A stretch of DNA of 64,000 nucleotides. Origin: Candidatus Paracaedibacteraceae bacterium (GTDB lineage Bacteria; Pseudomonadota; Alphaproteobacteria; Paracaedibacterales; CAIOTO01). The translations under genes were made by a program, and so were the position numbers. Below are positions 1 through 64,000 of this stretch, in pieces. Positions within the stretch are counted from its first letter, which is position 1, and every line of letters starts with the position of its first letter. The notes beneath the pieces were generated by a model. It did not search any database, was not told where the DNA came from, and saw only the letters and a list, made by a program, of their open reading frames with translations. The stretch covers positions 66,427 through 130,426 of the forward strand of contig JAUYTZ010000009.1 of the NCBI GenBank assembly GCA_030694965.1. Reading direction: 5' to 3'.

Positions 1-1
1 T

Positions 2-1159
2 GTATTTGCAGGTGGAATGTATTCACCTCCGGAACTCACTGAAGAAGAAATCAATTATATAAAAACACCACTTACATTTACAAAAGCTGAAGAGCTTGCT
101 TTGCCAGAAGCGTTACATGAGTATTTTGTAGAATCAATGTCAACTGAAATGTGTAAAGAGCTAGCTGAAGCTTATTTAACAGAAGGCTCCTTTGATCTTC
201 GTGTAAATGCAATTAAATCAACACGTGAGGCTGCTATGGCCGTTTTAATGGGAGAAGGTTTTGATGTTTCGCCAACTCCACACAGCCCCTTTGGTATTCG
301 TTTCAAAGGCCGCCAATCACTTGAAGGACATCATTTGTTTAAAGATGGTATTGTGGATGTGCAGGATGAAGGGTCACAGTTGATCGCGCTTTCATGTGAA
401 GCATCTGCAAAAATGGCTGTTTTAGATTATTGTGCTGGAGCTGGTGGAAAGACTTTAGCTCTTGCTGCTGCAATGCAAAATAAGGGTCAGCTTTTTGCCT
501 GTGACATTCATGAATGGCGCTTAAATCGCGCTCGTGATCGTTTGCGCCGTGCATCTATTCATAACGTGCGTTTTAATGAAGCAAATGATTCCAAATTTTT
601 AAAGCGTCATCAAAACTTTTTTGATCGCGTGTTAGTTGATGCTCCGTGTTCAGGAACTGGTACATGGCGCCGGAATCCTGATATGAAATTTAAAACTACG
701 CAAAGAGATATTAATGAACTGCAAGTACTGCAACGCTCTATTTTATCAAAAGTTGCGCCACTGGTTAAATCGGGTGGATGGTTAGTTTACGCAACGTGTT
801 CTGTCTTTAAGCGTGAAAACCAAGATCAAATAGCTTGGTTTTTAGAAAATAACCCTGATTTTAGATTAATCACAGATGAAAGGCCTGAGGATGAAGTTGA
901 TCCTGCAGCAGAAAATGATGTTCTACCTGTTGAAGCCATTGAAATAATAACTGATTCTGCTAATAATGAGAGGTCTGAAAATACTATTATTGTAGCTAAG
1001 CTAACAAAACCTAAAAAAGTTCAAAAGTCTGTATTCTATGCTAACTTATCAAACACATTGCCTAAAGTGGATGGTGCTAATAATGCATTAGGATTACAAT
1101 TGCTGCCGAACTTGCACGGGACAGATGGGTTTTTTATGTCAATTTTGGTAAAGATATAA
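2..1159 (+). CDS. rsmB: RsmB/Sun (NOL1/NOP2/Sun) family rRNA cytosine-C5 methyltransferase, 5' end cut by window edge
   Basis: SAM-binding LDYCAGAGGKT, catalytic DAPCSGTGTWRRNPD and YATCS motifs. The frame is open back to nt 2. Low-complexity C-terminal tail. Confidence 0.8.
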   Translation, partial: VFAGGMYSPPELTEEEINYIKTPLTFTKAEELALPEALHEYFVESMSTEMCKELAEAYLTEGSFDLRVNAIKSTREAAMAVLMGEGFDVSPTPHSPFGIRFKGRQSLEGHHLFKDGIVDVQDEGSQLIALSCEASAKMAVLDYCAGAGGKTLALAAAMQNKGQLFACDIHEWRLNRARDRLRRASIHNVRFNEANDSKFLKRHQNFFDRVLVDAPCSGTGTWRRNPDMKFKTTQRDINELQVLQRSILSKVAPLVKSGGWLVYATCSVFKRENQDQIAWFLENNPDFRLITDERPEDEVDPAAENDVLPVEAIEIITDSANNERSENTIIVAKLTKPKKVQKSVFYANLSNTLPKVDGANNALGLQLLPNLHGTDGFFMSILVKI

Positions 1160-1230
1160 CAATCACAATTTGACACAAATCAAACGTTTAAAAAGGGAGG
1201 TCACTTTATAGAGATCTCCCTTTTATCATG

Positions 1231-1833
1231 TCATTTTGTACAGGGCATTGTCAGGTCTGTGTTTATAGAGCTATTTACTTCATATAGCACGGGCCTCTCA
1301 ACTCGCATTGTTCTTACATATCGAGTTGCTTTCGGAAGTAATAATTCATCTCTTAACCCATCTCGTAACATGTTCAATAAAGTATCACATTGAATATTTT
1401 TTTCTTCTGAAAGATTGTATTGCTCTATGATTGAACAAACTAATTTTATTTCCTTTCTTTTTCCATATAATTGGATAATTGTAAATGATTTTTCAAGTCC
1501 ATCAAGGTATATATTGTAATCGATGCTTTTTGGATCTCTTCTAAGATAGAGAGCAATGCCTTCATATGCATTGCTCAAATATTCTATTCGCTTTATTCTG
1601 CGCATATTTTCGTCAGCTCCTCTTGCGCTGGTAAGCCAACCCATTATTGCTACACTTATCGCAATGGCAGTTAACCCACTGCCTACCTCTTTATATTCTA
1701 AAAGAAGATCAAGACCATAAAAAGTCGTTATTGCACTGCATAAAATAATAAACCAAAATTTTTTCCAATATCGAAAGAAAAAGAATATGTTTGAAAACAT
1801 TTTTAATCTAACTTCTTCTAATTCAAAATTCAT
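1231..1833 (-). CDS. hypothetical membrane protein (two predicted N-terminal TM helices plus a soluble domain)
   Basis: 200-aa ORF with no recognisable motif. Visibly more AT-rich than the flanking housekeeping genes. Confidence 0.4.
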   Translation of the reverse strand: MNFELEEVRLKMFSNIFFFFRYWKKFWFIILCSAITTFYGLDLLLEYKEVGSGLTAIAISVAIMGWLTSARGADENMRRIKRIEYLSNAYEGIALYLRRDPKSIDYNIYLDGLEKSFTIIQLYGKRKEIKLVCSIIEQYNLSEEKNIQCDTLLNMLRDGLRDELLLPKATRYVRTMRVERPVLYEVNSSINTDLTMPCTK

Positions 1834-1942
1834 ATTTTTTTACTTTCTTTATTCATATTTTTTTTATTTTTTTATTCTACTATTGAGCGCTTTTCTTTGT
1901 AAAAGCATATTAATTTGAGTTTTTACAACAATAGACTTTCTG

Positions 1943-2266
1943 TTATAAAGTGAACGAGTTACCACATCCGCAACCAGCAGTTGCGTTTGGATTTGTGATA
2001 ACAAATTTAGATGCTACTAAGTCTTCTGTGAAATCAAGTATGCCGCCATTAATAAAGTTAAGTGAGATGTCGTCAATTATCACTTTTGTATCAAATGCTT
2101 CAAACACGCGGTCATCAGTTGTTAATGCATTATCAAAAATAAAATTGTATTGAAAGCCAGAACACCCTCCGCCTGTCACGCTAATACGCAAGAATGAGTC
2201 AGAAACTTCATCTTTCAATAAAAAATGAATTCTCTTTGCTGCTGATTCTGTAAAGGTAAAAGTCAT
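1943..2266 (-). CDS. erpA: iron-sulfur cluster insertion protein, HesB/IscA/ErpA family
   Basis: GGGCSGFQY and C-terminal CGCGNSF cluster-ligand motifs; 107 aa. Confidence 0.85.
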   Translation of the reverse strand: MTFTFTESAAKRIHFLLKDEVSDSFLRISVTGGGCSGFQYNFIFDNALTTDDRVFEAFDTKVIIDDISLNFINGGILDFTEDLVASKFVITNPNATAGCGCGNSFTL

Positions 2267-2284
2267 AAGGTTCTCCTATTATGT

Positions 2285-3280
2285 CTAGCATTCTGCATTA
2301 AGTGTGTCGATAATCGCTTGCATATCCTTTGGTAAATCGCAGCTGAAATCACAAAGCTCATTCGTTGTGGGGTGAATGAAAGAAAGGCGATATGCGTGTA
2401 GTGCTTGTCTGTCAAAATTTTGAATACATTCAGGCATGCCTTTTAGACGTTGATATTGATTCTTTCCATACAAAGGGTCACCAATGATATGGCATAAAAT
2501 AGATTGACAGTGTACACGAATTTGATGTGTACGTCCTGTTCCTAAATGACAATCCAGCAAGCTAATCGTTGTTGCTGATACACTTGGTAATTCCCAATTT
2601 GAATCAATAGTTAGGTGAGTGATGGCTTTTTTACCACCTCCATTAATAATCAGTGCCATTTTCTGGCGGTTTCGAGGATGCCTGCCAATAATGCCTTCAA
2701 GCGTAAGTTTTTTACGTGCAGGTTTACCAAACACTAATGCTTTGTAGCGACGACTTAACATTTTTTCTTCATTTGCTAAATCTGGATGAAACTGAGCACT
2801 TAAAAAATTATGCGCATGATCATTTTTTGCGACAACCATAAGCCCACTTGTATCTTTGTCAAGACGGTGAACTATGCCGGGACGTTTAACGCCGCCAATA
2901 CCCGATAAACTGTCACCACAATGTGCAAGCAATGCATTTACAAGTGTATTATCATAGTGACCAGGTGCAGGGTGCACAACAAGCCCAACAGGTTTATTTA
3001 GTACAAGTACATCGCTGTCTTCATAAATGATATCTAATGGAATATCTTGCGCTATAATGTGTGTGTCAACAACTTCAGGCATAGTCAAAAAGTATTGTTC
3101 ACCTTCTTTGACTTTATAGCTTGCTTGATAAAATGGTGTTTCATCTCGAACAAGACACCCTTGTTCAAGCCATTGTTGAATCCGAGAACGGCTTTCTGTT
3201 GCAAATCGAGAAACAAGAACGCGATCCAGTCTAAGTCCTTGCTCAGATGAATCAACGCAAATAGAAATTTTATGTGTCAT
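2285..3280 (-). CDS. rluD: RluA-family 23S rRNA pseudouridine synthase (RluD-like) with N-terminal S4 domain
   Basis: Catalytic HRLDKDTSGLMVVAK motif and GRTHQIRVH motif. Confidence 0.85.
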   Translation of the reverse strand: MTHKISICVDSSEQGLRLDRVLVSRFATESRSRIQQWLEQGCLVRDETPFYQASYKVKEGEQYFLTMPEVVDTHIIAQDIPLDIIYEDSDVLVLNKPVGLVVHPAPGHYDNTLVNALLAHCGDSLSGIGGVKRPGIVHRLDKDTSGLMVVAKNDHAHNFLSAQFHPDLANEEKMLSRRYKALVFGKPARKKLTLEGIIGRHPRNRQKMALIINGGGKKAITHLTIDSNWELPSVSATTISLLDCHLGTGRTHQIRVHCQSILCHIIGDPLYGKNQYQRLKGMPECIQNFDRQALHAYRLSFIHPTTNELCDFSCDLPKDMQAIIDTLNAEC

Positions 3281-3282
3281 TA

Positions 3283-3633
3283 TTAATTAGGGTTCCAGGC
3301 TGTATAATCAGGCTTTTTTAAATGTTTGTCAGTTGTAAAATGGTATTTTTTTGGATTATTTGCAAGAGGTGTTCCAGTTAAATTTGGCAAATGACGTGTT
3401 TTATCAGTTAATTCGACATTTTGCATCGCAGGCATGTTATCTGATGTGTAATGTAGCCAGCTATGCCAGAGAGGCGGAACTTTGCTAGCTTCTTCTATGC
3501 CTTTATAAAGAACAAATCGACGTTTTTGTTTTCCTTTTGCTGATTTCTTTTCTTGATAATAGGTGTTTCCATAAGCATCTAAGCCCACTTGTTGACCATT
3601 CCATTTAAGATAGAGACGTACCCACAAATGCAT
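3283..3633 (-). CDS. NDUFA12 (B17.2)-like NADH:ubiquinone oxidoreductase accessory-subunit family protein
   Basis: GNTYYQ ... RRFVLY ... PPLWHSWLHYTSD pattern typical of the alphaproteobacterial NDUFA12 family. Confidence 0.7.
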   Translation of the reverse strand: MHLWVRLYLKWNGQQVGLDAYGNTYYQEKKSAKGKQKRRFVLYKGIEEASKVPPLWHSWLHYTSDNMPAMQNVELTDKTRHLPNLTGTPLANNPKKYHFTTDKHLKKPDYTAWNPN

Positions 3634-3730
3634 AATGCCTTCGCCTATTCATTTTTTCTTATACTGTACACTATAAATAGCTACTTTTAAACCTTATACG
3701 AAGCTTTTGTACAAAACTAATTTTGTAAGA

Positions 3731-6610
3731 TTAAATAGCTTCTTTCATAAATCGTTGTTTAAGATAAGGTTTTAAATAATATCCCGTGTAGCTTTTTTCA
3801 ATGTGGACAATATCTTCTGGTGTTCCTGCAGCAACAATATTGCCTCCGCCTGAACCACCCTCGGGTCCCATGTCAATAATCCAGTCAGCTGTCTTAATAA
3901 CTTCAAGGTTATGCTCAATTACAAGAACGGTATTACCCTGATCGACCAACGTATGAAGTACTTCAAGCAATTTTCGTACATCGTCAAAATGTAGGCCTGT
4001 TGTAGGCTCATCCAAAATGTACAGCGTTTTACCTGTAGCACGACGTGACAATTCTTTTGCCAATTTAACACGTTGTGCTTCACCGCCAGACAAGGTCGTT
4101 GCTGATTGACCCACTTTAACGTAACCCAGCCCTACTTGCTGTAGGCATTTTAATTTTTCGCGTACTTGTGAATGTGCTTCAAAAAAGATAACAGCATCAT
4201 CTACAGTCAGGTCTAAGATATCAGCAATGCTTTTGCCTTTGTAATGTATATCAAGTGTTTCTCGGTTATAACGTTTACCATGACATTGATCACATTTAAC
4301 ATAGACATCTGGTAGGAAATGCATTTCAATTTTAATAACGCCATCACCTTGGCATGCTTCGCAACGCCCGCCTTTAACATTGAACGAAAAGCGCCCTGGT
4401 GCATAGCCTCGTACCTTTGATTCAGGTAGCCCTGAAAACCATTCGCGAATGGGGGTGAAGCAACCAATATATGTTGCAGGATTTGATCTTGGTGTGCGTC
4501 CAATAGGAGATTGATCGATATCAATAATCTTATCGATAAATTCTATACCTTCAAGACGATCATGTTCGCCCGGTGTTTCACGCGCACCTGAAATGGCTTT
4601 TGCTAATGCTTTGTAGAGTGTTTCAATCACAAGTGTAGATTTACCTCCACCAGACACACCTGTTACGCATGTAAATGTTCCAAGGGGAATGCTTGCGCTT
4701 ACATTTTGTAAGTTGTTAGCGCGTGCTCCATAAAGACTTAAAGCCTTTCCTGCGTGACCCGTACGGCGTTTTCCGGGAAGTGGAATGAATTTAGCGCCTC
4801 GTAAGTATTGGCCTGTTATGCTGTTTGGATTATTTGTGACTTCCTCAGGTGTGCCTTGGGCAATAATTTCTCCGCCCGCTGACCCAGCTGCTGGTCCCAT
4901 ATCAATAACATAATCGGCCGTTCGTATCGCATCCTCATCGTGTTCAACAACGACAACCGTATTTCCAATATCGCGTAAGTGTTTTAGAGTTTCCAGTAAG
5001 CGGTCATTGTCACGCTGGTGTAAGCCAATAGATGGCTCATCTAATACATAGAGGACGCCTGTTAAGCTTGATCCCACTTGTGAAGCAAGACGAATACGTT
5101 GACTTTCCCCGCCAGAAAGACTGCCTGCAGCACGTGACAGAGTTAAATAGTTTAAACCAACATTCACCAAGAACATTAAGCGGTTACGAATTTCTTTTAA
5201 AATACGTACGGCAATAGCTTCTTGTTTGGGTGTTAATGTAAGTGTATTGAACCATTCATAAGCATCACTAATAGAAAATTGACATACTTCAGCAATATTT
5301 TTGTCATTAATTTTGACACATAAAGCTTCAGGGCGTAGTCGATGTCCGTGACATGTGTGGCATGTGTTTTCATTCTGATACTGTGTTAGCATGTCCCGAA
5401 CCCATTCACTTTCAGTGTCTTGCCAGCGACGAGTAAGATTAGGGATGACTCCTTCAAATGCTTTTTTGCTTACATAACTTCGATAACCATCATTGTACGT
5501 GATTGGTATAGTTTCTGTACCAGAACCATAAAGAAGAGCGCTTTGAATTTTTGCTGAAAGCTCTGCGAACGGAACATCAATAGAACCGCCATAGTGTGCG
5601 ACAACTGATTCAAGCATTTGTAAGTAATATTCACGTGTTGCTGCAATGCGTTTGCCTGAGCTTTCTTCTGACCATGGAGCGATTGCGCCACCTCGAATAC
5701 TAAGTGTATGGTTCGGTACAACAAGCCCAGCATCAAACACAACTTCGATGCCTAAACCATCACAGGTAGGGCAGGCGCCTTGTGGTCCATTAAATGAAAA
5801 TAGACGTGGTTCAATTTCTTCAAGCGTAAAACCAGATTCAGGGCAGGCAAATTTTGATGAAAAGGTCATTACTTCGCCTGTGTCAACTTGTTCAGCCCAC
5901 ACAAGCCCGCCGCTAAGATTCAATGCTGTTTCAAAGGAATCTGCAAGACGTATCATAAATTCTTTTGTGTCAGCAGAATCAGGTATAACAAAACGGTCAA
6001 CGACCACAGAAATATCATGCTTAATATTTTTTTTAAGGTCTGGCACTTCATCAAGCGAATAAAGTATTCCATCTACTTTGACGCGTTGAAATCCTTTTTT
6101 TTGTAAATCGAGAAGTTCTTTCTTATATTCACCTTTACGACCGCGCACAATAGGAGCTAATAGCATTAAGCGTGTCTTTGTAGGTACTTCAAGAACGCGA
6201 TCCACCATTTGTGATACAGTTTGTGCTTCGATCGGTAAACCTGTTGCAGGTGAATGTGGTACACCAATGCGTGCAAACAAAAGACGCATATAATCATAAA
6301 GCTCGGTGACGGTCCCAACAGTTGAACGTGGGTTTTTAGATGTTGTTTTTTGCTCAATGGAAATAGCTGGACTTAAGCCATCAATTGAGTCAACGTCTGG
6401 CTTTTCCATGAGTTGTAAAAACTGACGTGCATAAGACGACAAACTTTCAACATAGCGACGTTGTCCTTCGGCATATAATGTATCAAAGGCAAGTGATGAT
6501 TTGCCAGAACCTGAAAGACCTGTAATAACAACCAATTTATCACGAGGAATATCTACATTAATGTTTTTTAGGTTATGTTCGCGTGCACCGCGAATTTGAA
6601 TCATCTGCAT
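3731..6610 (-). CDS. uvrA: excinuclease ABC subunit A
   Basis: 959 aa. Two ABC modules (Walker [10 protein letters not shown] and GVSGGGKST; LSGGE signature twice) and CxxC zinc modules. Confidence 0.97.
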
Positions 6611-6792
6611 TTTGGCACCTCAACTGTCTATCATACAGACATAGACATTTTACGGTGATTATGCAAGAGGCCAAATCAATATTGTGTGTGTATAAGTTGT
6701 TTTTTGTACATCAATCAATAATTTGTCTGCTTAATGCGTAATATGAGCATTAAAAAGAGAGAAATTAATCCCTCTTTTCATTTTATTGTATT

Positions 6793-8187
6793 TTAATAGT
6801 GGATTACACGACCAAGTGAATCGAGTGTTGATTCATGCATCATTTCCGACAGTGTTGGGTGTGGGAAAATAGTGTGAATTAATTCTTCTTCTGTTGCTTC
6901 CAATGTTTTTGCAATAGCAAAGCCTTGAATCATTTCTGTAACTTCCGCACCAATCATATGCGCGCCTATAAGTTCACCCGTTTTTGCATCAAAAATTGTT
7001 TTAACGAGACCATCAGGTTCACCAAGAGCAATTGCTTTACCATTGCCACGGAAAGGGAATCGACCCACTTTTATGTCACGTTTTGCTTCAATTGCTTTTG
7101 CTTCAGTTAATCCAATGCTGGCAATTTGAGGCATGCTATAAGTGCAACCCGGGATGCAATCACGTGCCATTGGGTGTGTTTTTAAGTTGGCAATCTTTTC
7201 AACGCATAAAATCCCTTCGTGTGAAGCTTTATGCGCAAGCCATGGTGCGCCTGCAACGTCACCGATGGCATAGACACCTGGTTCAGCTGTTTGGCAATAT
7301 GCATCGACAATAATTTGTCCTTTTTCAACTTTAACTTTTGTTTTTTCAAGGCCAAGATTTTCTGTATTACCAACAATGCCGATTGCCACGACAACGGCGT
7401 CATATGTTTTTGTTTCTACCTTGCCGTCTTTTGTTTTAATTGTAGCTGTTACATTTGTGTCTGTTGCTTTTAGATCAGTAACAGATGCTGCTAACATAAA
7501 GTTCATGCCTTGCTTTTCAAATGCTTTTTGGGCAAGTGTAGATATTTCTTTGTCTTCTTGTGGAAGGATTTGTTCAAGTAATTCAACAACAGTTACATTT
7601 GCACCAAGTGTTTTGTAGAAACTTGCAAATTCAATACCGATGGCGCCTGACCCAACAATAAGTAGATCTTTTGGCATAAAGGTAGGTGTCATGGCTTCTT
7701 TTGCAAGCCATACACGCGGGTGGTTTTGTGAGATAAATGGAAGCGTGCGTGCACGAGCGCCCGTTGCTAGAATAATGTGGTTAGCAGATACATTTTCAGA
7801 TTTACCATCTTTTAATGTGATCGTTACTTTTTTATTACCTTCAATTTTTGCGGCACCTTCAAATAACGTCACTTTATTTTTTTTCAAAAGCCCACGAATG
7901 CCTGTTGCAAGTTGCCCTGATATAGTTCGTGATCGTTTGACCATCGCGTCTAAGTCAATCTCACTTTTGCTTACTTTGATGCCAAATTCACTTGCATGGT
8001 CAATTAGATGTTTAACTTCAGCGCTGCGAAGAAGTGCTTTCGTTGGGATACATCCCCAATTTAAGCAGATGCCACCAACGTGCTCGCGCTCAATGATTGC
8101 TACCTTCATGCCAAGTTGTGCTGCACGTATAGCGGCAACGTATCCGCCAGGTCCAGCGCCTATAATGACTATATCAAAGTTTTGCAT
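6793..8187 (-). CDS. lpdA: dihydrolipoyl dehydrogenase (E3)
   Basis: FAD fold GAGPGGYVAAIRAAQLG, redox disulfide GGICLNWGCIPTK, C-terminal HPTLSE. Confidence 0.93.
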   Translation of the reverse strand: MQNFDIVIIGAGPGGYVAAIRAAQLGMKVAIIEREHVGGICLNWGCIPTKALLRSAEVKHLIDHASEFGIKVSKSEIDLDAMVKRSRTISGQLATGIRGLLKKNKVTLFEGAAKIEGNKKVTITLKDGKSENVSANHIILATGARARTLPFISQNHPRVWLAKEAMTPTFMPKDLLIVGSGAIGIEFASFYKTLGANVTVVELLEQILPQEDKEISTLAQKAFEKQGMNFMLAASVTDLKATDTNVTATIKTKDGKVETKTYDAVVVAIGIVGNTENLGLEKTKVKVEKGQIIVDAYCQTAEPGVYAIGDVAGAPWLAHKASHEGILCVEKIANLKTHPMARDCIPGCTYSMPQIASIGLTEAKAIEAKRDIKVGRFPFRGNGKAIALGEPDGLVKTIFDAKTGELIGAHMIGAEVTEMIQGFAIAKTLEATEEELIHTIFPHPTLSEMMHESTLDSLGRVIHY

Positions 8188-8262
8188 GGTAGTGATTATC
8201 CTAATATTAATTTTTTATGGGTTAAGAATAAACGAAAAAGGCTTCAAAGAGCAAATAATCCT

Positions 8263-9087
8263 TTAGATTTCATCGTTCTTTTTCAAATTAAGTGCGCGTT
8301 TATAGACTTCTTTCTTTTGAAGTTTATAGGCTTCTGCCACCATGTGTGCCGCATCTTTAATAGAAAGTGTTTGCAATGCCTGGGTGAGGGCATCATCTAT
8401 TGTTTGATCTGATATAACGTCATCTGCATGTGTGCAACTTAATACAATCACGATTTCACCCTTTGGTGGATGCTGTTCGTAGTATTCAATGACTGTTGCA
8501 AAATCACCTGTTTGTACTTCTTCAAACATTTTGCTTATTTCACGGACGACCGCAACCGTTCTATTGTGAAAGGAATCTTTCATAAGTTCGAGAGTTTCGA
8601 CAACTCTTCGAGGTGACTCAAAAAAAACAAGAGTCCCATTAAATGATGCCCATTGTTGCATGTTTTTAGCATTAAAAAAACCAACAAATGCAAATGCATG
8701 ACTCATTAATCCTGATAAAACAAGTGCCGATGGCACTGCTGATGCCCCTGGAAGGGTTGTTACATATTGGCCAGCTTCATGGCATGCGCGAACGAGTTTT
8801 GTTCCTGGATCTGAGATAAGAGGTGTTCCTGCATCACTAATTAAAGCAACGGATTGTCCGTTGCTTATCGCTTTTAAAATTTGGGGGCGTATGTGCTCAG
8901 CATTATGATCATGATACGACCAAAGCTTTGTTGAGATGCCATAATGGGTAAGTAAATTCATGGATACGCGCGTATCTTCACAGGCAATAATATCGCATGC
9001 TTGTAAGATTTCAAGGGCACGCAACGTAATGTCTTTTATGTTTCCAATAGGCGTTGCAACGCAATAGAGACCAGGCTTTAATGTCAT
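8263..9087 (-). CDS. rsmI: 16S rRNA (cytidine1402-2'-O)-methyltransferase
   Basis: LYCVATPIGNIKDITLRALEIL ... ACEDTR N-terminus typical of the tetrapyrrole-methylase-fold RsmI. Confidence 0.85.
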   Translation of the reverse strand: MTLKPGLYCVATPIGNIKDITLRALEILQACDIIACEDTRVSMNLLTHYGISTKLWSYHDHNAEHIRPQILKAISNGQSVALISDAGTPLISDPGTKLVRACHEAGQYVTTLPGASAVPSALVLSGLMSHAFAFVGFFNAKNMQQWASFNGTLVFFESPRRVVETLELMKDSFHNRTVAVVREISKMFEEVQTGDFATVIEYYEQHPPKGEIVIVLSCTHADDVISDQTIDDALTQALQTLSIKDAAHMVAEAYKLQKKEVYKRALNLKKNDEI

Positions 9088-9162
9088 ATTTTTAAATACT
9101 TATTAGTTTTATAAAACATTGGCACAAAAATTGCAGGATAGAAAGCGGAAAAGTAAATTTGA

Positions 9163-9960
9163 TTGACTCGTAATAAAATAATGATTATTCGATACGTATT
9201 ATTTTTTTTGTATATGTTTTTGTTTAAAGCGATTGCACAAAATAGTTTTTCATCCTGTGAAGTTTTTGTTCGTCAGCAGGAGAAATTTTATCACATTCCT
9301 ATGCATTTGCTAAAAGCTATATCTTTGATTGAGTCAGGCAGGATAATTAAATCAGGCCAACGAGTAGCTTGGCCTTGGACAATTAATGTGGGTGGTAAGG
9401 GGTATGCTTTCGAAAGTAAAGATGCCGCTATTAAAGCAGTTCGAAAGTTTCAAAGACACGGTGAAACAAATATTGATGTTGGGTGTATGCAGATTAATTT
9501 AAGGTACCATCCAATAGCTTTTCGTGACTTAGAGTCTGCTTTTGATCCCCAATTGAATATTGCTTACGCAGCTCAATTTTTGAATAGCTTAAAGCGACAA
9601 CTTGGGAATTGGCGAGCAGCCGTTGCTCATTATCATTCAGCTAGTCCTAAGTTTCACCAACCTTATTGTGAAAAAATTCATAAACAATGGGAAATATTGC
9701 GTAATTTTTCAGGAAATATAACGCCTGTTGTGCATGATGTTGGTTACGTAACTAACTCAGTTGCCTTTAGATTATTACAACCAACGGCCTTAGCACATAT
9801 TGTACAAAGAATGGCGCCTCAGCTAAATGTAAATCAGCAAGGTTTAGCCCCTGTGCCAATTCTACTACCTGGTAAAATTCTACCTATTAATGGACACATC
9901 GCAAAGCCAGAGCCATATGCGCGTCTAAAATATCGTAAATTTTATCATGCATTACCGTAG
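9163..9960 (+). CDS. secreted lytic transglycosylase (SLT domain) protein
   Basis: Signal peptide; LIESGR catalytic-Glu region, AWPWTINV and GCMQINLRYH motifs. The track start is TTG at 9163; the ATG at 9181 is an equally plausible start. Confidence 0.6.
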   Translation: MTRNKIMIIRYVLFFLYMFLFKAIAQNSFSSCEVFVRQQEKFYHIPMHLLKAISLIESGRIIKSGQRVAWPWTINVGGKGYAFESKDAAIKAVRKFQRHGETNIDVGCMQINLRYHPIAFRDLESAFDPQLNIAYAAQFLNSLKRQLGNWRAAVAHYHSASPKFHQPYCEKIHKQWEILRNFSGNITPVVHDVGYVTNSVAFRLLQPTALAHIVQRMAPQLNVNQQGLAPVPILLPGKILPINGHIAKPEPYARLKYRKFYHALP

Positions 9961-10172
9961 AAGTGAGTAGGATCTTTGCCTGTGAAGTAATCTAAGTTAA
10001 TTAGCAAAAAATTAATGAATAAATTGATAAAAGCTCATAAATAAAAAAAGCTACATAAGTTAAAGTGTTGGCTGAAAAATTTTTGATTTTAGAGCTAAGA
10101 TAAACACAAAATTTATTTCTCAAGTTTTTTGAGTGTAGCATTATCTACTTTCAGGTTGCTTAAGTGATACTG

Positions 10173-11483
10173 TTACCTGCGTTGTGAGCTGCGTGTTCCC
10201 ATAACAATAATAAGTGCAATAAGCGCTGCTAATCCTATGATTGCACTTACGATAAAAGAGTTGTGAAACCCAAAGTTTTTCGCAACCCAACCTCCAACAA
10301 GGGGCTCGGTAATCATGGAGGCTGTCGCACTAATTATGTAGTAAATACCAAATCCTGTTCCACGCAAATTCTCTGGGATAATTTCTGCAATAAGGGATGA
10401 AAAGATATTCATAGTAACACCGTATTGAAAGCCCCAGAATAATACACCTGTATATAGAATCCAAAGATTTCCCGCAGTTGCTAGAATAATATCAGCAATA
10501 ACTAGCAAAATAATACCAATAGCAAGTAGCCAGTAACGATTCATACGATCTGCAATTACTCCGATGGGGTAAGATGTTGCGCACCAGCCAATATTAAATA
10601 CCATAAATATAACAGGTGCGTAACGCATAAGAAGTCCATAATTCGTCGTTGCATGAAGCACGATAAATTGTTCATTTAAACGCGACAACATAAAGATGCC
10701 ATTGATAAGCATGAGCAGCCAAAAGGAAGAACCTAGTAAGCGTAGATTAGACCATTTGACGCGATGGCGCCTTTTTTCAGCAGGCAAGGGAACTTCTGAT
10801 GAGATTGCTGAATGTTCGTATCGTTTTGGTTCTTTAATAAAAATGAAAACGAGTATAAACGCAATTGATGAAGGGATGCAAGCAAGCCAGAAAACGGCTG
10901 ATATATTATCACCAAACGCCCACATAACAAGAAAACCACATACAGCCCCCATAAACGATCCTGCTGTTGCAAGGCTTCGCTTGAGTCCATAAGCACTACC
11001 TAAACGACTAGCCGGAGTAATATCTGCAACAAGGGCATCGCGTGGCGCTGAATAAATACCGTTGCCAAAGCGTTCCATTATTTTACCTGAATAAAATAAA
11101 TTAACACCAGATGCAAGTGCCATAAGTGGACGTGCAATAAATATAAGGAAGTAACCAAGCAACATAATGGGTTTTCGACGACGTAAAGCATCGCTTATCA
11201 TGCCAGATGCAAACTTCATTAAAAACGAAGCTGCTTCAGATAAACCTTCAAGAAAACCAATACCAATTAAGCCAACACCTAACATTTGTAAATATAGGCC
11301 TGAAAAAGGAAGCACCATGACCATAGAAAGATTAAACAAAAACATAGAGGCACCCAGTACCCATACCATTTTTGGAATTTGGTCTGAGTTTAGCGATGAA
11401 TCAAGAGATATTTCTTGATTCGTATTATTTTTTGTCCGTACTATTTCGTCGGGAGATTCGGTCTTTGTTCTTGAAACCGCCAT
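10173..11483 (-). CDS. MFS transporter
   Basis: 436 aa, about 12 hydrophobic segments, MFS loop 2-3 motif GMISDALRRRKP. Confidence 0.7.
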   Translation of the reverse strand: MAVSRTKTESPDEIVRTKNNTNQEISLDSSLNSDQIPKMVWVLGASMFLFNLSMVMVLPFSGLYLQMLGVGLIGIGFLEGLSEAASFLMKFASGMISDALRRRKPIMLLGYFLIFIARPLMALASGVNLFYSGKIMERFGNGIYSAPRDALVADITPASRLGSAYGLKRSLATAGSFMGAVCGFLVMWAFGDNISAVFWLACIPSSIAFILVFIFIKEPKRYEHSAISSEVPLPAEKRRHRVKWSNLRLLGSSFWLLMLINGIFMLSRLNEQFIVLHATTNYGLLMRYAPVIFMVFNIGWCATSYPIGVIADRMNRYWLLAIGIILLVIADIILATAGNLWILYTGVLFWGFQYGVTMNIFSSLIAEIIPENLRGTGFGIYYIISATASMITEPLVGGWVAKNFGFHNSFIVSAIIGLAALIALIIVMGTRSSQRR

Positions 11484-11645
11484 TATTTCACTCTCGTCGT
11501 GTTTGCTGTTATCTCTTACATAAGGGGATAACCTTTAAAATTCAAGCATTAATTTAATTTTTAACAAAAAATTGATTGTTATTGTTTTATAGTGTGGTAT
11601 TTAATCCTTGTGCCGCTATATATGGTCTATGCTATCACTTGTAAT

Positions 11646-12362
11646 TTAATACATTCCGCCGTTAGCGCTTAGTGTAGAACCTGTAATAAACCCAGCATGT
11701 TTGTCTGCTAAAAATGATACGCAATGGGCAATTTCTTCTGCAGTTCCTAGTCTTCCAACAGGAATTGTACCAATAATTTTTTCAAGCACAGGTTTAGGTA
11801 CAGCACGAACCATTTCGGTATCAATATAGCCAGGTGCAATAACATTTGCTGTTATGCCTTTATTCGCTACTTCAAGAGCAATAGATTTTGCAAATCCAAT
11901 AATTGCGGCTTTTGCTGCCGCATAATTGCATTGCCCTCGTTGACCTTTTAGTCCATTTACAGAAGATAAATAAATAAGACGACCAAAGTTTTGTGCGCGC
12001 ATTCCATCAAGAACTGCTTGTGTCAGGTAAAAACATGAATTAAGATTAGTTCGTATTACGCGATGCCATTGATCAGATGCCATTTTTTCAAGCGTAGAAT
12101 CTGCTGTAATACCAGCGTTATGAACGAGCATAGAAATTGATCCATGCTCTGTCTCTATATAATTTATAGCAGTTTTACATGCATTTTCATCGGCTATGTC
12201 AAAAGCTATTGTTTGAATTCCAGTCTCTGCAGAAAAAAGACGAGCAGCTTCTTTATTGGAAGCATATGACGCAATAACACGATATCCTTTGTGTGTTAAT
12301 TCACGAGAAATAGCTGCGCCAATACCGCGCGTTCCACCTGTAACAAGAGCAAGTTGAGACAT
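11646..12362 (-). CDS. phbB: acetoacetyl-CoA reductase-like SDR (PhaB/FabG type)
   Basis: TGGTRGIG cofactor motif and SSVNGLKGQRGQCNYAAAKAA ... PGYIDTEMV, which is closest to PhaB. The ATG at 12362 (MSQLALVTGG) is preferred over the TTG track start at 12374. Confidence 0.65.
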   Translation of the reverse strand: MSQLALVTGGTRGIGAAISRELTHKGYRVIASYASNKEAARLFSAETGIQTIAFDIADENACKTAINYIETEHGSISMLVHNAGITADSTLEKMASDQWHRVIRTNLNSCFYLTQAVLDGMRAQNFGRLIYLSSVNGLKGQRGQCNYAAAKAAIIGFAKSIALEVANKGITANVIAPGYIDTEMVRAVPKPVLEKIIGTIPVGRLGTAEEIAHCVSFLADKHAGFITGSTLSANGGMY

Positions 12363-12483
12363 GAGATGAACCAAAAATAAAATTTATAATAAATTCTAGT
12401 AATAAAATGAGAGCATTATCAATCAAATAATGCTCTCTGAGAAATTAAAAAATTATTTTATTAAAAAATTTGAGATACAAGCA

Positions 12484-13959
12484 CTACGTTAAATAACTAT
12501 TTAAACGTTTCATTGTTTCTTCTCGTCCTAAGATTTCCATAAGTTCAAATAAGCTGGGTGAAACACTACGATGGGTTAATGCAACGCGAAGTGGCTGTGC
12601 AAGTGCCCCAAGTTTTAGATTTAATGTTTGCGCACAGTTGCGCAGCATCACTTCAAGCGTATCGTGTGTAAAATCAGTTGAGACGAGAGCTTCGCGGACG
12701 GCTGCTACATGCGCTTTAGCTGTTTCATTGCAAAATGTGAGGGCCTTTTCATCATACTCAAGTTCTTTTGTTGTATAAACAAGTGCACCATCCGCAAGTT
12801 CAATCACTGTTTTTGCACGTTCTTTAAGGCCATTCATACCGCGTAAGATGTGATTACGTTCAAGGGGCTCTGGTGTGCGTCTAAGGGCTTCAGTCAAAAA
12901 TGGCGTGATCAAATCAAGCAAACGTTGGTTATCGGCAATACGTATATAATGCCCATTTAAGTTCGTGAGCTTTAGCATATCAAGACGAGCTGGAGCACGT
13001 CCAATTCCATCCACGTCAAACCATTCAACCGCTTGTTCAATGGATATGATTTCATCATCGCCATGCCCCCAACCAAGTTTTAATAAATAGTTGCAGATTG
13101 TTTCAGGCAAAAAACCCATGGAACGGTATTCTTCTGCGCTCATAGCGCCGTGACGTTTGGAAAGTTTTGCTCCGTCGGGACCATGAATTAAAGGAATATG
13201 TGCAAAGTGTGGGACAGTCCAGCCGCATGCTTCATAAATTTGTTTTTGTCGAAACGCGTTGGTCAAGTGATCATCGCCGCGAATAATATGTGAAATATGC
13301 ATGTCATGATCATCCACTACAACAGAGAGCATATATGTTGGGGAACCATCTGCCCGTAATAGAATAAAATCATCCAATTGCTTATTTTGAACGCGAACTG
13401 TCCCTTGAACAAGGTCTTCGATAATAGTTTCACCGTCAGTTGGGGCTTTAAGGCGTACGACAGGAGATATGTTCGCGGGTTTCAATAATGGATCGCGATC
13501 ACGCCAGAAACCATTGTAGCGAGGCTGCATACCATTAGCACGGGCATCTTCACGCATTTTTTCTACTTCTTCAGGAGAACAATAACAATAGTAGGCTTTT
13601 CCATTAGCTACCATTTTGTGAGCAATTTCAGCATGGCGCGCAGCACGAGTAGATTGGAATACAACGTCGAAGTCGCTGGTAATGCCCAGCCAATTGAGGC
13701 TGTTAAAGATAGCTTCAACGGCATCTTCTGAAGAACGCGCCTTGTCCGTGTCTTCAATGCGTAGCAAAAAGCGTCCGCCGTGATGCTTTGCATAAAGCCA
13801 GTTAAAAAGAGCTGTTCGAGCTCCTCCGATATGAAGGAAACCAGTTGGGCTTGGAGCAAAGCGGACAATAGGTGTTGTTGATGGTTGGAAGGACGATGTG
13901 TTTAAATCAGATGATTCAGTACATGTGAGAGAAGAAGTTTGTTGCGCCATTATTTTCAT
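12484..13959 (-). CDS. gltX: glutamate--tRNA ligase
   Basis: PSPTGFLHIGGART (HIGH) and KLSKRHG (KMSKS) class-I motifs. Confidence 0.93.
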   Translation of the reverse strand: MKIMAQQTSSLTCTESSDLNTSSFQPSTTPIVRFAPSPTGFLHIGGARTALFNWLYAKHHGGRFLLRIEDTDKARSSEDAVEAIFNSLNWLGITSDFDVVFQSTRAARHAEIAHKMVANGKAYYCYCSPEEVEKMREDARANGMQPRYNGFWRDRDPLLKPANISPVVRLKAPTDGETIIEDLVQGTVRVQNKQLDDFILLRADGSPTYMLSVVVDDHDMHISHIIRGDDHLTNAFRQKQIYEACGWTVPHFAHIPLIHGPDGAKLSKRHGAMSAEEYRSMGFLPETICNYLLKLGWGHGDDEIISIEQAVEWFDVDGIGRAPARLDMLKLTNLNGHYIRIADNQRLLDLITPFLTEALRRTPEPLERNHILRGMNGLKERAKTVIELADGALVYTTKELEYDEKALTFCNETAKAHVAAVREALVSTDFTHDTLEVMLRNCAQTLNLKLGALAQPLRVALTHRSVSPSLFELMEILGREETMKRLNSYLT

Positions 13960-14032
13960 AAATGTGAGTTATATAAGGGGCAGCTTAGCAAATTGCTAGG
14001 AGGAGGGGAAGAGGGGGATTGATTTTAGTAAA

Positions 14033-14064
14033 CTTAAAGCTGAACGCTTTTGCCCAGCTTTAAG
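14033..14064 (-). terminator. possible terminator hairpin after the TPR gene
   Basis: Perfect 10-bp inverted repeat CTTAAAGCTG / CAGCTTTAAG with a 12-nt loop. The T-tract is weak. Confidence 0.3.
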
Positions 14065-14076
14065 TAAATAATGTGT

Positions 14077-14787
14077 TTAGTTATTTTGTATTTTTTTTAA
14101 TACCACTTGAGACATAATTTCTGCGCGCGCGCGAAGACCACGTGGACAAGCTTTTGTTTGGGCAATTGCTACATAAATTTCAGATGCTTTTGTATAATCT
14201 TTTAATTCATATAAAATAAAGCCTTTAAGTTCAAGAGCTAAAAGTTTCCAAGGAGCTTTATTTTTTGTAAGGTTATCTAAACTTGCAAGATGCGTCATTA
14301 GTTTTGCTTTATTAACTTCCGTAATTTTATCAAAATCGAGTAAGTCAATGTCCATGCGAATAAGCGTTAAAAGAGCATAATCACGCATAATTGGGTCAGT
14401 CGAATGGCGTGATGTAAGTTGTGTTAGTGTTTCAACTGCTTTCTTTGCATCTTCGCCACCTTTTTCGTACAATGCAGCTGCTTTTGCAATTGAAGCAAGT
14501 GATGCGTATGTTGGCGCTGAATCATTTACAATGCTTTCGTAAACACCGATTGCTTCATTAATGTTACCCGAAACAACGCGGTCAGCTGCCTTAGTAAATT
14601 TTTGTGAAATAAGATTTAATTGTTTTTCAGAATGGTTGCGCCATAGAACCCAGCCAGAAGAGGAACCTAAAGCAACGATAAGTACCGTTGATATAATCTT
14701 TCCATATTTATTCCAAAGAGTTTCAAATTTTTCTTGGCGAATATCTTTTTCAACTTCTTCAATAAACTCATCAAATTTTTCGGCCAT
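14077..14787 (-). CDS. YfgM-like single-pass membrane TPR protein
   Basis: Acidic N-terminus, one TM helix, then TPR-like helical repeats. This architecture is conserved in alphaproteobacteria. Confidence 0.5.
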   Translation of the reverse strand: MAEKFDEFIEEVEKDIRQEKFETLWNKYGKIISTVLIVALGSSSGWVLWRNHSEKQLNLISQKFTKAADRVVSGNINEAIGVYESIVNDSAPTYASLASIAKAAALYEKGGEDAKKAVETLTQLTSRHSTDPIMRDYALLTLIRMDIDLLDFDKITEVNKAKLMTHLASLDNLTKNKAPWKLLALELKGFILYELKDYTKASEIYVAIAQTKACPRGLRARAEIMSQVVLKKIQNN

Positions 14788-14848
14788 GTTGTCTTATTAT
14801 CCTCAGTTTTTCTTAATTATGAAAGATGAAATCTAAAAAGTACAGTCA

Positions 14849-16498
<1,650 letters not shown>

Positions 16499-16792
16499 TT
16501 ATTTTTGTGGAGCCGCAGGTGCAACTGGCGCTGACTTAGGCGTATCTAAAACAGAAGCTGTTTGCTTGATAGACCTATTTGATAAAACTGTCATCAAAAC
16601 GCAGTTAGCAAGAAAGAGCGCTGCGAGAATGGATGTTGCATGCGTAAGCAAATTTGCGACACCCCGTGCGGAAAACATGCTTGATGAACTTCCCCCACCA
16701 AGAAGAGCTGAACCACCGTCACTCTTCTGAACCAAAATCACACCAATCATGGTGAGTGTAATAATAATATGCAAAGTTAGTAGTATCGGCAT
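16499..16792 (-). CDS. secG: preprotein translocase subunit SecG
   Basis: 97 aa, two TM segments, LVQKSDGG motif. Sits downstream of pyrG, as is usual in alphaproteobacteria. Confidence 0.8.
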   Translation of the reverse strand: MPILLTLHIIITLTMIGVILVQKSDGGSALLGGGSSSSMFSARGVANLLTHATSILAALFLANCVLMTVLSNRSIKQTASVLDTPKSAPVAPAAPQK

Positions 16793-16833
16793 TTCAATTC
16801 CTTCTTTTGTGTTAAATTATTAAGGTATGTATA

Positions 16834-17379
16834 TCAAACCTTTGGCGCCATTATCATCAGCATTTGTTTTCCTTCAAACCGAGGTGCTGTTTCAATTTTT
16901 GCCAATTCTTCAAACTGATCTTTGAATCGATTAATGACTTCCATACCAATTTCTTGGTGGCTCATCTCACGGCCACGGAAACGCATTGTGACTTTTACTT
17001 TGTTGCCTTCTTTTAAAAAGCGCTCAGCTGCACGGCGTTTTACTTCAAAGTCATTGTCATCAATCATTGGTCTGATTTGAATTTCTTTAACTTCAATAAT
17101 TTTTTGTTTCTTCTTTGCCTCATTTTTTTTCTTTTGCTGTTCGTACTTAAACTTGCCATTGTCTAATATCTTACAAACAGGCGGTTCAGCATTCGGTGAA
17201 ACTTCAACCAGGTCGAGATTTGCTTCCATTGCAAGATCAAGGGCTTCACGTCGTGTGACCACACCTACCATCTCACCATCAGCATCAACAAGACGCACCC
17301 TTGGTGCTGTTATTTCCTGATTAACACGTGGTCCATCCTGACGACTTTGTTCTCGAGTCGAAGGGGAATCTCCTGACAA
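16834..17379 (-). CDS. infC: translation initiation factor IF-3
   Basis: RVNQEITAPRVRLVD and IQIRPMIDDNDFEVK motifs. Start is ambiguous: TTG at 17379, or the in-frame ATT at 17391 preceded by GGAG. Confidence 0.9.
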   Translation of the reverse strand: MSGDSPSTREQSRQDGPRVNQEITAPRVRLVDADGEMVGVVTRREALDLAMEANLDLVEVSPNAEPPVCKILDNGKFKYEQQKKKNEAKKKQKIIEVKEIQIRPMIDDNDFEVKRRAAERFLKEGNKVKVTMRFRGREMSHQEIGMEVINRFKDQFEELAKIETAPRFEGKQMLMIMAPKV

Positions 17380-17571
17380 TCGTGCTATAATTCTTCTCCA
17401 AAAAAATTCTACATTATTAACAGTTACAATATCAAAAATATCATTGACAGTCTACCATCTTGTGGAAAGAGGAGTGCATTATATTTGAAGAGCGGATATT
17501 TACTGAAGTGGAAGCGCGTGATTCGAAGACCAGCAGTTGAGCTTTTGGGTATTTATAAAGTTTTATTTTGA

Positions 17572-17612
17572 TGTTAATAAAAAAGGCATTTTCACTTTCA
17601 TGAGAATGCCTT
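17572..17612 (-). terminator. rho-independent terminator after rplI
   Basis: AAGGCATT / AATGCCTT 8-bp stem flanked by A/T runs on both sides, so it could act bidirectionally. Confidence 0.6.
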
Positions 17613-17637
17613 TTTTATTTTGTTGTATAAAGGTTGA

Positions 17638-18138
17638 TTATACAGCAGTTGTTTCCGTTTCAGCAGCAGCTTGGCGACGAACAGAAGCTTCTTCTTCTGA
17701 TTGTGCAACAATAACGCTTACTAAAATAGTGACTTCTGGGTGCAAAATAACGCGAACGCTATGAATACCTAGTGTTTTAATTGGTGATATAATTTGAACT
17801 TGTGAGCGGTTAATTGTGTAACCATCGGCTGTCAATGCTTCAGAAACGTCTTGTGAACGAACTGAGCCGTAAAGATGACCAACTTCACTTGCTTGGCGAA
17901 TAACAACAATTTGTACGTTTTCCATTGTTTTAGCAACAGATTCAGCTTCTGAACGCAATTTCAAGTTTGTTGCTTCAAGTTGAGCTTTTTGTTTATCAAA
18001 GAAAGTAACGTTTTGTGTTGTTGCGCGCATTGCTTTTTTTGTTGGTAACAAGAAGTTTCTTGCATAACCTGGTTTTACAGTAACTACGTCACCCATTTGA
18101 CCAAGGTGTTCAACACGTTGTAATAAAATAATTTTCAT
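17638..18138 (-). CDS. rplI: 50S ribosomal protein L9
   Basis: MKIILLQRVEHLGQMGDVVTVKPGYARNFLLP N-terminus. Confidence 0.93.
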   Translation of the reverse strand: MKIILLQRVEHLGQMGDVVTVKPGYARNFLLPTKKAMRATTQNVTFFDKQKAQLEATNLKLRSEAESVAKTMENVQIVVIRQASEVGHLYGSVRSQDVSEALTADGYTINRSQVQIISPIKTLGIHSVRVILHPEVTILVSVIVAQSEEEASVRRQAAAETETTAV

Positions 18139-18149
18139 CTGTGTGCTCC

Positions 18150-18422
18150 TTAGCCGTTAACGTATGGCATGAGAGCCAAGAAACGTGCACGCTTGATTGC
18201 TAACGATAAAGCACGTTGGTTGATTGCTGAAACAGCGCTGATACGGCTAGGCATCATTTTACCGCGTTCAGATACAAATTTGTTCAAAACGCGAACATCT
18301 TTGTAATCAATTTTCATCGCGTTTGTTCCAGTAAATGGACATGTTTTTCGACGACGAAAGAATTGACGTCTCATGGATGGGCGAGCGCCGCCTTCTGTAA
18401 TTTCTGGAATTTGATCAGTCAT
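18150..18422 (-). CDS. rpsR: 30S ribosomal protein S18
   Basis: [11 protein letters not shown] ... IDYKDV motif; lies within the rpsF-rpsR-rplI operon order. Confidence 0.93.
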
Positions 18423-18437
18423 GATATAATACCTGCC

Positions 18438-18812
18438 TTATGCTTCTATTTCAACATCATCTGAAGTACTTCTTTGGTCATCACGGTAGTGGCGACTTTG
18501 CATAAGTGCAGATGGTGAATTGTCAAGTTCTTCAACGCGAACTGTCAAATAACGAAGAACATCTTCGTTTAAATTCATTTGACGTTCCATTTCCTTAATA
18601 CCTGCTGATTCAACAGCGATATTTAATAAGATATAGTGTCCTTTTTTGTTCTTTTTAATTGGGTAAGCTAATCCGCGTAAACCACAAAATTCGGTTTTGC
18701 TGACTTCGCCGCCATGGGCTTTAATAATTCCGGTGTAATGTTGCGCCAAAGTTTCCACTTGATTAGACGTAACATCCTGCCGTGCTATAAATACGGTTTC
18801 GTAAAAACGCAT
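18438..18812 (-). CDS. rpsF: 30S ribosomal protein S6
   Basis: MRFYETVFIARQD N-terminus; first gene of the S6-S18-L9 operon. Confidence 0.93.
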   Translation of the reverse strand: MRFYETVFIARQDVTSNQVETLAQHYTGIIKAHGGEVSKTEFCGLRGLAYPIKKNKKGHYILLNIAVESAGIKEMERQMNLNEDVLRYLTVRVEELDNSPSALMQSRHYRDDQRSTSDDVEIEA

Positions 18813-19114
18813 AACTGCTCCTTTCGGTTGTTAACTTGATAACGACAAGCCACAGTGCAAAAACATATTTTGCACAAGGGAGTTCATCGAACCTCTGGAC
18901 TATAACGCATTTAAGGAAAGAAGTAAATAAAATTAGTATGATTGCCTTTGTGTTCTATTACGCCTCAGTTTTTTAAGCTGAGCTAAATATGTATATTTTT
19001 TTACTTTTCAATGTACTAAAAAAGAAAAATAAAAAAAACATTTTACAAAACAAGGAAAAAAATAAATAAATTTTGCGTCAAAAAACTGAATAACTGTGAT
19101 GTGAGCATTCAAAC

Positions 19115-19149
19115 AGAAAATAAAAAAAGCGCTTTGGGAAAAGCGCTTT
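19115..19149 (-). terminator. rho-independent terminator after rpmJ
   Basis: 10-bp stem AAAGCGCTTT / AAAGCGCTTT with a GGGA loop, followed on the minus strand by TTTTATTTT. Confidence 0.7.
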
Positions 19150-19170
19150 TAGTTAAGGAAATATAAAATA

Positions 19171-19296
19171 TTAACCTTGACGTGCTTTGAAGCGTGGGTT
19201 CAGTTTGTTGATAACATAGAGACGCCCACGACGACGCACAACCTTACAAGCTTTGTGGCGGCTTCTAAGTGTTTTAATTGAATTTGCTATTTTCAT
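19171..19296 (-). CDS. rpmJ: 50S ribosomal protein L36
   Basis: Hand translation gives [41 protein letters not shown] (41 aa). It is below the ORF-track length cut-off. Confidence 0.9.
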
Positions 19297-19765
19297 AATA
19301 TGAAAAAACTCCTGTAAACTAAAAGCATTATAGAAAAGTGAGTCTGTACAGTCAAGAGAAAGTTATGTTTGCACGGATTTTGTAAAGATTGAGATATTAA
19401 CAAGTGGATGTTTTGCGTGCGAGTAAATATTTGGGTGTTTCAAGAAAATACAAAAAGTATCTACTATATCACACTTGCATGAAACGTTAAGGACGGTGAC
19501 GCTAACGTTTAGAGAGGCTTTTAACAGTAGATAATTATGATATTTTATAAGAAATTACAAGCAAAAGCCCGATAAAGCATGTTTGTTAAAAATATTTTGA
19601 AAGAGGGTATTAAGTTTCTGCAGACTTAAAAACAAGCTTTGTGTTTCCGGGAAGTCACTGCATTTTTGAATGCATGTTAAAAATGAACTTATCCAGATTG
19701 CAATGTGAAATAATTGCACCTATTCTTATAATTAAATGAAATATGTATTTTCATATGGGTAAAAA

Positions 19766-20647
19766 ATGAAACTGAATGATGGCGCTGTGCCTTTAGAGTT
19801 AAAAGAAACAACAAAAAACTGGTTTGTTAAATTACAAAAGCATATTTGCGCAGTGCTTGAAGAAATTGAAAATGAATTTCAGCATCAAACACATTTACCA
19901 GGACGTTTTTCTTGTAAGCCATGGAAGAGAATTGATCTAACTCAACCTAACCAAGAAGGTGGTGGTGGCATAATGGGTATTTTAGAAAATGGTGCTGTTT
20001 TTGAAAAAGCTGGGGTTAATACCTCAACTGTTTATGGAGAATTCTCAAAAGAGTTTTGTCACGAAATTCCTGGTGCCGATAAAGATCCAAAGTTTTGGGC
20101 CTCAGGAATCTCGTTTGTTGCTCATCCAATGAACCCCTTTGTACCTGCTGTGCATTTTAACACACGTCACATTTTGACCAGCAAGGGTTGGTTTGGTGGG
20201 GGGGCAGATTTGACACCAACATTTGCGTTTGATGAAGATACAAAAGACTTTCATGATGCGTTACGCCAGTCTTGTGATCAATATCATCCTGATGCTTATG
20301 CAAAATACAAACTTTGGTGTGATGAGTATTTTTATATTCCCCACCGTAAAGAAATGCGTGGTGTTGGTGGAATTTTTTTTGACTATATAAACAGCGGTGA
20401 CACTCAGGGAGATTTTGATTTTTTAAAAGCTCTTGGTATGTCGTTTATTAATGCATATGCAATGATTGTTCGGCGCCGAATGCATGAAAAATGGACAGCT
20501 GAAGATAAATACAAACAGCTTATCAAGAGAGGTCGTTATGCCGAATTTAACTTACTGTATGATAGAGGAACAAGATTTGGCTTAATGACAAACGGCAATG
20601 TCGAGGCAATTTTAATGTCTTTACCTCCTGTTGCAGCGTGGATATAA
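19766..20647 (+). CDS. hemF: oxygen-dependent coproporphyrinogen III oxidase
   Basis: GGGGIMGILENGAVFEKAGVN ... HFNTRH ... WFGGGADLTP motifs. Confidence 0.92.
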   Translation: MKLNDGAVPLELKETTKNWFVKLQKHICAVLEEIENEFQHQTHLPGRFSCKPWKRIDLTQPNQEGGGGIMGILENGAVFEKAGVNTSTVYGEFSKEFCHEIPGADKDPKFWASGISFVAHPMNPFVPAVHFNTRHILTSKGWFGGGADLTPTFAFDEDTKDFHDALRQSCDQYHPDAYAKYKLWCDEYFYIPHRKEMRGVGGIFFDYINSGDTQGDFDFLKALGMSFINAYAMIVRRRMHEKWTAEDKYKQLIKRGRYAEFNLLYDRGTRFGLMTNGNVEAILMSLPPVAAWI

Positions 20648-21984
20648 ACAGCATGGTTATAGACAAAGTGTCATTTGAATTACTATGTGGTGTTGTTGGT
20701 GCTTTAACTTTGCTGTGTATTGCTATTTTTATTGGTTATATGCGTAGCCGTAGTCGTTGCCTTCATTTGCTACACAAAAATGCTCATTTGATAGCGGAAA
20801 TTGATTTTCAACGCGCACACATAAGCGATAAAGAAGAAATTTTATACAGATCTCAACAGCAGTTCCAGACGTTGCTTGAATCAATGTCTCAAAAGGCTCT
20901 TATTGCAAATAATGAATCATTTTTAAATTTAGCAAAATCAACTTTTACAGATTTGCATGAGCGCGCCAAAATAGAAATGGATCAAAAACAAACAAATATT
21001 GCCATGATGATTGAACCTTTGCAAAAATCGCTTGAACAGGTTGATCAGAAAATGGAAAATTTGGAAAAAGAGCGAGCACACGCGTTCACAGATTTGCGTC
21101 GTCAAGTTATTGATCTTATAGCCACACAAAAGGAGTTGCGCCTTGAAACATCAAATCTTGTGAAAGCACTTCGTTCACCAACAGGGCGTGGACAATGGGG
21201 TGAAATGCAGCTTAAACGTGTTGTTGAAATGGCAGGTATGTTGGCGCATTGCGATTTTGTTGAGCAAGTAAGTTTAGCTGAAGGACGTCTTCGCCCTGAT
21301 CTTATTATTCGCTTGCCTGGTAAAAAAACAATAGTAGTCGACGCAAAAACACCATTAATGGCCTATTTAGAAGCCTTTGAATGTAGCGATGATCAAAAAA
21401 AAGCACAGCTTTTGCAAGATCATGCACGGCATGTAAGAACACATATACGTACATTGTCACAACGTAATTATTTTGAGCAGTTTGATCAATCACCTGAATT
21501 TGTCGTAATGTTCATACCAGGAGAATCAATATTCGGAGCTGCTCTTGAAGCTGACCCGTCACTTATTGAATATGGCGTGCATGAACGCGTTATTATGGCA
21601 ACTCCAACTACATTAATTGCGTTGTTGCGTGCTGTAGCTTATGGGTGGCAACAAGAAGCTGTCGCTGATAATGCTCGCCAAATTTGGCAACTTGGGCGAG
21701 ATTTTTTTAAACGCTTGAGTGATTTTTCGACGCATTTAGGTCGCGTTGGGAAACATTTGTCACAATCTGTTGGTGCTTATAATGACAGCATTGGGACCTT
21801 TGAAAAACGCGTTCTTGTTTCTGCGCGCAAATTAAAAGATCTTGATCCAGGCTTAGAATCAAGCGATATTGATATTATGCCTTTAGATATTCAAACCAGG
21901 TCACTTGAGCTTGCCGACAATAGTGACTTGGTTGGTATTGTTACGCAGTCTTTTAAAGAGGAAGAAAATAAAAATGTATTGTAA
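20638..21984 (+). CDS. rmuC: DNA recombination protein RmuC
   Basis: N-terminal TM helix, long coiled coil, GRGQWGEMQLKRVVEMAGM motif. The ATG at 20653 is an alternative start. Confidence 0.88.
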   Translation: MDINSMVIDKVSFELLCGVVGALTLLCIAIFIGYMRSRSRCLHLLHKNAHLIAEIDFQRAHISDKEEILYRSQQQFQTLLESMSQKALIANNESFLNLAKSTFTDLHERAKIEMDQKQTNIAMMIEPLQKSLEQVDQKMENLEKERAHAFTDLRRQVIDLIATQKELRLETSNLVKALRSPTGRGQWGEMQLKRVVEMAGMLAHCDFVEQVSLAEGRLRPDLIIRLPGKKTIVVDAKTPLMAYLEAFECSDDQKKAQLLQDHARHVRTHIRTLSQRNYFEQFDQSPEFVVMFIPGESIFGAALEADPSLIEYGVHERVIMATPTTLIALLRAVAYGWQQEAVADNARQIWQLGRDFFKRLSDFSTHLGRVGKHLSQSVGAYNDSIGTFEKRVLVSARKLKDLDPGLESSDIDIMPLDIQTRSLELADNSDLVGIVTQSFKEEENKNVL

Positions 21985-23266
21985 CTTATATCATAAAATA
22001 CGTATTGGTTTTTATATTTTATTTTTTTTATTTTGCGCAAATATTACTTGTTTTCCTGAAAAACAAAGTTTTGTTGTTGTGCCAAAAAATTTTGTAGCTG
22101 AACCAACAAAAAATTCTGTAGCTGCATCAAATAATGTGCTGGCTACAGCTATTACATTTTATAAAGACGGTGCTCTGATTAGGCAAGGCCAGATATTACC
22201 TTTAATAAAAGGAAAACACCCTGCTCATTCAACTGGGATTGCCAGCAGTATTGTATATGAATCATTAATGCTTTCTTTGTCTGCACTACCAAAAGAAGCT
22301 AGTATTGAAGAAGTTACGGTCGAAAAAGCTGAAGAAGAAAATACTATGGCTCTTTCTCTTACCGTAAATAGCACAGTTGCTGAACCAAAAAATTATGTAA
22401 ACATTACGTATCTTCTGCGCAATATGAGTTGGAAGCCTTACTATGCTATTCAATTTACCTCAGGTTACCAAGAACTTATTTTTAATGGTTGGATTGATAT
22501 AGTTAATAAAACAGGAATAGCGCTTAAAAATGCTCAAATCCAATTTGTAGATGGCAATATTCCGCCTATTCAAGGCGATGCAGCTGATAAAGCACAAGGA
22601 AAAGCAAAAGGGTACGCTTATAAAGGTATTCTTGATATGAAAAAAAATGAAACAAAACGTATCAATTGGGTCTTTAGTGGTGCTTTAAAAGCTAAGCAAG
22701 ATTACCGTATTTTTGTTGGCGGAAAGTTTTTAAAAGACATGGAAAGCAAGGCCGCAAACCCTATTGTGGAAACGTGGGTTTCCTTTAGAAATGTAACAGA
22801 AAATGCATTAGGGCAAGACTTACCGCAAGGCACAGCTGTTTTGTATTATCAAGATGACAATGGCCATCTTGAAGTGCTTGGTAATACAAGTTTGCCGCAT
22901 ATGGCAGCTGGGCAAGAAGTTAGCGTTAAAATTCCATCAACTCAAATTGATAAAATTGATAAAAACAATAAAAAAGAGTCAAAGCGTATTGAGACTGAAC
23001 TTGAGCAAAACCAATATCGTGCATTAAGCGATTTGCACATGACAGAATCTCATTATTGCTTGACACTAAAAAACACAAGTGCTGAACCTGTCGTGATTCG
23101 CGTTATGCTCGATTTACCTTTTGATGTTGAGCATTGGGAGGTTATTCGTGAAACGATACAGCATGAAAAAACAGGTGAAACGAGTATTTACTGGAGTGTC
23201 CCTGTGCCAGCGAATGGCAGCGTTCAGCTAAAATATCAATTGCGTTATATTAAAGCGGCTGAATAG
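21974..23266 (+). CDS. secreted DUF4139-like protein
   Basis: The ATG at 21974 gives a signal-peptide-like N-terminus and overlaps the rmuC stop (ATGTATTGTAA). The central NMSWKPYYAIQF ... GWIDIVNKTGIALKNAQIQFVDG region resembles DUF4139. Confidence 0.5.
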   Translation: MYCNLYHKIRIGFYILFFLFCANITCFPEKQSFVVVPKNFVAEPTKNSVAASNNVLATAITFYKDGALIRQGQILPLIKGKHPAHSTGIASSIVYESLMLSLSALPKEASIEEVTVEKAEEENTMALSLTVNSTVAEPKNYVNITYLLRNMSWKPYYAIQFTSGYQELIFNGWIDIVNKTGIALKNAQIQFVDGNIPPIQGDAADKAQGKAKGYAYKGILDMKKNETKRINWVFSGALKAKQDYRIFVGGKFLKDMESKAANPIVETWVSFRNVTENALGQDLPQGTAVLYYQDDNGHLEVLGNTSLPHMAAGQEVSVKIPSTQIDKIDKNNKKESKRIETELEQNQYRALSDLHMTESHYCLTLKNTSAEPVVIRVMLDLPFDVEHWEVIRETIQHEKTGETSIYWSVPVPANGSVQLKYQLRYIKAAE

Positions 23267-23310
23267 TTTTCATTTTATAACAAGTTTTTTGAATAAGAAT
23301 TGTTAATACC

Positions 23311-23730
23311 GTTCTATTCAAGATTAATGTACGATAAGGTTAATATTTTTATGAAAGGCTTGATTCGGTGTAAATCATATTTGTTCATTTACCCATAAAT
23401 GGCAGCTGAATCGCTTGATTATAAAAGATGATAATGCGTTAAAACGATTAAGTTTATATTCTATTCCACTTTTCTTTTTTGACCACTGCTCCGCTGTATC
23501 AGAAGCCAGTAGTATCTAAGCGAAGTTTAGTTATTTCTTAATTCAGGAAAGATCGTAAACCGCAATCGATTGCGTTTTCTTGTTATTTGAAAACACACAG
23601 TCTTTTTTGTTTAATAATATTGATCTAGACTCTTTCATCATAGATAGCATGTGTGTAATATTCCATAATATGGCATTTTAGTCACTAATCATCTTAGAAT
23701 GTTGTACGATGCCATTTTAAAACATGCGTA
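23311..23730 (+). repeat. 420-bp direct repeat, copy 1
   Basis: Aligns without gaps to 24834-25253 (offset 1523 bp) with about 18 mismatches by eye. Most mismatches fall in the first 230 bp. Confidence 0.95.
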
Positions 23731-23750
23731 AAGCAGAAGCGAAATAAGTT

Positions 23751-24809
23751 ATGGGGATAATACGAACACTTTTAGCTACTAGCGTGGTTTTTGGTCATAC
23801 ATGGCCATGTGGAGCTCTTCTTGTAGGAGGTCAAAAGGCAGTTCAACTTTTTTACATTATATCTGGTTTTCTTATTTCATATGTATTGACAGAAAGATGT
23901 AAATATACAAAAATAAGTAATTTTTATATAAATAGATATTTAAGATTGTATCCTATTTATATTTTTGTAGCTCTTTTAACATTACTTGTTTTTATTGCAA
24001 CTGAAGATGATTCATTTATAAATGTCTACAAATATACCCCTTTATTTGCTAACTTATTTTTAATATTTTCTAATATTTTTATATTTACACAAGATTGGAT
24101 ATTGTTTTCTGGCATAGAAAATAACACTCTTGTATTTAGTGCTAATTATATCAGCAGTAAAATTCAAATGCATGAAGGATTACTGGTTCCTCAAGCGTGG
24201 ACCCTTGGTCTTGAGCTTTCTTTTTATTTAGTGGCCCCACTTATTCTTCCAAAAAGAAATTTAATATATTTATTTCTATCTATATCAATTTTAATTTCAA
24301 TTTATTTGAATTGTATTGGTCTTGGAAACAAAGATCCGTGGTCATATAGATTTTTTCCTGCTGAGTTGCTTTTTTTCTTATTAGGGGCTTTATCTCATCA
24401 ATTATTATTACCATTTTATAAAAAGTTTTTTATTCAAGATAAAAAGCTGATATCTAATATTTCTACAATTTTTTTAATAATATTGATTACTTTTTATCCG
24501 TATATTAGTTTTTTTGGACTAAATAAAAATATATTTCTTTTTTCTACTTTTATAATATTTCTTCCATTCTCTTTTGTGTTTCAGAATCAATATAATTTCG
24601 ATCGCTTAATAGGTGAAATTAGTTATCCAATTTATATTATTCATGTATTGGTAATGTATATTGTAAACTATTTTGCTTGTAAAATTGAGATTGATAATAA
24701 ATATTTTATATCTTTATTATGTGTTTTCGTTTCAATTATATTTTCATTGTTACTAAATAAGTTTTTAGCTGAGCCTTTTGAAAAAATCCGAAATAAAATT
24801 AGGCATTAA
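23751..24809 (+). CDS. acyltransferase family 3 (OafA/YrhL-like) integral-membrane O-acyltransferase
   Basis: 352 aa, about 10 TM segments, N-terminal IRTLLATSVVFGH and QLFYIISGFLISY motifs. Markedly more AT-rich than its neighbours. Confidence 0.75.
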   Translation: MGIIRTLLATSVVFGHTWPCGALLVGGQKAVQLFYIISGFLISYVLTERCKYTKISNFYINRYLRLYPIYIFVALLTLLVFIATEDDSFINVYKYTPLFANLFLIFSNIFIFTQDWILFSGIENNTLVFSANYISSKIQMHEGLLVPQAWTLGLELSFYLVAPLILPKRNLIYLFLSISILISIYLNCIGLGNKDPWSYRFFPAELLFFLLGALSHQLLLPFYKKFFIQDKKLISNISTIFLIILITFYPYISFFGLNKNIFLFSTFIIFLPFSFVFQNQYNFDRLIGEISYPIYIIHVLVMYIVNYFACKIEIDNKYFISLLCVFVSIIFSLLLNKFLAEPFEKIRNKIRH

Positions 24810-24833
24810 TTAATCACTTAATTTGTGGAAACT

Positions 24834-25253
24834 GTTCTATTCAAGATTAATGTACAATAAGGTTGATCTTTTTATGAAAGGCTTGATCCAGTGTAAACCA
24901 TATTTGTTCATGTGCCCATAAATAGCAGCTGAATCGCTTGATTATAAAAGATGATAATGCGTTAAAACGATTAAGTTTATATTCTATTCCACTTTTCTTT
25001 TTTGACCAGTGCTCCGCTGTGTCAGAAACTAGTAGCATCTAAGCGAAGTTTAGTTATTCCTTAATTCAGGAAGGATCGTAAACCGCAATCGATTACGTTT
25101 TCTTGTTATTTGAAAACACACAGTCTTTTTTGTTTAATAATATTGATCTAGACTCTTTCATCATAGGTAGCATGTGTGTAATATTCCATAATATGGCATT
25201 TTAGTCACTAATCATCTTAGAATGTTGTACGATGCCATTTTAAAACATGCGTA
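24834..25253 (+). repeat. 420-bp direct repeat, copy 2 (forms the upstream region of arnC)
   Basis: See copy 1. It ends 57 bp before the arnC start codon. Confidence 0.95.
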
Positions 25254-25310
25254 TGCTTTAGTAACATTTAACTTTTTAAACATATTTTGTATAGTCCGTA
25301 GAGAAAAATT

Positions 25311-26240
25311 ATGATGCCCAACCTTTCAATCGTTATTCCTGTTTATAATGAAGAAGCTAATATACCTCATCTTATTAGTCGTCTTATTACGAGTCTAGAT
25401 ACACTTGGAAAGACCTATGAGGTTATCTTTACAAATGACGGAAGTAAAGATGAAAGCTTGGCTCTTTTAAGAGCTGCGGCAGAACAACATAAAGGTAAAA
25501 TTCGCATTATTGATTTTAAAGGAAATTTTGGTCAACATATGGCAATCGTAGCAGCTTTTTCTGAGTCCCGTGGTTCAGTTATTGTGACGCTTGATGCGGA
25601 TCTTCAAAATCCGCCTGAAGAAATCTATAAACTTCTTCTTAAAATAGACGAAGGACACGATTACGTTGGTAGTTATCGTGATAAACGAAAAGATACATTT
25701 TTTAGAACGTACGTATCACGTTGTGTAAATTGGATTCGTGAAAAAATTACAGACATTAATATGCGTGATCAAGGATGTATGTTGCGCGCTTACAATCGTT
25801 CTGTCATTGAAAAAATTGTTGCAGGAAAAGATCATGTTACGTTTATTCCAGCACTTGCATATAAGCTTGCTCAAAACCCAACGGAAGTTGAGGTGAACCA
25901 TGCTGAACGTGCTGCCGGCGAATCAAAATATAATCTTTATATGTTGATTCGGTTGAACTTTGATTTAATCACAAGTTTTTCAATAGCTCCTTTGCAACTA
26001 TTTACAATGTTTGGCATGCTTACATCAACATTAAACGGCCTTCTTGTTGCTTACTTGCTCATTAGACGTGTGATTGTGGGGCCTGAGGCTGAAGGCTTAT
26101 TTACACTTTTTGCAATTGTATTCTTTTTAATTAGTGTCGTTATTGTAGGTATCGGTCTGATTGGTGAATACTTAGGACGTTTAGCATTGAATTTAAGCCC
26201 AAGACCGCGCTATGAAATAAAAGCAATTTACGAGGACTAA
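25311..26240 (+). CDS. arnC: ArnC-like undecaprenyl-phosphate 4-deoxy-4-formamido-L-arabinose transferase (GT2)
   Basis: SIVIPVYNEE, TNDGSKDES, TLDADLQNPPEEI, GESKY and the C-terminal GEYLGR ... RPRY all match along the full length of ArnC. Confidence 0.8.
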   Translation: MMPNLSIVIPVYNEEANIPHLISRLITSLDTLGKTYEVIFTNDGSKDESLALLRAAAEQHKGKIRIIDFKGNFGQHMAIVAAFSESRGSVIVTLDADLQNPPEEIYKLLLKIDEGHDYVGSYRDKRKDTFFRTYVSRCVNWIREKITDINMRDQGCMLRAYNRSVIEKIVAGKDHVTFIPALAYKLAQNPTEVEVNHAERAAGESKYNLYMLIRLNFDLITSFSIAPLQLFTMFGMLTSTLNGLLVAYLLIRRVIVGPEAEGLFTLFAIVFFLISVVIVGIGLIGEYLGRLALNLSPRPRYEIKAIYED

Positions 26241-26241
26241 T

Positions 26242-27135
26242 ATGCGTTGTCTTGTTTTTGCATATAGTCAATTAGGTCATGATTGTCTTAAATATATTAT
26301 AGAAAAAACAGGTTATACTGTTGTATGTGTTATCACCCATGAAGATAGCCCTAGTGAGCACATCTGGTTTGATTCTGTAAAAGCACTTGCTCAAAAGCAT
26401 AAAATAGATGTGTTAACACCTGAGTCGCTTAAAAACGAGACAATTCAAAATCAAATAAATGCCTATAATGCTGATGTTTTGTTGTCATTTTATTATCGCA
26501 ATATGATCCCTGAAGTGATTTTCTCAAAGCCTCCTTTGGGTGCCTATAATATGCATGGATCACTGCTTCCAAAGTATCGTGGTCGTTGCCCCGTAAATTG
26601 GGCGATTATTAATGGTGAAACGAAAACAGGGGTTACATTGCATCATATGTTAAAAACTGCAGATGCTGGTGACATTGTTGCCCAAGCCGAAACAGAAATT
26701 TCATTTGAAGATACAGCTGGTGCTGTGATGTCTCGACTTAATACACTTGCTGTTAATGTTTTAAAACAATCTTTGCCGCGTATTGCCAGTCAAACTGCAT
26801 TCAAAATTGTACAAAATGCAAGTGAGTCTAGCTATTTTGGCGGACGAAGCTCAAAAGACGGGCAAATTAATTGGTCTAAGTCTGCAGCTGATATACACAA
26901 TCTAGTGCGAGCCCTTCAGCCAACACCTCAGTACCCAGCTGCATTTGGTGATATAAATAAAACTGAGTGTAATATTATTAAAAGCATGATTGTTGAAAAT
27001 TCTTCAACGATAGTTTACAAACCAGGTACTGTAATCCAACAATTTAATGATACTACTTATTACATTGCGTGCGGAGCTAATGGCGATGAGATTTTATGTG
27101 TGATTGTAGAAGCTAAGGAAGCAGCGTCACATTAA
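26242..27135 (+). CDS. stand-alone ArnA-type N-terminal formyltransferase domain protein
   Basis: VFAYSQLG ..., SFYYRNMI, NMHGSLLPKYRGRCPVNWAIINGETKTGVTLHHM and ADAGDIVAQ closely parallel the ArnA formyltransferase domain. There is no C-terminal decarboxylase domain. Confidence 0.75.
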   Translation: MRCLVFAYSQLGHDCLKYIIEKTGYTVVCVITHEDSPSEHIWFDSVKALAQKHKIDVLTPESLKNETIQNQINAYNADVLLSFYYRNMIPEVIFSKPPLGAYNMHGSLLPKYRGRCPVNWAIINGETKTGVTLHHMLKTADAGDIVAQAETEISFEDTAGAVMSRLNTLAVNVLKQSLPRIASQTAFKIVQNASESSYFGGRSSKDGQINWSKSAADIHNLVRALQPTPQYPAAFGDINKTECNIIKSMIVENSSTIVYKPGTVIQQFNDTTYYIACGANGDEILCVIVEAKEAASH

Positions 27136-27985
27136 TAGCTGTTACGACGCTATCTTTTGGCAGAACCCATGTTGCTTTAAAAGTAACATGTTCTTGAGGC
27201 AATATTGTTGGTTGTGGAAACGTGTATTCAAAACTACCTGCCATACATTTTTCTTGTGTTTTATCCACTTGATTGCAAGGAGCCCAAGCAATCATATGGA
27301 GCGGCCTTAGCCTAGAAAGCATTTTGTTATTGTTGAATACTTCACCTATGATGGCAACCTTTACTTTTCCATCTGGCATGACAATCTTATCCCAATGAAC
27401 GTGCTGTATAAGAAGTGGTAATGATATAGCTGAGCTTTGCATCATCGGATTAGAAATTTTTAAACGCAGCCATTTTTGGTGGAATACATCTTGATAAACG
27501 TACAAAATGGAGCACAAAGTAAAAATCAAAAAGGTAAATGATATCCAAAAAATAGAAGCTTTTTCCTCCTTTTTCTGTGAAAGTGCATAATTAATGTTTT
27601 GGTGTGGCATTGGTGGTGCTGAAAGTTTGTGCAATGCTCCTTTTTCATCTTTTATTGCTAGCACTGGTAGATTACTAATTTCTTTCCGCGCTTCATTGCT
27701 ATATGTGTGTTGAGTGCGGGTGTATGGTGATGATTGAGCATCTCTAAAATGCCTCTCGTAGAATTCATCATCTGTATATGTGCTGTTTAGGTACATATCA
27801 TTTGTACCTGTACGTTTCTTTGAATCAGTTTGTTCGCTTGCTAAATTCAACCACCAATTGTGATCACATGAACCACATTCAAATTTCCAGCCCCAAGATT
27901 CTTGCAACTCATTATATTTAGGTGCTGGCATTTTGATAGGAGCAAGCTCATATGAACGGCTACAATGTGGGCAACTAATTTTCAC
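27113..27985 (-). CDS. MJ0042-type zinc-ribbon / DUF3426-like membrane protein
   Basis: N-terminal MKISCPHCSRSY ... CGSCDHNWW zinc ribbon, one TM helix, C-terminal beta-rich domain. Confidence 0.5.
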   Translation of the reverse strand: MKISCPHCSRSYELAPIKMPAPKYNELQESWGWKFECGSCDHNWWLNLASEQTDSKKRTGTNDMYLNSTYTDDEFYERHFRDAQSSPYTRTQHTYSNEARKEISNLPVLAIKDEKGALHKLSAPPMPHQNINYALSQKKEEKASIFWISFTFLIFTLCSILYVYQDVFHQKWLRLKISNPMMQSSAISLPLLIQHVHWDKIVMPDGKVKVAIIGEVFNNNKMLSRLRPLHMIAWAPCNQVDKTQEKCMAGSFEYTFPQPTILPQEHVTFKATWVLPKDSVVTAINVTLLP

Positions 27986-28090
27986 AAATAGAAGACTTTC
28001 AGGAAAAAATAAATCTATTTTAATTTATGCATTCTATGGGTAAGAATGCAAGCTTAGAAGAGTAAGAGATGGTTGTAAAAAATATAGTTT

Positions 28091-30037
28091 TTACATAAAA
28101 TTAAGAGGGTCGACATCAACATGTAGTTGAACGGCATTTGGTAGTTTTACTTCTGAGAGCCAAGCTTTTGTGAATGCTTGTAGGTTTTGCTTGCGATCTC
28201 CTTTGATAAGAAAGCGCATGCGATAGCGTGATCTTAAACGGTATAATGCAGATGGAGCAGGGCCTAAGACGTCAATATCATCTGTGTGTGGAATGTGGTA
28301 TGAAAGTTGACGGCATGTTTCTTGCAGTATGTCTTCGCGTAAAGAAGAAACCGTGATTGAAATTAACCGATAAAAAGGGGGCATGGCTAGCATTTTGCGT
28401 TCTTCAAGTTCAGTTTCATAAAAAACATCACGATCATAGGCTTTTAATGCTTTAAAAAGAGGATGCTCAGGTTCACGTGTTTGTAAAATGACAAGGCCAG
28501 GTTTTCGTGCCATGCGGCCCGCGCGTCCACCAACTTGAGATAAAAGCTGAAACGTTTTTTCAGCAGCACGAAGGTCCATCATGCGTAAAGAACGATCTGC
28601 ATCAAGAACACCTACAAAGGTTAAATTAGGAAAATGATGTCCTTTTGCTAAAACTTGTGTGCCAATAATGATATCAAATATTCCTGCTTCAACGTCATTT
28701 AAAAGCTGCTTTGATGTTGCTGGATTAGCTAATGTATCACTTGAAATAATGCATATGCGTGCATTTGGAAATAAACGTTTAGCTTCTTCTTCAACTTTTT
28801 CAACACCAAGCCCAAGATCTTTTAATTGTGTGTTTGTGCATTTTGGGCAACAAGATGGTTTTTGTGCATGAAACCCGCAATAATGACATTGCATAATTTG
28901 CTTTTCTTTATGCCATGTGAGCAATGCGTGGCATCCTGGACATTCAAAGTGGTGGCCGCAGCTAAAACAAGCAAGCATACTTGAAAAACCACGTCGGTTT
29001 AAGAAAAGAAGGCTTTGTTCCTTTTGTGTTAATCGTTTTCTAACTTCATATTGGATGGGGTCTGTGATGATTGATTTTGGGTATTCTTTTTGATCAATAA
29101 TGCGGACTTCTGGCATTTCAGCGGCGCCGTAACGTTTACCTAAGGTTAGATGCGTATAGCGCTTGTTTTTTATATTGATATACGTTTCAAGAGATGGTGT
29201 AGCTGATGTGAGAATGATTGGGATGTCTTCATGTTTAGCACGTAGAATTGCCATGTCACGCGCATTGTAATAACCTTGTTCTTCTTGCTTGTATGAAGTA
29301 TCGTGTTCTTCATCAATAACGATCAATCCAAGATTTTTGATAGGTAAAAACAAAGCAGAGCGGGCACCAAGTATAACAAGCGGATCGTTTGTTTGAAGTT
29401 GTTTCCATATTTTTCGCTTTTGCGCAGGCGTAACGTCACTGTGCCAAATGAGTGGAGCTTGACCAAAGGTATCTTTAAACCTATTAACAATTGCTTCAGT
29501 AAGAGCTATTTCTGGAAAAAGAACGAGAGCTTTCTTTTCCATTTTTAACGCAGACTGTATAACAGAAAAATATAATTCTGTTTTTCCTGAGCCTGTGACA
29601 CCATCTAATGCAAGTGTATTAAATTGATTAAGTGATGCATTACAAATATTAAATGCCGTTTGTTGATCTGCGTTTAAGACAAGACGGTCAAGAATATAAG
29701 TTGGCGAGGGAAGGGATTTCTCAGATTTATCAAGGGCATCACATTTGAGCATAATGCTCATTTTTAAGATATGTCCCATTGGAATCATTGTGTAGGTAGA
29801 GGCTTGTTTAATAAAGCTAATAAAATTTTGAGTGATATTATATGGTAATGTTGCTTCAATAGATTTAATTTTCCCTGTAAATGAAGTAGTAATATCTTGC
29901 GAAAATACAACGCCAACAAGTCGTTGGCTTCTAAAAGGGACAACAACAAGTGTTCCTGCAGGAATGTTGCAATCACCTAGGTACGTTAAAGGAAAATCCA
30001 GAGCGGTAGTTGTTAAAACCAAATAGGGTGTGTGCAT
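28091..30037 (-). CDS. priA: primosomal protein N' (replication restart helicase)
   Basis: Walker A GVTGSGKTE, DEEHD box, cysteine-rich zinc module CFSCGHHFECPGC ... CHYCG ... CPKC. Confidence 0.93.
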   Translation of the reverse strand: MHTPYLVLTTTALDFPLTYLGDCNIPAGTLVVVPFRSQRLVGVVFSQDITTSFTGKIKSIEATLPYNITQNFISFIKQASTYTMIPMGHILKMSIMLKCDALDKSEKSLPSPTYILDRLVLNADQQTAFNICNASLNQFNTLALDGVTGSGKTELYFSVIQSALKMEKKALVLFPEIALTEAIVNRFKDTFGQAPLIWHSDVTPAQKRKIWKQLQTNDPLVILGARSALFLPIKNLGLIVIDEEHDTSYKQEEQGYYNARDMAILRAKHEDIPIILTSATPSLETYINIKNKRYTHLTLGKRYGAAEMPEVRIIDQKEYPKSIITDPIQYEVRKRLTQKEQSLLFLNRRGFSSMLACFSCGHHFECPGCHALLTWHKEKQIMQCHYCGFHAQKPSCCPKCTNTQLKDLGLGVEKVEEEAKRLFPNARICIISSDTLANPATSKQLLNDVEAGIFDIIIGTQVLAKGHHFPNLTFVGVLDADRSLRMMDLRAAEKTFQLLSQVGGRAGRMARKPGLVILQTREPEHPLFKALKAYDRDVFYETELEERKMLAMPPFYRLISITVSSLREDILQETCRQLSYHIPHTDDIDVLGPAPSALYRLRSRYRMRFLIKGDRKQNLQAFTKAWLSEVKLPNAVQLHVDVDPLNFM

Positions 30038-30244
30038 TAAGAAAATCTAAATAATGGGTTATTTATTTTAACGTTAGTTTACACGAACCTTGTTTTGATA
30101 CAAGAAGGATGTAAAATAACGTAAAAATAAGTAAGCGAAATATGATTTTATCACGTAAAGATGATTAAAAATATAGAATATAATTGAAAAATTTTGTTAT
30201 TTAAGGTAGTATTTGCAAACTGTACAAAGACGAATAAGAAAAAA

Positions 30245-31135
30245 ATGACAACCGAATTTAAAGGTATTACTCTAGCGGTTCTTTCTGCTATTTTGTATGG
30301 AAGTCTTCCTATAATTGGCTTGCAAATTACGGCCACGGGCCTTTCAATTGAATCAATGCTTTTTTGGCGTTTTTTGCTTTCTTTTCTTTTACTTGCTTGT
30401 TTTTTCCCAAAATCTGTTTTTGTTGTTAATAAATTAATGTTATGGAATTTTTTGTTTGCGGTTACTGGCTATGTGATCTCTTCATTTTTTTATTTTAAGT
30501 GCGCTGAGTATATAGGAACTGGTCTAGCCATGACTGTTTTCTTTGTTTACCCTATGATTTTAGCGTTATTAAATTATGTTTTATTAAAGGAAACATTGCC
30601 TTTTTCACAAAAACTTGGAATGTTATTTGCATTTTCAGCTTTACTGTTTTTAACGGATTTTAAATTCCACTATCAAGGTGACGTTTTTATGGGATTTGTT
30701 CTTGGTATTATTGGCGGAGCTGGTTACGCTGTCTACGTATTTTTAACACGTGCAACAGGTCTCAAGGCTATCACATTAACGGCTTGGGTGTGTTTAGGAT
30801 CTGCCACTTTTTTTGGTGTTCATAGCATAACTAACCATACATTTGTTTTGCCGCCTTTAAGCCTTAGTTTAGAGCTAGCTGAGTTAGCTATTATTGGTAC
30901 AGTCTTGCCAATTATTTTTTTTATTAAAGCCGTTAATTTAATTGGTACTATAAAAACATCCCTTGTATCAATTCTTGAGCCAGCAACGACTCTTACGTTT
31001 GGTATGCTTTTTTTGGCGGAGCAAATTACTTGGGTTCAATCAACTGGGTTATTGTTGATGATTGTGTCACTTTTTATATTAGAAGGCCCTGGTCTCTTTA
31101 AAAAAAAATTGATGCCATATAGCACTCAAAAATAA
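30245..31135 (+). CDS. EamA/DMT family transporter
   Basis: 10 TM segments in two EamA halves. The start at 30245 (MTTEFKGITLAV) is preferred over the TTG track start at 30194. Confidence 0.7.
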   Translation: MTTEFKGITLAVLSAILYGSLPIIGLQITATGLSIESMLFWRFLLSFLLLACFFPKSVFVVNKLMLWNFLFAVTGYVISSFFYFKCAEYIGTGLAMTVFFVYPMILALLNYVLLKETLPFSQKLGMLFAFSALLFLTDFKFHYQGDVFMGFVLGIIGGAGYAVYVFLTRATGLKAITLTAWVCLGSATFFGVHSITNHTFVLPPLSLSLELAELAIIGTVLPIIFFIKAVNLIGTIKTSLVSILEPATTLTFGMLFLAEQITWVQSTGLLLMIVSLFILEGPGLFKKKLMPYSTQK

Positions 31136-31255
31136 ATCAAGTGTGAAAAGGAAAAGGTTAAATTAAGAAGAGCTTAAACAGAAAAACTTATAAACATCTG
31201 TTCAATGCGGCTTTTTAATGGTTTTTTCTGCAATCAATTTAATGCTGAGTAGCCA

Positions 31256-31525
31256 TTAATTATTGGAAATAAGTTTTGTTGCTTGCGCAGCAGTGCCGAC
31301 TGATTCTCTAAGATCCTCTATTTTGTTTGCTGCTGCGTCGCTAATTCTTTCTTCAACTTTGTTAATTATTCCGTTCATTAAATCGCCGCCTAGTCTTCCT
31401 CCGAATCCGCCAAAGCCACCAAGTGCAGGAGCTTGCGCTGGTTCTGCTGGCGAGAGAATGGAAGGCTCTTTTATAGCTTGTTCAGTTGTTGTCTGGGGGA
31501 TGTTTGCTGTTGCTTCAGAAGCCAT
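31256..31525 (-). CDS. hypothetical protein with GGFGGFGG motif; its frame is open upstream as far as the A10 tract at 31727-31736
   Basis: 89-aa ORF from its ATG. A further 67 stop-free codons lie upstream without any ATG/GTG/TTG. Confidence 0.45.
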   Translation of the reverse strand: MASEATANIPQTTTEQAIKEPSILSPAEPAQAPALGGFGGFGGRLGGDLMNGIINKVEERISDAAANKIEDLRESVGTAAQATKLISNN

Positions 31526-31722
31526 TTGAACTTGGTTTTTTAGAGGAGAGATAAGAGAACCAAACAGGTTTTTTTGTTCATTTTGAGTTGTAGGCTGAGC
31601 AGAGACTTTAAGTAAAGCCTCTGCTTCAGGTTGTGATTCTTTATTGGCGTTTGCAGTTGTTTTGTCTGTATTTGAGACTTTATTTAGAATACTGCTCGTA
31701 TTTACCTTTTGTTCGTTTTTAG

Positions 31723-32742
31723 CTACTTTTTTTTTTGGTTTTTATCTTTTTTATCTTTTTTATCTTTGTTGTCAGTTGTTTTTGATCCTGGGGCAGATTG
31801 ACTCGCTGCTGAAGTAGTTGTTGCTGAAGCGCTTTTTGCTGGAGTTACTGCTTGAGCCGATTTTGCTTTCTCTTTTTTGCTATTACTATTAATTGCTTTT
31901 GTTTCAGTGATTTTTGATCCTGAGGCAGCTTGGCTTGCTGCTGCTTGAGGTGTTTTTGGTGCTGCGACAGATTGCCCTGCTGATGCTTGAGGCGCTTTTG
32001 GTGCTGGGACAGCTTGGCCTGCTGATGCTTGAGGCGCTTTTGATTTTGAGGCTGCTTGATCTGCTGCTGGACTCGTTATTGCTGAAGGAGGGGTGATTTG
32101 TTGGATAGATACTGGAGCAGGTTGAGCTGCTTGAGGGTGGTTTTTTTCCTCTTTAGTGGTAGTCATTTCAGGCAATGCGGATTCACTTGTATTCACAACA
32201 TTATTTACCATAGGCTTTACTTCAACAGCCTTTAAACTATTAAGTTTCTCTTCTGCAGTTTTTAAATCTTGTTCTGTAGATTTTAGTGTAGCTTCGATAG
32301 CTGCTTTTTCAGATTTCTTTGTTTCTCTAACTTCTTTCAGTTGTTCAATTTCCAAGGTAATATTTTCTTTTTCCAATTCCTTTATGTCTTTTTTCTCAGC
32401 ATCTGCAGATTTTTGAGCTTCAGATATACGGTCTTTTATTTGTGAAATTCTAACTTGATGGTCTATTTTTTCTGCATCTATCTTGTCTTTATGTTCTTTA
32501 TCTATTTCTTTAAGCTTTAATATATGAGAGTTCTCTTCATCTTTCATTTCTTGTTGCAGTTCTTTTAAACGGTCTTGAAGTTCTTTTAACTCTTTTTTAT
32601 TTGTTTCAATAGCTGAATCAGCAGTGGATTGATCAGCCGATGGATCTGAGTAGGATGAAACTTCTGGTTCTGAATAGGAAAGAGTCGAGCTTCCCATTAA
32701 AAATAAGGTTGCAAAAGATATCTGGGTAAAATATTTATTCAT
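31723..32742 (-). CDS. secreted coiled-coil / Ala-Pro-Gln-Ser-rich repeat protein
   Basis: Signal peptide, K/E-rich heptad region, then KAPQASAGQAVPAP-type tandem repeats and a DKKDKK tail. Confidence 0.6.
   Translation of the reverse strand: MNKYFTQISFATLFLMGSSTLSYSEPEVSSYSDPSADQSTADSAIETNKKELKELQDRLKELQQEMKDEENSHILKLKEIDKEHKDKIDAEKIDHQVRISQIKDRISEAQKSADAEKKDIKELEKENITLEIEQLKEVRETKKSEKAAIEATLKSTEQDLKTAEEKLNSLKAVEVKPMVNNVVNTSESALPEMTTTKEEKNHPQAAQPAPVSIQQITPPSAITSPAADQAASKSKAPQASAGQAVPAPKAPQASAGQSVAAPKTPQAAASQAASGSKITETKAINSNSKKEKAKSAQAVTPAKSASATTTSAASQSAPGSKTTDNKDKKDKKDKNQKKK
31727..31736 (-). repeat. A10 homopolymer containing an in-phase A_AAA_AAG heptamer, immediately 5' of the TAG stop
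   Basis: The minus strand reads AAC CAA AAA AAA AAG TAG. The -1 frame continues GTA GCT AAA AAC ... without a stop down to 31256. Confidence 0.9.
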
Positions 32743-32786
32743 ATTATTAACTTTCCAATGTGCTTGTTAAAAAAGGGGGTTAGTAA

Positions 32787-33356
32787 CTAGGATGTTTTTA
32801 TTTTTTTCGTTTTTGGTGAGGTTGGAGGAGTAACTATTGAAGCTGGCCTTTTTGTTTGTAAATTACTTTTTACATTCAGATCATTTTTTAGTTGTGAATT
32901 ATTTTTTGTCTGCAAAGCTTTTAGCTGATCACCAAGCTTCTTCTTTTCATTTTTTAAAGCTGCAACTTCTTTTTTTCGAGTAGCTACATCTTCATTATAT
33001 TGCTTTTCAATTGCTCTTCCTTCAGTCTCTTTTTCTGTAATTTTCCTATCAATGTCTGTAATTTCGGCTTCTTTTGCAGCAACGGCTTCCTTAGCAACTT
33101 TTTTAGCAAGTTCAGCTTCTTTTTTTGCCTCTTCAGCAATTTGACGTTCAAGATCATTTTTTTGATTAATTAAGTTTTTCTTTTCTTCTTGTAAATTTCG
33201 CAGTTCAACCATATTTGCCGATGGTCCGCTTCCTGACCCCTCATTTACAGAAACGTTTGAATCCGAGGAAGAATCTGTTTCTTCTGCTTTTATATCAATC
33301 GCACTGCTAAGTATGAATAAACCGATAGTTAGTGAATAACGTATTACTTCGTTCAT
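32787..33356 (-). CDS. secreted coiled-coil protein
   Basis: Signal peptide plus K/E/A-rich heptad repeats. Compositional paralogue of the downstream gene. Confidence 0.55.
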   Translation of the reverse strand: MNEVIRYSLTIGLFILSSAIDIKAEETDSSSDSNVSVNEGSGSGPSANMVELRNLQEEKKNLINQKNDLERQIAEEAKKEAELAKKVAKEAVAAKEAEITDIDRKITEKETEGRAIEKQYNEDVATRKKEVAALKNEKKKLGDQLKALQTKNNSQLKNDLNVKSNLQTKRPASIVTPPTSPKTKKIKTS

Positions 33357-33520
33357 TTTTAAACCTATTTTTTTAATTGTTTCTCTATTATATTTTTAAC
33401 TTTAAAGATTAAAAAAACGTTAATTTTAAAAAATATTTTGAGATCTTTTTTATCTATATTTTTTTATTTATGCTTTTTGTGTATACTTAAAAAAATCTTG
33501 TTTAATTAAGTCTTTCATCT

Positions 33521-34318
33521 ATGCGCTACATGTCTAAATCAGGAACCGCTGCCTTAATAATTGGGTATGCTTTTTTGTATCTGCCCATTTTATTTTTAAT
33601 TACATTTTCTTTTAATGAATCACGATTGCCCGGTGTGTGGACTGGTTTCTCGTTGCGTTGGTATGAGCTTCTTTTTAAAAATGATGCTTTGATTGGGGCG
33701 CTTTGGACAAGTTTTCAAATAGCGGGTATGGCTGCAACTTTTTCTGTTATTCTGGGAACTTTTGCTGCGATTGCAATGGTTCGCTTTGGTAATTTTAAAG
33801 GGCGCACGCTTTTTAGCGGTTTGATATCAGCCCCGTTAGTCATGCCTGAAGTTATCACAGGGCTTGCTTTGCTTTTAATGTTTGTAACCTTCGAGCGTTT
33901 AATTGGGTACCCATCTGAACGAGGGATGATGACAATTACAATTGCGCATACAACACTTGCACTTGCATATGTTTATTTAGTTGTAAGATCAAGACTGCTT
34001 GATTTTGACCGTTCAATTGAAGAAGCGGCACAAGATTTAGGTGCGCGCCCAGTAACGGTTTTTTTGCACATAACGCTGCCTTTAATAGCGCCTGCATTGT
34101 TGGCGGGTTGGCTTTTAGCTTTTGCATTATCACTTGATGATGTTGTTTTAGCGAGTTTCTTATCTGGACCAGGTGCTACCACTTTGCCTATTTTAATTTT
34201 CTCAAGCGTTCGTATGGGAGTGACTCCTGAAATCAATGCTTTGGCTTCAATTATCTTAGGTATTGTGAGTTTAGGGGTGTTGGTTGTAGGGCTTGTGACT
34301 ATTAGATCTAAAAAATGA
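33521..34318 (+). CDS. potC: ABC transporter permease, spermidine/putrescine PotC type
   Basis: 6 TM segments, EAA-loop region SIEEAAQDLGARP, PotC-like N-terminus ITFSFNESR. Confidence 0.75.
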   Translation: MRYMSKSGTAALIIGYAFLYLPILFLITFSFNESRLPGVWTGFSLRWYELLFKNDALIGALWTSFQIAGMAATFSVILGTFAAIAMVRFGNFKGRTLFSGLISAPLVMPEVITGLALLLMFVTFERLIGYPSERGMMTITIAHTTLALAYVYLVVRSRLLDFDRSIEEAAQDLGARPVTVFLHITLPLIAPALLAGWLLAFALSLDDVVLASFLSGPGATTLPILIFSSVRMGVTPEINALASIILGIVSLGVLVVGLVTIRSKK

Positions 34319-34372
34319 TTGGTTGTGAAAATTGCTAGCGCAATGGCCTTTATTTAGGTTAACTTTTACGGT

Positions 34373-35179
34373 TTAGGAAAGACAGCTTTTGACTAATTCA
34401 GGCTTTTCTATTCCAGCCATCATTGTAAAAAAAGTATGCTGACGATCAAGATGAGTTATTTTTGAATCTTCCCAAAAGCGTGTCAACATCAGCCATAAGT
34501 CTGCCATCTGGCCATTTTTAGTTAAAATAGCTTCTTGATAGATTACGTCAAATAAAGTTATAGCAAGTAGATCATACTTTGATTTGTCTCCAACTATGAG
34601 ACGATCACATATTTGCTGAATGCGATTAAAAGTTCCTTGTTGTGCAAGACGTAAAAGCTCTATTGATTCTTCGCGATGAAGTAGGAGAGGCGCTGTTTTG
34701 CTTTTCTCCTCTAGTGACAATACTTGACAACGAGAACGAATTGTTGGTAAAAGAGTGCCGAGAGAGTTACAAAGTAATAAAAAAAGTGTTTTTTGAGGGG
34801 GCTCCTCAAGACTTTTAAGTAGGCTATTTGCACCAAAACGGTTCAAATCCGTAACCTGGTCAATTAATACTACACGCCAGCCAGGAATAAGTGGGCTTTT
34901 ATGCAAAAAGTCAAATAAAGGAGCTAATTGATCAATAAGAATTTCATTGGATTCTTCATTTTTCTGAAGTGTCATGTAATTTCCAAAAGATCCATTTTTA
35001 ATGTGGCGTTCGATAAGATCTTCACGCATGCCATGACCATTCACTGGTGATGATAAAATAAATAATGTAAGGTTGTTTGCAAATGCGCGCGTTTGCTCAC
35101 GAGGCCCATAAATGAGCCAACACGGAGCAAGTTGTCCTCTTTCAAAAAGATGCGCAAGTTTGTTAAATGACGTGTCCAT
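34373..35179 (-). CDS. holB: DNA polymerase III subunit delta'
   Basis: ANSLLKSLEEPP and IRSRCQ motifs; degenerate P-loop (YGPREQTRA). Confidence 0.7.
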   Translation of the reverse strand: MDTSFNKLAHLFERGQLAPCWLIYGPREQTRAFANNLTLFILSSPVNGHGMREDLIERHIKNGSFGNYMTLQKNEESNEILIDQLAPLFDFLHKSPLIPGWRVVLIDQVTDLNRFGANSLLKSLEEPPQKTLFLLLCNSLGTLLPTIRSRCQVLSLEEKSKTAPLLLHREESIELLRLAQQGTFNRIQQICDRLIVGDKSKYDLLAITLFDVIYQEAILTKNGQMADLWLMLTRFWEDSKITHLDRQHTFFTMMAGIEKPELVKSCLS

Positions 35180-35181
35180 AT

Positions 35182-36283
35182 TTAATCTGCCAATTTATGA
35201 GCAAGTGCTGCTTCCAGGAATTCATCAATATCTCCATCAAGGACGCCATGGGCATTTCCTTTTTCAGCGCCTGTGCGTGTATCTTTTACCAATTGATATG
35301 GCTGCAATACGTAAGACCTAATTTGATGTCCCCAGCCAATATCTGTTTTATTTGCGCTTTGTGCATTATGAACTTCTTCGCGTAAACGAAGTTCTCGCTC
35401 GTAGAGGCGTGCCTTAAGCATTTTATATGCCTGAGCGCGATTTTTGTGTTGTGAACGATCATTTTGACACTGCACGACGATATTTGTTGGTATGTGAGTA
35501 ATGCGTATAGCGCTTTCTGTTTTATTAACGTGCTGACCACCTGCGCCCGATGCACGATAGGTGTCAATACGTAAATCTTTTTCTTCGTAGGCAACTTCAA
35601 TGTTTTCATCAACAACGGGATAGACCCATACAGACGCAAAACTTGTATGACGACGAGCATTTGAATCGAATGGAGATATACGTACAAGACGATGTACGCC
35701 ACTTTCATTTTTAAGCCAGCCATAGGCTTGGTAACCTTTGATTTGCATTGTTATTGATTTAATGCCTGCTTCATCTCCAGGATTTTCGTCCATCAATTCA
35801 AGTTTAAATCCACGTTTCTCGCCCCAACGCATATACATGCGGGAAAGCATTTCAGCCCAGTCTTGTGCTTCTGTACCGCCAGCACCAGCATTGATTTCGA
35901 GAAAACAGTAGTTTTCATCGGCTTCACCAGACAAAAGTGTTTCGAGTTGTAAGCGCGCGGCTTCTTTTTTGAGTGCTATAAGCGCTTCTTCTGATTCAAG
36001 AATAAGGATATCATCACCTTCTTCTTCGCCAAGTGCTAAAAAATCAGTGTTGTCAATAACAGATTGTTCAAAATTAAGAATGCGATCAATTGATGCTTTG
36101 AGGGACTCACGTTCTTTTAAAAGCGCTTGTGCTTTACTTTGATTATCCCACAAAGAAGGTGATTCTACTTGAAGGTTTAATTCATTGAGTTTTTTTTGTG
36201 CTGAATCAAAGTCAAAGATGCCTCCGTAATAAAGAAACCGATTGAGCAATGGATTCAACGATTTGTTCAATTTCAGCACGCAT
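35182..36283 (-). CDS. prfB: peptide chain release factor 2 (requires a programmed +1 frameshift)
   Basis: SPF and GGQHVNKTESAIR motifs. The true start is the ATG at 36283 (MRAEIEQIVESIAQSVSLLRRHL), followed by CTT TGA C at 36211-36217. The first 22 residues in the track are an out-of-frame artefact. Confidence 0.95.
36211..36226 (-). promoter_or_regulatory. prfB +1 frameshift site with internal Shine-Dalgarno
   Basis: The minus strand reads CGGAGG CAT CTT TGA C. The SD-like GGAGG lies 3 nt before the CUU UGA C shift site. Confidence 0.9.
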
Positions 36284-36303
36284 TTTTAATATTCTCCGGA
36301 AGT

Positions 36304-37581
36304 TTAAAGTGAATCTTCTACTATTTTGGTTGGGTATCCACTTTCGATAAGTGCTTTACAAATCATATTTGCATGATTTGCATCTCGCGTTTCCACAACA
36401 GCACATACATAGGCTGTCTTAATCATAATGTTATTGAAAAAGCGTTGATGGCTAATTTCAAATATATTACCACCAATTTTACCAATAATTTGTGATAGTT
36501 GTCCTAAGATACCAGGATTGTCTGTAACTTCAATCTTTAAACGCACAAGGCGACCTTCTTGTACAAGCCCCCGCATTAGCAGATTTGATAAAATGCGTGA
36601 ATCGACATTGCCGCCGCAAATGATTGTGCCAACACGTTTTCCTTTGAAAATTTCGCGACTTGCTAAAATAGCAGCTACGCCTGCAGCCCCAGCACCTTCA
36701 GCAATAATTTTATTATTAACAATTAGAGCTTCCATGGCATTTTCAATCATTGGCTCATTAACGATTAGCATGTCATCAAGTACGTCACGTAAAATTTCTA
36801 AGGTCAAGTGCCCAGGCGCTTTAACAGCAATACCTTCTGCAATCGTTTGGCTATCTTTGCGTGCATCAATATGAATTGTATTTGGAAATAAAATTTCAGC
36901 AGTCGAAGGTGAGTAAAGGGATTGAATACCAATAATTTGAATAGCTGGATTGAGTTTTTTTGCAACGATACCAACACCACTTGCAAGCGCACCTCCTCCA
37001 ATAGGTATAAGCAAAACATCTAAATTAGGAATATCAGTAAGCATCTCGATGCCTACTGATCCCTGTCCTATGATTACATTAGCATCATCAAATGGATGAA
37101 TAAGGGCGTGATTGTTTCTTCGCATGAGTTGTAAGGTAAAATCACGTGCATCAAGTATTGTTTCACCGTGAAGAATAATAGACGCGCCATAACTTCGTGT
37201 GCGTTCAACTTTTGCAATCGGGGTGCTTTCAGGCATTACAATTGTCGCCGCTATTCCCATTTTTTGAGCATGGTAAGCGACACTATGAGCGTGGTTTCCT
37301 GAGGACATTGTGATAACGCCTCTGCTTTTTTCCGCATCCGTTAAGTTTTTCATACATACATAAGTGCCTCTTGATTTAAAAGAACCCGTAATTTGTAAGT
37401 TTTCAAGCTTTAAAAATACTTCTCCATCAATAAATTGACTAAGCCATTGAGATTGTATGGTTGGTGTTCTATAAACAACAGATTCAAGTTCTTTTGCTTC
37501 TTGTTCAATTTTTTCAAATGTAACTACTCCTGTTTTGCTTTTGTCAAAATCTCCTTGCACGAGTGATAACGCCTGTTCCAT
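36304..37581 (-). CDS. ilvA: threonine ammonia-lyase (PLP-dependent) with C-terminal ACT-like domain
   Basis: PLP lysine motif GSFKSRG, SSGNHA, GGGALASG glycine loop. Confidence 0.85.
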   Translation of the reverse strand: MEQALSLVQGDFDKSKTGVVTFEKIEQEAKELESVVYRTPTIQSQWLSQFIDGEVFLKLENLQITGSFKSRGTYVCMKNLTDAEKSRGVITMSSGNHAHSVAYHAQKMGIAATIVMPESTPIAKVERTRSYGASIILHGETILDARDFTLQLMRRNNHALIHPFDDANVIIGQGSVGIEMLTDIPNLDVLLIPIGGGALASGVGIVAKKLNPAIQIIGIQSLYSPSTAEILFPNTIHIDARKDSQTIAEGIAVKAPGHLTLEILRDVLDDMLIVNEPMIENAMEALIVNNKIIAEGAGAAGVAAILASREIFKGKRVGTIICGGNVDSRILSNLLMRGLVQEGRLVRLKIEVTDNPGILGQLSQIIGKIGGNIFEISHQRFFNNIMIKTAYVCAVVETRDANHANMICKALIESGYPTKIVEDSL

Positions 37582-37995
37582 AAAAGTTTAAACCAAAAAA
37601 TAAAAGCTATTATTAACTTATAAAACGTATGTTTATAAATTAAAATCAAAATCGGCTTTTTGTTTTTTGCTGGGCTCTTTAGTTTGTTTAAAAGTTCGGT
37701 TTTTGTTGATTTTAATTTAAATGTTCTATTATATAATTTGATATTTTATAAGTTTCTTTGTAATATTAATATTATTTACATTGTTTTTATAAAATTTAAC
37801 TAATTCAGAACTTTTACGTTTTATTTTATAGCTTTATTTTGCTGTATTATTCCTAAATAACAAGTTTTAATGGTTGTTTTTATAATATGTTGTAAAAGTA
37901 ACATAAACGTATTCTAAGATAAATCTTCATTAAGAAAAAATTGTTGCAATTTGTGAATGATTACATTATCAATGAGTTATTAGAAAGGATTAAAA

Positions 37996-38439
37996 ATGAC
38001 TGATACATTAAACGTTTCCACAATTCTTGAGCACACAAGTAGAATCGTTGCAGCTTACGTAGCTAGCCAAAAAACACCAATAGAAGAAATTTCCCATGTT
38101 GTGGGACGTGTTTTTCAATCTTTATCGGAGATTACACGTAACCCGTATGGCATGACTTCACGTTCATTAGCTGCTCCTGCTGTTGCAATTGAAGACTCTG
38201 TTCATGACGATTATATCGTTTGCTTGGAAGATGGTAAGCAACTTCAAATGTTGAAACGCCACTTAAGCACTGTTTATGGTATGACGTTACAGCAATATAA
38301 GGAACGTTGGGACTTGCCACATGATTATCCAGTTGTTTCTCCAAGTTATGCACGCCGTCGTAGCGCAATTGCAAAAAACACAGGTTTAGGAAAAACTGGT
38401 CGTAAAAAATCAAAGTTGTCTATCTTAAAAACAGCTTAG
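37996..38439 (+). CDS. mucR: MucR/Ros family transcriptional regulator
   Basis: IVCLEDGKQLQMLKRHLSTVYGMTLQQYKERWDLPHDYPVVSPSYARRRS aligns with the Ros zinc-finger/DNA-binding core. Confidence 0.88.
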   Translation: MTDTLNVSTILEHTSRIVAAYVASQKTPIEEISHVVGRVFQSLSEITRNPYGMTSRSLAAPAVAIEDSVHDDYIVCLEDGKQLQMLKRHLSTVYGMTLQQYKERWDLPHDYPVVSPSYARRRSAIAKNTGLGKTGRKKSKLSILKTA

Positions 38440-38467
38440 TTTATTCGGCGTATTTATACTATATTAG

Positions 38468-38498
38468 GGTGGCCTATAAAAATAGGTCGCCTTTTTTT
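38468..38498 (+). terminator. rho-independent terminator after mucR
   Basis: GGTGGCCTAT-AAAA-ATAGGTCGCC stem (two G-U pairs) followed by T7. Confidence 0.7.
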
Positions 38499-38540
38499 AT
38501 GTTGAAATTTTGAGTTAGTGCAAATATGCTAAATTGGTAT

Positions 38541-39716
38541 TTAACAATGATTGCCAGCAGCATAACCTGATGACCAAGCCCATTGAAAATTATACCCACC
38601 TAGCCATCCTGTAACGTCAACCACCTCACCAATAAAATAAAGGCCAGGCACATTTTTGCACATCATTGTTTTTGATGACAACTCATTTGTATCCACTCCG
38701 CCTGCGGTGACTTCGGCTTTTTGGTAGCTTTCACTCCCATTGATAGGAACATTTAAGCCATGTACTATATCAGCAATTTCAAAAAGGGTTTCTTTTTTTA
38801 GGTCTGTAATGCTTTTATTGAAATTGGGATGCACAATTAAATGATCGATAAGACGATTTGTTAGAAACCCTTTTAGATAATTAGCTGGTGTTTTTTTGCT
38901 ATTTTTATCAACCATAAATTGTTTTTTTAAATCTATGCTAGGCAACAGGTTTATGGTTATGGTTTTTTTATTAAAATCTTCTAAGTACGATGAAATTTGT
39001 AAAATAGCAGGTCCACTAAGCCCTTTGTGCGTAAATAGTATATTTTCAGCAAACGTTATTTTGTTATAAGTGGCTGTTGATGAATTTGATACACCGCTTA
39101 ATTCTGTAAAAAGTGAACGATGCGATTCGTCAACAATAAGTGGTACAAGGGCAGGTTTTGTTTGGTTTATTTTTATATCAAACTTATGTGCTATGCGGTA
39201 ACCAAAATCACTCGCGCCAATTTGCGGAATGGAAAGGCCCCCTGTTGCAATAATAACAGAAGAGCATGCAAAAGTGCCAAGGTTGCTAAGAATATTAAAA
39301 TTACTATTTTTTAAAACATCATCTATAATACAGTTTGTTTTTATTTCAACGTTATATTTATCGCAGAGATCAAGTAACATTGAAATAATTTGTTTTGATG
39401 AGCCATCACAAAAAAGCTGTCCTAACGTTTTTTCGTGATAGGCAATATTATAAGATTCAACAAGTTCGATAAAATCTTTAGGAGCATAGTTTGAAAGAGC
39501 AGAAACAATAAAATGTGGGTTTTGCGAAATGTAGTTGTTTTTCTTTGCATTAATATTTGTAAAATTACATCTTCCGCCGCCAGAAATTCTTATTTTCTCG
39601 GCAATTTTATGGGTGTGCTCAATAATAAGGGTTTTTCTTCCCCTTTTACCGGCACATATGGCAGCCATTAATCCGGCTGCTCCAGCCCCAATAACTATTA
39701 CGTCGTAGTGTATCAT
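38541..39716 (-). CDS. HI0933/BaiN-family NAD(P)/FAD-dependent flavoprotein
   Basis: YDVIVIGAGAAGLMAA dinucleotide fold and SGGGRCNFTN motif. Confidence 0.8.
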   Translation of the reverse strand: MIHYDVIVIGAGAAGLMAAICAGKRGRKTLIIEHTHKIAEKIRISGGGRCNFTNINAKKNNYISQNPHFIVSALSNYAPKDFIELVESYNIAYHEKTLGQLFCDGSSKQIISMLLDLCDKYNVEIKTNCIIDDVLKNSNFNILSNLGTFACSSVIIATGGLSIPQIGASDFGYRIAHKFDIKINQTKPALVPLIVDESHRSLFTELSGVSNSSTATYNKITFAENILFTHKGLSGPAILQISSYLEDFNKKTITINLLPSIDLKKQFMVDKNSKKTPANYLKGFLTNRLIDHLIVHPNFNKSITDLKKETLFEIADIVHGLNVPINGSESYQKAEVTAGGVDTNELSSKTMMCKNVPGLYFIGEVVDVTGWLGGYNFQWAWSSGYAAGNHC

Positions 39717-39813
39717 GAATTTCTATAAAGAATAAGAGATGATTATGTAAATAATTTTTTTACTATTTTTCACTGTCGCTTTGTAATAGAATTATTTTTA
39801 CAAAAACGTGTGT

Positions 39814-40035
39814 TTAAGCAATGATATCTGGTTGTAAAATACTGCTTAGTTTTAGAATTTTACTTTGTAATTGTTGTTTTTTACGATTTAGCTGATAGTA
39901 ACCAAAACTTAAGGCTCCCTTATTTTCACGAGGGGTGTCTTCAATTTTTGCTTCAAGTGCATTTTTTTCGCTTTGAAAGTTTTTAAGTCTTGATTGCAAG
40001 TCTTTGAGTGTTTCTGAATTAATGATCATGTGCAT
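39814..40035 (-). CDS. small coiled-coil protein, DUF465 (YdcH)-like
   Basis: 73 aa. The LNRKKQQLQSKILKL segment resembles the DUF465 C-terminal helix. Weak call. Confidence 0.3.
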   Translation of the reverse strand: MHMIINSETLKDLQSRLKNFQSEKNALEAKIEDTPRENKGALSFGYYQLNRKKQQLQSKILKLSSILQPDIIA

Positions 40036-40371
40036 TACTCCAATAATTTAGTACTACACCATTAAATGGCCTTTTTGTAGAAAAAATCAAGAGTAAAAGT
40101 AAAAAAATCATTAACAAACATTAGTTTTATCATTTTTTTACACTATAAATGTGGAGGCACATTAAAAACTTGAGTTTTTCCTTCTATAAACTGTTTTTTT
40201 ATATTACAAAACTTAAAAAACTTCGTGCAGTTTTCATGAGATTGTCCTAGGCCACGCTGAACCCACTTTTTATCATTCTTGGGCTTGGTTCAAAGATCTG
40301 TACTCTTAGAAAACCATATAGGCGATTATTGTTTTGAAAACGTTAGAATATTTGCTCTTGAACTGATAAAG

Positions 40372-40395
40372 ATCACCGGGGTCAAGCTCGGTGAT
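40372..40395 (-). terminator. possible terminator hairpin after the TauE-family gene
   Basis: ATCACCG / CGGTGAT 7-bp stem with a 10-nt loop. The downstream tract is only moderately T-rich. Confidence 0.3.
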
Positions 40396-40458
40396 GAATG
40401 GAAGTAGGCTGTTGAATGAAAGTGAATGGTAGCATTGTCGCAGGTTGATTTGAAAAAA

Positions 40459-41550
40459 TTAAGAACGTGATTTTATGCGGATATATCTGCATATAAAATG
40501 CTCTATACATAATGCCAGAATAATAATACCTAATATTCCAACAAAAGCATACGTAATAGGATGATTGTATGCCAGCCTGATCATCCACGAGGCCCAATCA
40601 GGCGTTGCTAATAGCGCATTTTCTAACGGGTTGATTAATTTTGTAGCACCTTTTACCACGGGATTTTGTGCACCTAAATAATGAAAGTCGTAACCAAATT
40701 TGGAACAAATGAGTAAAATAACAATCGCAGCAATAATACCAAGATGGGCTCGTGGCAGGCTATAGCAAAATTTTACACCGAGGTGTGAACCAAAAGCGCT
40801 ACCAAAAAGAAGAGTTAAGGCAAGAGCCCAGTCGCTGGGTGATTGAGTGAATCCGTGTGCAATCATAACTGCAATTGAAATGGCAAACGCAGCAAGAATT
40901 GTTGTGCCGGCGACAACAGGGCTTGACCTGCCAATAAGATAGTAGACGATTGGCATCATAAACAAACTGTTTCCACCGCCAAGGGTTGATGTAAGTAAGC
41001 CTGTAGCTATTCCAACGCTAATTGGAATAATGATGCTCATTTCCACGCGAGCACGTGTGAAAATTCTGTGCAGAGGAAAGTAAATCATCCAATGGCGCAT
41101 CATGATTGATCTTTTTGATTTTTGCGGGTGCAAAAGTAACCGTATGTTTTGATAAAGCATCATTGTGCCAAGAGTACCCAATACAAAAAGATAGGTAACA
41201 GTGAGTTTATCGGCAGCAGTTATGTTTTTTGCAACCATTTCAAGCAGAAAAATTTCGCCAAAGGCGCCAATAATGCCACCAATAAAGAGATACCATGCAA
41301 GAGCAAAGTCGACGTCTCGCTGTCGCCAATAGCTCATAAACCCTATCAAATTTGTGCCAATTGCATTATGTAGTTGAGACGCAACCGCAATCATTGGTGG
41401 AATACCTAGCATTACTAGTAAAGGGGTTACAATAACACCACTTCCGATACCCAGCATTCCAGCAACAACTCCACCCAGTACCCCAATTGCAAGTATAAAA
41501 AAGGGATTCATTACATGGTCAGAAATTGGAAATAAGATATCAAATGTCAT
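40459..41550 (-). CDS. TauE/SafE (DUF81) family anion exporter
   Basis: 363 aa, about 8-9 TM segments with glycine-rich helices (GGVVAGMLGIGSG), typical of DUF81. Confidence 0.6.
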   Translation of the reverse strand: MTFDILFPISDHVMNPFFILAIGVLGGVVAGMLGIGSGVIVTPLLVMLGIPPMIAVASQLHNAIGTNLIGFMSYWRQRDVDFALAWYLFIGGIIGAFGEIFLLEMVAKNITAADKLTVTYLFVLGTLGTMMLYQNIRLLLHPQKSKRSIMMRHWMIYFPLHRIFTRARVEMSIIIPISVGIATGLLTSTLGGGNSLFMMPIVYYLIGRSSPVVAGTTILAAFAISIAVMIAHGFTQSPSDWALALTLLFGSAFGSHLGVKFCYSLPRAHLGIIAAIVILLICSKFGYDFHYLGAQNPVVKGATKLINPLENALLATPDWASWMIRLAYNHPITYAFVGILGIIILALCIEHFICRYIRIKSRS

Positions 41551-41652
41551 AGCTCTATGATGCCTGAGTTTAATAAAAAAGTCACTCTTCTCACGCGTTA
41601 TTCAAATTAAAATTTATCTTACTGTGTTTGGTACTTAATCTATGATTTGAAT

Positions 41653-43791
41653 TTATATCCGCTCTACAGATAAAATAGAGCTCTGAGAACGAAGAGATGC
41701 CTTCAGCAATAGTAAATGATCAACATCTTTCACTTCGACATCAATAAATAAATCCCAAAAATCCATGGTTCTATTTGTGATTTTAAGATTCACAATGTCT
41801 GCGGATTGTTTGCTTATTGTGGTTGTCATGGCCGCTAAGCTTCCTGGCTTATTTAAGAAAGTCACTTTCAATCGGCCAATATGGCGGTACGAGTGCTCTT
41901 TTCCGTGAATCTCATGCCATGCTAAGTCTAAGACGCGCTCTGGGTCCAAAATTGTTGTGATAACTTCACAATCATTCGTATGAATTGTAACACCTTTTCC
42001 TGTAACGACAACACCTACGATATTATCCCCAGGTAAAGGATGGCAGCAACCAGCAAAATGTACAGACATGCCTGAAATAAGCCCTTCAATAAACTGCGCT
42101 GGATCATGAATAATTTTAGAGCTTTTTTGCTTAGGTGCTGATGGAATGTTTTCCTTTTTAGGAAGGTTTTGTTCTGGATATGTTGTTGTTAGCACTTCTT
42201 TTGCTGATTGAATGCCTTCGCCAATTGCTGCATATAAGTCATCTAAAATGTGATAATGAAATTTGCTAAGAATTTTGGTAAAGTTTTTTTCGTTAAAGAT
42301 TTGTCCTTCTTTTATGCATGCTTTTTGCAAAAGAGATTTTCCTAGTTCACCGTATTTTTGACGTTGTTGACTGCGAATAAAACGACGGATGCAAGCACGT
42401 GCTTTACCGGTTACAACAAATCGTTCCCATGTTGGTGATGGGCTTTGTGCTTTTGCCGTGATGATGTCTACTTGGTCGCCGTTTTTAAGTGGCGTACGAA
42501 GAGGCATTTGGCGCCCATTAATTTTTACTCCAACTGTTCGATTTCCAATTTCTGAATGAATTGAATAAGCAAAGTCAACAGGCGTAGCACCGCTTGGAAG
42601 ATTGATAAGTTCACCTTTTGGTGTAAAGCAAAAAACCTGATCTTGAAACATTTCAAGTTTAGTGTGTTCTAAAAATTCATCTGGGCTGGAAGCGTGCTCT
42701 AAAATTTCAAGTAATCCACGAAGCCAAGCATATTGCTTACCATCATGCATTTTACTGCCTTGTTTATATTGCCAATGTGCAGCCACACCATTTTCGCAAA
42801 CTTCGTGCATTTCAGAAGTGCGTATTTGAACCTCAATACGTTGATTAGCTGGGCAAATAAGGCAGGTATGTAAGGATTGGTAATTGTTAGGTTTAGGTGT
42901 GCTTATATAATCTTTAAAGCGACCCGGTACAACCATATAATGACTATGCATAATGCCAAGTGCTTGATAGCATTCGGACATTGAACCGACAAGAATACGA
43001 AACGCCATAATATCGGATAGCTGTTCTAAAGTGACGTTCTTTTGTTGCATTTTACGCCAAATTGAATAGGGCGTTTTTAAACGACCACTTACCATGCAGC
43101 TTAGGCCAAATTTTTTTGCGACATCTTTAATATCTTGAAGAATATGTTCAATTGTACCCACAGATGCTTGGTGAATGAATTTAAGACGGCTTTTAATTGA
43201 TTCGTAGATATCGGGTTGAAGTTGTGCAAAAGCGAGGTCTTCAAGTTCATCTTTAAACCAATGAATACCCATTCGTTCAGCAAGGGGGGCGTAAATTTCA
43301 AGTGTTTCATGTGCAATGCGACGACGTTTCTCTTCAGAAACTACATGATGCAGCGTTCTCATATTGTGTAAGCGGTCTGCAAGTTTTACAAGAAGCACGC
43401 GGATATCACTTGACATAGCAAGGACAAGCTTTCGAAAATTTTCAGCCTGTTTTGTTGCTTCTGATTGGAGTTCTAATTTTGATAGTTTTGTAACGCCATT
43501 AACAAGTTGCGCAATTTCAACGCCAAAGCACGATTCAATCTCTTCGATCGTGGCTACCGTATCCTCTACGGTATCATGCAATAAACCAGTCACAATGGAC
43601 TGGCTATCAAGCTTTAATTCCGTTAAAATGCCAGCGACTTCAATTGGATGTGAAAAATAAGGATCACCTGAATCGCGTACTTGGCAGCCGTGACTTTTGA
43701 CAGAAAAAACATAAGCACGGTTAATAAGATCGTCATCAACCGTTGGATCGTATGCTCTTAATCGCTCAACCAATTCACATTGTCGTAACAC
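41653..43791 (-). CDS. spoT: bifunctional (p)ppGpp synthetase/hydrolase, RelA/SpoT family
   Basis: HD hydrolase motif LLHDTVEDT, synthetase domain (YQSLHT), TGS and C-terminal ACT domains. Sits downstream of rpoZ. Confidence 0.93.
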   Translation of the reverse strand: MLRQCELVERLRAYDPTVDDDLINRAYVFSVKSHGCQVRDSGDPYFSHPIEVAGILTELKLDSQSIVTGLLHDTVEDTVATIEEIESCFGVEIAQLVNGVTKLSKLELQSEATKQAENFRKLVLAMSSDIRVLLVKLADRLHNMRTLHHVVSEEKRRRIAHETLEIYAPLAERMGIHWFKDELEDLAFAQLQPDIYESIKSRLKFIHQASVGTIEHILQDIKDVAKKFGLSCMVSGRLKTPYSIWRKMQQKNVTLEQLSDIMAFRILVGSMSECYQALGIMHSHYMVVPGRFKDYISTPKPNNYQSLHTCLICPANQRIEVQIRTSEMHEVCENGVAAHWQYKQGSKMHDGKQYAWLRGLLEILEHASSPDEFLEHTKLEMFQDQVFCFTPKGELINLPSGATPVDFAYSIHSEIGNRTVGVKINGRQMPLRTPLKNGDQVDIITAKAQSPSPTWERFVVTGKARACIRRFIRSQQRQKYGELGKSLLQKACIKEGQIFNEKNFTKILSKFHYHILDDLYAAIGEGIQSAKEVLTTTYPEQNLPKKENIPSAPKQKSSKIIHDPAQFIEGLISGMSVHFAGCCHPLPGDNIVGVVVTGKGVTIHTNDCEVITTILDPERVLDLAWHEIHGKEHSYRHIGRLKVTFLNKPGSLAAMTTTISKQSADIVNLKITNRTMDFWDLFIDVEVKDVDHLLLLKASLRSQSSILSVERI

Positions 43792-43809
43792 TTGGCTATC
43801 GCTCCACGC

Positions 43810-44235
43810 TTAAATGTCTGATTCAGTATCTAAGTCGTCATCTTCAGCATCATCTAGCTCTAAATCATCTACATCATCGCCAAGCAATGCGACATCTTCT
43901 GTTTCTGTGCCAAAAACGATGTCTTCTGCATCATCTTCCCAATCTTCATCAACTATATCAATAGCATCTTGTACTTCACTATCAAGTTCTGATTCACTAT
44001 TATCAACGAAGACATGGCGTTGCATGCTGCGAACTAAGTTTTCACGAAGAGCTGGAATATCGATTGAATTTTCAGAAATTTCACGCAAGGCAATTACTGG
44101 ATTTTTGTCATTATCACGCGTTACAGTTAATGGTGAGCCAGCAGAAATTTCACGTGCACGCTTTGCGCTCAAAAGAACAAGCTCAAAACGATTTGGGACA
44201 TTTAAAATACAATCTTCTACAGTTACGCGTGCCAT
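43810..44235 (-). CDS. rpoZ: DNA-directed RNA polymerase subunit omega with an acidic C-terminal extension
   Basis: [30 protein letters not shown] core. The last roughly 65 residues are about half Asp/Glu. Confidence 0.9.
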
Positions 44236-44325
44236 TTCTTATCTAGCCTTTTTCATATGTTAATTATTGATTAATAATACTAACACGTTCTAAAGTGAAA
44301 CATCTACTGAAAATCAAAGTTTTTT

Positions 44326-45687
44326 ATGGCTACGATCAAGCTCACTAACACAATTACGCATAAAAAAGAAATTTTTACGCCGCTCAATCCAGAACATGTT
44401 GGTCTTTATTTGTGTGGGCCCACCGTTTATGATCGTCCACATATTGGTAATGCGCGTTCAGCAATTGTGTTTGATGTGCTTTTTCGGTTGCTTAAAAAGA
44501 CATTTTCGAGCGTGACATATGTTCGAAATGTAACAGATGTGGATGATAAAATCAATATTCGCTCGCGTGAGCTTAATATTTCAATCCGAGAACTAACAAA
44601 GCAAACGCTTGCCTACTATCACGAAGATGTTAGTGCGCTTGGGGCTTTACCTCCGGATATAGAGCCGCGTGCGACAGAGCATATTGCTGAAATGATTCAG
44701 ATGAATGAGGCATTGATTCAAAAAGGTCATGCGTATGCTGCTGAAGGGCATGTGTTGTTTGATGTAAGTTCCTATGCGCACTACGGCAAGTTATCACGTA
44801 AAAATCAAGATGATTTAATCGCCGGTGCCCGTGTCGAAATTGCACCTTATAAACGAAGCGCTGCTGATTTTGTTTTATGGAAGCCATCAGATGAGAACAC
44901 GCCAGGATGGGATAGTCCGTGGGGAAGGGGGCGTCCCGGTTGGCACATTGAATGTTCCGCTATGAGCGCTAAATATTTAGGTGAAACCTTTGATATTCAT
45001 GGGGGGGGCGTTGATTTAGTATTTCCGCATCATGAAAACGAGGTGGCGCAAAGTTGCTGTGCGCATGGTACAGAAAAAATGGCACGGGTTTGGTTGCACA
45101 ATGGTCATCTTACTGTAAATGGCGAAAAAATGTCAAAATCTCTTGGTAATTTTGTTACTGTTCAAGACTTGCTGCATGACCATGACGGAGAGGTTATTCG
45201 CTTAGCGTTATTGCTTACACATTACCATCAACCTTTGGATTGGACTGATCAACAGCTTGCTTCAGCTAAGCAAATGCTTGACCGCTTTTACGGCGCACTT
45301 GATTTAGTTAATGCATCGTTGGATGACAAAATTGAATCATCGGAAATACTTGACGTGCTTGCTGATGATTTGAATACGCCAGGCGCTTTGGCTGTGTTGC
45401 ATGACCTTGCGAATCAATTGTATAAAGCGCCGTCTGCTGAGGTAGCCGCGCAGCTCAAGAATGCTGGTAAATTGCTAGGTATTTTACACCGCACACCAAA
45501 GGAATGGTTCCAGGGAGTGACGACAAAGAGCGATCCGTTGGTTGACATAGGTTTGCTGATTCAACAACGTATTGATGCAAAAAAAGAACGCAATTTTACC
45601 TTGGCTGATCAAATTCGTAACGATTTGTTGGAAAAAGGTATCATATTGTTGGATACTAATACAGGAACAACGTGGCGTCGCGCGTAG
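44326..45687 (+). CDS. cysS: cysteine--tRNA ligase
   Basis: HIGNARS (HIGH), KMSKSLGN, and zinc-ligand context CGPT ... HIEC. Confidence 0.94.
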   Translation: MATIKLTNTITHKKEIFTPLNPEHVGLYLCGPTVYDRPHIGNARSAIVFDVLFRLLKKTFSSVTYVRNVTDVDDKINIRSRELNISIRELTKQTLAYYHEDVSALGALPPDIEPRATEHIAEMIQMNEALIQKGHAYAAEGHVLFDVSSYAHYGKLSRKNQDDLIAGARVEIAPYKRSAADFVLWKPSDENTPGWDSPWGRGRPGWHIECSAMSAKYLGETFDIHGGGVDLVFPHHENEVAQSCCAHGTEKMARVWLHNGHLTVNGEKMSKSLGNFVTVQDLLHDHDGEVIRLALLLTHYHQPLDWTDQQLASAKQMLDRFYGALDLVNASLDDKIESSEILDVLADDLNTPGALAVLHDLANQLYKAPSAEVAAQLKNAGKLLGILHRTPKEWFQGVTTKSDPLVDIGLLIQQRIDAKKERNFTLADQIRNDLLEKGIILLDTNTGTTWRRA

Positions 45688-45727
45688 ACAGCTTATAACT
45701 ACAACGAATAAAGAATTGAGAGTTTTA

Positions 45728-46306
45728 ATGAATAAAAATTTTATTTACGGTATATGCGCGGCATTTATTGTGGTTTCAGCTTATAGCACTAGTAAAACAT
45801 TACTTAATAAAAGCGTTACTGTTGAGCAAGAAGAGGTTCCATTAAGTTTGATAGACATCAATTTTGTGCGCGATTCGAATCCAAAAAGCATGCCTGATTA
45901 CAAAATCACAAAGCATGGCGAAAAGGGTGAAGAGTTCAAATTAGGTGATCTTAAAGGAAAATCTGTTGTTGTGCATTTTTGGGCAACGTGGTGTCAGCCA
46001 TGCCAAAAAGAATTGCCGTTTTATGATAAGTTTATAGCTAGTCGTCCTGAGATTGTGCATGTAGCATTAACGCCTGATGGCACGAAAAAAGATAAAATTA
46101 AAGCATTCTTTGCACAAAACGGTTTAAAAAATATCCCCGTTATGACGGATGAAGCTGGTATCATTTCAAAATATTTTGAAACAAAAGCCTTTCCAACAAC
46201 TCTGTTTATAAGCAAGGAAGGTGTCCTTGTCGGTCGAATTATGGGAATTGTTGATTGGCAAGACCCAAAGACGGTTGAATTGTTGGTAAAGACATTTGCT
46301 GAATAA
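45728..46306 (+). CDS. periplasmic thiol:disulfide oxidoreductase, TlpA/ResA family
   Basis: The ATG at 45728 gives a signal anchor; thioredoxin active site WATWCQPCQKE. Confidence 0.8.
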   Translation: MNKNFIYGICAAFIVVSAYSTSKTLLNKSVTVEQEEVPLSLIDINFVRDSNPKSMPDYKITKHGEKGEEFKLGDLKGKSVVVHFWATWCQPCQKELPFYDKFIASRPEIVHVALTPDGTKKDKIKAFFAQNGLKNIPVMTDEAGIISKYFETKAFPTTLFISKEGVLVGRIMGIVDWQDPKTVELLVKTFAE

Positions 46307-46329
46307 GAGGTTAGGTGAAGCTAAAGAGG

Positions 46330-47164
46330 TTAAGCCCAAATATCAGGGGTGAATTTAAATTCGTCGAGGATTTGACAAAAACCTACAGATTTCTTGTCTG
46401 CCCAAAGATCTAATATCCCCGGGTCTTCTCTAACCAGTATGTTCTCTAAATCATCAAACTTTTTACAAATAGTAACCCACAAGAGTATAAAGTCTTTATT
46501 ACCATCGCGAACAACATTTAAAGCATTTCGTATTTTAATAGGAGCATCCATGTTAACGCAAAAATTAGCTTCATTAAAAATATAAACGGTTTTCTTATTT
46601 TTTGAGTTAATAAATTTTTCTTTTAAATATTGCATTTTAGATTTATCTCTTTCAAAAAAATTATTAAAAACTTCTAGTTTTTTATCGTTTTCGAAATCTT
46701 TGGAAATCTCACTCTCTAACATATGAACCCAGTGCATCATATATTTCTGATTAGTAGGAGTAAAAATACCATTGGCATCAATAAAATCTTTTTTTTCGAA
46801 AAAATCATCTAATTTGTTTACAAGTGCCTTTGCAAAAAGATCATAATGATCAATAACTAGCCAATCAAATAAATCTGACGTCCCTTCTTTAGAGGGCCAT
46901 CTGCGGTCAGTAAAATAAAAATTAATGGATCCTTTTGTCAAACAATTACTACCCAATGGTATAACCCTCTCGAATATTGTGTCCATCGTTGCATACCCCC
47001 CCAAGATGATCATCGCCTTCCATTGGTGGTATCGCAGGTGGAATAGGAGCAACGCTTGTATTCGTTTGCCCCTCATGCTCACTAATTTCAGGTGGTACTA
47101 CACCTGCAAACACATTAATGCTCAATAAAAAGCATAAACGCATTAATTTAAAATTATATTTCAT
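46330..47164 (-). CDS. DUF1796-like (putative papain-fold) secreted protein, read in two frames joined at a G7 tract
   Basis: Frame A (47164-46949) encodes a signal peptide plus a Pro-rich linker. Frame B (47082-46330) encodes the body (IPLGSNC ... LFDWL). The frames swap at GGGGGGG, 46996-47002. Confidence 0.45.
46996..47002 (-). repeat. G7 homopolymer at the frame junction
   Basis: The plus strand shows C7. Loss of one G would fuse ...DDHLGG to YATMDTIFERVIPLGSNC... Confidence 0.9.
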
Positions 47165-47463
47165 GTTTGATTATTCCTTTAAAAAATAGATAAAAATAAT
47201 AAATAATAAATAATAAATTATACAATATTTATGTAGTTTTTATTTATTAAATTAAATTTAACACGTTTTTGAAAATACTTTATTGGAATCATTAGGCTGC
47301 AAGGCTCTAAAATAGCTAATATGCTTAAAATGAGTTGCTTTATAAGCACAAAATCTAAGATTTTTTATTGGGAAGTGTTTCATCTCTTTATTAGAGCCTT
47401 TGCCTATACCAGCTTCTAGAAATTTAGTTGGCATATAACCAGCATTTTTGATATAGTTTCTTT

Positions 47464-47560
47464 GGAAGGTCTGTGGGTAGACATTGTACTTGTGAACCCG
47501 GTCAGGTCCGGAAGGAAGCAGCCGAAGCAAAATACAATGGGTTACTTACGTGACCTTCTG
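47464..47560 (+). ncRNA. ffs: signal recognition particle RNA (4.5S, small type)
   Basis: Contains the conserved domain IV core GGTCAGGTCCGGAAGGAAGCAGCC. Closing helices are GGAAGGTC/GACCTTC and ATTGTA/TACAAT. Located just upstream of dnaX, as in many bacteria. Confidence 0.8.
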
Positions 47561-47621
47561 CTTATTTACATTGATTAAATCCCAACAAAATCACTCCAAC
47601 CTGAGAAGTTATGTAAGGTCT

Positions 47622-49316
47622 ATGAGTCAAAAAGGATACACTGTTCTAGCGCGGCGTTATCGGCCCACGCGACTTGCAGATTTAATTGGACAAGAGTTGC
47701 TCCAAACAACATTAACAGAAGCTATTTCCCAAAATCATCTGCCTCATGCTATTTTATTGCATGGCATTCGAGGTGTTGGAAAAACAACGACAGCCCGTAT
47801 TATTGCGCGCGCGTTAAACTGTGTAGGTGAAGATGGAAATGGTCCAATTACGCCTAATCCATGTGGGGTGTGCAGTTCATGCCGCGATATCCAGGATGAT
47901 CGCCATTTGGATGTAATCGAGATGGACGCTGCCAGTCGCACAGGTGTGGATGATGTACGCGAAATTATTGAATCATCACGCTATAAGGCTGTAAAAGGTC
48001 GTTTTAAGATATTTATCATCGACGAAGTTCATATGTTGTCTAAAAGTGCATTTAATGCGTTGCTTAAAACATTAGAAGAGCCGCCTGCGCACGTTAAATT
48101 TATTTTTGCAACAACTGAAATTCGTAAAATTCCAGATACGATTTTATCGCGTTGTATGCGATTTGATTTAAAACGTATAGAACCCAAAACGATTTTAGAT
48201 TACCTTGCAACATTGTGTGTGCAAGAAGGAATTACAGCCTCTACAGAGGCGCTTGGGCATATTGCACGTGCGGGTGATGGATCTATGCGTGATGCATTAT
48301 CACTGCTTGATCAAGCAATTGCTTTGTCTTTATCTAATAATGTAGCCGGTGTAACAGAAGATCTTGTTCAGCAGATGCTGGGGGCAACAAATCGGGCACA
48401 TTTATTTACGCTATTAAAAGCGCTTTTTGAAGGTAAAACGGACGAGTTGCTTACGCTAACAGATACTCTTTTTCATGATGGTGCTGACCCACTTTTATTG
48501 ATGCAAGAAATTTTAGAAGGTGTGTATTGGTTAACGTGCTTTAAAACAATGCCGCGCATGAAAGATGACCCTACTTGGCCTCAAGAAGAGCGTAATCAAG
48601 GCGAAGCAATAGTAAATGAATTAGGAATTACATCTTTAGCGCGCGCTTGGCAAGTTTTATCAAAAGGGTATGAAGAAGTTCAAAAAAATCCACTTCAAAA
48701 ACAAGCATGCCAAATGGTTTTAGTTCGTTTTTGTCATATGAGTAACATGCCATCTATTGATAAAATTATTGAAACAATGTCATCTGGCGGCGGTGGTTCA
48801 TCTGGAAACTTTATGCCTGGTGCATCGGGTGGATCAGTCGGTCCAACAGGTAATGCCCCTGTTGCCGCTTCATCTATGAATGTAAAAGAACAACCTGTGT
48901 ATATGACTATGTCTAAAGCTACAGATGAGCAAGTGCAAAATACTTCTTTGCCTCAATCATTTGAAGAGTTGGTTGATTTCTTACAAGAAAAGCGTGAGCT
49001 GATGTTAATAGAATCATTGATTCATGATGTGCGCGTAACTTCATATAACGTTGGTGAAATCGTTATGAATATGGATAAAGCGCGTTTTGGACAATTGTCA
49101 GCTCAATTACGTGCTGCGCTTAAAAAATATACGAATTTAGATTGGACGTTGCATGTCACATCTGATGTTTCTGGACGAACGATTGCTGAAAAGCAAGAAG
49201 AAGTACTTTCTTTAAAAATGGAAAAAGCTAGACAGGATCCATTCTTAAGTACATTTTTAACAGCATTCCCCAACACAACTTTACAACTTATGGAGCAAAA
49301 TTATGCGCGGAATTAA
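47622..49316 (+). CDS. dnaX: DNA polymerase III subunit gamma/tau
   Basis: YRPTRLADLIGQE, Walker A GIRGVGKTT, zinc module CGVCSSCRDI, DEVHML, SRC. The ATG at 47622 is preferred because the track start would overlap the SRP RNA. Confidence 0.93.
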   Translation: MSQKGYTVLARRYRPTRLADLIGQELLQTTLTEAISQNHLPHAILLHGIRGVGKTTTARIIARALNCVGEDGNGPITPNPCGVCSSCRDIQDDRHLDVIEMDAASRTGVDDVREIIESSRYKAVKGRFKIFIIDEVHMLSKSAFNALLKTLEEPPAHVKFIFATTEIRKIPDTILSRCMRFDLKRIEPKTILDYLATLCVQEGITASTEALGHIARAGDGSMRDALSLLDQAIALSLSNNVAGVTEDLVQQMLGATNRAHLFTLLKALFEGKTDELLTLTDTLFHDGADPLLLMQEILEGVYWLTCFKTMPRMKDDPTWPQEERNQGEAIVNELGITSLARAWQVLSKGYEEVQKNPLQKQACQMVLVRFCHMSNMPSIDKIIETMSSGGGGSSGNFMPGASGGSVGPTGNAPVAASSMNVKEQPVYMTMSKATDEQVQNTSLPQSFEELVDFLQEKRELMLIESLIHDVRVTSYNVGEIVMNMDKARFGQLSAQLRAALKKYTNLDWTLHVTSDVSGRTIAEKQEEVLSLKMEKARQDPFLSTFLTAFPNTTLQLMEQNYARN

Positions 49317-49626
49317 TCAAATGTTGCAACAAGCACAAAAATTACAAAAACAAATGGACGATATGCAAAAGCAACTTGAATCTACTGAGGTTGAAGGTGG
49401 ATCTGGTGGTGGTATGGTAAAGGTTGTTGTTACGGGAAAAGGAGATCTGAAGAAAATAAAAATTGATCCATCTTTAGTTGATCCTAATGACATAGAAATC
49501 CTTGAAGACCTTATTATTGCAGCTATGCACGATGCAAAAACAAGAGCAGACGCTCAATCTACTTCTGAAATGTCAAAGCTTACAGGTGGTTTATCTTTAC
49601 CTGGTGGTATGAAGTTGCCATTTTAA
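49303..49626 (+). CDS. ybaB: nucleoid-associated protein YbaB/EbfC
   Basis: 107 aa; MLQQAQKLQKQM ... GGGMVKVVVTGKGDLKKIKIDPSL pattern. Overlaps the dnaX stop. Confidence 0.88.
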   Translation: MRGINQMLQQAQKLQKQMDDMQKQLESTEVEGGSGGGMVKVVVTGKGDLKKIKIDPSLVDPNDIEILEDLIIAAMHDAKTRADAQSTSEMSKLTGGLSLPGGMKLPF

Positions 49627-49813
49627 ATTAATTTTTGGTATGTGATTTTCATCCATTAAATTTAATGATTTAATTTACATTAGTGTAAATTTATGAAAAA
49701 TTTACTTTGTTATTTAAAAGAGAAATAATTTAATTTATCTCTCTTTTAATTTTTTGTTAATACATTGCACTTTATACTTAAATTATATCAACATGATAAT
49801 TTAATAAAGTTTT

Positions 49814-52012
49814 ATGTTTCTTAAAAAATGCACCATTTCAGTCGTTGTTTTTGAATTTGTATTTGTGATAAATGCAACTGCAACTGTATCTACTCCTTCA
49901 GTGGTGCCAGCAACAACTGTTCCTGTTGTTCCTATTGTTGTAACTAGTCCTTCTTACACAACACCGGTAATTTCACCTTATACAGCACCGCCGTCTCCTC
50001 CTATAAATTATTTAGCTCCACTTTCAACAAATTTGCCTGCAACGAACTATATTTCACCTGCTCAATCAATTGCGTTTAAATCTCAATCAATAGTTTCTCA
50101 GCCTAGCAATGCGTATGTAGCAAGTGCCTCGCAGTCACAAAATGAAAACTTTTCCTCAAATGTCGTAAATACTAATCCTGTAGTAGTAGCGAGTAGTATT
50201 CAAAGTGATGTAGCACAGAGGAGAAAAGCGCAACTTAAAGAGCTAATGATTGAATCTGTAGAGCTTGCTAAAGAAAAAGAGTGCATTGAAATTGAGCTTC
50301 AAAAGCAACTTAGAAATCAGCTAGAAGCACAAAAAAAGGTTTCTGTGTTACGAGAAAAAACAATCTCAGAAATGCAAAATCAACTTTTTATGGAAGCCAT
50401 TCGCGAAAAAACAGAAGAAGAAGAATTAAAATCTAAAATAAATTCCTATATGAATTTGCTAAATGCAAATAAAACAGCACAACAGCAGAGCCCAGTGAAT
50501 AGCATATTAGGGGCGTCTGGTTTTGAAAATAGTCAAAATACCTCACAACAGGTAAGTGGATCGCACCTGCAAAATAATACGTATCCACAAAATACAGCGT
50601 CAAAAGTAGCAATAAAATCAGTTGAGACAACAAACTCAGTGAATGTTCAGAGTAGTTCATTTTCGAAAATTAAGCCAGTTGGAATAGCTCAGCAATCACA
50701 AAATAGTATGTACTTGCAAAGCAATGGCATATATTCACAAAATGGTGTAGCTCAACCAAATAATAGTGTGTATCAGCAAAATAGCATGGCTCAACCAAAT
50801 AATAATGTGTACCTGCAAAATGGTGGGGCTCATTCAAGCAGCAATACGTATTCGCAAAACAGCATTATTCAACCAAGAAACACTATGTATTCACCAAATA
50901 ATGTTACTCAACAAAACAATGGTGCATATCCACAAAATAGCCTGGTGCAACAAAACAATGGCGCGTATCCACAAAATAGCATGGCTCAATCAAATAATAA
51001 TGTGTATCCGAAAAATGGTATGACTCAACAAAACAATGGTGCATATCCACAAAATAGCATGGCTCAACCAAATAATAATGTGTACCCGCAAAATGGTGTA
51101 GCTCATTCAAGCAGCAATACGTATTCGCAAAACAGCATGATTCAACCAAGAAACACTATGTATTCACCAAATAGTGCTACTCAACAAAACAATGGTGCAT
51201 ATCCACAAAATAGCCTGGTGCAACAAAACAATGGCGCGTATCCACAAAATAGCATGGCTCAACCAAATAATAATGTGTACCCGCAAAATGGTGTAGCTCA
51301 TTCAAGCAGCAATACGTATTCGCAAAACAGTATGATTCAACCAAGCAACCCTATGTATTCGCCAAATAGTGCGGCTCAGCAAGATAATAGCATGTACTCG
51401 CAAAATAGTGTGGTTTTACAAAGCAATATAATTCCGCAAAACAATCTGAACAATATGATGGGAATGTCTGGTGCATCGTTGAATCAGAGTGCCATGTTAC
51501 AGCCAGCTAACGATCAGTTTAACAATAGTATGAGTGGTGCGCAACATCCATTCCAAAATACTCTGTATCTACAGCAATCAGCAATGGCATACCCTGCCGG
51601 GGCGCAACAAAATGGCATATATCCACAGCCACAGTATGCAGGGATGTATCTGCCACAACCTAATAATATCATGTACCCGCAGCAACAAACTAATGTAAAT
51701 GGAATGTACCCACCACAGTCACAAATGGGTGGAATGATAGGAATGTTAGCGGGGCAAAAACCAATGGCGCCTCAACCAGGGATGGTTGGATCTTATTATG
51801 GGCAACAACCAGGGATTTACCCACCACAATCACAAATGGGTGGAATGATAGGAATGTTAGCGGGGCAAAAACCAATGGTGCCTCAACCAGGGATGGTTGG
51901 ATCTTATTATGGGCAACAACCAGGAATGTATTCACAACCAAATGCTATGGGGATGATGCCTGCTGTAAATTCAATTAAGGGTCTTATGAGCATGTTTGGC
52001 AAAAAGCGTTAA
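49814..52012 (+). CDS. large secreted Q/N-rich tandem-repeat protein
   Basis: Hydrophobic N-terminus, Pro/Thr/Val-rich spacer, coiled coil (residues about 135-215), then a nested QQNNGAYPQNS-type repeat array and a Met/Gly/Pro/Gln-rich C-terminus. Confidence 0.7.
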   Translation: MFLKKCTISVVVFEFVFVINATATVSTPSVVPATTVPVVPIVVTSPSYTTPVISPYTAPPSPPINYLAPLSTNLPATNYISPAQSIAFKSQSIVSQPSNAYVASASQSQNENFSSNVVNTNPVVVASSIQSDVAQRRKAQLKELMIESVELAKEKECIEIELQKQLRNQLEAQKKVSVLREKTISEMQNQLFMEAIREKTEEEELKSKINSYMNLLNANKTAQQQSPVNSILGASGFENSQNTSQQVSGSHLQNNTYPQNTASKVAIKSVETTNSVNVQSSSFSKIKPVGIAQQSQNSMYLQSNGIYSQNGVAQPNNSVYQQNSMAQPNNNVYLQNGGAHSSSNTYSQNSIIQPRNTMYSPNNVTQQNNGAYPQNSLVQQNNGAYPQNSMAQSNNNVYPKNGMTQQNNGAYPQNSMAQPNNNVYPQNGVAHSSSNTYSQNSMIQPRNTMYSPNSATQQNNGAYPQNSLVQQNNGAYPQNSMAQPNNNVYPQNGVAHSSSNTYSQNSMIQPSNPMYSPNSAAQQDNSMYSQNSVVLQSNIIPQNNLNNMMGMSGASLNQSAMLQPANDQFNNSMSGAQHPFQNTLYLQQSAMAYPAGAQQNGIYPQPQYAGMYLPQPNNIMYPQQQTNVNGMYPPQSQMGGMIGMLAGQKPMAPQPGMVGSYYGQQPGIYPPQSQMGGMIGMLAGQKPMVPQPGMVGSYYGQQPGMYSQPNAMGMMPAVNSIKGLMSMFGKKR
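50737..51420 (+). repeat. in-frame nested tandem repeats (273-nt then 195-nt units built from roughly 39-nt subrepeats)
   Basis: CACTATGTATTCACCAAATA recurs at 50881 and 51154, with a diverged copy at about 51350. Confidence 0.85.
51707..51928 (+). repeat. 2 x 111-nt in-frame tandem repeat
   Basis: TACCCACCACA recurs at 51707 and 51818. It encodes YPPQSQMGGMIGMLAGQKPM(A/V)PQPGMVGSYYGQQPG twice. Confidence 0.9.
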
Positions 52013-52136
52013 CAATCATGTATTTGCTAATCCTTAGTTGAATTATTTGAAAGTTTTAAGCAAAAAGTTCTTGACGCAACGTTCAATATTTTATATAACT
52101 ATAAAGGTTGATTCAGTGCAAATTGAATAAAAACAA

Positions 52137-52212
52137 GGGCCCTTAGCTCAGTTGGTAGAGCATCTGACTTTTAATCAGGTGGTCGAAGGTTCGAATCCTT
52201 CAGGGCCCACCA
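52137..52212 (+). tRNA. tRNA-Lys (anticodon UUU), CCA encoded
   Basis: Manual cloverleaf: acceptor GGGCCCT/AGGGCCC, D arm GCTC-AGTTGGTA-GAGC, anticodon loop CTTTTAA (TTT at 52170-52172), T arm GAAGG-TTCGAAT-CCTTC, discriminator A, CCA. Confidence 0.95.
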
Positions 52213-52784
52213 ATTATTCTGTGTTTAAGGCAGATTTTCCATAAATAAAAATTTTAAAATAAGCTAAAACCCAGCACTTTCTAGATGTCAAATTTTATTG
52301 TACTTTTTAGAAAAAATAACAATAAAATTTTAAATGTGACTTGTGTATACCGTTGTAGCCTGTATGTGACTTACTAAATAAAAAAATCACATGCGCTAAT
52401 ATTGAAACATGCGTTAGATTCAGCCAAATTAAGCTATATGAAATAGTCATATAAATGCAATTAATAAGCTATAGATTAGTTTGAAGTGGCTATAAATGCT
52501 ATATTAGCATGGCAGCGGCTCTTTCATAAAGGCCCAAGACGCCTAGCGTCATTAGGTTATTTATGGTTTTTTTCTAATAGAGTCTTAGCAAAAAAACTTT
52601 TTTGTATGATGGGCTTAATGTATGGAAAGCAAGAAGATCTTTATAAAAAACTTTCTTTACTATTTTAGCGTATACATTATTGCTTGGAAATAAGAAAGTA
52701 GAATGTTTAGTATGATTTTAACTTTTTGTTAGAATGCAATTGATTTATAAGTAAAATATATAAATTTATAAGAAATAAAACATA

Positions 52785-53105
52785 ATGGGTTATTTTAGTA
52801 TTTTCAAGAACAAAAATAAATTAGATCGTCAAAATCAAATTCTTCTCCTTGAAAATATTAAAGGAGAATACGATAAACTATTTTTAATTAATCAAAAATT
52901 ACACTTGTTACATAGCAATGAAAAAATAGATACTGGTGTTTGTGAATTTTCTATTGAAAGCATTTTAAAGCAAATTACTATCTATATTGATAAATATAAT
53001 CTTGATGAAGATGTTATTGATTCACTTCTTGAAATTGGAGATATTACTACTTATTACATACATGGTTCATTTGAAAGTTTTAAGTCTCTTAAGTTTAAAT
53101 TTTAA
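52785..53105 (+). CDS. hypothetical protein
   Basis: 106-aa ORF in a very AT-rich region; no motif recognised. Confidence 0.3.
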   Translation: MGYFSIFKNKNKLDRQNQILLLENIKGEYDKLFLINQKLHLLHSNEKIDTGVCEFSIESILKQITIYIDKYNLDEDVIDSLLEIGDITTYYIHGSFESFKSLKFKF

Positions 53106-54078
53106 CTTTGCTTGGTTTTGTCGTTTCAACTAAGAGTTAAAAATAGATTTTTTTGCCTTGTAAAATGTTTAACCCACAATTAGGTGCCGTGATGCTGCAT
53201 TTAAATTTGTTTTTAGAACAGTGGTTTTAACGGAATCAATTTTTCATTGCTAATTATAAGATGTGCTAGAAAATTGCTTTTGAAAAATAATTATTTAAGA
53301 GTAAAAATTACATCCGCACAAATGAGAGAGATAACCTGAATACATGTGTCACTTTATATTTTATAGCCTCCCTACCATCGCTTGGTGCAAGTAAATTAGA
53401 ATTAATTCTTTAAATAACAAGCTTAATGATTTTAATGAATAGTTGTATATTCACTGAACAACAAAAAATATTTACTAGTATAAAATTTCTCAACCTCACT
53501 TTTCTCGCTACAATTATTAGTGTTTTCCTCATTAAGAAGAGACTTAGCCATTCTATCTTGTGATTGGAGAATAATACGTTCTTTTTCTAAAAAATTATCG
53601 TCAAATTTCATTTTTTTCCTTATACATAATAAGTTACAAAATTATTTTTTATACGAAAACATTTTATACAGTATTAAATTTTTGAAATCAACGTAATTTT
53701 TATTTTTTATATAGAAAATTTTATTTTCTAATGGTTTTTTATTTGTTTAAGCGTTAGATTATTGTCTGTGAACGTTGCTGCTAATGTGGCAATTATGTAG
53801 TAATCGAGTTGCTTTGAAAAAAGTTTTAGAGGTAAGAATTGTTACTTATGAAAAAATATTATTTTAAAAATATGAAGAATTATTACTTATATTAAGTTTT
53901 TAGTTTATTAGCTTTTTTACTGCTTAATGCATAATAAACAACACTTGTTACTAACTAGTATCATCACTAATCACCCAAAGTGTTGTTCTACAGTTTATAA
54001 TATAACGGATAAAATTATAATTTTATTATATGGTATGCAAAAAGTTTGTGTAGAAGGTGTTTTTAATTAGTGTGCGTA

Positions 54079-54813
54079 TTAATCAGCCAACCCATGAGAT
54101 CTATTGGGCAAAACAACTGATTTTGCCCAATAGTTTGCTAGTGTGTTGAGCAAATTTAGAAAAACATCGTAATCATAAGGCTTACAAATATACCCTGATG
54201 CATAAGCTTTATAGCAAGAAACCATATCTTGAAAATTAATTTTATTTGTCATGATAATTACAGGAATATCACTAAGAGTTTTATCTCTCTTGATTTCTCG
54301 AAGGACATTTTCTCCATCACGTTTTGGAATACTGAGATCCAGTAAAATAATATCTGGTCGCGGAAAATTAGTCGATACAAGCCTATTTCTCAGAAAATCA
54401 ATAACAGCTTCTCCATCATGTAGTACAAATAAGTTAACATTAACTGAACATTCGGATAAAGCACGTCTTGTTAAAAATTCATCTGCAACATCATTTTCAA
54501 CAAGAAGCACATTAAGAACGCTTTCATAATCTGGAATAACTGTATCTGATGTTGTAAAGTTTAGCTTTTTTTTAAAAGTTAGAAACCCTTGAAAAAAAAA
54601 CTTTGATTCAACACCCATTATTTCTCCTAATTGATGAAGAGTAGTAGCTGATATACGAGATTGCGCTTGCTCGTATTTTTGGACTTGTTGCAGTGAAATG
54701 CCAAGTTTTTTAGCAACTTCTAATAAAGTTAATCCTAACTTTTGACGTATAAATCGTAGGCGCTTACCAATGTATATATCAAGTTCTTTTTGTTCGTCAC
54801 AGTGCTTATTCAT
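54079..54813 (-). CDS. response regulator with N-terminal XRE-type HTH and C-terminal receiver domain
   Basis: HTH_3 region IGKRLRFIRQKLGLTLLEVAKKLGISLQQVQKYEQ. Receiver features: VLLVEND, phospho-acceptor context PDIILLDLSIPKRDG, IIMTN, YICKP. Confidence 0.8.
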   Translation of the reverse strand: MNKHCDEQKELDIYIGKRLRFIRQKLGLTLLEVAKKLGISLQQVQKYEQAQSRISATTLHQLGEIMGVESKFFFQGFLTFKKKLNFTTSDTVIPDYESVLNVLLVENDVADEFLTRRALSECSVNVNLFVLHDGEAVIDFLRNRLVSTNFPRPDIILLDLSIPKRDGENVLREIKRDKTLSDIPVIIMTNKINFQDMVSCYKAYASGYICKPYDYDVFLNLLNTLANYWAKSVVLPNRSHGLAD

Positions 54814-54829
54814 TGTAGTTTCTCCTTAT

Positions 54830-55378
54830 TTAGAATTGTGTTTTGGGTAACCAAATAGTAAATTCACATCCATTCACAGGATTGGATTGAATCGTTATTG
54901 TTCCTCCATGGGCCTCTAAAATTTTTCGACAAATCAAAAGTCCTATTTCAGCTCTTTTGCAATGCACGTTTCTTTTCAAGTAATTGGCTTCTTCAAAAAT
55001 GCTTTTGTGGTATATATCTTCAACGGCAATTGCATTATCTTTAATTTTTATTTCCCACATCGTCTCTTGGTCTTCTGCTGAGATAATGATGTTTAGAGGT
55101 TCTTCTCCCTTAAACTTAAGTGCATTTCCGATAATAGTTTTAAAAAGATGATGTATTTGTTTTTGCTTAGCCATTATGATTGGCAATCGATTAATTTGCA
55201 TGAAGTCTTCAGAAATTCCTAATAAGCAAACAAACTCATCTTTGATAGATTTTAAAACTACATTTAAATTAATTTGGCTATAATCTTTTTTTATCAATAA
55301 ATATTTTGAATAATTTAAATTAAAATTAGCTGCAGTACTTTGATTCTTACATAAGAATTTTGATTCATTTTTCATCAT
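54830..55378 (-). CDS. histidine-kinase remnant: HATPase_c domain only, with no H-box/DHp or sensor domain
   Basis: N box HHLFKTIIGNALKF, degenerate G1 (KDNAIAV), G2 GLLICRKILEAHGG. The ORF begins where helix 2 of a DHp domain would end. Confidence 0.65.
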   Translation of the reverse strand: MMKNESKFLCKNQSTAANFNLNYSKYLLIKKDYSQINLNVVLKSIKDEFVCLLGISEDFMQINRLPIIMAKQKQIHHLFKTIIGNALKFKGEEPLNIIISAEDQETMWEIKIKDNAIAVEDIYHKSIFEEANYLKRNVHCKRAEIGLLICRKILEAHGGTITIQSNPVNGCEFTIWLPKTQF

Positions 55379-55396
55379 GTTATATATCCTAAAAGC

Positions 55397-56278
55397 TTAT
55401 ATTTTTTTAAAATGATTGATGACACTGTCGCTGATTTCTTTTTCAAAAAATGATGTTAATAAATGTCCCATTTTTGAAATAATTTTAAGGGTTGAATTTG
55501 GAATAATCTTTGCTGTTGTATGCGCATGTTGAATGGAAATAATTGGGTCATCACTGCCATGAATAACAAGCGTGTTATGAGTTATAAAATTGCTTTTAAA
55601 AAAAAGATTACTTTGATTTTTTGCTAAAAGGTGGTTATGTATGAAAGAAGGCGCATTATTTTCATTTATTCTTTTCTTAAGAAGGTAGGCAAACGCTTCT
55701 GCTTCTTTTTCGTTAAATGGCGCATAAGGACCGTTCAGCAGCTTTAAATGGGAGATTGCTTTTGAAAGCCACTTTGGGTCATCTACTAACATTCTGCTGA
55801 CACGTTCTAATTTTACAAAAATACCAGGTGATGATTTATGAAAAGTTTCATACTCATTTATTCTGATTTCTTCAATATCCATTGCATTATAAGTTGTCAT
55901 AAGAAGAGCAAGAGAGGATACTTTTTCAGGATTGTTAATAGCGATCATTTGAGCAAGGTATCCGCCCATTCCGCTACCAATCAGGTGAGCCTTTTCTTTT
56001 TTATAAAATTTAATAATGCATAGGACATCATTAGCCATGTCATGCAAATAATATGGAGAATGATTAAAGTTAATATGCTGTGAAAGACCTGTGTCTCTGT
56101 TATCAAAACGTACAACAAGGTAGCCTGAATTTGCTAATGTATTGCACCATGAATCACTCCAATAAATTCCCTGTTTTTCAGCACCTGAAATTAAAATAAT
56201 TAGAGGGTCAGATAAATTGCCAAAAGACTCTGTCCATAAATTTGCGCTTAAAGATTTTACGTAACAGATATTCGACAT
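55397..56278 (-). CDS. alpha/beta-hydrolase fold protein with Gly at the nucleophile position
   Basis: HLIGSGMGGYLAQ aligns to the canonical (V/I)GHSMGG elbow, so the Ser becomes Gly. The Asp (HGSDDP) and His (KMGHLL) positions are retained, but the HG oxyanion motif reads SG. Confidence 0.7.
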   Translation of the reverse strand: MSNICYVKSLSANLWTESFGNLSDPLIILISGAEKQGIYWSDSWCNTLANSGYLVVRFDNRDTGLSQHINFNHSPYYLHDMANDVLCIIKFYKKEKAHLIGSGMGGYLAQMIAINNPEKVSSLALLMTTYNAMDIEEIRINEYETFHKSSPGIFVKLERVSRMLVDDPKWLSKAISHLKLLNGPYAPFNEKEAEAFAYLLKKRINENNAPSFIHNHLLAKNQSNLFFKSNFITHNTLVIHGSDDPIISIQHAHTTAKIIPNSTLKIISKMGHLLTSFFEKEISDSVINHFKKI

Positions 56279-56926
56279 GTCTAGCCTTGAAATTTCAACT
56301 GTTTAATATATGAAACTTTTAGGTCTTTTCATAAGATGCAGCAAGCTACTAAATTTGATAGATTTCAACAGAGAATTTAAGTTAGTTAGAAATGTTACTT
56401 TTAGTCGAATTTATGTTAATAAATTATTTAATATTAATAAAGACATTTAAAAATATATTAATACATAACATATAAGAATTTTTATTTTTATTAAAAGTTA
56501 TCATATTACGTGATATCCTTTTTAAAATCTATTAGATTTGATATAGAAACGGTATGCGCAATTTCTCACTTTTTCAACTTGCGTTAAAAATATATAACTT
56601 TATCTTTCACATATTGTATGATTTTTATTCATTACATGTTTTATTCATCGAACTACGCGTTCAAAATTGCGCACAAAGAACTGGTGATGGACTATTTCCG
56701 CATGATGCGCGGGGCGTTTGGTAACTTGCTAAGGCGTCATTAGGAGCTTCAAATCTTATGTTAAATAATGTTTGGGAAAAAAAATGAATCAGCTAAATAT
56801 CCACTTTTTAGAAGATAAAGAATGTATGAGTGAGAAAATTAATAAATTTATTACAATATTATTTTTATTTACAAAAAAATTACGTTCCTTTATAAGATAT
56901 ACAATGACGCAATGTAGAGGAAAAAT

Positions 56927-57464
56927 ATGAGAAATATAGATAAAATTTGCCATAAGATCTACACTGAGTCTTTTGGTAATGAACAAACAATAGATGGCGT
57001 AAACAAATGCTTTCAAAATATATGTTTGCTTCATCAAATTAAGCGTTTTTCTATTGTACAGATTATCAATGATGAAAAGAATAAAAAGAACAAATCAAAC
57101 TTTTTTAGTTACCACACTAGTTATCCAAGCGCCTGGGTGAAAATATTTAGACGCTAAATACTATGAATACGACCCTGTTTTAAAAAATATAATAAGCATG
57201 CCTTTTCCATTTTATTGGGAAAAAGATACATTTAAAAATATGTCAGAAAAAGAAAATAATTTCTTTAACGAAGCCAAAAATTTTAATATCACAACAGGAA
57301 CAACTATTCCACTTACACCGAATAATAATAAAACTTCTTATTTAACCATACTTGATCTTGATTTAACAAATAATTTTAACCTTCTTTTTTGGCTGCGGGC
57401 TTCAGCAAATGCCTACTTTAAAAAAAAAGATGAAATAACTAATTTAAAAAATAAAGATTCTTGA
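56927..57464 (+). pseudogene. LuxR-family autoinducer-binding domain, frameshifted and lacking the HTH domain
   Basis: ORFs 56927-57157 and 57198-57464 are two frames of one paralogue of the adjacent luxR. YPSAWVK (frame 1) continues as YLDAKYYEYDPVL (frame 2) across the AAAA run at 57140-57143. The reading frame ends 13 nt before the next gene. Confidence 0.7.
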
Positions 57465-57477
57465 ACTGAGGGCTGTT

Positions 57478-58194
57478 ATGAACATTTGTGAAATAGAAAA
57501 AGATCCTATAAATTTTATTTTTGAATCTGTTTCCTTAGGAGAGCTTCAAGGAAGGTTTAAGGATATTTGCGAATATTATAATATTGAAAAATATGCTTTG
57601 GTAAAAATACTAAAAGAAGATAAAAAATCTTTAGATAATAAAAATGAATTTACATGTTACGATAATTATCCAGAAGAATGGATTAAAATGTATAATAGTA
57701 ACAAATATTACTTAAAAGACCCAGTTTTGATTGATATTAAAAATATGAGTCAAGCAACTTATTGGCACATTGAAAACTTCAAAGATGCTACTATTGAACA
57801 AAAAAGAATTTTAGACGAGTGCGCTGACTTTAATATAAAAAGGGGAACTACAATCCCCTTGCTGCCGAATAATAAATATAATAGGTTTTTAACCCTAATT
57901 GGCACTGATATTCATGATCCAAAAGTTATTTATAATTTAGCTAACGCAGCCGTTATTTATTTTGAACGTAATGAATATTTTGTGAATAAAAATAAAAGAG
58001 GTATACTTACAACAAAAGAACAAGAAATTATGGAATTAAAAGCGCTTGGATATCACAATAAACAAATTTCTGAAATCTTATCACGTAACTATGAAACAAT
58101 TGCGTTGCATTTAAAGAACATCCGCAAAAAATTTGGTGTATTCACAACAGAGCAAGCCATTGCAAAATACTACCAAGATTTTTTTAATAGTTAA
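57478..58194 (+). CDS. luxR: LuxR-family AHL-responsive transcriptional regulator
   Basis: The autoinducer-binding residues are all present (W..Y in EEWIKMY, DP in KDPVL, W in TYWHI, G in RGTTIPL). C-terminal GerE-type HTH is LTTKEQEIMELKALGYHNKQISEIL. Confidence 0.85.
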   Translation: MNICEIEKDPINFIFESVSLGELQGRFKDICEYYNIEKYALVKILKEDKKSLDNKNEFTCYDNYPEEWIKMYNSNKYYLKDPVLIDIKNMSQATYWHIENFKDATIEQKRILDECADFNIKRGTTIPLLPNNKYNRFLTLIGTDIHDPKVIYNLANAAVIYFERNEYFVNKNKRGILTTKEQEIMELKALGYHNKQISEILSRNYETIALHLKNIRKKFGVFTTEQAIAKYYQDFFNS

Positions 58195-58849
58195 GAATGT
58201 TAGTTCTAGATTTTTTTTCATTCAAATTACCTAAATTTAATCTAGATTCATACTTTAAAGATTCATTTACTCCAACCATTAGTTTATCTGATGAATAAGT
58301 CATTGGTGGGAACGCAAAGATAGATATTTTTTCTCCATGAAATAACGTTTCATTAATATCATACATGTATAAACCACTTCTTTTTGTTAATCTTTTAACT
58401 GCCGGATAAGCTAGCGTTAAATATGTTTCAACTTTTTTTGATTCAAGCCCAAATTTCATTAAACCATATAATAATAGCTTTGATATAGCTCCTTGCATTT
58501 CCGACTGATAATCCTCATCTAATGCTGTGTCCACTGCAAATCGGCTTGTTTCCCAGTAACCGGGCCTTTTAAATTCATGTATATCAGGCAGGGTATCTGC
58601 AAAATAAGTATCGAACATACACGGATGTATCATTTCAATAAAACGAATACATCCACGAACGATTCCTTTTGCATCTTTATATATTAAATAATAGGTACTA
58701 TTTTCATCGTACTCATCTTTTTCGATTTGGTTTTCATGATTAACCTTCCATTTCTTTTTTTCAAAAAAAACTTTATATCGCAGTCGATACATACTTTCAA
58801 GGTCATCACGAAATACGTCATAATTAGTCGGCTCTATTAAATGTAGCAT
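58184..58849 (-). CDS. luxI: LuxI-family acyl-homoserine-lactone synthase, copy 2
   Basis: MYRLRYKVFFEKKKWKV, EKDEYDE, GCIRFIEM and WETSRFAVD match the Autoind_synth hallmarks. The ATG at 58849 with GGGGAG 9 nt upstream is preferred over the TTG at 58855. Confidence 0.85.
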   Translation of the reverse strand: MLHLIEPTNYDVFRDDLESMYRLRYKVFFEKKKWKVNHENQIEKDEYDENSTYYLIYKDAKGIVRGCIRFIEMIHPCMFDTYFADTLPDIHEFKRPGYWETSRFAVDTALDEDYQSEMQGAISKLLLYGLMKFGLESKKVETYLTLAYPAVKRLTKRSGLYMYDINETLFHGEKISIFAFPPMTYSSDKLMVGVNESLKYESRLNLGNLNEKKSRTNILNY

Positions 58850-59543
58850 TCCCAAACTCCCCTAATTTTTGTTTCATATGCAAAAAATATTCAGTATCAT
58901 CCTTGTACATTGGAACAAAACTCCACAAAACAGGCTTTTTTTGGTTTATATTTATTTTTTTGGTCATTTTGGTGTAGCAATAGTTAAGCGAGGGGAACGA
59001 CGAAACAACAATTTCTTCTTTTGTTTCTTCATTAATCATAATCCTGTTGATTTCTGAAATAAGTAAGCCATTCATTTTGAATAGTTCAAGTGTTTTGGGA
59101 TAAGCAATTGATAAGGTACATTGAATTTCTTCAATTTCAATAGCAAAGTAAAGATAGCCAGTTGCAAGGTTCAAAGAGATGTTTTTAGCCATTTCAGGTG
59201 TATATGTTTCATTGAAAATAGGGTCAACAGCTAAGCGGCTTATTTCCCAATGTCCTGGTCTTTTAAATTCAGTTAAATTGGGCAAAGCAAATTTAAAAGG
59301 TCCATCAAACATGCAATCATTTGTCATTTCGACAAAACGCACACATCCTCTAATTGTTCCACATGCGTCTTTATAGACAAGATAGTACATATTCTTTTCA
59401 TCATATATGTCCCTTTCCATTCCATCATCACTGTCTACGTTCCACTTCATATTTTCAAAAAATACTTTGTGACGTAAACGATACATTTCATCAAGATCAT
59501 TTCTATGTAAATGATAATTCTTTGGGTCTATTAAAATTAACAT
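58824..59543 (-). CDS. luxI: LuxI-family acyl-homoserine-lactone synthase, copy 1
   Basis: MYRLRHKVFFENMKWNV, ERDIYDE, GCVRFVEM, WEISRLAVD. GAGGAA RBS lies 8 nt upstream. The 3' end overlaps copy 2 by 26 nt in a different frame. Confidence 0.85.
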   Translation of the reverse strand: MLILIDPKNYHLHRNDLDEMYRLRHKVFFENMKWNVDSDDGMERDIYDEKNMYYLVYKDACGTIRGCVRFVEMTNDCMFDGPFKFALPNLTEFKRPGHWEISRLAVDPIFNETYTPEMAKNISLNLATGYLYFAIEIEEIQCTLSIAYPKTLELFKMNGLLISEINRIMINEETKEEIVVSSFPSLNYCYTKMTKKININQKKPVLWSFVPMYKDDTEYFLHMKQKLGEFGNATFNRAD

Positions 59544-60152
59544 AATTTAATTCCTCGTAATTAACTTATACTGTATATGTTAATTAATTTCACATTTTCA
59601 ATATATGTAATGACTAAATCGTAAATAAATGTTGAAAAAAATAATAGATATCAAATTTAATAGTATTGCTTTAACTGTTTTTTAATTATATGTTTACGTA
59701 TTTTTATTTTTTAACATATTAAGTTAATTAAATTTATTTTTTTAAAATTATATTATTTTTTAAAATTTTTACTATTAAATAAAATAGTTATGATAATTTG
59801 CAATCGTGCTAACTTTAAAGGAATTTTCTATATGTAGGCCACGAAATGAATTTATTTTTCCACCATTAATTTATTTTCATTTTAAATTTATTATTTTTAT
59901 AAGTAAATGTGTGTATTGAGAGAAAAATTTAGTTTTTTTCAACTAATGTAATAATGATTGTAATGATTGTTTTTCAATGGTTTATCTTGAAAGAATATTG
60001 ACTGTAGTGCGCTTTCAATAAAATTATTTCCTTTTTTCGGGTAAGACGTTGCTTAAAATAAAATTCATTTTAAACAAGAATATCTAGACATATTTCAACT
60101 TGAATGTATTTTTTTTTATTCATACAGTTCGAATAGTTATGCTTTTTAGCAG

Positions 60153-61601
60153 GTGATGATTATGTCTTACCCTCCAATTAAGGTATCAATGCCATTTGAA
60201 ACAAAAAAAATTGTTTCAATTGTATTAATTGGTAATTTTCTTGATTTTTTTGACCTTATGTTGGCTGTGCACTTAACTCTTGTGCTCAGTAAAATTTTTC
60301 TACCTGTTGAATCGGCATTAGCCCCACTTCTAATGACATTTACTTTCTGTTCTTCCTTTTGCATTCGACCTCTTGCTGCTCTTTTTTGGGGATACATAGG
60401 AGATAATATTGGTCGTGTACCTGTTTTGATTGCAACAACATTTTTAATGTCAATTTCATGCATTATAATTCCTAATATCCCTCCATACGCTGAATGGGGG
60501 ATGTTATCAGCTGTTTTATTTTTAACATTGCGCCTTGTCCAAGGATTTGCATCAGGAGGCGAATGCATTGCCGCAGACGTTTTTATAACTGAAACAGTTC
60601 CAAAACCAATGGTTTATTTTTGCAGTGCCCTCGTTGAGGCAACCTGCTCACTTGGTGGTTTAGTTGCATGCGGCATTGGTGCTCTTTGCTTATATTTATC
60701 GCCAGAAGATGGATGGAAAATACCGTTTTATATCGGCTCAGGAGTTGCCGTTTTAGGCACAATTGCTAGAAAAACATTGAAAGAAACACCTGAGTTTTTA
60801 AGAGAGTTACAAAAAAGAAAAAAACGAAAAAAAATGATAGAGCACTATACATCTCTTAATTTAAATAATCGTAATATATTTGCCCTTTTTGCGATGTATT
60901 TTTTTCCAGCAGTGGCGTTTTATTTTTCATTAGCATACATACCTTCTTTGCTTGTAAATGAATATGGCATGAGTCCAAATGTTGTTATGACGCAAACAAC
61001 GTGTGTTTTGTTTATTGTTATGTGCTCCGAAATTTTTTATGGCTTACTAGGTTTGAAAATTGATCCATTTAAAATTCTTAAATTTAAATTAATTGCGTTG
61101 CTATGCATTTTGCCGATTTTGGCAATCGGCTTTAATGGTATTCGCAACTACTGGGCATTAACCTTTATTCAAGTCATTGTAAATTGTTTAGGGCAAGGTC
61201 TTACGCCTGCAACTCCTAAAATTAACAAAAGCTTTCCTGTAAGTGCTCGATATACTTATCTTTTGTTTATATGGGCATTTTCTCATTCGCTCATGTATTT
61301 GTTAACAGCTTATGTGTGTGAGCAAATTACTAGCTTTTCTTTGCTTTGTCTTGTGTTGTTTGTTGCTGTTTTAATATCACTTATTGGTGCAAATATATTT
61401 GTGTCTGAAGGAAAATCTTTAGAAACAACACTAAACTCTGATAAAAAAATTAAAGAATCTCCTATTTTGCAGGAAACAAAAGCATGCGCGCAAGATAGTT
61501 CTGCAACTGATATTATTGAGGAATTATATAAAATAAAATTAATAAAAAAGTGGATTAAAAAAATATTTATATTTTTGGCTTATTTTAAAATTTCAGTGTA
61601 G
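60153..61601 (+). CDS. MFS transporter (metabolite:H+ symporter-like)
   Basis: 482 aa, 12 TM segments. N-terminal GNFLDFFDLMLAVHL resembles the MHS-family motif, and there is a long central KRKKRKK loop. Confidence 0.65.
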   Translation: MMIMSYPPIKVSMPFETKKIVSIVLIGNFLDFFDLMLAVHLTLVLSKIFLPVESALAPLLMTFTFCSSFCIRPLAALFWGYIGDNIGRVPVLIATTFLMSISCIIIPNIPPYAEWGMLSAVLFLTLRLVQGFASGGECIAADVFITETVPKPMVYFCSALVEATCSLGGLVACGIGALCLYLSPEDGWKIPFYIGSGVAVLGTIARKTLKETPEFLRELQKRKKRKKMIEHYTSLNLNNRNIFALFAMYFFPAVAFYFSLAYIPSLLVNEYGMSPNVVMTQTTCVLFIVMCSEIFYGLLGLKIDPFKILKFKLIALLCILPILAIGFNGIRNYWALTFIQVIVNCLGQGLTPATPKINKSFPVSARYTYLLFIWAFSHSLMYLLTAYVCEQITSFSLLCLVLFVAVLISLIGANIFVSEGKSLETTLNSDKKIKESPILQETKACAQDSSATDIIEELYKIKLIKKWIKKIFIFLAYFKISV

Positions 61602-62129
61602 AATGCCATATATTTCATAAGGTCGGTTTTGATCATTATGGGTTCTTATTTTAGACCTTAAATCCCCGTCTTTACCTGTAGACTTTTGGGGCGAAGTCTT
61701 TTGTGATGATATGTTAGGGGCTTTCTTAAATTTGTTTGAGCATGTCTTTTTTTTTGCTCTTTATAAGTTCTTTTTCTTGAACAGGCGCGTGTTCATTTTC
61801 ATTTGTTTGCTTACACAATAGGTTCTCATACCTCAGTTTCTTTGGCACCGACTAACACTTCTTGTTGTAATTGTGCTTTATATATTCTGATTTTTTTCGA
61901 CGCGGAACATACGCAAAAGAATTTTGTGCCACCTCAAATGATGTTGCGGCCGATTAAGTTGTAGTCGCTACGTGCTCAACCTGTCTTGAACTAAAACTTA
62001 TTTTTCTTAAATAACTCTTTTTTCTTTGCTCTTTTTTATATTTGAATAGGATTTTCAACAAATGTTTGGCATCTAATTTACAAACTTGTTAGACTAATTT
62101 ATCTCTCTCTAATTTTAGTTAAGCATTCC

Positions 62130-62765
62130 ATGTCCGATTTTATTTTTCAAGCATTTGTTACTTTGCTTGTTATCGTTAACCCATTTTCTGTTGTGCCTGT
62201 TTTTGTATCTCTAACACAAAACGATTCTATTGAAGTGAAGCGCAAAGTTGCGAAAAAAGCATGTTTGATTTCTGTTGTTTTATTGCTTTTGTTTGCATTT
62301 TTAGGAGATTGGTTGCTTACTCTGATGCATATATCCCCTGAAGCGTTTCGCATAACTGGGGGATTGCTCTTACTGCTAGCTGCTATTCAAATGGTTCTTT
62401 CGGATAGAAAGTCAAGTCCAGTTTCGTCTAGCGAAAAAATTGGATCAAACACGTGTGAGGATGTTGCTGTTTATCCTCTGGCTATTCCTTTACTTGCAGG
62501 GCCTGGAGCATTAACAACTGTTGCATTGTTAATGAGGCGTGCGCATGACATGCCTTTTTATGCTGAAGCCAGCATCATAGGTGTTGTTCTTCTTATTTCG
62601 GCGATTTCTTTAATGTGCTTATTGATAGGCGATCGTTTGATGCGTGTTTTAGGTGACACAGGCACAAATGTTCTTACTCGCGTGTTTGGAATTATTTTAT
62701 CCGCTGTTGCCATTAACAATATTATTGATGGTTTAGTTTCTGTAATTAAGCAAGCACATGCGTAA
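62130..62765 (+). CDS. marC: MarC family (UPF0056) integral membrane protein
   Basis: 211 aa, 6 TM segments, N-terminal VNPFSVVPVFVSLT motif. Confidence 0.8.
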   Translation: MSDFIFQAFVTLLVIVNPFSVVPVFVSLTQNDSIEVKRKVAKKACLISVVLLLLFAFLGDWLLTLMHISPEAFRITGGLLLLLAAIQMVLSDRKSSPVSSSEKIGSNTCEDVAVYPLAIPLLAGPGALTTVALLMRRAHDMPFYAEASIIGVVLLISAISLMCLLIGDRLMRVLGDTGTNVLTRVFGIILSAVAINNIIDGLVSVIKQAHA

Positions 62766-62771
62766 AGAATT

Positions 62772-64000
62772 ATGGCAAAAATAACACATCGATATGTTTG
62801 TCAAGATTGCGGTACACATCATTCAAAATGGACAGGGAGATGCGAAGGTTGTGGCGCATGGAATCGTTTAGTTGAAGAAAGCGTTAGCTCAAAAAGTACA
62901 AAGCCATCACGTATTTCTTTGGATCACTTTTTTGAAAACTTAGCTATTGATGAAGAAGATAAAAAAAACCAAATACGATTACAAAGTCATTTAACTGAAT
63001 TTGATCGCGTATGTGGAGGCGGCATGGTGCCTGGCTCTGTGTTATTAATAGGTGGTGATCCTGGAATTGGAAAGTCCACCTTACTTTTGCAAATTGTCTC
63101 TAAAATGGCGGGTGAACATGCTTGTGTTTATATTTCAGGCGAAGAGGCTACCTCTCAGATTCGCCTTCGCGCAAATCGATTAGGATTAGCTAATACTCCT
63201 GTTCATTTAGCAGCAGCGACTCAATTAGCTGATATTATTGGCGCATTAAATCGAATGCCTGCTGTTGACGTGGTTGTTGTTGATTCAATACAAACGATTG
63301 CCAGCGATATGATCGAGTCTGCGCCAGGTAGTGTTTCACAAGTGCGTGCATGTGCATTTGAACTTATTCAGCTTGCCAAAAAAAAGGGATTTGTGCTTGT
63401 TCTTGTTGGGCACGTGACTAAAGAAGGTACGCTTGCGGGGCCGCGTGTATTAGAACACATGGTTGATACAGTTTTATATTTTGAAGGCGATGGTGCCTAT
63501 GACTATCGCTTACTCCGATCTGTTAAAAATCGCTTTGGTCCATCGAATGAGATTGGTGTTTTTGCGATGGAAGAGGGAGGCTTGCGGCCCATTGATAATC
63601 CATCTGAACTATTCTTATCGCAGCATGAAACGCCAGTTAGCGGAACAGCTATCTTTGCAGGCGTTGAAGGAACTAGACCTTTGTTAGTAGAAGTGCAAGC
63701 TCTTGTTGCTCCTTCCTCTTATGCGTCGCCTAAACGCACGACAGTGGGGTGGGATGTGAACCGCTTGGCTATGATTGTGGCTGTTCTTGAAGCGCGCTGT
63801 GGTTTGAGCTTTGCTGGAAAAGATATTTACTTAAATGTCGTTGGTGGTTTGAAGATTACAGAACCTGCTGCAGATTTAGCTATGGCAGCATCACTCATTT
63901 CGGCGCTTAGCAATAACCCAATTTATGGAAAATGTGTTTATTTTGGTGAAATTGGACTAACGGGTGAAGTTCGGTCTGTAAGTCAAGCAGAGTCACGATT
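62772..64000 (+). CDS. radA: DNA repair protein RadA/Sms, 3' end cut by window edge
   Basis: Hand translation from the ATG at 62772 gives MAKITHRYVCQDCGTHHSKWTGRCEGCGAWN (zinc finger), Walker A GGDPGIGKST and the KNRFG motif. It is not in the ORF track because no stop lies in the window. Confidence 0.93.
   Translation, partial: MAKITHRYVCQDCGTHHSKWTGRCEGCGAWNRLVEESVSSKSTKPSRISLDHFFENLAIDEEDKKNQIRLQSHLTEFDRVCGGGMVPGSVLLIGGDPGIGKSTLLLQIVSKMAGEHACVYISGEEATSQIRLRANRLGLANTPVHLAAATQLADIIGALNRMPAVDVVVVDSIQTIASDMIESAPGSVSQVRACAFELIQLAKKKGFVLVLVGHVTKEGTLAGPRVLEHMVDTVLYFEGDGAYDYRLLRSVKNRFGPSNEIGVFAMEEGGLRPIDNPSELFLSQHETPVSGTAIFAGVEGTRPLLVEVQALVAPSSYASPKRTTVGWDVNRLAMIVAVLEARCGLSFAGKDIYLNVVGGLKITEPAADLAMAASLISALSNNPIYGKCVYFGEIGLTGEVRSVSQAESR

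Follow-up and report, generated by a model that had tools for sequence, protein, structure and literature searches.

A probably LuxR/AHL-controlled operon encoding a hydrolase-fold protein, a kinase fragment, and an XRE-HTH/receiver regulator in an uncultured alphaproteobacterium

In a 64,000-nucleotide stretch of alphaproteobacterial DNA (the window), we identified a three-gene operon that we propose, with a rough probability of 45%, to be under LuxR/AHL control and to descend from a sensor that consisted of a hydrolase-fold protein and a soluble PAS histidine kinase. All three genes are on the minus strand: a hydrolase-fold gene (positions 55397 to 56278; 293 amino acids [aa]), a kinase-fragment gene (54830 to 55378; 182 aa), and a gene for an XRE-HTH/receiver regulator (54079 to 54813; 244 aa). 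Each was defined by its open reading frame (ORF) and Pfam matches, and each has its own AGGA/AAGGAG-type ribosome-binding site. The ORF coordinates give spacers of 18 nt (hydrolase to kinase fragment) and 16 nt (kinase fragment to regulator), as an initial annotation of this DNA had described, and the Pfam search confirmed all of its domain calls. The distance to the first gene of the neighboring AHL locus, which had been put at about 650 bp, is 648 bp.

The triad recurs elsewhere. A metagenomic relative (L003) has the identical triad beside the same AHL locus, and these two genomes are the only ones in which we found the complete set of hydrolase, kinase fragment, and regulator. Over the three genes they differ at 25 to 34% of nucleotides, with all frames intact. 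The dN/dS ratios are 0.14 for the hydrolase, 0.22 for the kinase fragment, and 0.21 for the regulator, at saturated dS values of ~1.2 to 1.5. Since the same triad lies beside the same AHL locus in L003, we concluded from the sequences that it is a real, conserved unit; together with the dN/dS ratios and the gap-free stub alignment (see below), this also shows that it is no fresh relic. The triad genes evolve 4 to 8 times faster than the main regulator of the lineage (see below), which also fits partly relaxed constraint. In this AT-rich region (25 to 33% GC), a consensus promoter scan returned 30 promoter-like sites versus 25 expected, a terminator scan found none, and the sole match in an Rfam scan was a tRNA at positions 52137 to 52209. 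At this base composition, neither the promoter nor the terminator result is informative. The ~970 nt that follow the regulator contain no credible ORF.

The 293-aa protein matches Abhydrolase_1 (E value, 2.8e-21; 76.8 bits), and its AF2 model (pLDDT, 92.7) has a confident lid and pocket fold. It thus has the alpha/beta-hydrolase fold of a serine esterase, but the serine of the G-x-S-x-G motif is missing: the nucleophile motif is G-S-G-M-G-G, compared with a family consensus of G-x-S-M-G-G, and Gly103 replaces the nucleophile. Asp244 and His272 are still present. The initial annotation had likened the protein to RsbQ of Bacillus and to the plant receptors D14 and KAI2. However, the closest PDB sequences and folds are the macrolide esterases EstT and EstX and the aclacinomycin methylesterase RdmC (E values, 1e-29 to 1e-34; Foldseek TM, 0.78 to 0.84 overall and 0.80 to 0.84 for EstT/EstX). 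RsbQ was absent from the 20 sequence matches and the top 50 fold matches, and a KAI2-like chain matched with an E value of only 7.7e-6. The AHL-degrading esterase Est816 ranked 35th among the structural relatives. The best NCBIfam model for EstT/EstX macrolide esterases, NF052610, scored 182.3 bits against a cutoff of 420, so the protein is not assigned to that family, and EstT, EstX, and RdmC are active serine esterases, whereas the window protein has a glycine at the nucleophile position. We concluded that, by its closest matches, the protein is EstT/RdmC-like and is not a relative of RsbQ, D14, or KAI2.

Hydrolases without the serine form a monophyletic group (100/100) that sits on a long stem within the serine-type hydrolases of the same order. 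The nucleophile position is Gly in 8 of the 10 members and Asp in 2, with Asp (GSDMGG) on the L013/P0009 branch; His272 never varies and Asp244 rarely does, at identities of 38 to 71%. This phylogeny shows that the nucleophile serine was lost once, at the base of the clade. The quenching role suggested earlier for the window protein is therefore unlikely, because the whole clade lacks the serine. Profile scans of genomes and metagenomes with the clade listed almost exclusively distant, serine-type matches (25 to 35% identity). One match that was not distant, L017, is an alphaproteobacterial MAG that had already been found as L011, and there were no further serine-less hydrolases among the matches listed.

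A kinase gene lies directly downstream of the serine-less hydrolase gene, on the same strand, in five of six informative loci (the window, L003, L013/L014, L189, and L190/L191; the exception is L011), compared with a kinase neighbor in 0 of 10 serine-type relatives. The kinase takes one of three forms: PAS-HisKA-HATPase (372 to 376 aa), HisKA-HATPase (258 aa), or the 182-aa fragment, referred to here as the stub. In L189 and L190, PAS_4 (residues 24 to 131) precedes HisKA and HATPase_c, and kinases flank the hydrolase on both sides. In L013, the kinase is the 258-aa DHp-plus-CA form without PAS, and its gene overlaps the hydrolase gene by 4 nt. The H-box and all ATP motifs are intact in the L013, L189, and L190 kinases. 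The flanks of the pair vary (AHL genes, a flavoprotein reductase-like gene, or other kinases), and the regulator gene is absent downstream of the kinase in L013 and L189. The basal members L189, L190, and L011 have no AHL genes in the available DNA; the pairing of hydrolase and kinase would therefore be older than the link to AHL. PAS kinases form tandem arrays in these bacteria, so part of the adjacency could be an inherited neighborhood instead of selected coupling.

The only Pfam match in the 182-aa stub is HATPase_c (residues 71 to 180; E value, 8.6e-17). HisKA was not matched, and the alignment to kinases begins in the tail of DHp helix 2, with the H-box missing. From stop to stop, the frame of the gene spans just 188 aa, which leaves no hidden upstream H-box, and the description of the protein as a kinase fragment without an H-box or dimerization domain thus stands. 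Asn85 of the N-box is retained; G1 has changed from DNGIGI to DNAIAV, the F-box is lost, and G2 has changed from GSGIGL to RAEIGL. Hence, neither the DHp with its phospho-accepting histidine nor the full set of N, G1, F, and G2 boxes of a HisKA-type kinase is present, and the HATPase_c score is ~90 bits in intact relatives versus 62 to 70 in the stubs. The L003 orthologue is also 182 aa long, aligns without gaps at 52 to 54% identity, and has similarly degenerate ATP motifs. For the stub, dN/dS is 0.14 over residues 66 to 182 (the CA fold) and 0.40 over residues 1 to 65, which were modeled with low confidence. Under neutral drift, the frame would stay open with a probability of ~5e-5. These comparisons show that purifying selection on the CA fold maintains the stub, although it is probably kinase-dead. 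Judging by relatives that have 258 to 376 aa at the same position, the stub gene began as a complete kinase. The earlier suggestion of a 5′-truncated relic is therefore correct as to origin and probable loss of activity but not as to selection. A full-length kinase at this position with the hydrolase unlinked, which would have indicated simple decay, was not seen; in the relatives with fuller kinases, the hydrolase is linked. Whether the stub descended in situ from the hydrolase-linked kinases is beyond the resolution of the CA-domain tree, in which just 20% of bootstrap replicates group those kinases in a single clade. We rejected an RsbW/SpoIIAB-type anti-sigma kinase as the identity of the stub, whose nearest relatives are PAS histidine kinases of 580 to 670 aa and whose ATP motifs have decayed. 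We likewise rejected L007, from the congener G004, as a second stand-alone CA gene; it is a PAS-HisKA/HATPase kinase split by a stop.

The 244-aa regulator has HTH_3 at residues 19 to 69 and Response_reg at residues 102 to 220 (56.5 bits; cutoff, 30.2). Its phospho-acceptor pocket is intact (E106, D108, D159, T189, and K211), as in response regulators. The receiver is closest to Rcp1, RcpA, and RcpB (E values, 1e-22 to 1e-25), in agreement with the initial call of an Rcp1/CheY-like domain; those proteins are single-domain receivers, whereas an XRE-type HTH is fused to the N terminus here. The combination is common in the lineage, with both domains in ~90 of 120 listed clusters, and we found no paper characterizing this fusion architecture. 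The triad regulator, which evolves rapidly, is a paralogue of the main XRE-HTH/receiver regulator of the lineage, a copy that is 93% conserved and adjoins a PAS kinase (contig C24).

The AHL locus (positions 56927 to 59543, mixed strands) comprises a broken luxR′ with the AHL-binding domain only (56927 to 57464, plus strand), luxR (57478 to 58194, plus strand), and two tandem luxI genes (58184 to 58855 and 58824 to 59543, minus strand). A lux-type 16-bp palindrome, CTATCAAATTTAGTAG in minus-strand reading (positions 56346 to 56361), lies 67 nt upstream of the hydrolase start codon. A second copy (59648 to 59663, minus strand) lies 104 nt upstream of the first luxI, which assigns the box to the AHL system. 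The position is conserved before orthologous hydrolase genes (69 nt in L003 and 71 nt in L013) and before luxI (107 nt in L003, 106 nt in L013, and ~106 nt in the congener G004). Only five sites with ≤2 mismatches occur in the 1.5-Mb genome, three of them inside this 7-kb locus. The box is also found close to luxI in members of the order without a close orthologue of the serine-less hydrolase. A palindrome of ~16 to 20 bp at a fixed distance before luxI and a second operon is as in LuxI/LuxR circuits, and the box is a predicted operator at the conserved promoter-proximal position expected of a LuxR regulon. The Vibrio fischeri lux box consensus has ACCT...AGGT ends, which the L013 copies share; its core is CTG-N10-CAG, compared with CTA-N10-TAG in the putative boxes here. 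The AHL gene set adjoins the hydrolase in L003, L013, L014, and the P0005 contig, and this synteny persists through an inversion of the quorum-sensing cassette. The connection that had been drawn from proximity to the AHL locus is thereby extended. Because the palindrome precedes both hydrolase and luxI genes in three genomes, we concluded that the triad operon is probably LuxR/AHL controlled; the palindrome could instead serve the XRE-HTH regulator as its operator.

We propose the following course of events. After the loss of its serine, the hydrolase-fold protein would have served the neighboring kinase as a nonhydrolytic partner or binding subunit. In the sublineage in which the pair moved beside the AHL locus, a lux-type operator, conserved in position and presumably bound by LuxR, was gained. 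The kinase would have been reduced in steps, with PAS disappearing first (the 258-aa DHp-plus-CA form of L013) and the DHp and H-box, together with the G1, F, and G2 motifs, disappearing next in the lineage of the window and L003. Given the established functions of these motifs, the 182-aa product would not autophosphorylate and probably would not bind ATP; the most likely reason for its survival is a role as a protein-binding adaptor, comparable to the CA-like domains of ChpT and Spo0B that dock receivers. The regulator, a recent duplicate, would have to receive its phosphoryl group from small phosphodonors or from another kinase, for which the PAS kinase next to the main copy on contig C24 is the best candidate. 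Population density would now act mainly through transcription of the operon.

Parts of this arrangement resemble known systems. The RsbQ-PAS module consists of an alpha/beta-hydrolase gene followed directly by a gene for a signaling protein with an N-terminal PAS domain; members are RsbQ/RsbP of Bacillus subtilis and RsbQ-PAS-histidine kinase pairs of Gram-negative bacteria (Nadezhdin, Brody, and Price, 2011; PMC3183031). L189 and L190, which are basal relatives, share this layout, with histidine-kinase output, whereas the partner in the window and L003 has no PAS domain; there, PAS and DHp are gone, and the system has gained a response regulator and a lux-type operator. RsbQ needs its Ser-Asp-His triad, but the serine-less clade lacks the nucleophile, and its hydrolase is EstT/RdmC-like instead of an RsbQ homologue. 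The RsbQ-RsbP analogy of the initial annotation hence survives as a matter of layout, with a hydrolase directly upstream of a PAS-first kinase in the basal relatives, and fails for the hydrolase itself. The phosphotransferases ChpT and Spo0B combine a DHp with an ATP-blind, CA-like domain that docks receivers. Like the stub, they keep a kinase-derived CA fold without ATP motifs for protein contacts; unlike the stub, they retain the DHp and its phospho-histidine, and the stub, which has no DHp, therefore cannot carry phosphate. A ChpT-like gene is present in the same genome. Plant GID1, D14, and KAI2, receptors with slow or no catalysis, use the hydrolase fold as the ligand-sensing partner of a signaling protein, as the window protein may do. 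GID1 lacks one catalytic-triad residue; D14 and KAI2 retain the triad and are related to the window hydrolase only at the superfamily level.

Several other explanations were weighed. The serine-less protein might be a nonhydrolyzing receptor that binds the AHL made next door, or another lactone or ester, and controls the regulator through the CA stub as adaptor, giving a second perception route alongside, and independent of, LuxR. Adjacency to the two-synthase AHL locus is conserved in four loci of one subclade, all three genes are under selection, and His272, Asp244, and the lid and pocket have been kept in a protein whose nearest structural relatives (EstT/EstX macrolactone esterases and, at rank 35, Est816) open lactone or ester bonds. 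Nevertheless, we consider such a receptor unlikely: the pairing predates the AHL link, as L189, L190, and L011 indicate, and the lux-type box is a simpler route for AHL input. The more specific proposal, that an AHL/lactone receptor of this kind and the kinase-dead stub form a phosphorylation-independent switch on the regulator, is distinctly improbable; if true, it would be a bacterial counterpart of plant GID1/D14-type hydrolase receptors. That the protein is still an enzyme, acting on the signal molecule by serine-free catalysis while the downstream proteins report the level of modified or degraded signal, is very unlikely. Retention of His272 and Asp244 would allow a His/Asp dyad with water, and the Asp of the L013 branch could serve as a nucleophile, as in the Asp-nucleophile alpha/beta hydrolases, which include dehalogenases and epoxide hydrolases. 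However, the nucleophile elbow is Gly in most of the clade, and the long stem branch suggests a change of function.

It is also rather unlikely that the three genes are independent neighbors, brought together by descent from a kinase array and local duplication without acting jointly. The tandem PAS-kinase arrays, the kinases on both sides of the hydrolase in L189 and L190, a CA tree that does not recover a single origin for hydrolase-linked kinases, and the missing regulator in L013 and L189 all fit such a history, but a same-strand kinase directly downstream of the hydrolase despite differing flanks, the short spacers and the overlap in L013, and the lack of kinase neighbors among serine-type relatives do not. 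Decay would make the operon the remnant of a two-component system being lost from a reduced genome, in which the hydrolase and stub are functionless and only the regulator, or nothing, matters. Losses of the nucleophile, DHp, and ATP motifs, the lowered HATPase_c scores, evolution that is rapid relative to the main regulator, the weakly constrained and poorly modeled first 65 residues of the stub, the broken luxR′ nearby, and the genome size of only 1.5 Mb all point that way. Against these stand the low dN/dS at saturated dS, intact frames and a gap-free stub at 25 to 34% divergence, the improbable survival of the stub frame under neutrality, the conserved upstream cis element, and a serine-less state that extends throughout a divergent clade. 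We judge decay quite improbable and favor the LuxR/AHL-controlled descendant of a hydrolase-kinase sensor.

Pairs of a hydrolase and a PAS signaling protein have been known since RsbQ/RsbP. The present clade is a natural experiment in which the catalytic serine was lost once and the pairing with a kinase persisted, which argues that binding or contact, and not turnover, can be what the hydrolase contributes. From PAS-DHp-CA through DHp-CA to CA alone, the series shows with unusual clarity how a histidine kinase was converted step by step into a pseudo-kinase; it ends in a selected stub without ATP motifs and coincides with the point at which a quorum-sensing operator apparently captured the operon. 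The triad is the first predicted target operon, and the palindrome a candidate operator, for the two-synthase AHL system of these uncultured alphaproteobacteria. The bacteria that carry this system are probably host associated.

An ORF scan and Pfam searches confirmed the three tightly spaced minus-strand genes described in the initial annotation, with spacers of 18 and 16 nt and an AGGA/AAGGAG-type ribosome-binding site ahead of each. The first gene (55397-56278) encodes a 293-amino-acid (aa) hydrolase-fold protein (Abhydrolase_1). The second (54830-55378; 182 aa) encodes HATPase_c alone (residues 71-180), and the third (54079-54813; 244 aa) encodes a regulator with HTH_3 (19-69) followed by Response_reg (102-220). 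The genome is 1.5 Mb, ~30% GC, and 98.6% complete; its relatives are labeled in databases as uncultured Alphaproteobacteria or Holosporales MAGs.

By family, the hydrolase best matches EstT/EstX macrolide esterases and RdmC (182 bits, below the cutoff of 420), and its AlphaFold model (pLDDT, 92.7) superposes on EstT/EstX with TM 0.80 to 0.84. RsbQ and D14/KAI2, to which the protein had been likened, were not found among its near neighbors, so the likeness does not hold as kinship. Asp244 and His272 are retained; the nucleophile motif, aligned with 19 relatives, reads G-S-G-M-G-G against a consensus of G-x-S-M-G-G. All serine-less proteins (n = 10) form one clade (support, 100/100) on a long stem that arises from within the serine-bearing hydrolases of the same bacterial order, and carry Gly (8/10) or Asp (2/10) at the serine position. 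We concluded that the nucleophile serine was lost once. Within this clade, the AHL-linked hydrolases (those of the window and relatives' loci L003 and L013, with proteins P0005 and P0009) form a sub-clade (99/97). Asp (GSDMGG) occurs on one branch, in L013 (4032-4925) and P0009; the Gly-to-Asp change requires one base and may have restored a nucleophile of the dehalogenase/epoxide-hydrolase kind. It is on this branch that the hydrolase is paired with an intact kinase of dimerization (DHp) and catalytic (CA) domains. Another serine-less protein, P0007 (49% identical; GCGMGG), was recorded in a eukaryotic protein set (EukProt); it presumably stems from a symbiotic or contaminating bacterium, which would be in keeping with a host-associated lifestyle.

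The second gene encodes a CA stub, which in an alignment with related complete kinases starts only near the end of DHp helix 2, in its tail. Its stop-to-stop frame is only 188 aa and the upstream DNA is filled by the hydrolase gene, indicating that the DHp domain and H-box were deleted rather than frameshifted and bearing out the annotation of a HATPase_c fragment without a phospho-acceptor. N-box Asn85 is kept. The F box of the related kinases is absent, and G1 and G2 read DNAIAV and RAEIGL, compared to DNGIGI and GSGIGL. Because nucleotide binding by GHKL ATPases needs the G1 and G2 glycines, the stub is probably also ATP-blind. Its AlphaFold model is confident at residues ~31-129 and 145-180 and poor at residues 1-30 and in the lid (130-144).

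A search of 5.8 billion proteins, in which candidates of similar length were scored, identified one close relative of the stub, also of 182 aa. It is encoded in L003, an 11.5-kb Logan assembly with the same order of hydrolase, stub, and HTH-receiver regulator, adjoining the same luxR', luxR, and two tandem luxI genes; it too lacks the F box and has G1 DNGINI and G2 RYEIGL. Between the window and L003, amino acid identity and dN/dS were 71% and 0.14 for the hydrolase, 63% and 0.21 for the regulator, 74 to 78% and 0.09 to 0.13 for LuxR/LuxI, and 52% and 0.22 for the whole stub (62% and 0.14 for the CA fold [66-182]; 33% and 0.40 for the N-terminal remnant [1-65]), with dS near saturation (~1.2 to 1.5), such that dN/dS is rough and, if anything, overestimated. 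The stub alignment has no gaps, and of 20,000 simulations with 34% of bases changed at random, a fraction of 5e-5 left the frame open. We concluded that the triad is maintained, not freshly dead, with selection on all three genes.

A kinase-derived gene lies directly downstream of the serine-less hydrolase at 5 of 6 informative loci, whereas none of 10 serine-type relatives of the same order has a kinase neighbor (Fisher's exact test, ~0.001, ignoring shared ancestry); neighbors of the latter include an apparent membrane transporter and a small conserved protein. The downstream gene is a same-strand PAS-HisKA-HATPase kinase in L189 (372 aa; another kinase upstream) and L190/L191 (376 aa; a 495-aa PAS kinase upstream), a 258-aa HisKA-HATPase kinase without PAS, overlapping by 4 nt, in L013/L014, and the stub, then the regulator, in the window and L003. 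L011 (congener G005) has no kinase downstream and no kinase or AHL genes nearby, and the P0005 contig ends downstream of the hydrolase. The H-box and the N, G1, F, and G2 boxes are intact in all the longer linked kinases. In the hydrolase tree, the short kinases all fall inside the AHL-linked sub-clade and the PAS-kinase loci are basal. We read this series as a stepwise reduction of the kinase, from PAS-DHp-CA to DHp-CA to CA. In a CA-only tree, the hydrolase-linked kinases group together in only 20% of bootstrap replicates (stub-pair stem, 1.42); the stub likely descended in place from these kinases. Separately, L007 (congener G004, C9:60429-60887 region) has a 231-aa PAS-HisKA ORF followed by a 144-aa HATPase ORF, representing one kinase gene interrupted by a stop or frameshift, ~1.3 kb from the luxI of that genome.

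The hydrolase unit lies beside an AHL cassette in the window (56927-59543), L003, L013/L014, and the P0005 contig; adjacency is kept even in L013/L014 and the P0005 contig, where the cassette is flipped with respect to the unit. A 16-bp palindrome (consensus, CTATCAAATTTGATAG) stands at fixed distances from start codons: 67, 69, and 71 nt from the hydrolase and 104, 107, and 106 nt from the first luxI in the window, L003, and L013, respectively, and ~106 nt upstream of luxI in G004. With up to 2 mismatches it occurs at 5 sites in the 1.5-Mb genome, equal to the shuffled expectation, 3 of them in this 7-kb locus. Similar boxes precede luxI in four genomes of the order (G004, G007, G053, and G016) that have no close orthologue of the window hydrolase, and the palindrome is absent from L189 and L190, loci showing no AHL genes. 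The L013 boxes are flanked by ACCT...AGCT and AGCT...AGGT, which nearly match the ends (ACCT...AGGT) of the classical lux box. From these patterns we predict that the palindrome is the lineage's LuxR operator, making the operon a predicted LuxR target; alternatively, it could be the operator of the XRE-type regulator encoded by the operon it precedes.

Other features of the locus include a third lux-type palindrome (52978-52993; CTATCTATATTGATAA; 2 mismatches), in or next to an unannotated 106-aa ORF (52785-53105) with no obvious downstream gene, and a weaker one (56529-56544; CTATTAGATTTGATAT; 3 mismatches) in the divergent intergenic region upstream of the hydrolase gene, ~400 nt upstream of luxR'. 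The AHL-binding-only luxR' (56927-57464) is split into 76- and 88-aa ORFs and is unbroken in L003 (180 aa), L013 (185 aa), and the P0005 contig (183 aa).

The receiver is, as annotated, of the Rcp1/CheY-like type (closest to Rcp1/RcpA/RcpB) and keeps E106/D108, D159, T189, and K211. A second 244-aa HTH-receiver gene in the genome (contig C24:162620-163354) is 93% identical to L003's other copy (dN/dS, 0.04) and adjoins a gene that aligns (29% identity) with L003's BON-domain gene; ~1.5 kb away is a gene for a 499-aa kinase whose H-box and ATP motifs are intact. The operon regulators are paralogues in the same small clade as this "main" copy (96/93), on branches 4 to 8 times longer. In the tree they are not sisters, which could reflect gene conversion or rate effects. 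When L003 10333-11067 and 1965-2699 were compared with C24:162620-163354, the L003 operon regulator grouped with the main copies and not the window's operon copy (95/91), which suggests gene conversion or independent duplications. HTH-receiver genes in other relatives adjoin 650- to 665-aa PAS-PAS kinases, often in arrays. No regulator gene follows the L013 kinase; hence, the duplicate has been observed only at loci whose kinase has shrunk to a stub. Five complete HisKA kinases are encoded in the genome. An 813-aa hybrid kinase (HisKA, HATPase_c, receiver; C2:136676-137767) lies on the operon's contig, ~15 kb away and ~6 kb beyond the window's end.

The gene layout matches the RsbQ-PAS bipartite module described by Nadezhdin, Brody and Price (PMC3183031), who reported 45 hydrolase genes beside PAS domains with a fused phosphatase, histidine-kinase, or cyclase output. 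However, the hydrolase family differs, the catalytic triad that RsbQ requires is broken, and the window additionally lacks the PAS domain; the earlier comparison with RsbQ-RsbP stands for layout only. The stub is similar to the pseudo-CA domains of ChpT and Spo0B, except that it lacks a DHp domain, and a ChpT-like protein encoded in the same genome offers a precedent for CA-like domains that are blind to ATP. Our literature search, which covered sources outside subscription journals, found no description of the serine-less clade, the CA-only protein, or the XRE-HTH/receiver architecture.

We favor the reading that a hydrolase-kinase sensing pair was turned into a pseudoenzyme-based, quorum-sensing-linked operon, which supports the earlier interpretation in part. 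The hydrolase-fold protein would be a non-hydrolytic partner or sensor subunit and the stub an adaptor that binds other proteins and lacks kinase activity; the regulator might be phosphorylated in trans, by the C24 PAS kinase or small phosphodonors, and AHL input would now arrive through LuxR-dependent transcription. A lactone-receptor pathway would draw on the conserved AHL adjacency and on GID1-type receptors, to which a serine-less hydrolase is similar in principle only. The link to the AHL locus held up; the suggested quenching role is unlikely, since the nucleophile serine is absent clade-wide. That absence also weighs against a residual enzyme, for which the retained Asp244 and His272 speak. 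Plain decay, including the proposed truncated relic, accounts for the deleted DHp and H-box but not for selection on the stub or its 182-aa counterpart in L003; moreover, the relatives' fuller kinases are linked to the hydrolase, not separated from it as simple decay had been expected to show. That the genes are independent would suit the kinase arrays of relatives and the absence of a regulator gene after the L013 kinase; the kinase linkage and the short spacers suit a common unit.

Between 52.1 and 60 kb the DNA is markedly AT-rich (17 to 35% GC). Just upstream of a tRNA (52137-52209), a 732-aa repeat protein (49814-52012) is encoded that is rich in Q/N and has a hydrophobic N terminus.

Follow-up and report, generated by a model that had tools for sequence, protein, structure and literature searches.

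Two tandem, anciently diverged LuxI-type synthases beside a single full-length LuxR receptor

In the convergent arrangement of a LuxI-type synthase and its LuxR-type receptor (R2 or type B topology), the 3' ends of the two genes overlap, and passages of a survey of such circuits report overlaps of 2-79 bp (Gelencser et al. 2012, PMC3386692). Genomes with more than one LuxI protein and different products are likewise known, as in the las/rhl systems of Pseudomonas aeruginosa, the cin/rai/rhi/tra systems of Rhizobium leguminosarum and ssaI/ssbI/sscI of Ruegeria sp. KLH11, where sscI is regarded as a duplicate of ssbI (PMC3824088). The synthases of these multi-synthase systems lie at separate loci, each usually paired with a LuxR of its own, unless they are unlinked orphans. 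Finally, in the CerN/CerM pair of Cereibacter sphaeroides and the TrlR/TraR pair of Agrobacterium tumefaciens, a LuxR homologue lacking the HTH domain adjoins a full-length LuxR. CerN is 31% identical to CerM, the AHL-bound forms of CerN and TrlR block DNA binding by their partners, and the inactive complexes of CerN were studied by pull-down and EMSA (PMC11655674).

Here we analyse a quorum-sensing locus within a 64-kb stretch of chromosomal DNA from an uncultured alphaproteobacterium, referred to as the window (Table 1). It shares with canonical convergent circuits the protein families, the catalytic and ligand-binding residues and the overlapping 3' ends (11 nt between luxR and luxI-B), and, as in those circuits, a dyad-symmetric candidate operator lies upstream of the synthase. 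It departs from them in carrying two tandem synthases in one apparent operon with one full-length receptor. The best explanation for the locus as a whole, to which we assign a probability of about 60%, is a two-signal, one-receptor circuit in which LuxR would act on the dyad and from which a putative brake has been lost.

Organization of the locus and identity of the synthases

The first-pass annotation of this DNA had recognised a quorum-sensing locus of the AHL type, in which two luxI reading frames lie in tandem on the minus strand and the one full-length luxR is convergent with them, and this core reading holds. Both luxI frames are in place, and the profile search proposed for them yielded matches to Pfam Autoind_synth (PF00765; curated cut-off 24 bits) of 80.6 bits for luxI-A (E=1.4e-22) and 103 bits for luxI-B (E=1.8e-29), while luxR carries both Autoind_bind (PF03472, 6.3e-15) and GerE (PF00196, 4.8e-10). 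NCBIfam TraI-type models match the two synthases only below their equivalog cut-offs, so that neither copy qualifies as orthologous to a named synthase. Alignments of 33-34 homologues including both copies show no variation at R24, W34, E43, D45, D48, R69, E100, S102 and R103 and almost none at F28; the catalytic and SAM-binding reference residues are the equivalents of LuxI R25, F29, W35, E44, D46, D49, R70, E101, S103 and R104. AF2 models (pLDDT 93 for luxI-A, 89 for luxI-B) have every solved AHL synthase among their top Foldseek matches, and the top 12 PDB matches are all AHL synthases (E down to 2e-13, target-normalised TM 0.68-0.83), the best being MesI, BjaI, RpaI, TofI and LasI for luxI-A (TM 0.79-0.83) and TofI, LasI and BjaI for luxI-B (TM 0.77-0.81). 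Judged by profiles and predicted models, luxI-A and luxI-B are confirmed as members of the LuxI family of AHL synthases, with a GNAT-like α/β fold.

Table 1. Features of the quorum-sensing locus and its surroundings, in window positions
Feature	Position	Strand	Description
tRNA-Lys(UUU)	52137..52212	+	ARAGORN and Rfam; left edge of AT-rich block
HTH_3-receiver regulator	54079..54813	-	244 aa; N-terminal HTH_3 (XRE-type, 8.4e-11), C-terminal receiver (Response_reg, 3.7e-15)
HATPase_c-only protein	54830..55378	-	182 aa; HATPase_c 8.6e-17
α/β-hydrolase-fold protein	55397..56278	-	293 aa; Abhydrolase_1 2.8e-21; first gene of neighbouring operon, preceded by box
Box CTATCAAATTTAGTAG	56346..56361	-	68-83 nt 5' of α/β-hydrolase-like gene; 13 nt 5' of -35-like ATGAAA
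Box-like site CTATTAGATTTGATAT	56529..56544	+	1 mismatch; intergenic, 5' of luxR'-luxR
luxR'	56927..57464	+	pseudogene of HTH-less LuxR paralogue; ancestral length ~180 aa
luxR	57478..58194	+	full-length AHL receptor/transcription factor, 238 aa
luxI-B	58184..58849	-	downstream AHL-synthase paralogue, 221 aa from ATG
GGGGAG	58857..58862	-	Shine-Dalgarno-like, read from sequence; 7 nt 5' of luxI-B ATG, within luxI-A CDS
luxI-A	58824..59543	-	upstream AHL-synthase paralogue, 239 aa
Box 1 CTATTAAATTTGATAT	59648..59663	-	candidate LuxR operator, about 105-120 nt 5' of luxI-A ATG
Second box CTATTTTATTTAATAG	59772..59787	-	1 mismatch; ~230 nt from luxI-A ATG

As noted earlier, the stop of luxI-A (58824-58826) lies inside luxI-B, 23-26 nt from the luxI-B ATG (58847-58849), which gives an overlap of 26 nt; with the in-frame TTG that lies two codons 5' of the ATG as start, luxI-B would measure 223 aa. 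The corresponding starts overlap by 26, 17 and 17 nt in the window and its relatives, each with Shine-Dalgarno-like sites, and purine-rich equivalents of GGGGAG precede the luxI-B start in the related loci L001 and L003. These overlaps of 17-26 nt and the Shine-Dalgarno sites strongly suggest a single operon with translational coupling, in which luxI-A and then luxI-B would be transcribed as one unit and the ribosome-binding site for luxI-B would lie within the terminal part of luxI-A. Wastewater RNA-seq contigs are identical to luxR, luxI-B, luxI-A and the hydrolase-like gene; 52.3-55.6 kb, by contrast, has essentially no cover. The contigs of these libraries are assemblies lacking strand information, in which DNA may be included, and none of them spans the junction between the two synthases.

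The same gene order, with luxI-A upstream, luxI-B downstream, luxR convergent and luxR' beyond luxR, recurs in three other contigs (L001, L003 and a JGI contig), and two adjacent luxI genes occur in 13 of the roughly 28 loci retrieved for this LuxI subfamily. The combination of two synthases with one receptor, which had been regarded as unusual, is so against the literature searched but not within the subfamily: the pair exists in relatives, and our literature search found no published description of a tandem luxI pair or two-synthase layout.

Divergence of the two synthases

luxI-A and luxI-B share 45% identity over 198 aa (BLASTP, E=4e-64), unevenly distributed between residues 1-107 (58.9%) and residues 108-200 (30.1%), in agreement with the by-eye estimate of copies about half identical N-terminally and further diverged C-terminally. 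Orthologues keep 72-73% identity in the second half; they are 77% identical as compared to 43% for paralogues within one genome. In neighbour-joining (NJ) trees, the A copies cluster together, as do the B copies, with bootstrap values of 100% for the orthologue pairs of window and L001, 76% for the extended A clade, 60% for the B clade together with L004, and only 21% for a sister relationship of A and B. This grouping indicates that the pair is old, as had been proposed, rather than the product of a recent duplication. Given the 21% support for A and B as sisters, an origin of the two by tandem duplication is no more than possible. Relative to the L001 orthologues, dN/dS is 0.12 for luxI-A, 0.11 for luxI-B and 0.09 for luxR, a measure by which both synthase copies are under purifying selection and which, averaging across the whole divergence, would mask a very recent relaxation.

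Ten differences are fixed between the clades, eight of them at or past residue 104. The helix formed by residues 146-162 has a net charge of +3 to +4 in all B-clade members, with the basic motif VKRLTKR (net +4) in luxI-B being specific to this clade. In the A clade, 15 of the 16 members have a net charge of -1 to +1 there, the exception being P0033 (+3). In addition, luxI-A has a C-terminal motif, KKPVLWSFVPMYKD, that is common to the A clade and some outgroups and absent from the B clade. In LasI and EsaI, a basic surface helix is reportedly involved in docking of the acyl-carrier protein (ACP), which is the basis of our reading of the helix as a putative docking element.

It is conceivable that the two synthases are redundant and that the tandem pair merely increases, by gene dosage, the amount made of a single AHL or of closely similar ones, as the catalytic residues are identical in both copies, one apparent operon and one receptor serve both, and many LuxI enzymes give overlapping product mixtures. 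Dosage duplicates, however, are normally young and similar, whereas these copies are 43-45% identical, and 30% in the acyl-binding half; each is conserved among its orthologues (72-77%) at a dN/dS of about 0.11-0.12, and the clade-fixed differences, including the helix charge switch, are kept across many genomes. We consider redundancy quite improbable. Since the half responsible for SAM binding and lactonisation is shared, and the acyl-binding half and the putative ACP-docking surface helix differ strongly, luxI-A and luxI-B would instead make different acyl-HSLs, and a working two-signal circuit is the most likely reading.

A special case of this two-signal model is that one copy, most likely luxI-A, uses acyl-CoA in the manner of BjaI, RpaI and MesI to make a non-fatty-acyl or branched HSL, with luxI-B remaining a classical acyl-ACP enzyme. 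The best Foldseek matches of the luxI-A model are MesI, BjaI and RpaI (TM 0.80-0.83), slightly above TofI and LasI, and the ranking is reversed for luxI-B; moreover, the basic helix kept in the B clade is missing from the A clade, which has a conserved extra C-terminal tail. Yet the Foldseek gaps, less than tenfold in E-value and about 0.03 in TM, do not discriminate, phmmer places TofI and LasI above BjaI for both copies, and several outgroup LuxI proteins lack the basic helix too, so that a switch to acyl-CoA seems to us rather unlikely.

The HTH-less receptor paralogue, the candidate operator and the neighbouring operon

luxR retains all six ligand-pocket residues in the alignment, as YPEEW..MY..KDPVL..YWH..RGTTIPL; the six correspond to TraR W57, Y61, D70, P71, W85 and G113 (PMC11655674). 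Upstream of it, luxR' is split between two frames, as the ORFs 56927..57157 and 57198..57464; the latter matches Autoind_bind (3.9e-5), and in a Pfam profile search GerE matched neither. The frame is broken at an A4 run (57140-57143), which is 2 nt shorter than the poly-A of L001; otherwise luxR' is colinear with the intact 180-aa protein of L001. Contigs from two other samples show zero differences in this stretch, and all contigs sampled from the window species carry the luxR' frameshift. Intact orthologues are found in L001 (180 aa), L004 (183 aa; both with PF03472 only) and the JGI contig (183 aa); they keep the ligand-pocket residues and share 31-35% identity with the LuxR encoded beside them. 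A 13-nt gap precedes the luxR ATG in the window, as opposed to a 4-nt overlap of the two genes in L001.

The gene had been annotated as a luxR remnant, and it is indeed a pseudogene, disabled by a single 2-nt poly-A deletion. Its derivation from a normal, full-length luxR by decay must be rejected, as the intact orthologues in relatives measure 180-183 aa and contain the autoinducer-binding domain only, which points to a dedicated HTH-less paralogue of the CerN/TrlR type as the ancestor. By analogy with CerN and TrlR, this ancestral protein may have bound AHL and antagonised full-length LuxR, and the lineage of the window, having inactivated it, would run the circuit without this brake.

A 16-bp dyad with the ideal sequence CTATCAAATTTGATAG lies upstream of both luxI-A and the neighbouring operon, at positions conserved in relatives. 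The pattern search returned 5 distinct sites in the 64-kb window, all within 3.5 kb (56.3-59.8 kb), as compared to 0.53 expected and 0.15 when sequence of matched AT content was simulated. Both the dyad and its surroundings are AT-rich, and the pattern was partly derived from the sites scored, with the boxes of the hydrolase gene (window and L001) left out of the derivation. The position of box 1 is also occupied in L001, L003, L004 and L008, and L001 (5667), L003 (2886) and L004 (7726) likewise have a second upstream site. The L001 site at 8779-8794 has the same distance from the orthologous hydrolase-like gene as the window box and lies inside a conserved footprint, and the 56529..56544 site is part of a block conserved with L001; RNA contigs covering 56535/56551-56886 begin just after it. 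A promoter scan did not rise above chance (41 found, 37.8 expected). Relative to plausible promoters, the dyad centre falls at about -57 for the hydrolase operon and about -90 for luxI-A, or downstream of an alternative promoter. The classic lux box is centred at -42.5, a spacing unlike that seen here. We regard the dyad as a candidate LuxR operator; LuxR binding to it, upstream of the synthase operon, would amount to autoregulation, be it by activation or repression.

The neighbouring operon starts with a hydrolase-like protein that is related to lactone and ester hydrolases (E 1e-29 to 1e-34 against EstT, EstX and RdmC) and lacks the nucleophile serine: its elbow reads GSGMGG, and Ser occupies the nucleophile position in 142 of the 151 sequences aligned, which comprise the window protein and the 150 best family representatives. 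The gene is kept beside the quorum-sensing genes in L001 and the JGI contig. The following protein has no HisKA or sensor domain beside its HATPase_c domain; synteny with L001 extends to its gene, and in L003 and L004 kinase-like genes adjoin the quorum-sensing genes. The HTH_3-receiver regulator is syntenic in L001, where it is present in two copies, and adjoins luxR in L010. Acting through the dyad, LuxR may also control this operon and with it the serine-less α/β-hydrolase-fold protein, the ATPase fragment of a kinase and the regulator with HTH and receiver domains.

The locus sits in an AT-rich accessory block, as had been stated: GC per 500 bp is 17-35% (~0.28) over about 52.0-60.0 kb and 35-45% on both sides, dropping from 0.45 to 0.30 at tRNA-Lys. 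The flanks of the quorum-sensing cassette differ in L001. Deviant composition beside a tRNA gene is a trait of tRNA-associated genomic islands; of their other traits, an integrase-like ORF is absent from 52.2-60.1 kb, and no direct repeat derived from the tRNA 3' end was found. By PriA, the best named relative is an amoeba symbiont of the Holosporales, with no more than 43% identity.

The block also includes about 1.9 kb without convincing ORF. One might view the locus as an eroding, disused accessory island in a host-restricted genome, with the recurrent luxR' frameshift as the first visible decay, considering that the block is AT-rich and borders a tRNA and that its kinase-like gene encodes an ATPase fragment only. 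Against this, luxI-A, luxI-B and luxR are each of full length and retain every key residue, at a dN/dS of 0.09-0.12 relative to L001, the candidate operator sites are conserved, and sequences identical to all three genes occur in RNA libraries, making erosion very unlikely in our judgement. The preferred reading remains the two-signal, one-receptor circuit.

A broader proposal would be that an uncultured, possibly protist-associated and Holosporales-related alphaproteobacterial clade possesses a conserved dual-signal AHL module, with translationally coupled synthases differing in acyl donor or chain, one receptor and an HTH-less antagonist, and that its output includes a catalytically disabled, lactone-binding α/β-hydrolase-fold signalling component, next to the fragmentary kinase and the HTH-receiver regulator. 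We hold this tentative proposal to be unlikely in its entirety; if true, it would bring AHL quorum sensing or confinement sensing to a lineage without prior reports, and with it a new kind of downstream sensor.

Comparison with known systems

The LuxI and LuxR families are known; for the conserved tandem two-synthase layout, our search of the literature yielded no published study, and the passages of the topology survey that match a term search contain no I-I topology (PMC3386692). Compared to the Pseudomonas, Rhizobium and Ruegeria systems, luxI-A and luxI-B are adjacent, overlap, and share a receptor and an upstream region. The acyl-CoA-dependent synthases BjaI, RpaI and MesI have the same fold (TM 0.80-0.83 for the luxI-A model), but sequence similarity of either copy to them is no higher than to the ACP-type enzymes LasI and TofI. 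The candidate operator CTATCAAATTTGATAG is AT-rich, unlike operators of the CTG-N10-CAG type, and its centre does not fall at -42.5.

For luxR', the likeness to CerN and TrlR is one of architecture. TrlR is a recent truncation with 88% identity, whereas the luxR' paralogue is old and conserved; unlike both CerN and TrlR, the copy in the window has been inactivated by a 2-nt deletion.

Two synthase genes and their single receptor

The first-pass annotation had read two head-to-tail LuxI-family genes on the minus strand and a single full-length, convergent LuxR receptor, all of which we recovered in the ORF list for 54-64 kb (see table). The upstream synthase gene, luxI-A, and its downstream paralogue, luxI-B, matched the Pfam Autoind_synth profile with 80.6 bits (E=1.4e-22) and 103 bits (E=1.8e-29), respectively, at a cut-off of 24 bits, bearing out the family assignment. 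NCBIfam TraI-type models matched both only under their equivalog cut-offs, indicating that neither is orthologous to a named synthase. The two proteins are 45% identical over 198 residues (BLASTP, E=4e-64); in the family alignment, they share 58.9% identity over residues 1-107 and 30.1% over residues 108-200, in agreement with the earlier impression by eye of copies half identical N-terminally and more divergent towards the C-terminus. Across the 33-34 homologues aligned, both copies included, all canonical LuxI catalytic residues are fully or almost fully conserved. AlphaFold models built on this alignment were confident (pLDDT 93 for luxI-A and 89 for luxI-B), and the top 12 PDB matches found for each with Foldseek were exclusively AHL synthases (TofI, LasI, BjaI, MesI, RpaI and EsaI), with target-normalised TM-scores of 0.68-0.83. 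Between the window and the orthologous locus L001, dN/dS is 0.12 for luxI-A, 0.11 for luxI-B and 0.09 for luxR, at a dS of ~1.2-1.3, and purifying selection thus appears to have kept both synthases to the same degree.

Features of the quorum-sensing locus and its neighbourhood (window positions)
Feature	Position	Strand	Description
tRNA-Lys	52137-52212		start of AT-rich block
regulator gene	within 54079-55378	-	3' of hydrolase-like gene; unusual order, N-terminal XRE-type HTH_3, C-terminal receiver
HATPase_c-only gene	within 54079-55378	-	3' of hydrolase-like gene; 182 aa, without HisKA or sensor domain
hydrolase-like gene	55397-56278 (L001: 8864-9766)	-	alpha/beta-hydrolase-fold protein; homology to EstT, EstX, RdmC
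dyad site	56346-56361		68-83 nt 5' of hydrolase-like gene; pattern search
dyad site	56529-56544		further into same intergenic region; pattern search
luxR', first short ORF	56927..57157	+	no HTH
luxR', second short ORF	57198..57464	+	different frame; Autoind_bind match, no HTH
luxR	57478..58194	+	238 aa; Autoind_bind and GerE domains
luxI-B	58184..58849 (from ATG)	-	221 aa; 223 aa from in-frame TTG two codons upstream; Pfam Autoind_synth
luxI-A	58824..59543	-	239 aa; ORF; Pfam Autoind_synth
dyad site	59648-59663		5' of luxI-A; pattern search
dyad site	59772-59787		5' of luxI-A; pattern search

As had been noted, the luxI-A stop codon (58824-58826) lies within luxI-B, whose ATG is at 58847-58849. 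The resulting overlap is 26 nt in the window and 17 nt in both L001 and a further relative's locus, L003; the genes are 1 nt apart in a related JGI contig and separated by 13-21 nt in more distant pairs. Since the genes leave no space between them to house a promoter or terminator, their co-transcription is very likely. Purine-rich, Shine-Dalgarno-like sequences lie 6-8 nt upstream of the luxI-B start in the window, L001 and L003 (in the window GGGGAG, 7 nt from the ATG), and translational coupling of luxI-B to luxI-A is plausible. A scan for terminators yielded a single hairpin-like candidate, inside luxR on the minus strand (57860-57840).

Four wastewater RNA-seq runs contained contigs identical to parts of luxR, luxI-B, luxI-A and the hydrolase-like gene, and had essentially no cover of 52.3-55.6 kb; none of their short, unstranded contigs spanned the luxI-A/luxI-B junction. 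RNA-library contigs also covered the intergenic stretch 56535-56886, upstream of luxR', at a depth of 10-17, like that of housekeeping genes, beginning just past the box-like site at 56529-56544. The covered stretch could be a long luxR'-luxR 5' leader, a small RNA, or the product of a small ORF (56784..56930). We did not accept the latter as a gene, its similarity to an L001 counterpart being faint and composition-prone.

Homologue searches with each copy, and the gene context of the matches, showed the identical layout: luxI-A and luxI-B overlapping or abutting, with a convergent luxR and a second, Autoind_bind-only gene, in three other contigs: L001, the JGI contig and L003. The L001 orthologues are 75% (luxI-A) and 80% (luxI-B) identical to those of the window, and a more distant MAG (L004/L007) carries a single luxI with luxR and an HTH-less gene. 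Further tandem pairs occur at L008, L010, L011, L013, L014 and L022-L025 in genome and metagenome collections, so that 13 of the ~28 loci of this LuxI subfamily have two adjacent synthase genes. In neighbour-joining trees, upstream copies of the window type fall into one clade (A) and downstream copies into another (B), with bootstrap values of 100% for the window-L001 orthologue pairs, 76% for the extended A clade, 60% for the B clade together with the single L004 gene, and only 21% for a sister relationship of A and B. Window and L001 orthologues are 77% identical, compared to 43% for the paralogues within a genome; copies thus group A with A and B with B, upholding the annotation's view of old paralogues rather than a recent duplication. 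The pair is older than the divergence of the lineages carrying it.

Some MAGs have two separate loci of this subfamily (L008 and L011 in one, L009 and L012 in another), and one holds two tandem pairs, that is, four synthase genes. Several two-locus MAGs are labelled Pelagibacter, Chlorobiaceae or Chthoniobacterales; these labels look out of line with the others and may stem from mis-binning.

The divergence of the two synthases is concentrated in the C-terminal half, where orthologues are 72-73% identical, compared to 30% for A versus B. In LuxI proteins such as EsaI and LasI, the wall of the acyl-chain pocket is formed by this half. Of ten positions at which each clade has its own fixed residue, eight lie at residue 104 or beyond. 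All B-clade members have a basic patch in helix 146-162 (VKRLxKK, net charge +3 to +4); of the 16 A-clade members, 15 have a neutral helix there (net -1 to +1), the exception being P0033 with +3. In ACP-dependent synthases, the counterpart of this helix probably serves to dock acyl-ACP. Moreover, a C-terminal tail, PVLW..GPM[FY]K, is conserved in the A clade and missing from the B clade. Together, these differences suggest different products for A and B, and possibly different acyl donors. If two enzymes making different signals were indeed expressed from one promoter, the cell would emit a fixed-ratio signal pair, which could allow ratio sensing or confer signal identity with no need for another regulatory loop.

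An assignment of the two enzymes to the ACP or CoA type was attempted and abandoned, as sequence and fold comparisons with the PDB do not discriminate: Foldseek placed CoA-dependent enzymes narrowly ahead for A and ACP-dependent enzymes ahead for B, with differences too slight to carry weight, and sequence searches placed TofI and LasI first for both. The tail motif, in the form PVLW..GPM[FY]K[DY], corresponds to luxI-A residues ~198-239 (58824-58950), is predicted, at moderate model confidence, to form a short hairpin and a helix, and is also found in some outgroups; the luxI-B start codon falls within its coding sequence.

A broken, HTH-less LuxR paralogue

Upstream of luxR lies a broken gene, luxR', which the first-pass annotation had called a luxR remnant. 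Its two short ORFs are jointly colinear with intact proteins of 180 aa in L001 and 183 aa in L004, and the JGI contig encodes a 183-aa, Autoind_bind-only equivalent at the same position. The intact orthologues consist of the autoinducer-binding domain alone, ending where the linker would start; they retain the ligand-pocket residues W, Y, D-P, W and G, and are 31-35% identical to the adjacent full-length LuxR. The ancestor of luxR' was thus a dedicated HTH-less paralogue, and the broken gene is not a decayed full-length luxR.

The lesion itself is small. A poly-A run is 2 nt shorter in the window (GTGAAAATA at 57137-57145) than in L001 (GTAAAAAAATA), which shifts the frame into a stop codon at 57155-57157; beyond the shift, the original frame is open as far as the ancestral stop. 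An assembly error could produce such a pattern, but contigs from a drinking-water and an aquaculture run match 57022-57264 with zero differences, ruling out this explanation and indicating that the frameshift is real and common to this species in independent samples. For the joined halves, dN/dS versus L001 is 0.20, a value consistent with selection over most of the history of the gene, followed by recent loss.

Related genes were observed elsewhere. L003 encodes, upstream of luxI-A (1891-2640), a 249-aa Autoind_bind protein without a GerE match, L019/L028 show two partial Autoind_bind matches ahead of a full-length luxR (~7650-9450), and L016/L017/L026 have extra LuxR-family genes too. HTH-less or multiple LuxR paralogues seem to recur in this group of loci.

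A candidate operator and the apparent operon of the hydrolase-like gene

A lux-box and palindrome scan found no classic CTG-N10-CAG-type lux box upstream of luxI-A. Comparison of the relatives' upstream regions, however, yielded a 16-bp dyad common to the luxI-A upstream regions of the window, L001, L003 and L004 (CTATYAWATWTDRTAK; ideal form CTATCAAATTTGATAG). Allowing up to one mismatch, the 64-kb window contains five distinct sites, all within 56.3-59.8 kb, compared to 0.53 expected from whole-window shuffles and 0.15 from a Markov simulation of the AT-rich block alone. One of them, inside luxR, is probably due to chance. In L001, the regions upstream of luxI-A and of the hydrolase-like gene have sites at corresponding positions, and L004 has two upstream of its single luxI. 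The sites upstream of the hydrolase-like gene played no part in deriving the pattern, and they fall in a footprint that is conserved although the rest of the intergenic region is poorly so. The dyad is thus a probable LuxR operator, which, if true, would define a regulon of two operons, that of the synthases and that of the hydrolase-like gene. The dyad lies at a distance from plausible promoters that is unusual for a lux box, and promoter-like matches in this AT-rich DNA were no more frequent than by chance (41 versus 37.8 expected), so that LuxR may act here either as an activator or as a repressor.

The hydrolase-like gene, the kinase ATPase fragment and the HTH-receiver regulator look like one operon, and kinase and regulator genes also flank the quorum-sensing genes in L001, L003, L004 and L010. 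The hydrolase-like protein aligns over its full length with three esterases (E 1e-29 to 1e-34): EstT and EstX, which act on macrolides (lactones), and RdmC, a methylesterase. Its nucleophile elbow, however, reads G-S-G-M-G-G, identical in the L001 orthologue, instead of the G-x-S-M-G-G of the wider family; solved EstT chains have G-M-A-L-G-G, presumably as Ser-to-Ala crystallisation mutants. In an alignment with the 150 best family representatives from a library of 1.84 billion proteins, 142 of the 151 sequences carry Ser at the nucleophile position, while Gly or Asp takes its place in the window protein and its four closest relatives, all of which retain the Asp and His positions of the triad. 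In all five, the preceding residue is Ser or Cys, which makes a shifted nucleophile possible; alternatively, the protein may belong to the non-catalytic, ligand-binding members of this fold or be a pseudo-enzyme. Speculatively, the arrangement of hydrolase, ATPase and regulator is reminiscent of hydrolase-fold signal receptors.

Genomic setting and relation to known circuits

The window is a housekeeping-rich stretch of chromosome, encoding UvrA, SpoT/RelA, PriA, PyrG, DnaX, GltX, CysS, RF-1, IF-3 and L9, along with a Ros/MucR regulator and the SRP RNA. The quorum-sensing block at ~52.0-60.0 kb had been described as AT-rich and accessory. Its composition (17-35% GC, with flanks of 35-45%) is evident, and the accessory status is supported only by this composition, by tRNA adjacency and by the different flanking genes of the cassette in its nearest relative, L001; a search of 52-60.3 kb revealed neither an integrase gene nor tRNA-derived direct repeats.

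Next to the tRNA, ~1.9 kb (52213-54078, up to the regulator gene) contain no ORF with a family match (longest 106 aa), have 23-30% GC and essentially no RNA-library cover, and may represent decayed sequence at the margin of the AT-rich block. Directly upstream of the tRNA, at 49814-52012 (+), a 732-aa ORF without a Pfam match encodes an N-terminal hydrophobic segment followed mostly by degenerate Q/N/P/S-rich repeats (YPQNSMAQPNNNVY..., GMIGMLAGQKPM...); its product may be secreted or surface-exposed.

The quorum-sensing proteins are singletons at 90% identity in a collection of 15 billion proteins. An identical copy is found on a contig of a groundwater metagenome run, and near-identical fragments in drinking-water, aquaculture, groundwater and wastewater runs. 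The best named PriA match is Candidatus Paracaedibacter symbiosus (Holosporales, only 43% identity), other named matches being 'MAG: Alphaproteobacteria bacterium', and the source genome is that of an alphaproteobacterium, perhaps related to Holosporales. MAGs with related luxI genes are labelled Holosporales, Ca. Paracaedibacteraceae, Alphaproteobacteria or Pseudomonadota, apart from a few labels that look like binning noise. A 2025 Holosporales review of 220,000 characters is silent on quorum sensing, LuxI, LuxR and homoserine lactone, nor did the open-access literature searched describe AHL genes in Holosporales-related lineages. Given these carriers and the silence of the review, the locus may be a sign that an obligately host-associated group senses other cells or confinement.

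AHL circuits are usually described as one synthase and one receptor. Here, two old synthases share one apparent transcription unit and one receptor, ancestrally joined by a receptor-like putative antagonist, and about a dozen uncultured genomes retain the two-synthase arrangement under purifying selection. In the open-access literature searched, we found no description of a conserved, overlapping two-synthase operon with one receptor, although absence there is no proof, nor of its combination with an ancient HTH-less paralogue. The parts all come from known families. The 3' ends of luxR and luxI-B overlap by 11 nt in the window and by 4 nt in L001 and the JGI contig, fitting the 'R2' topology which Gelencser et al. 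(PMC3386692) describe, with overlaps of 2-79 bp and a discussion of possible antisense interference. HTH-less LuxR antagonists, too, have precedent. TrlR of Agrobacterium forms inactive heterodimers with TraR, and CerN of Cereibacter sphaeroides, which is HTH-less and 31% identical to the adjacent CerM, stops CerM DNA binding as a CerN-AHL complex (PMC11655674). The luxR' orthologues likewise lack an HTH and sit beside a full-length LuxR to which they are similarly related, and the loss of luxR' in this species, with intact copies in its relatives, offers a natural comparison for the role of such proteins.
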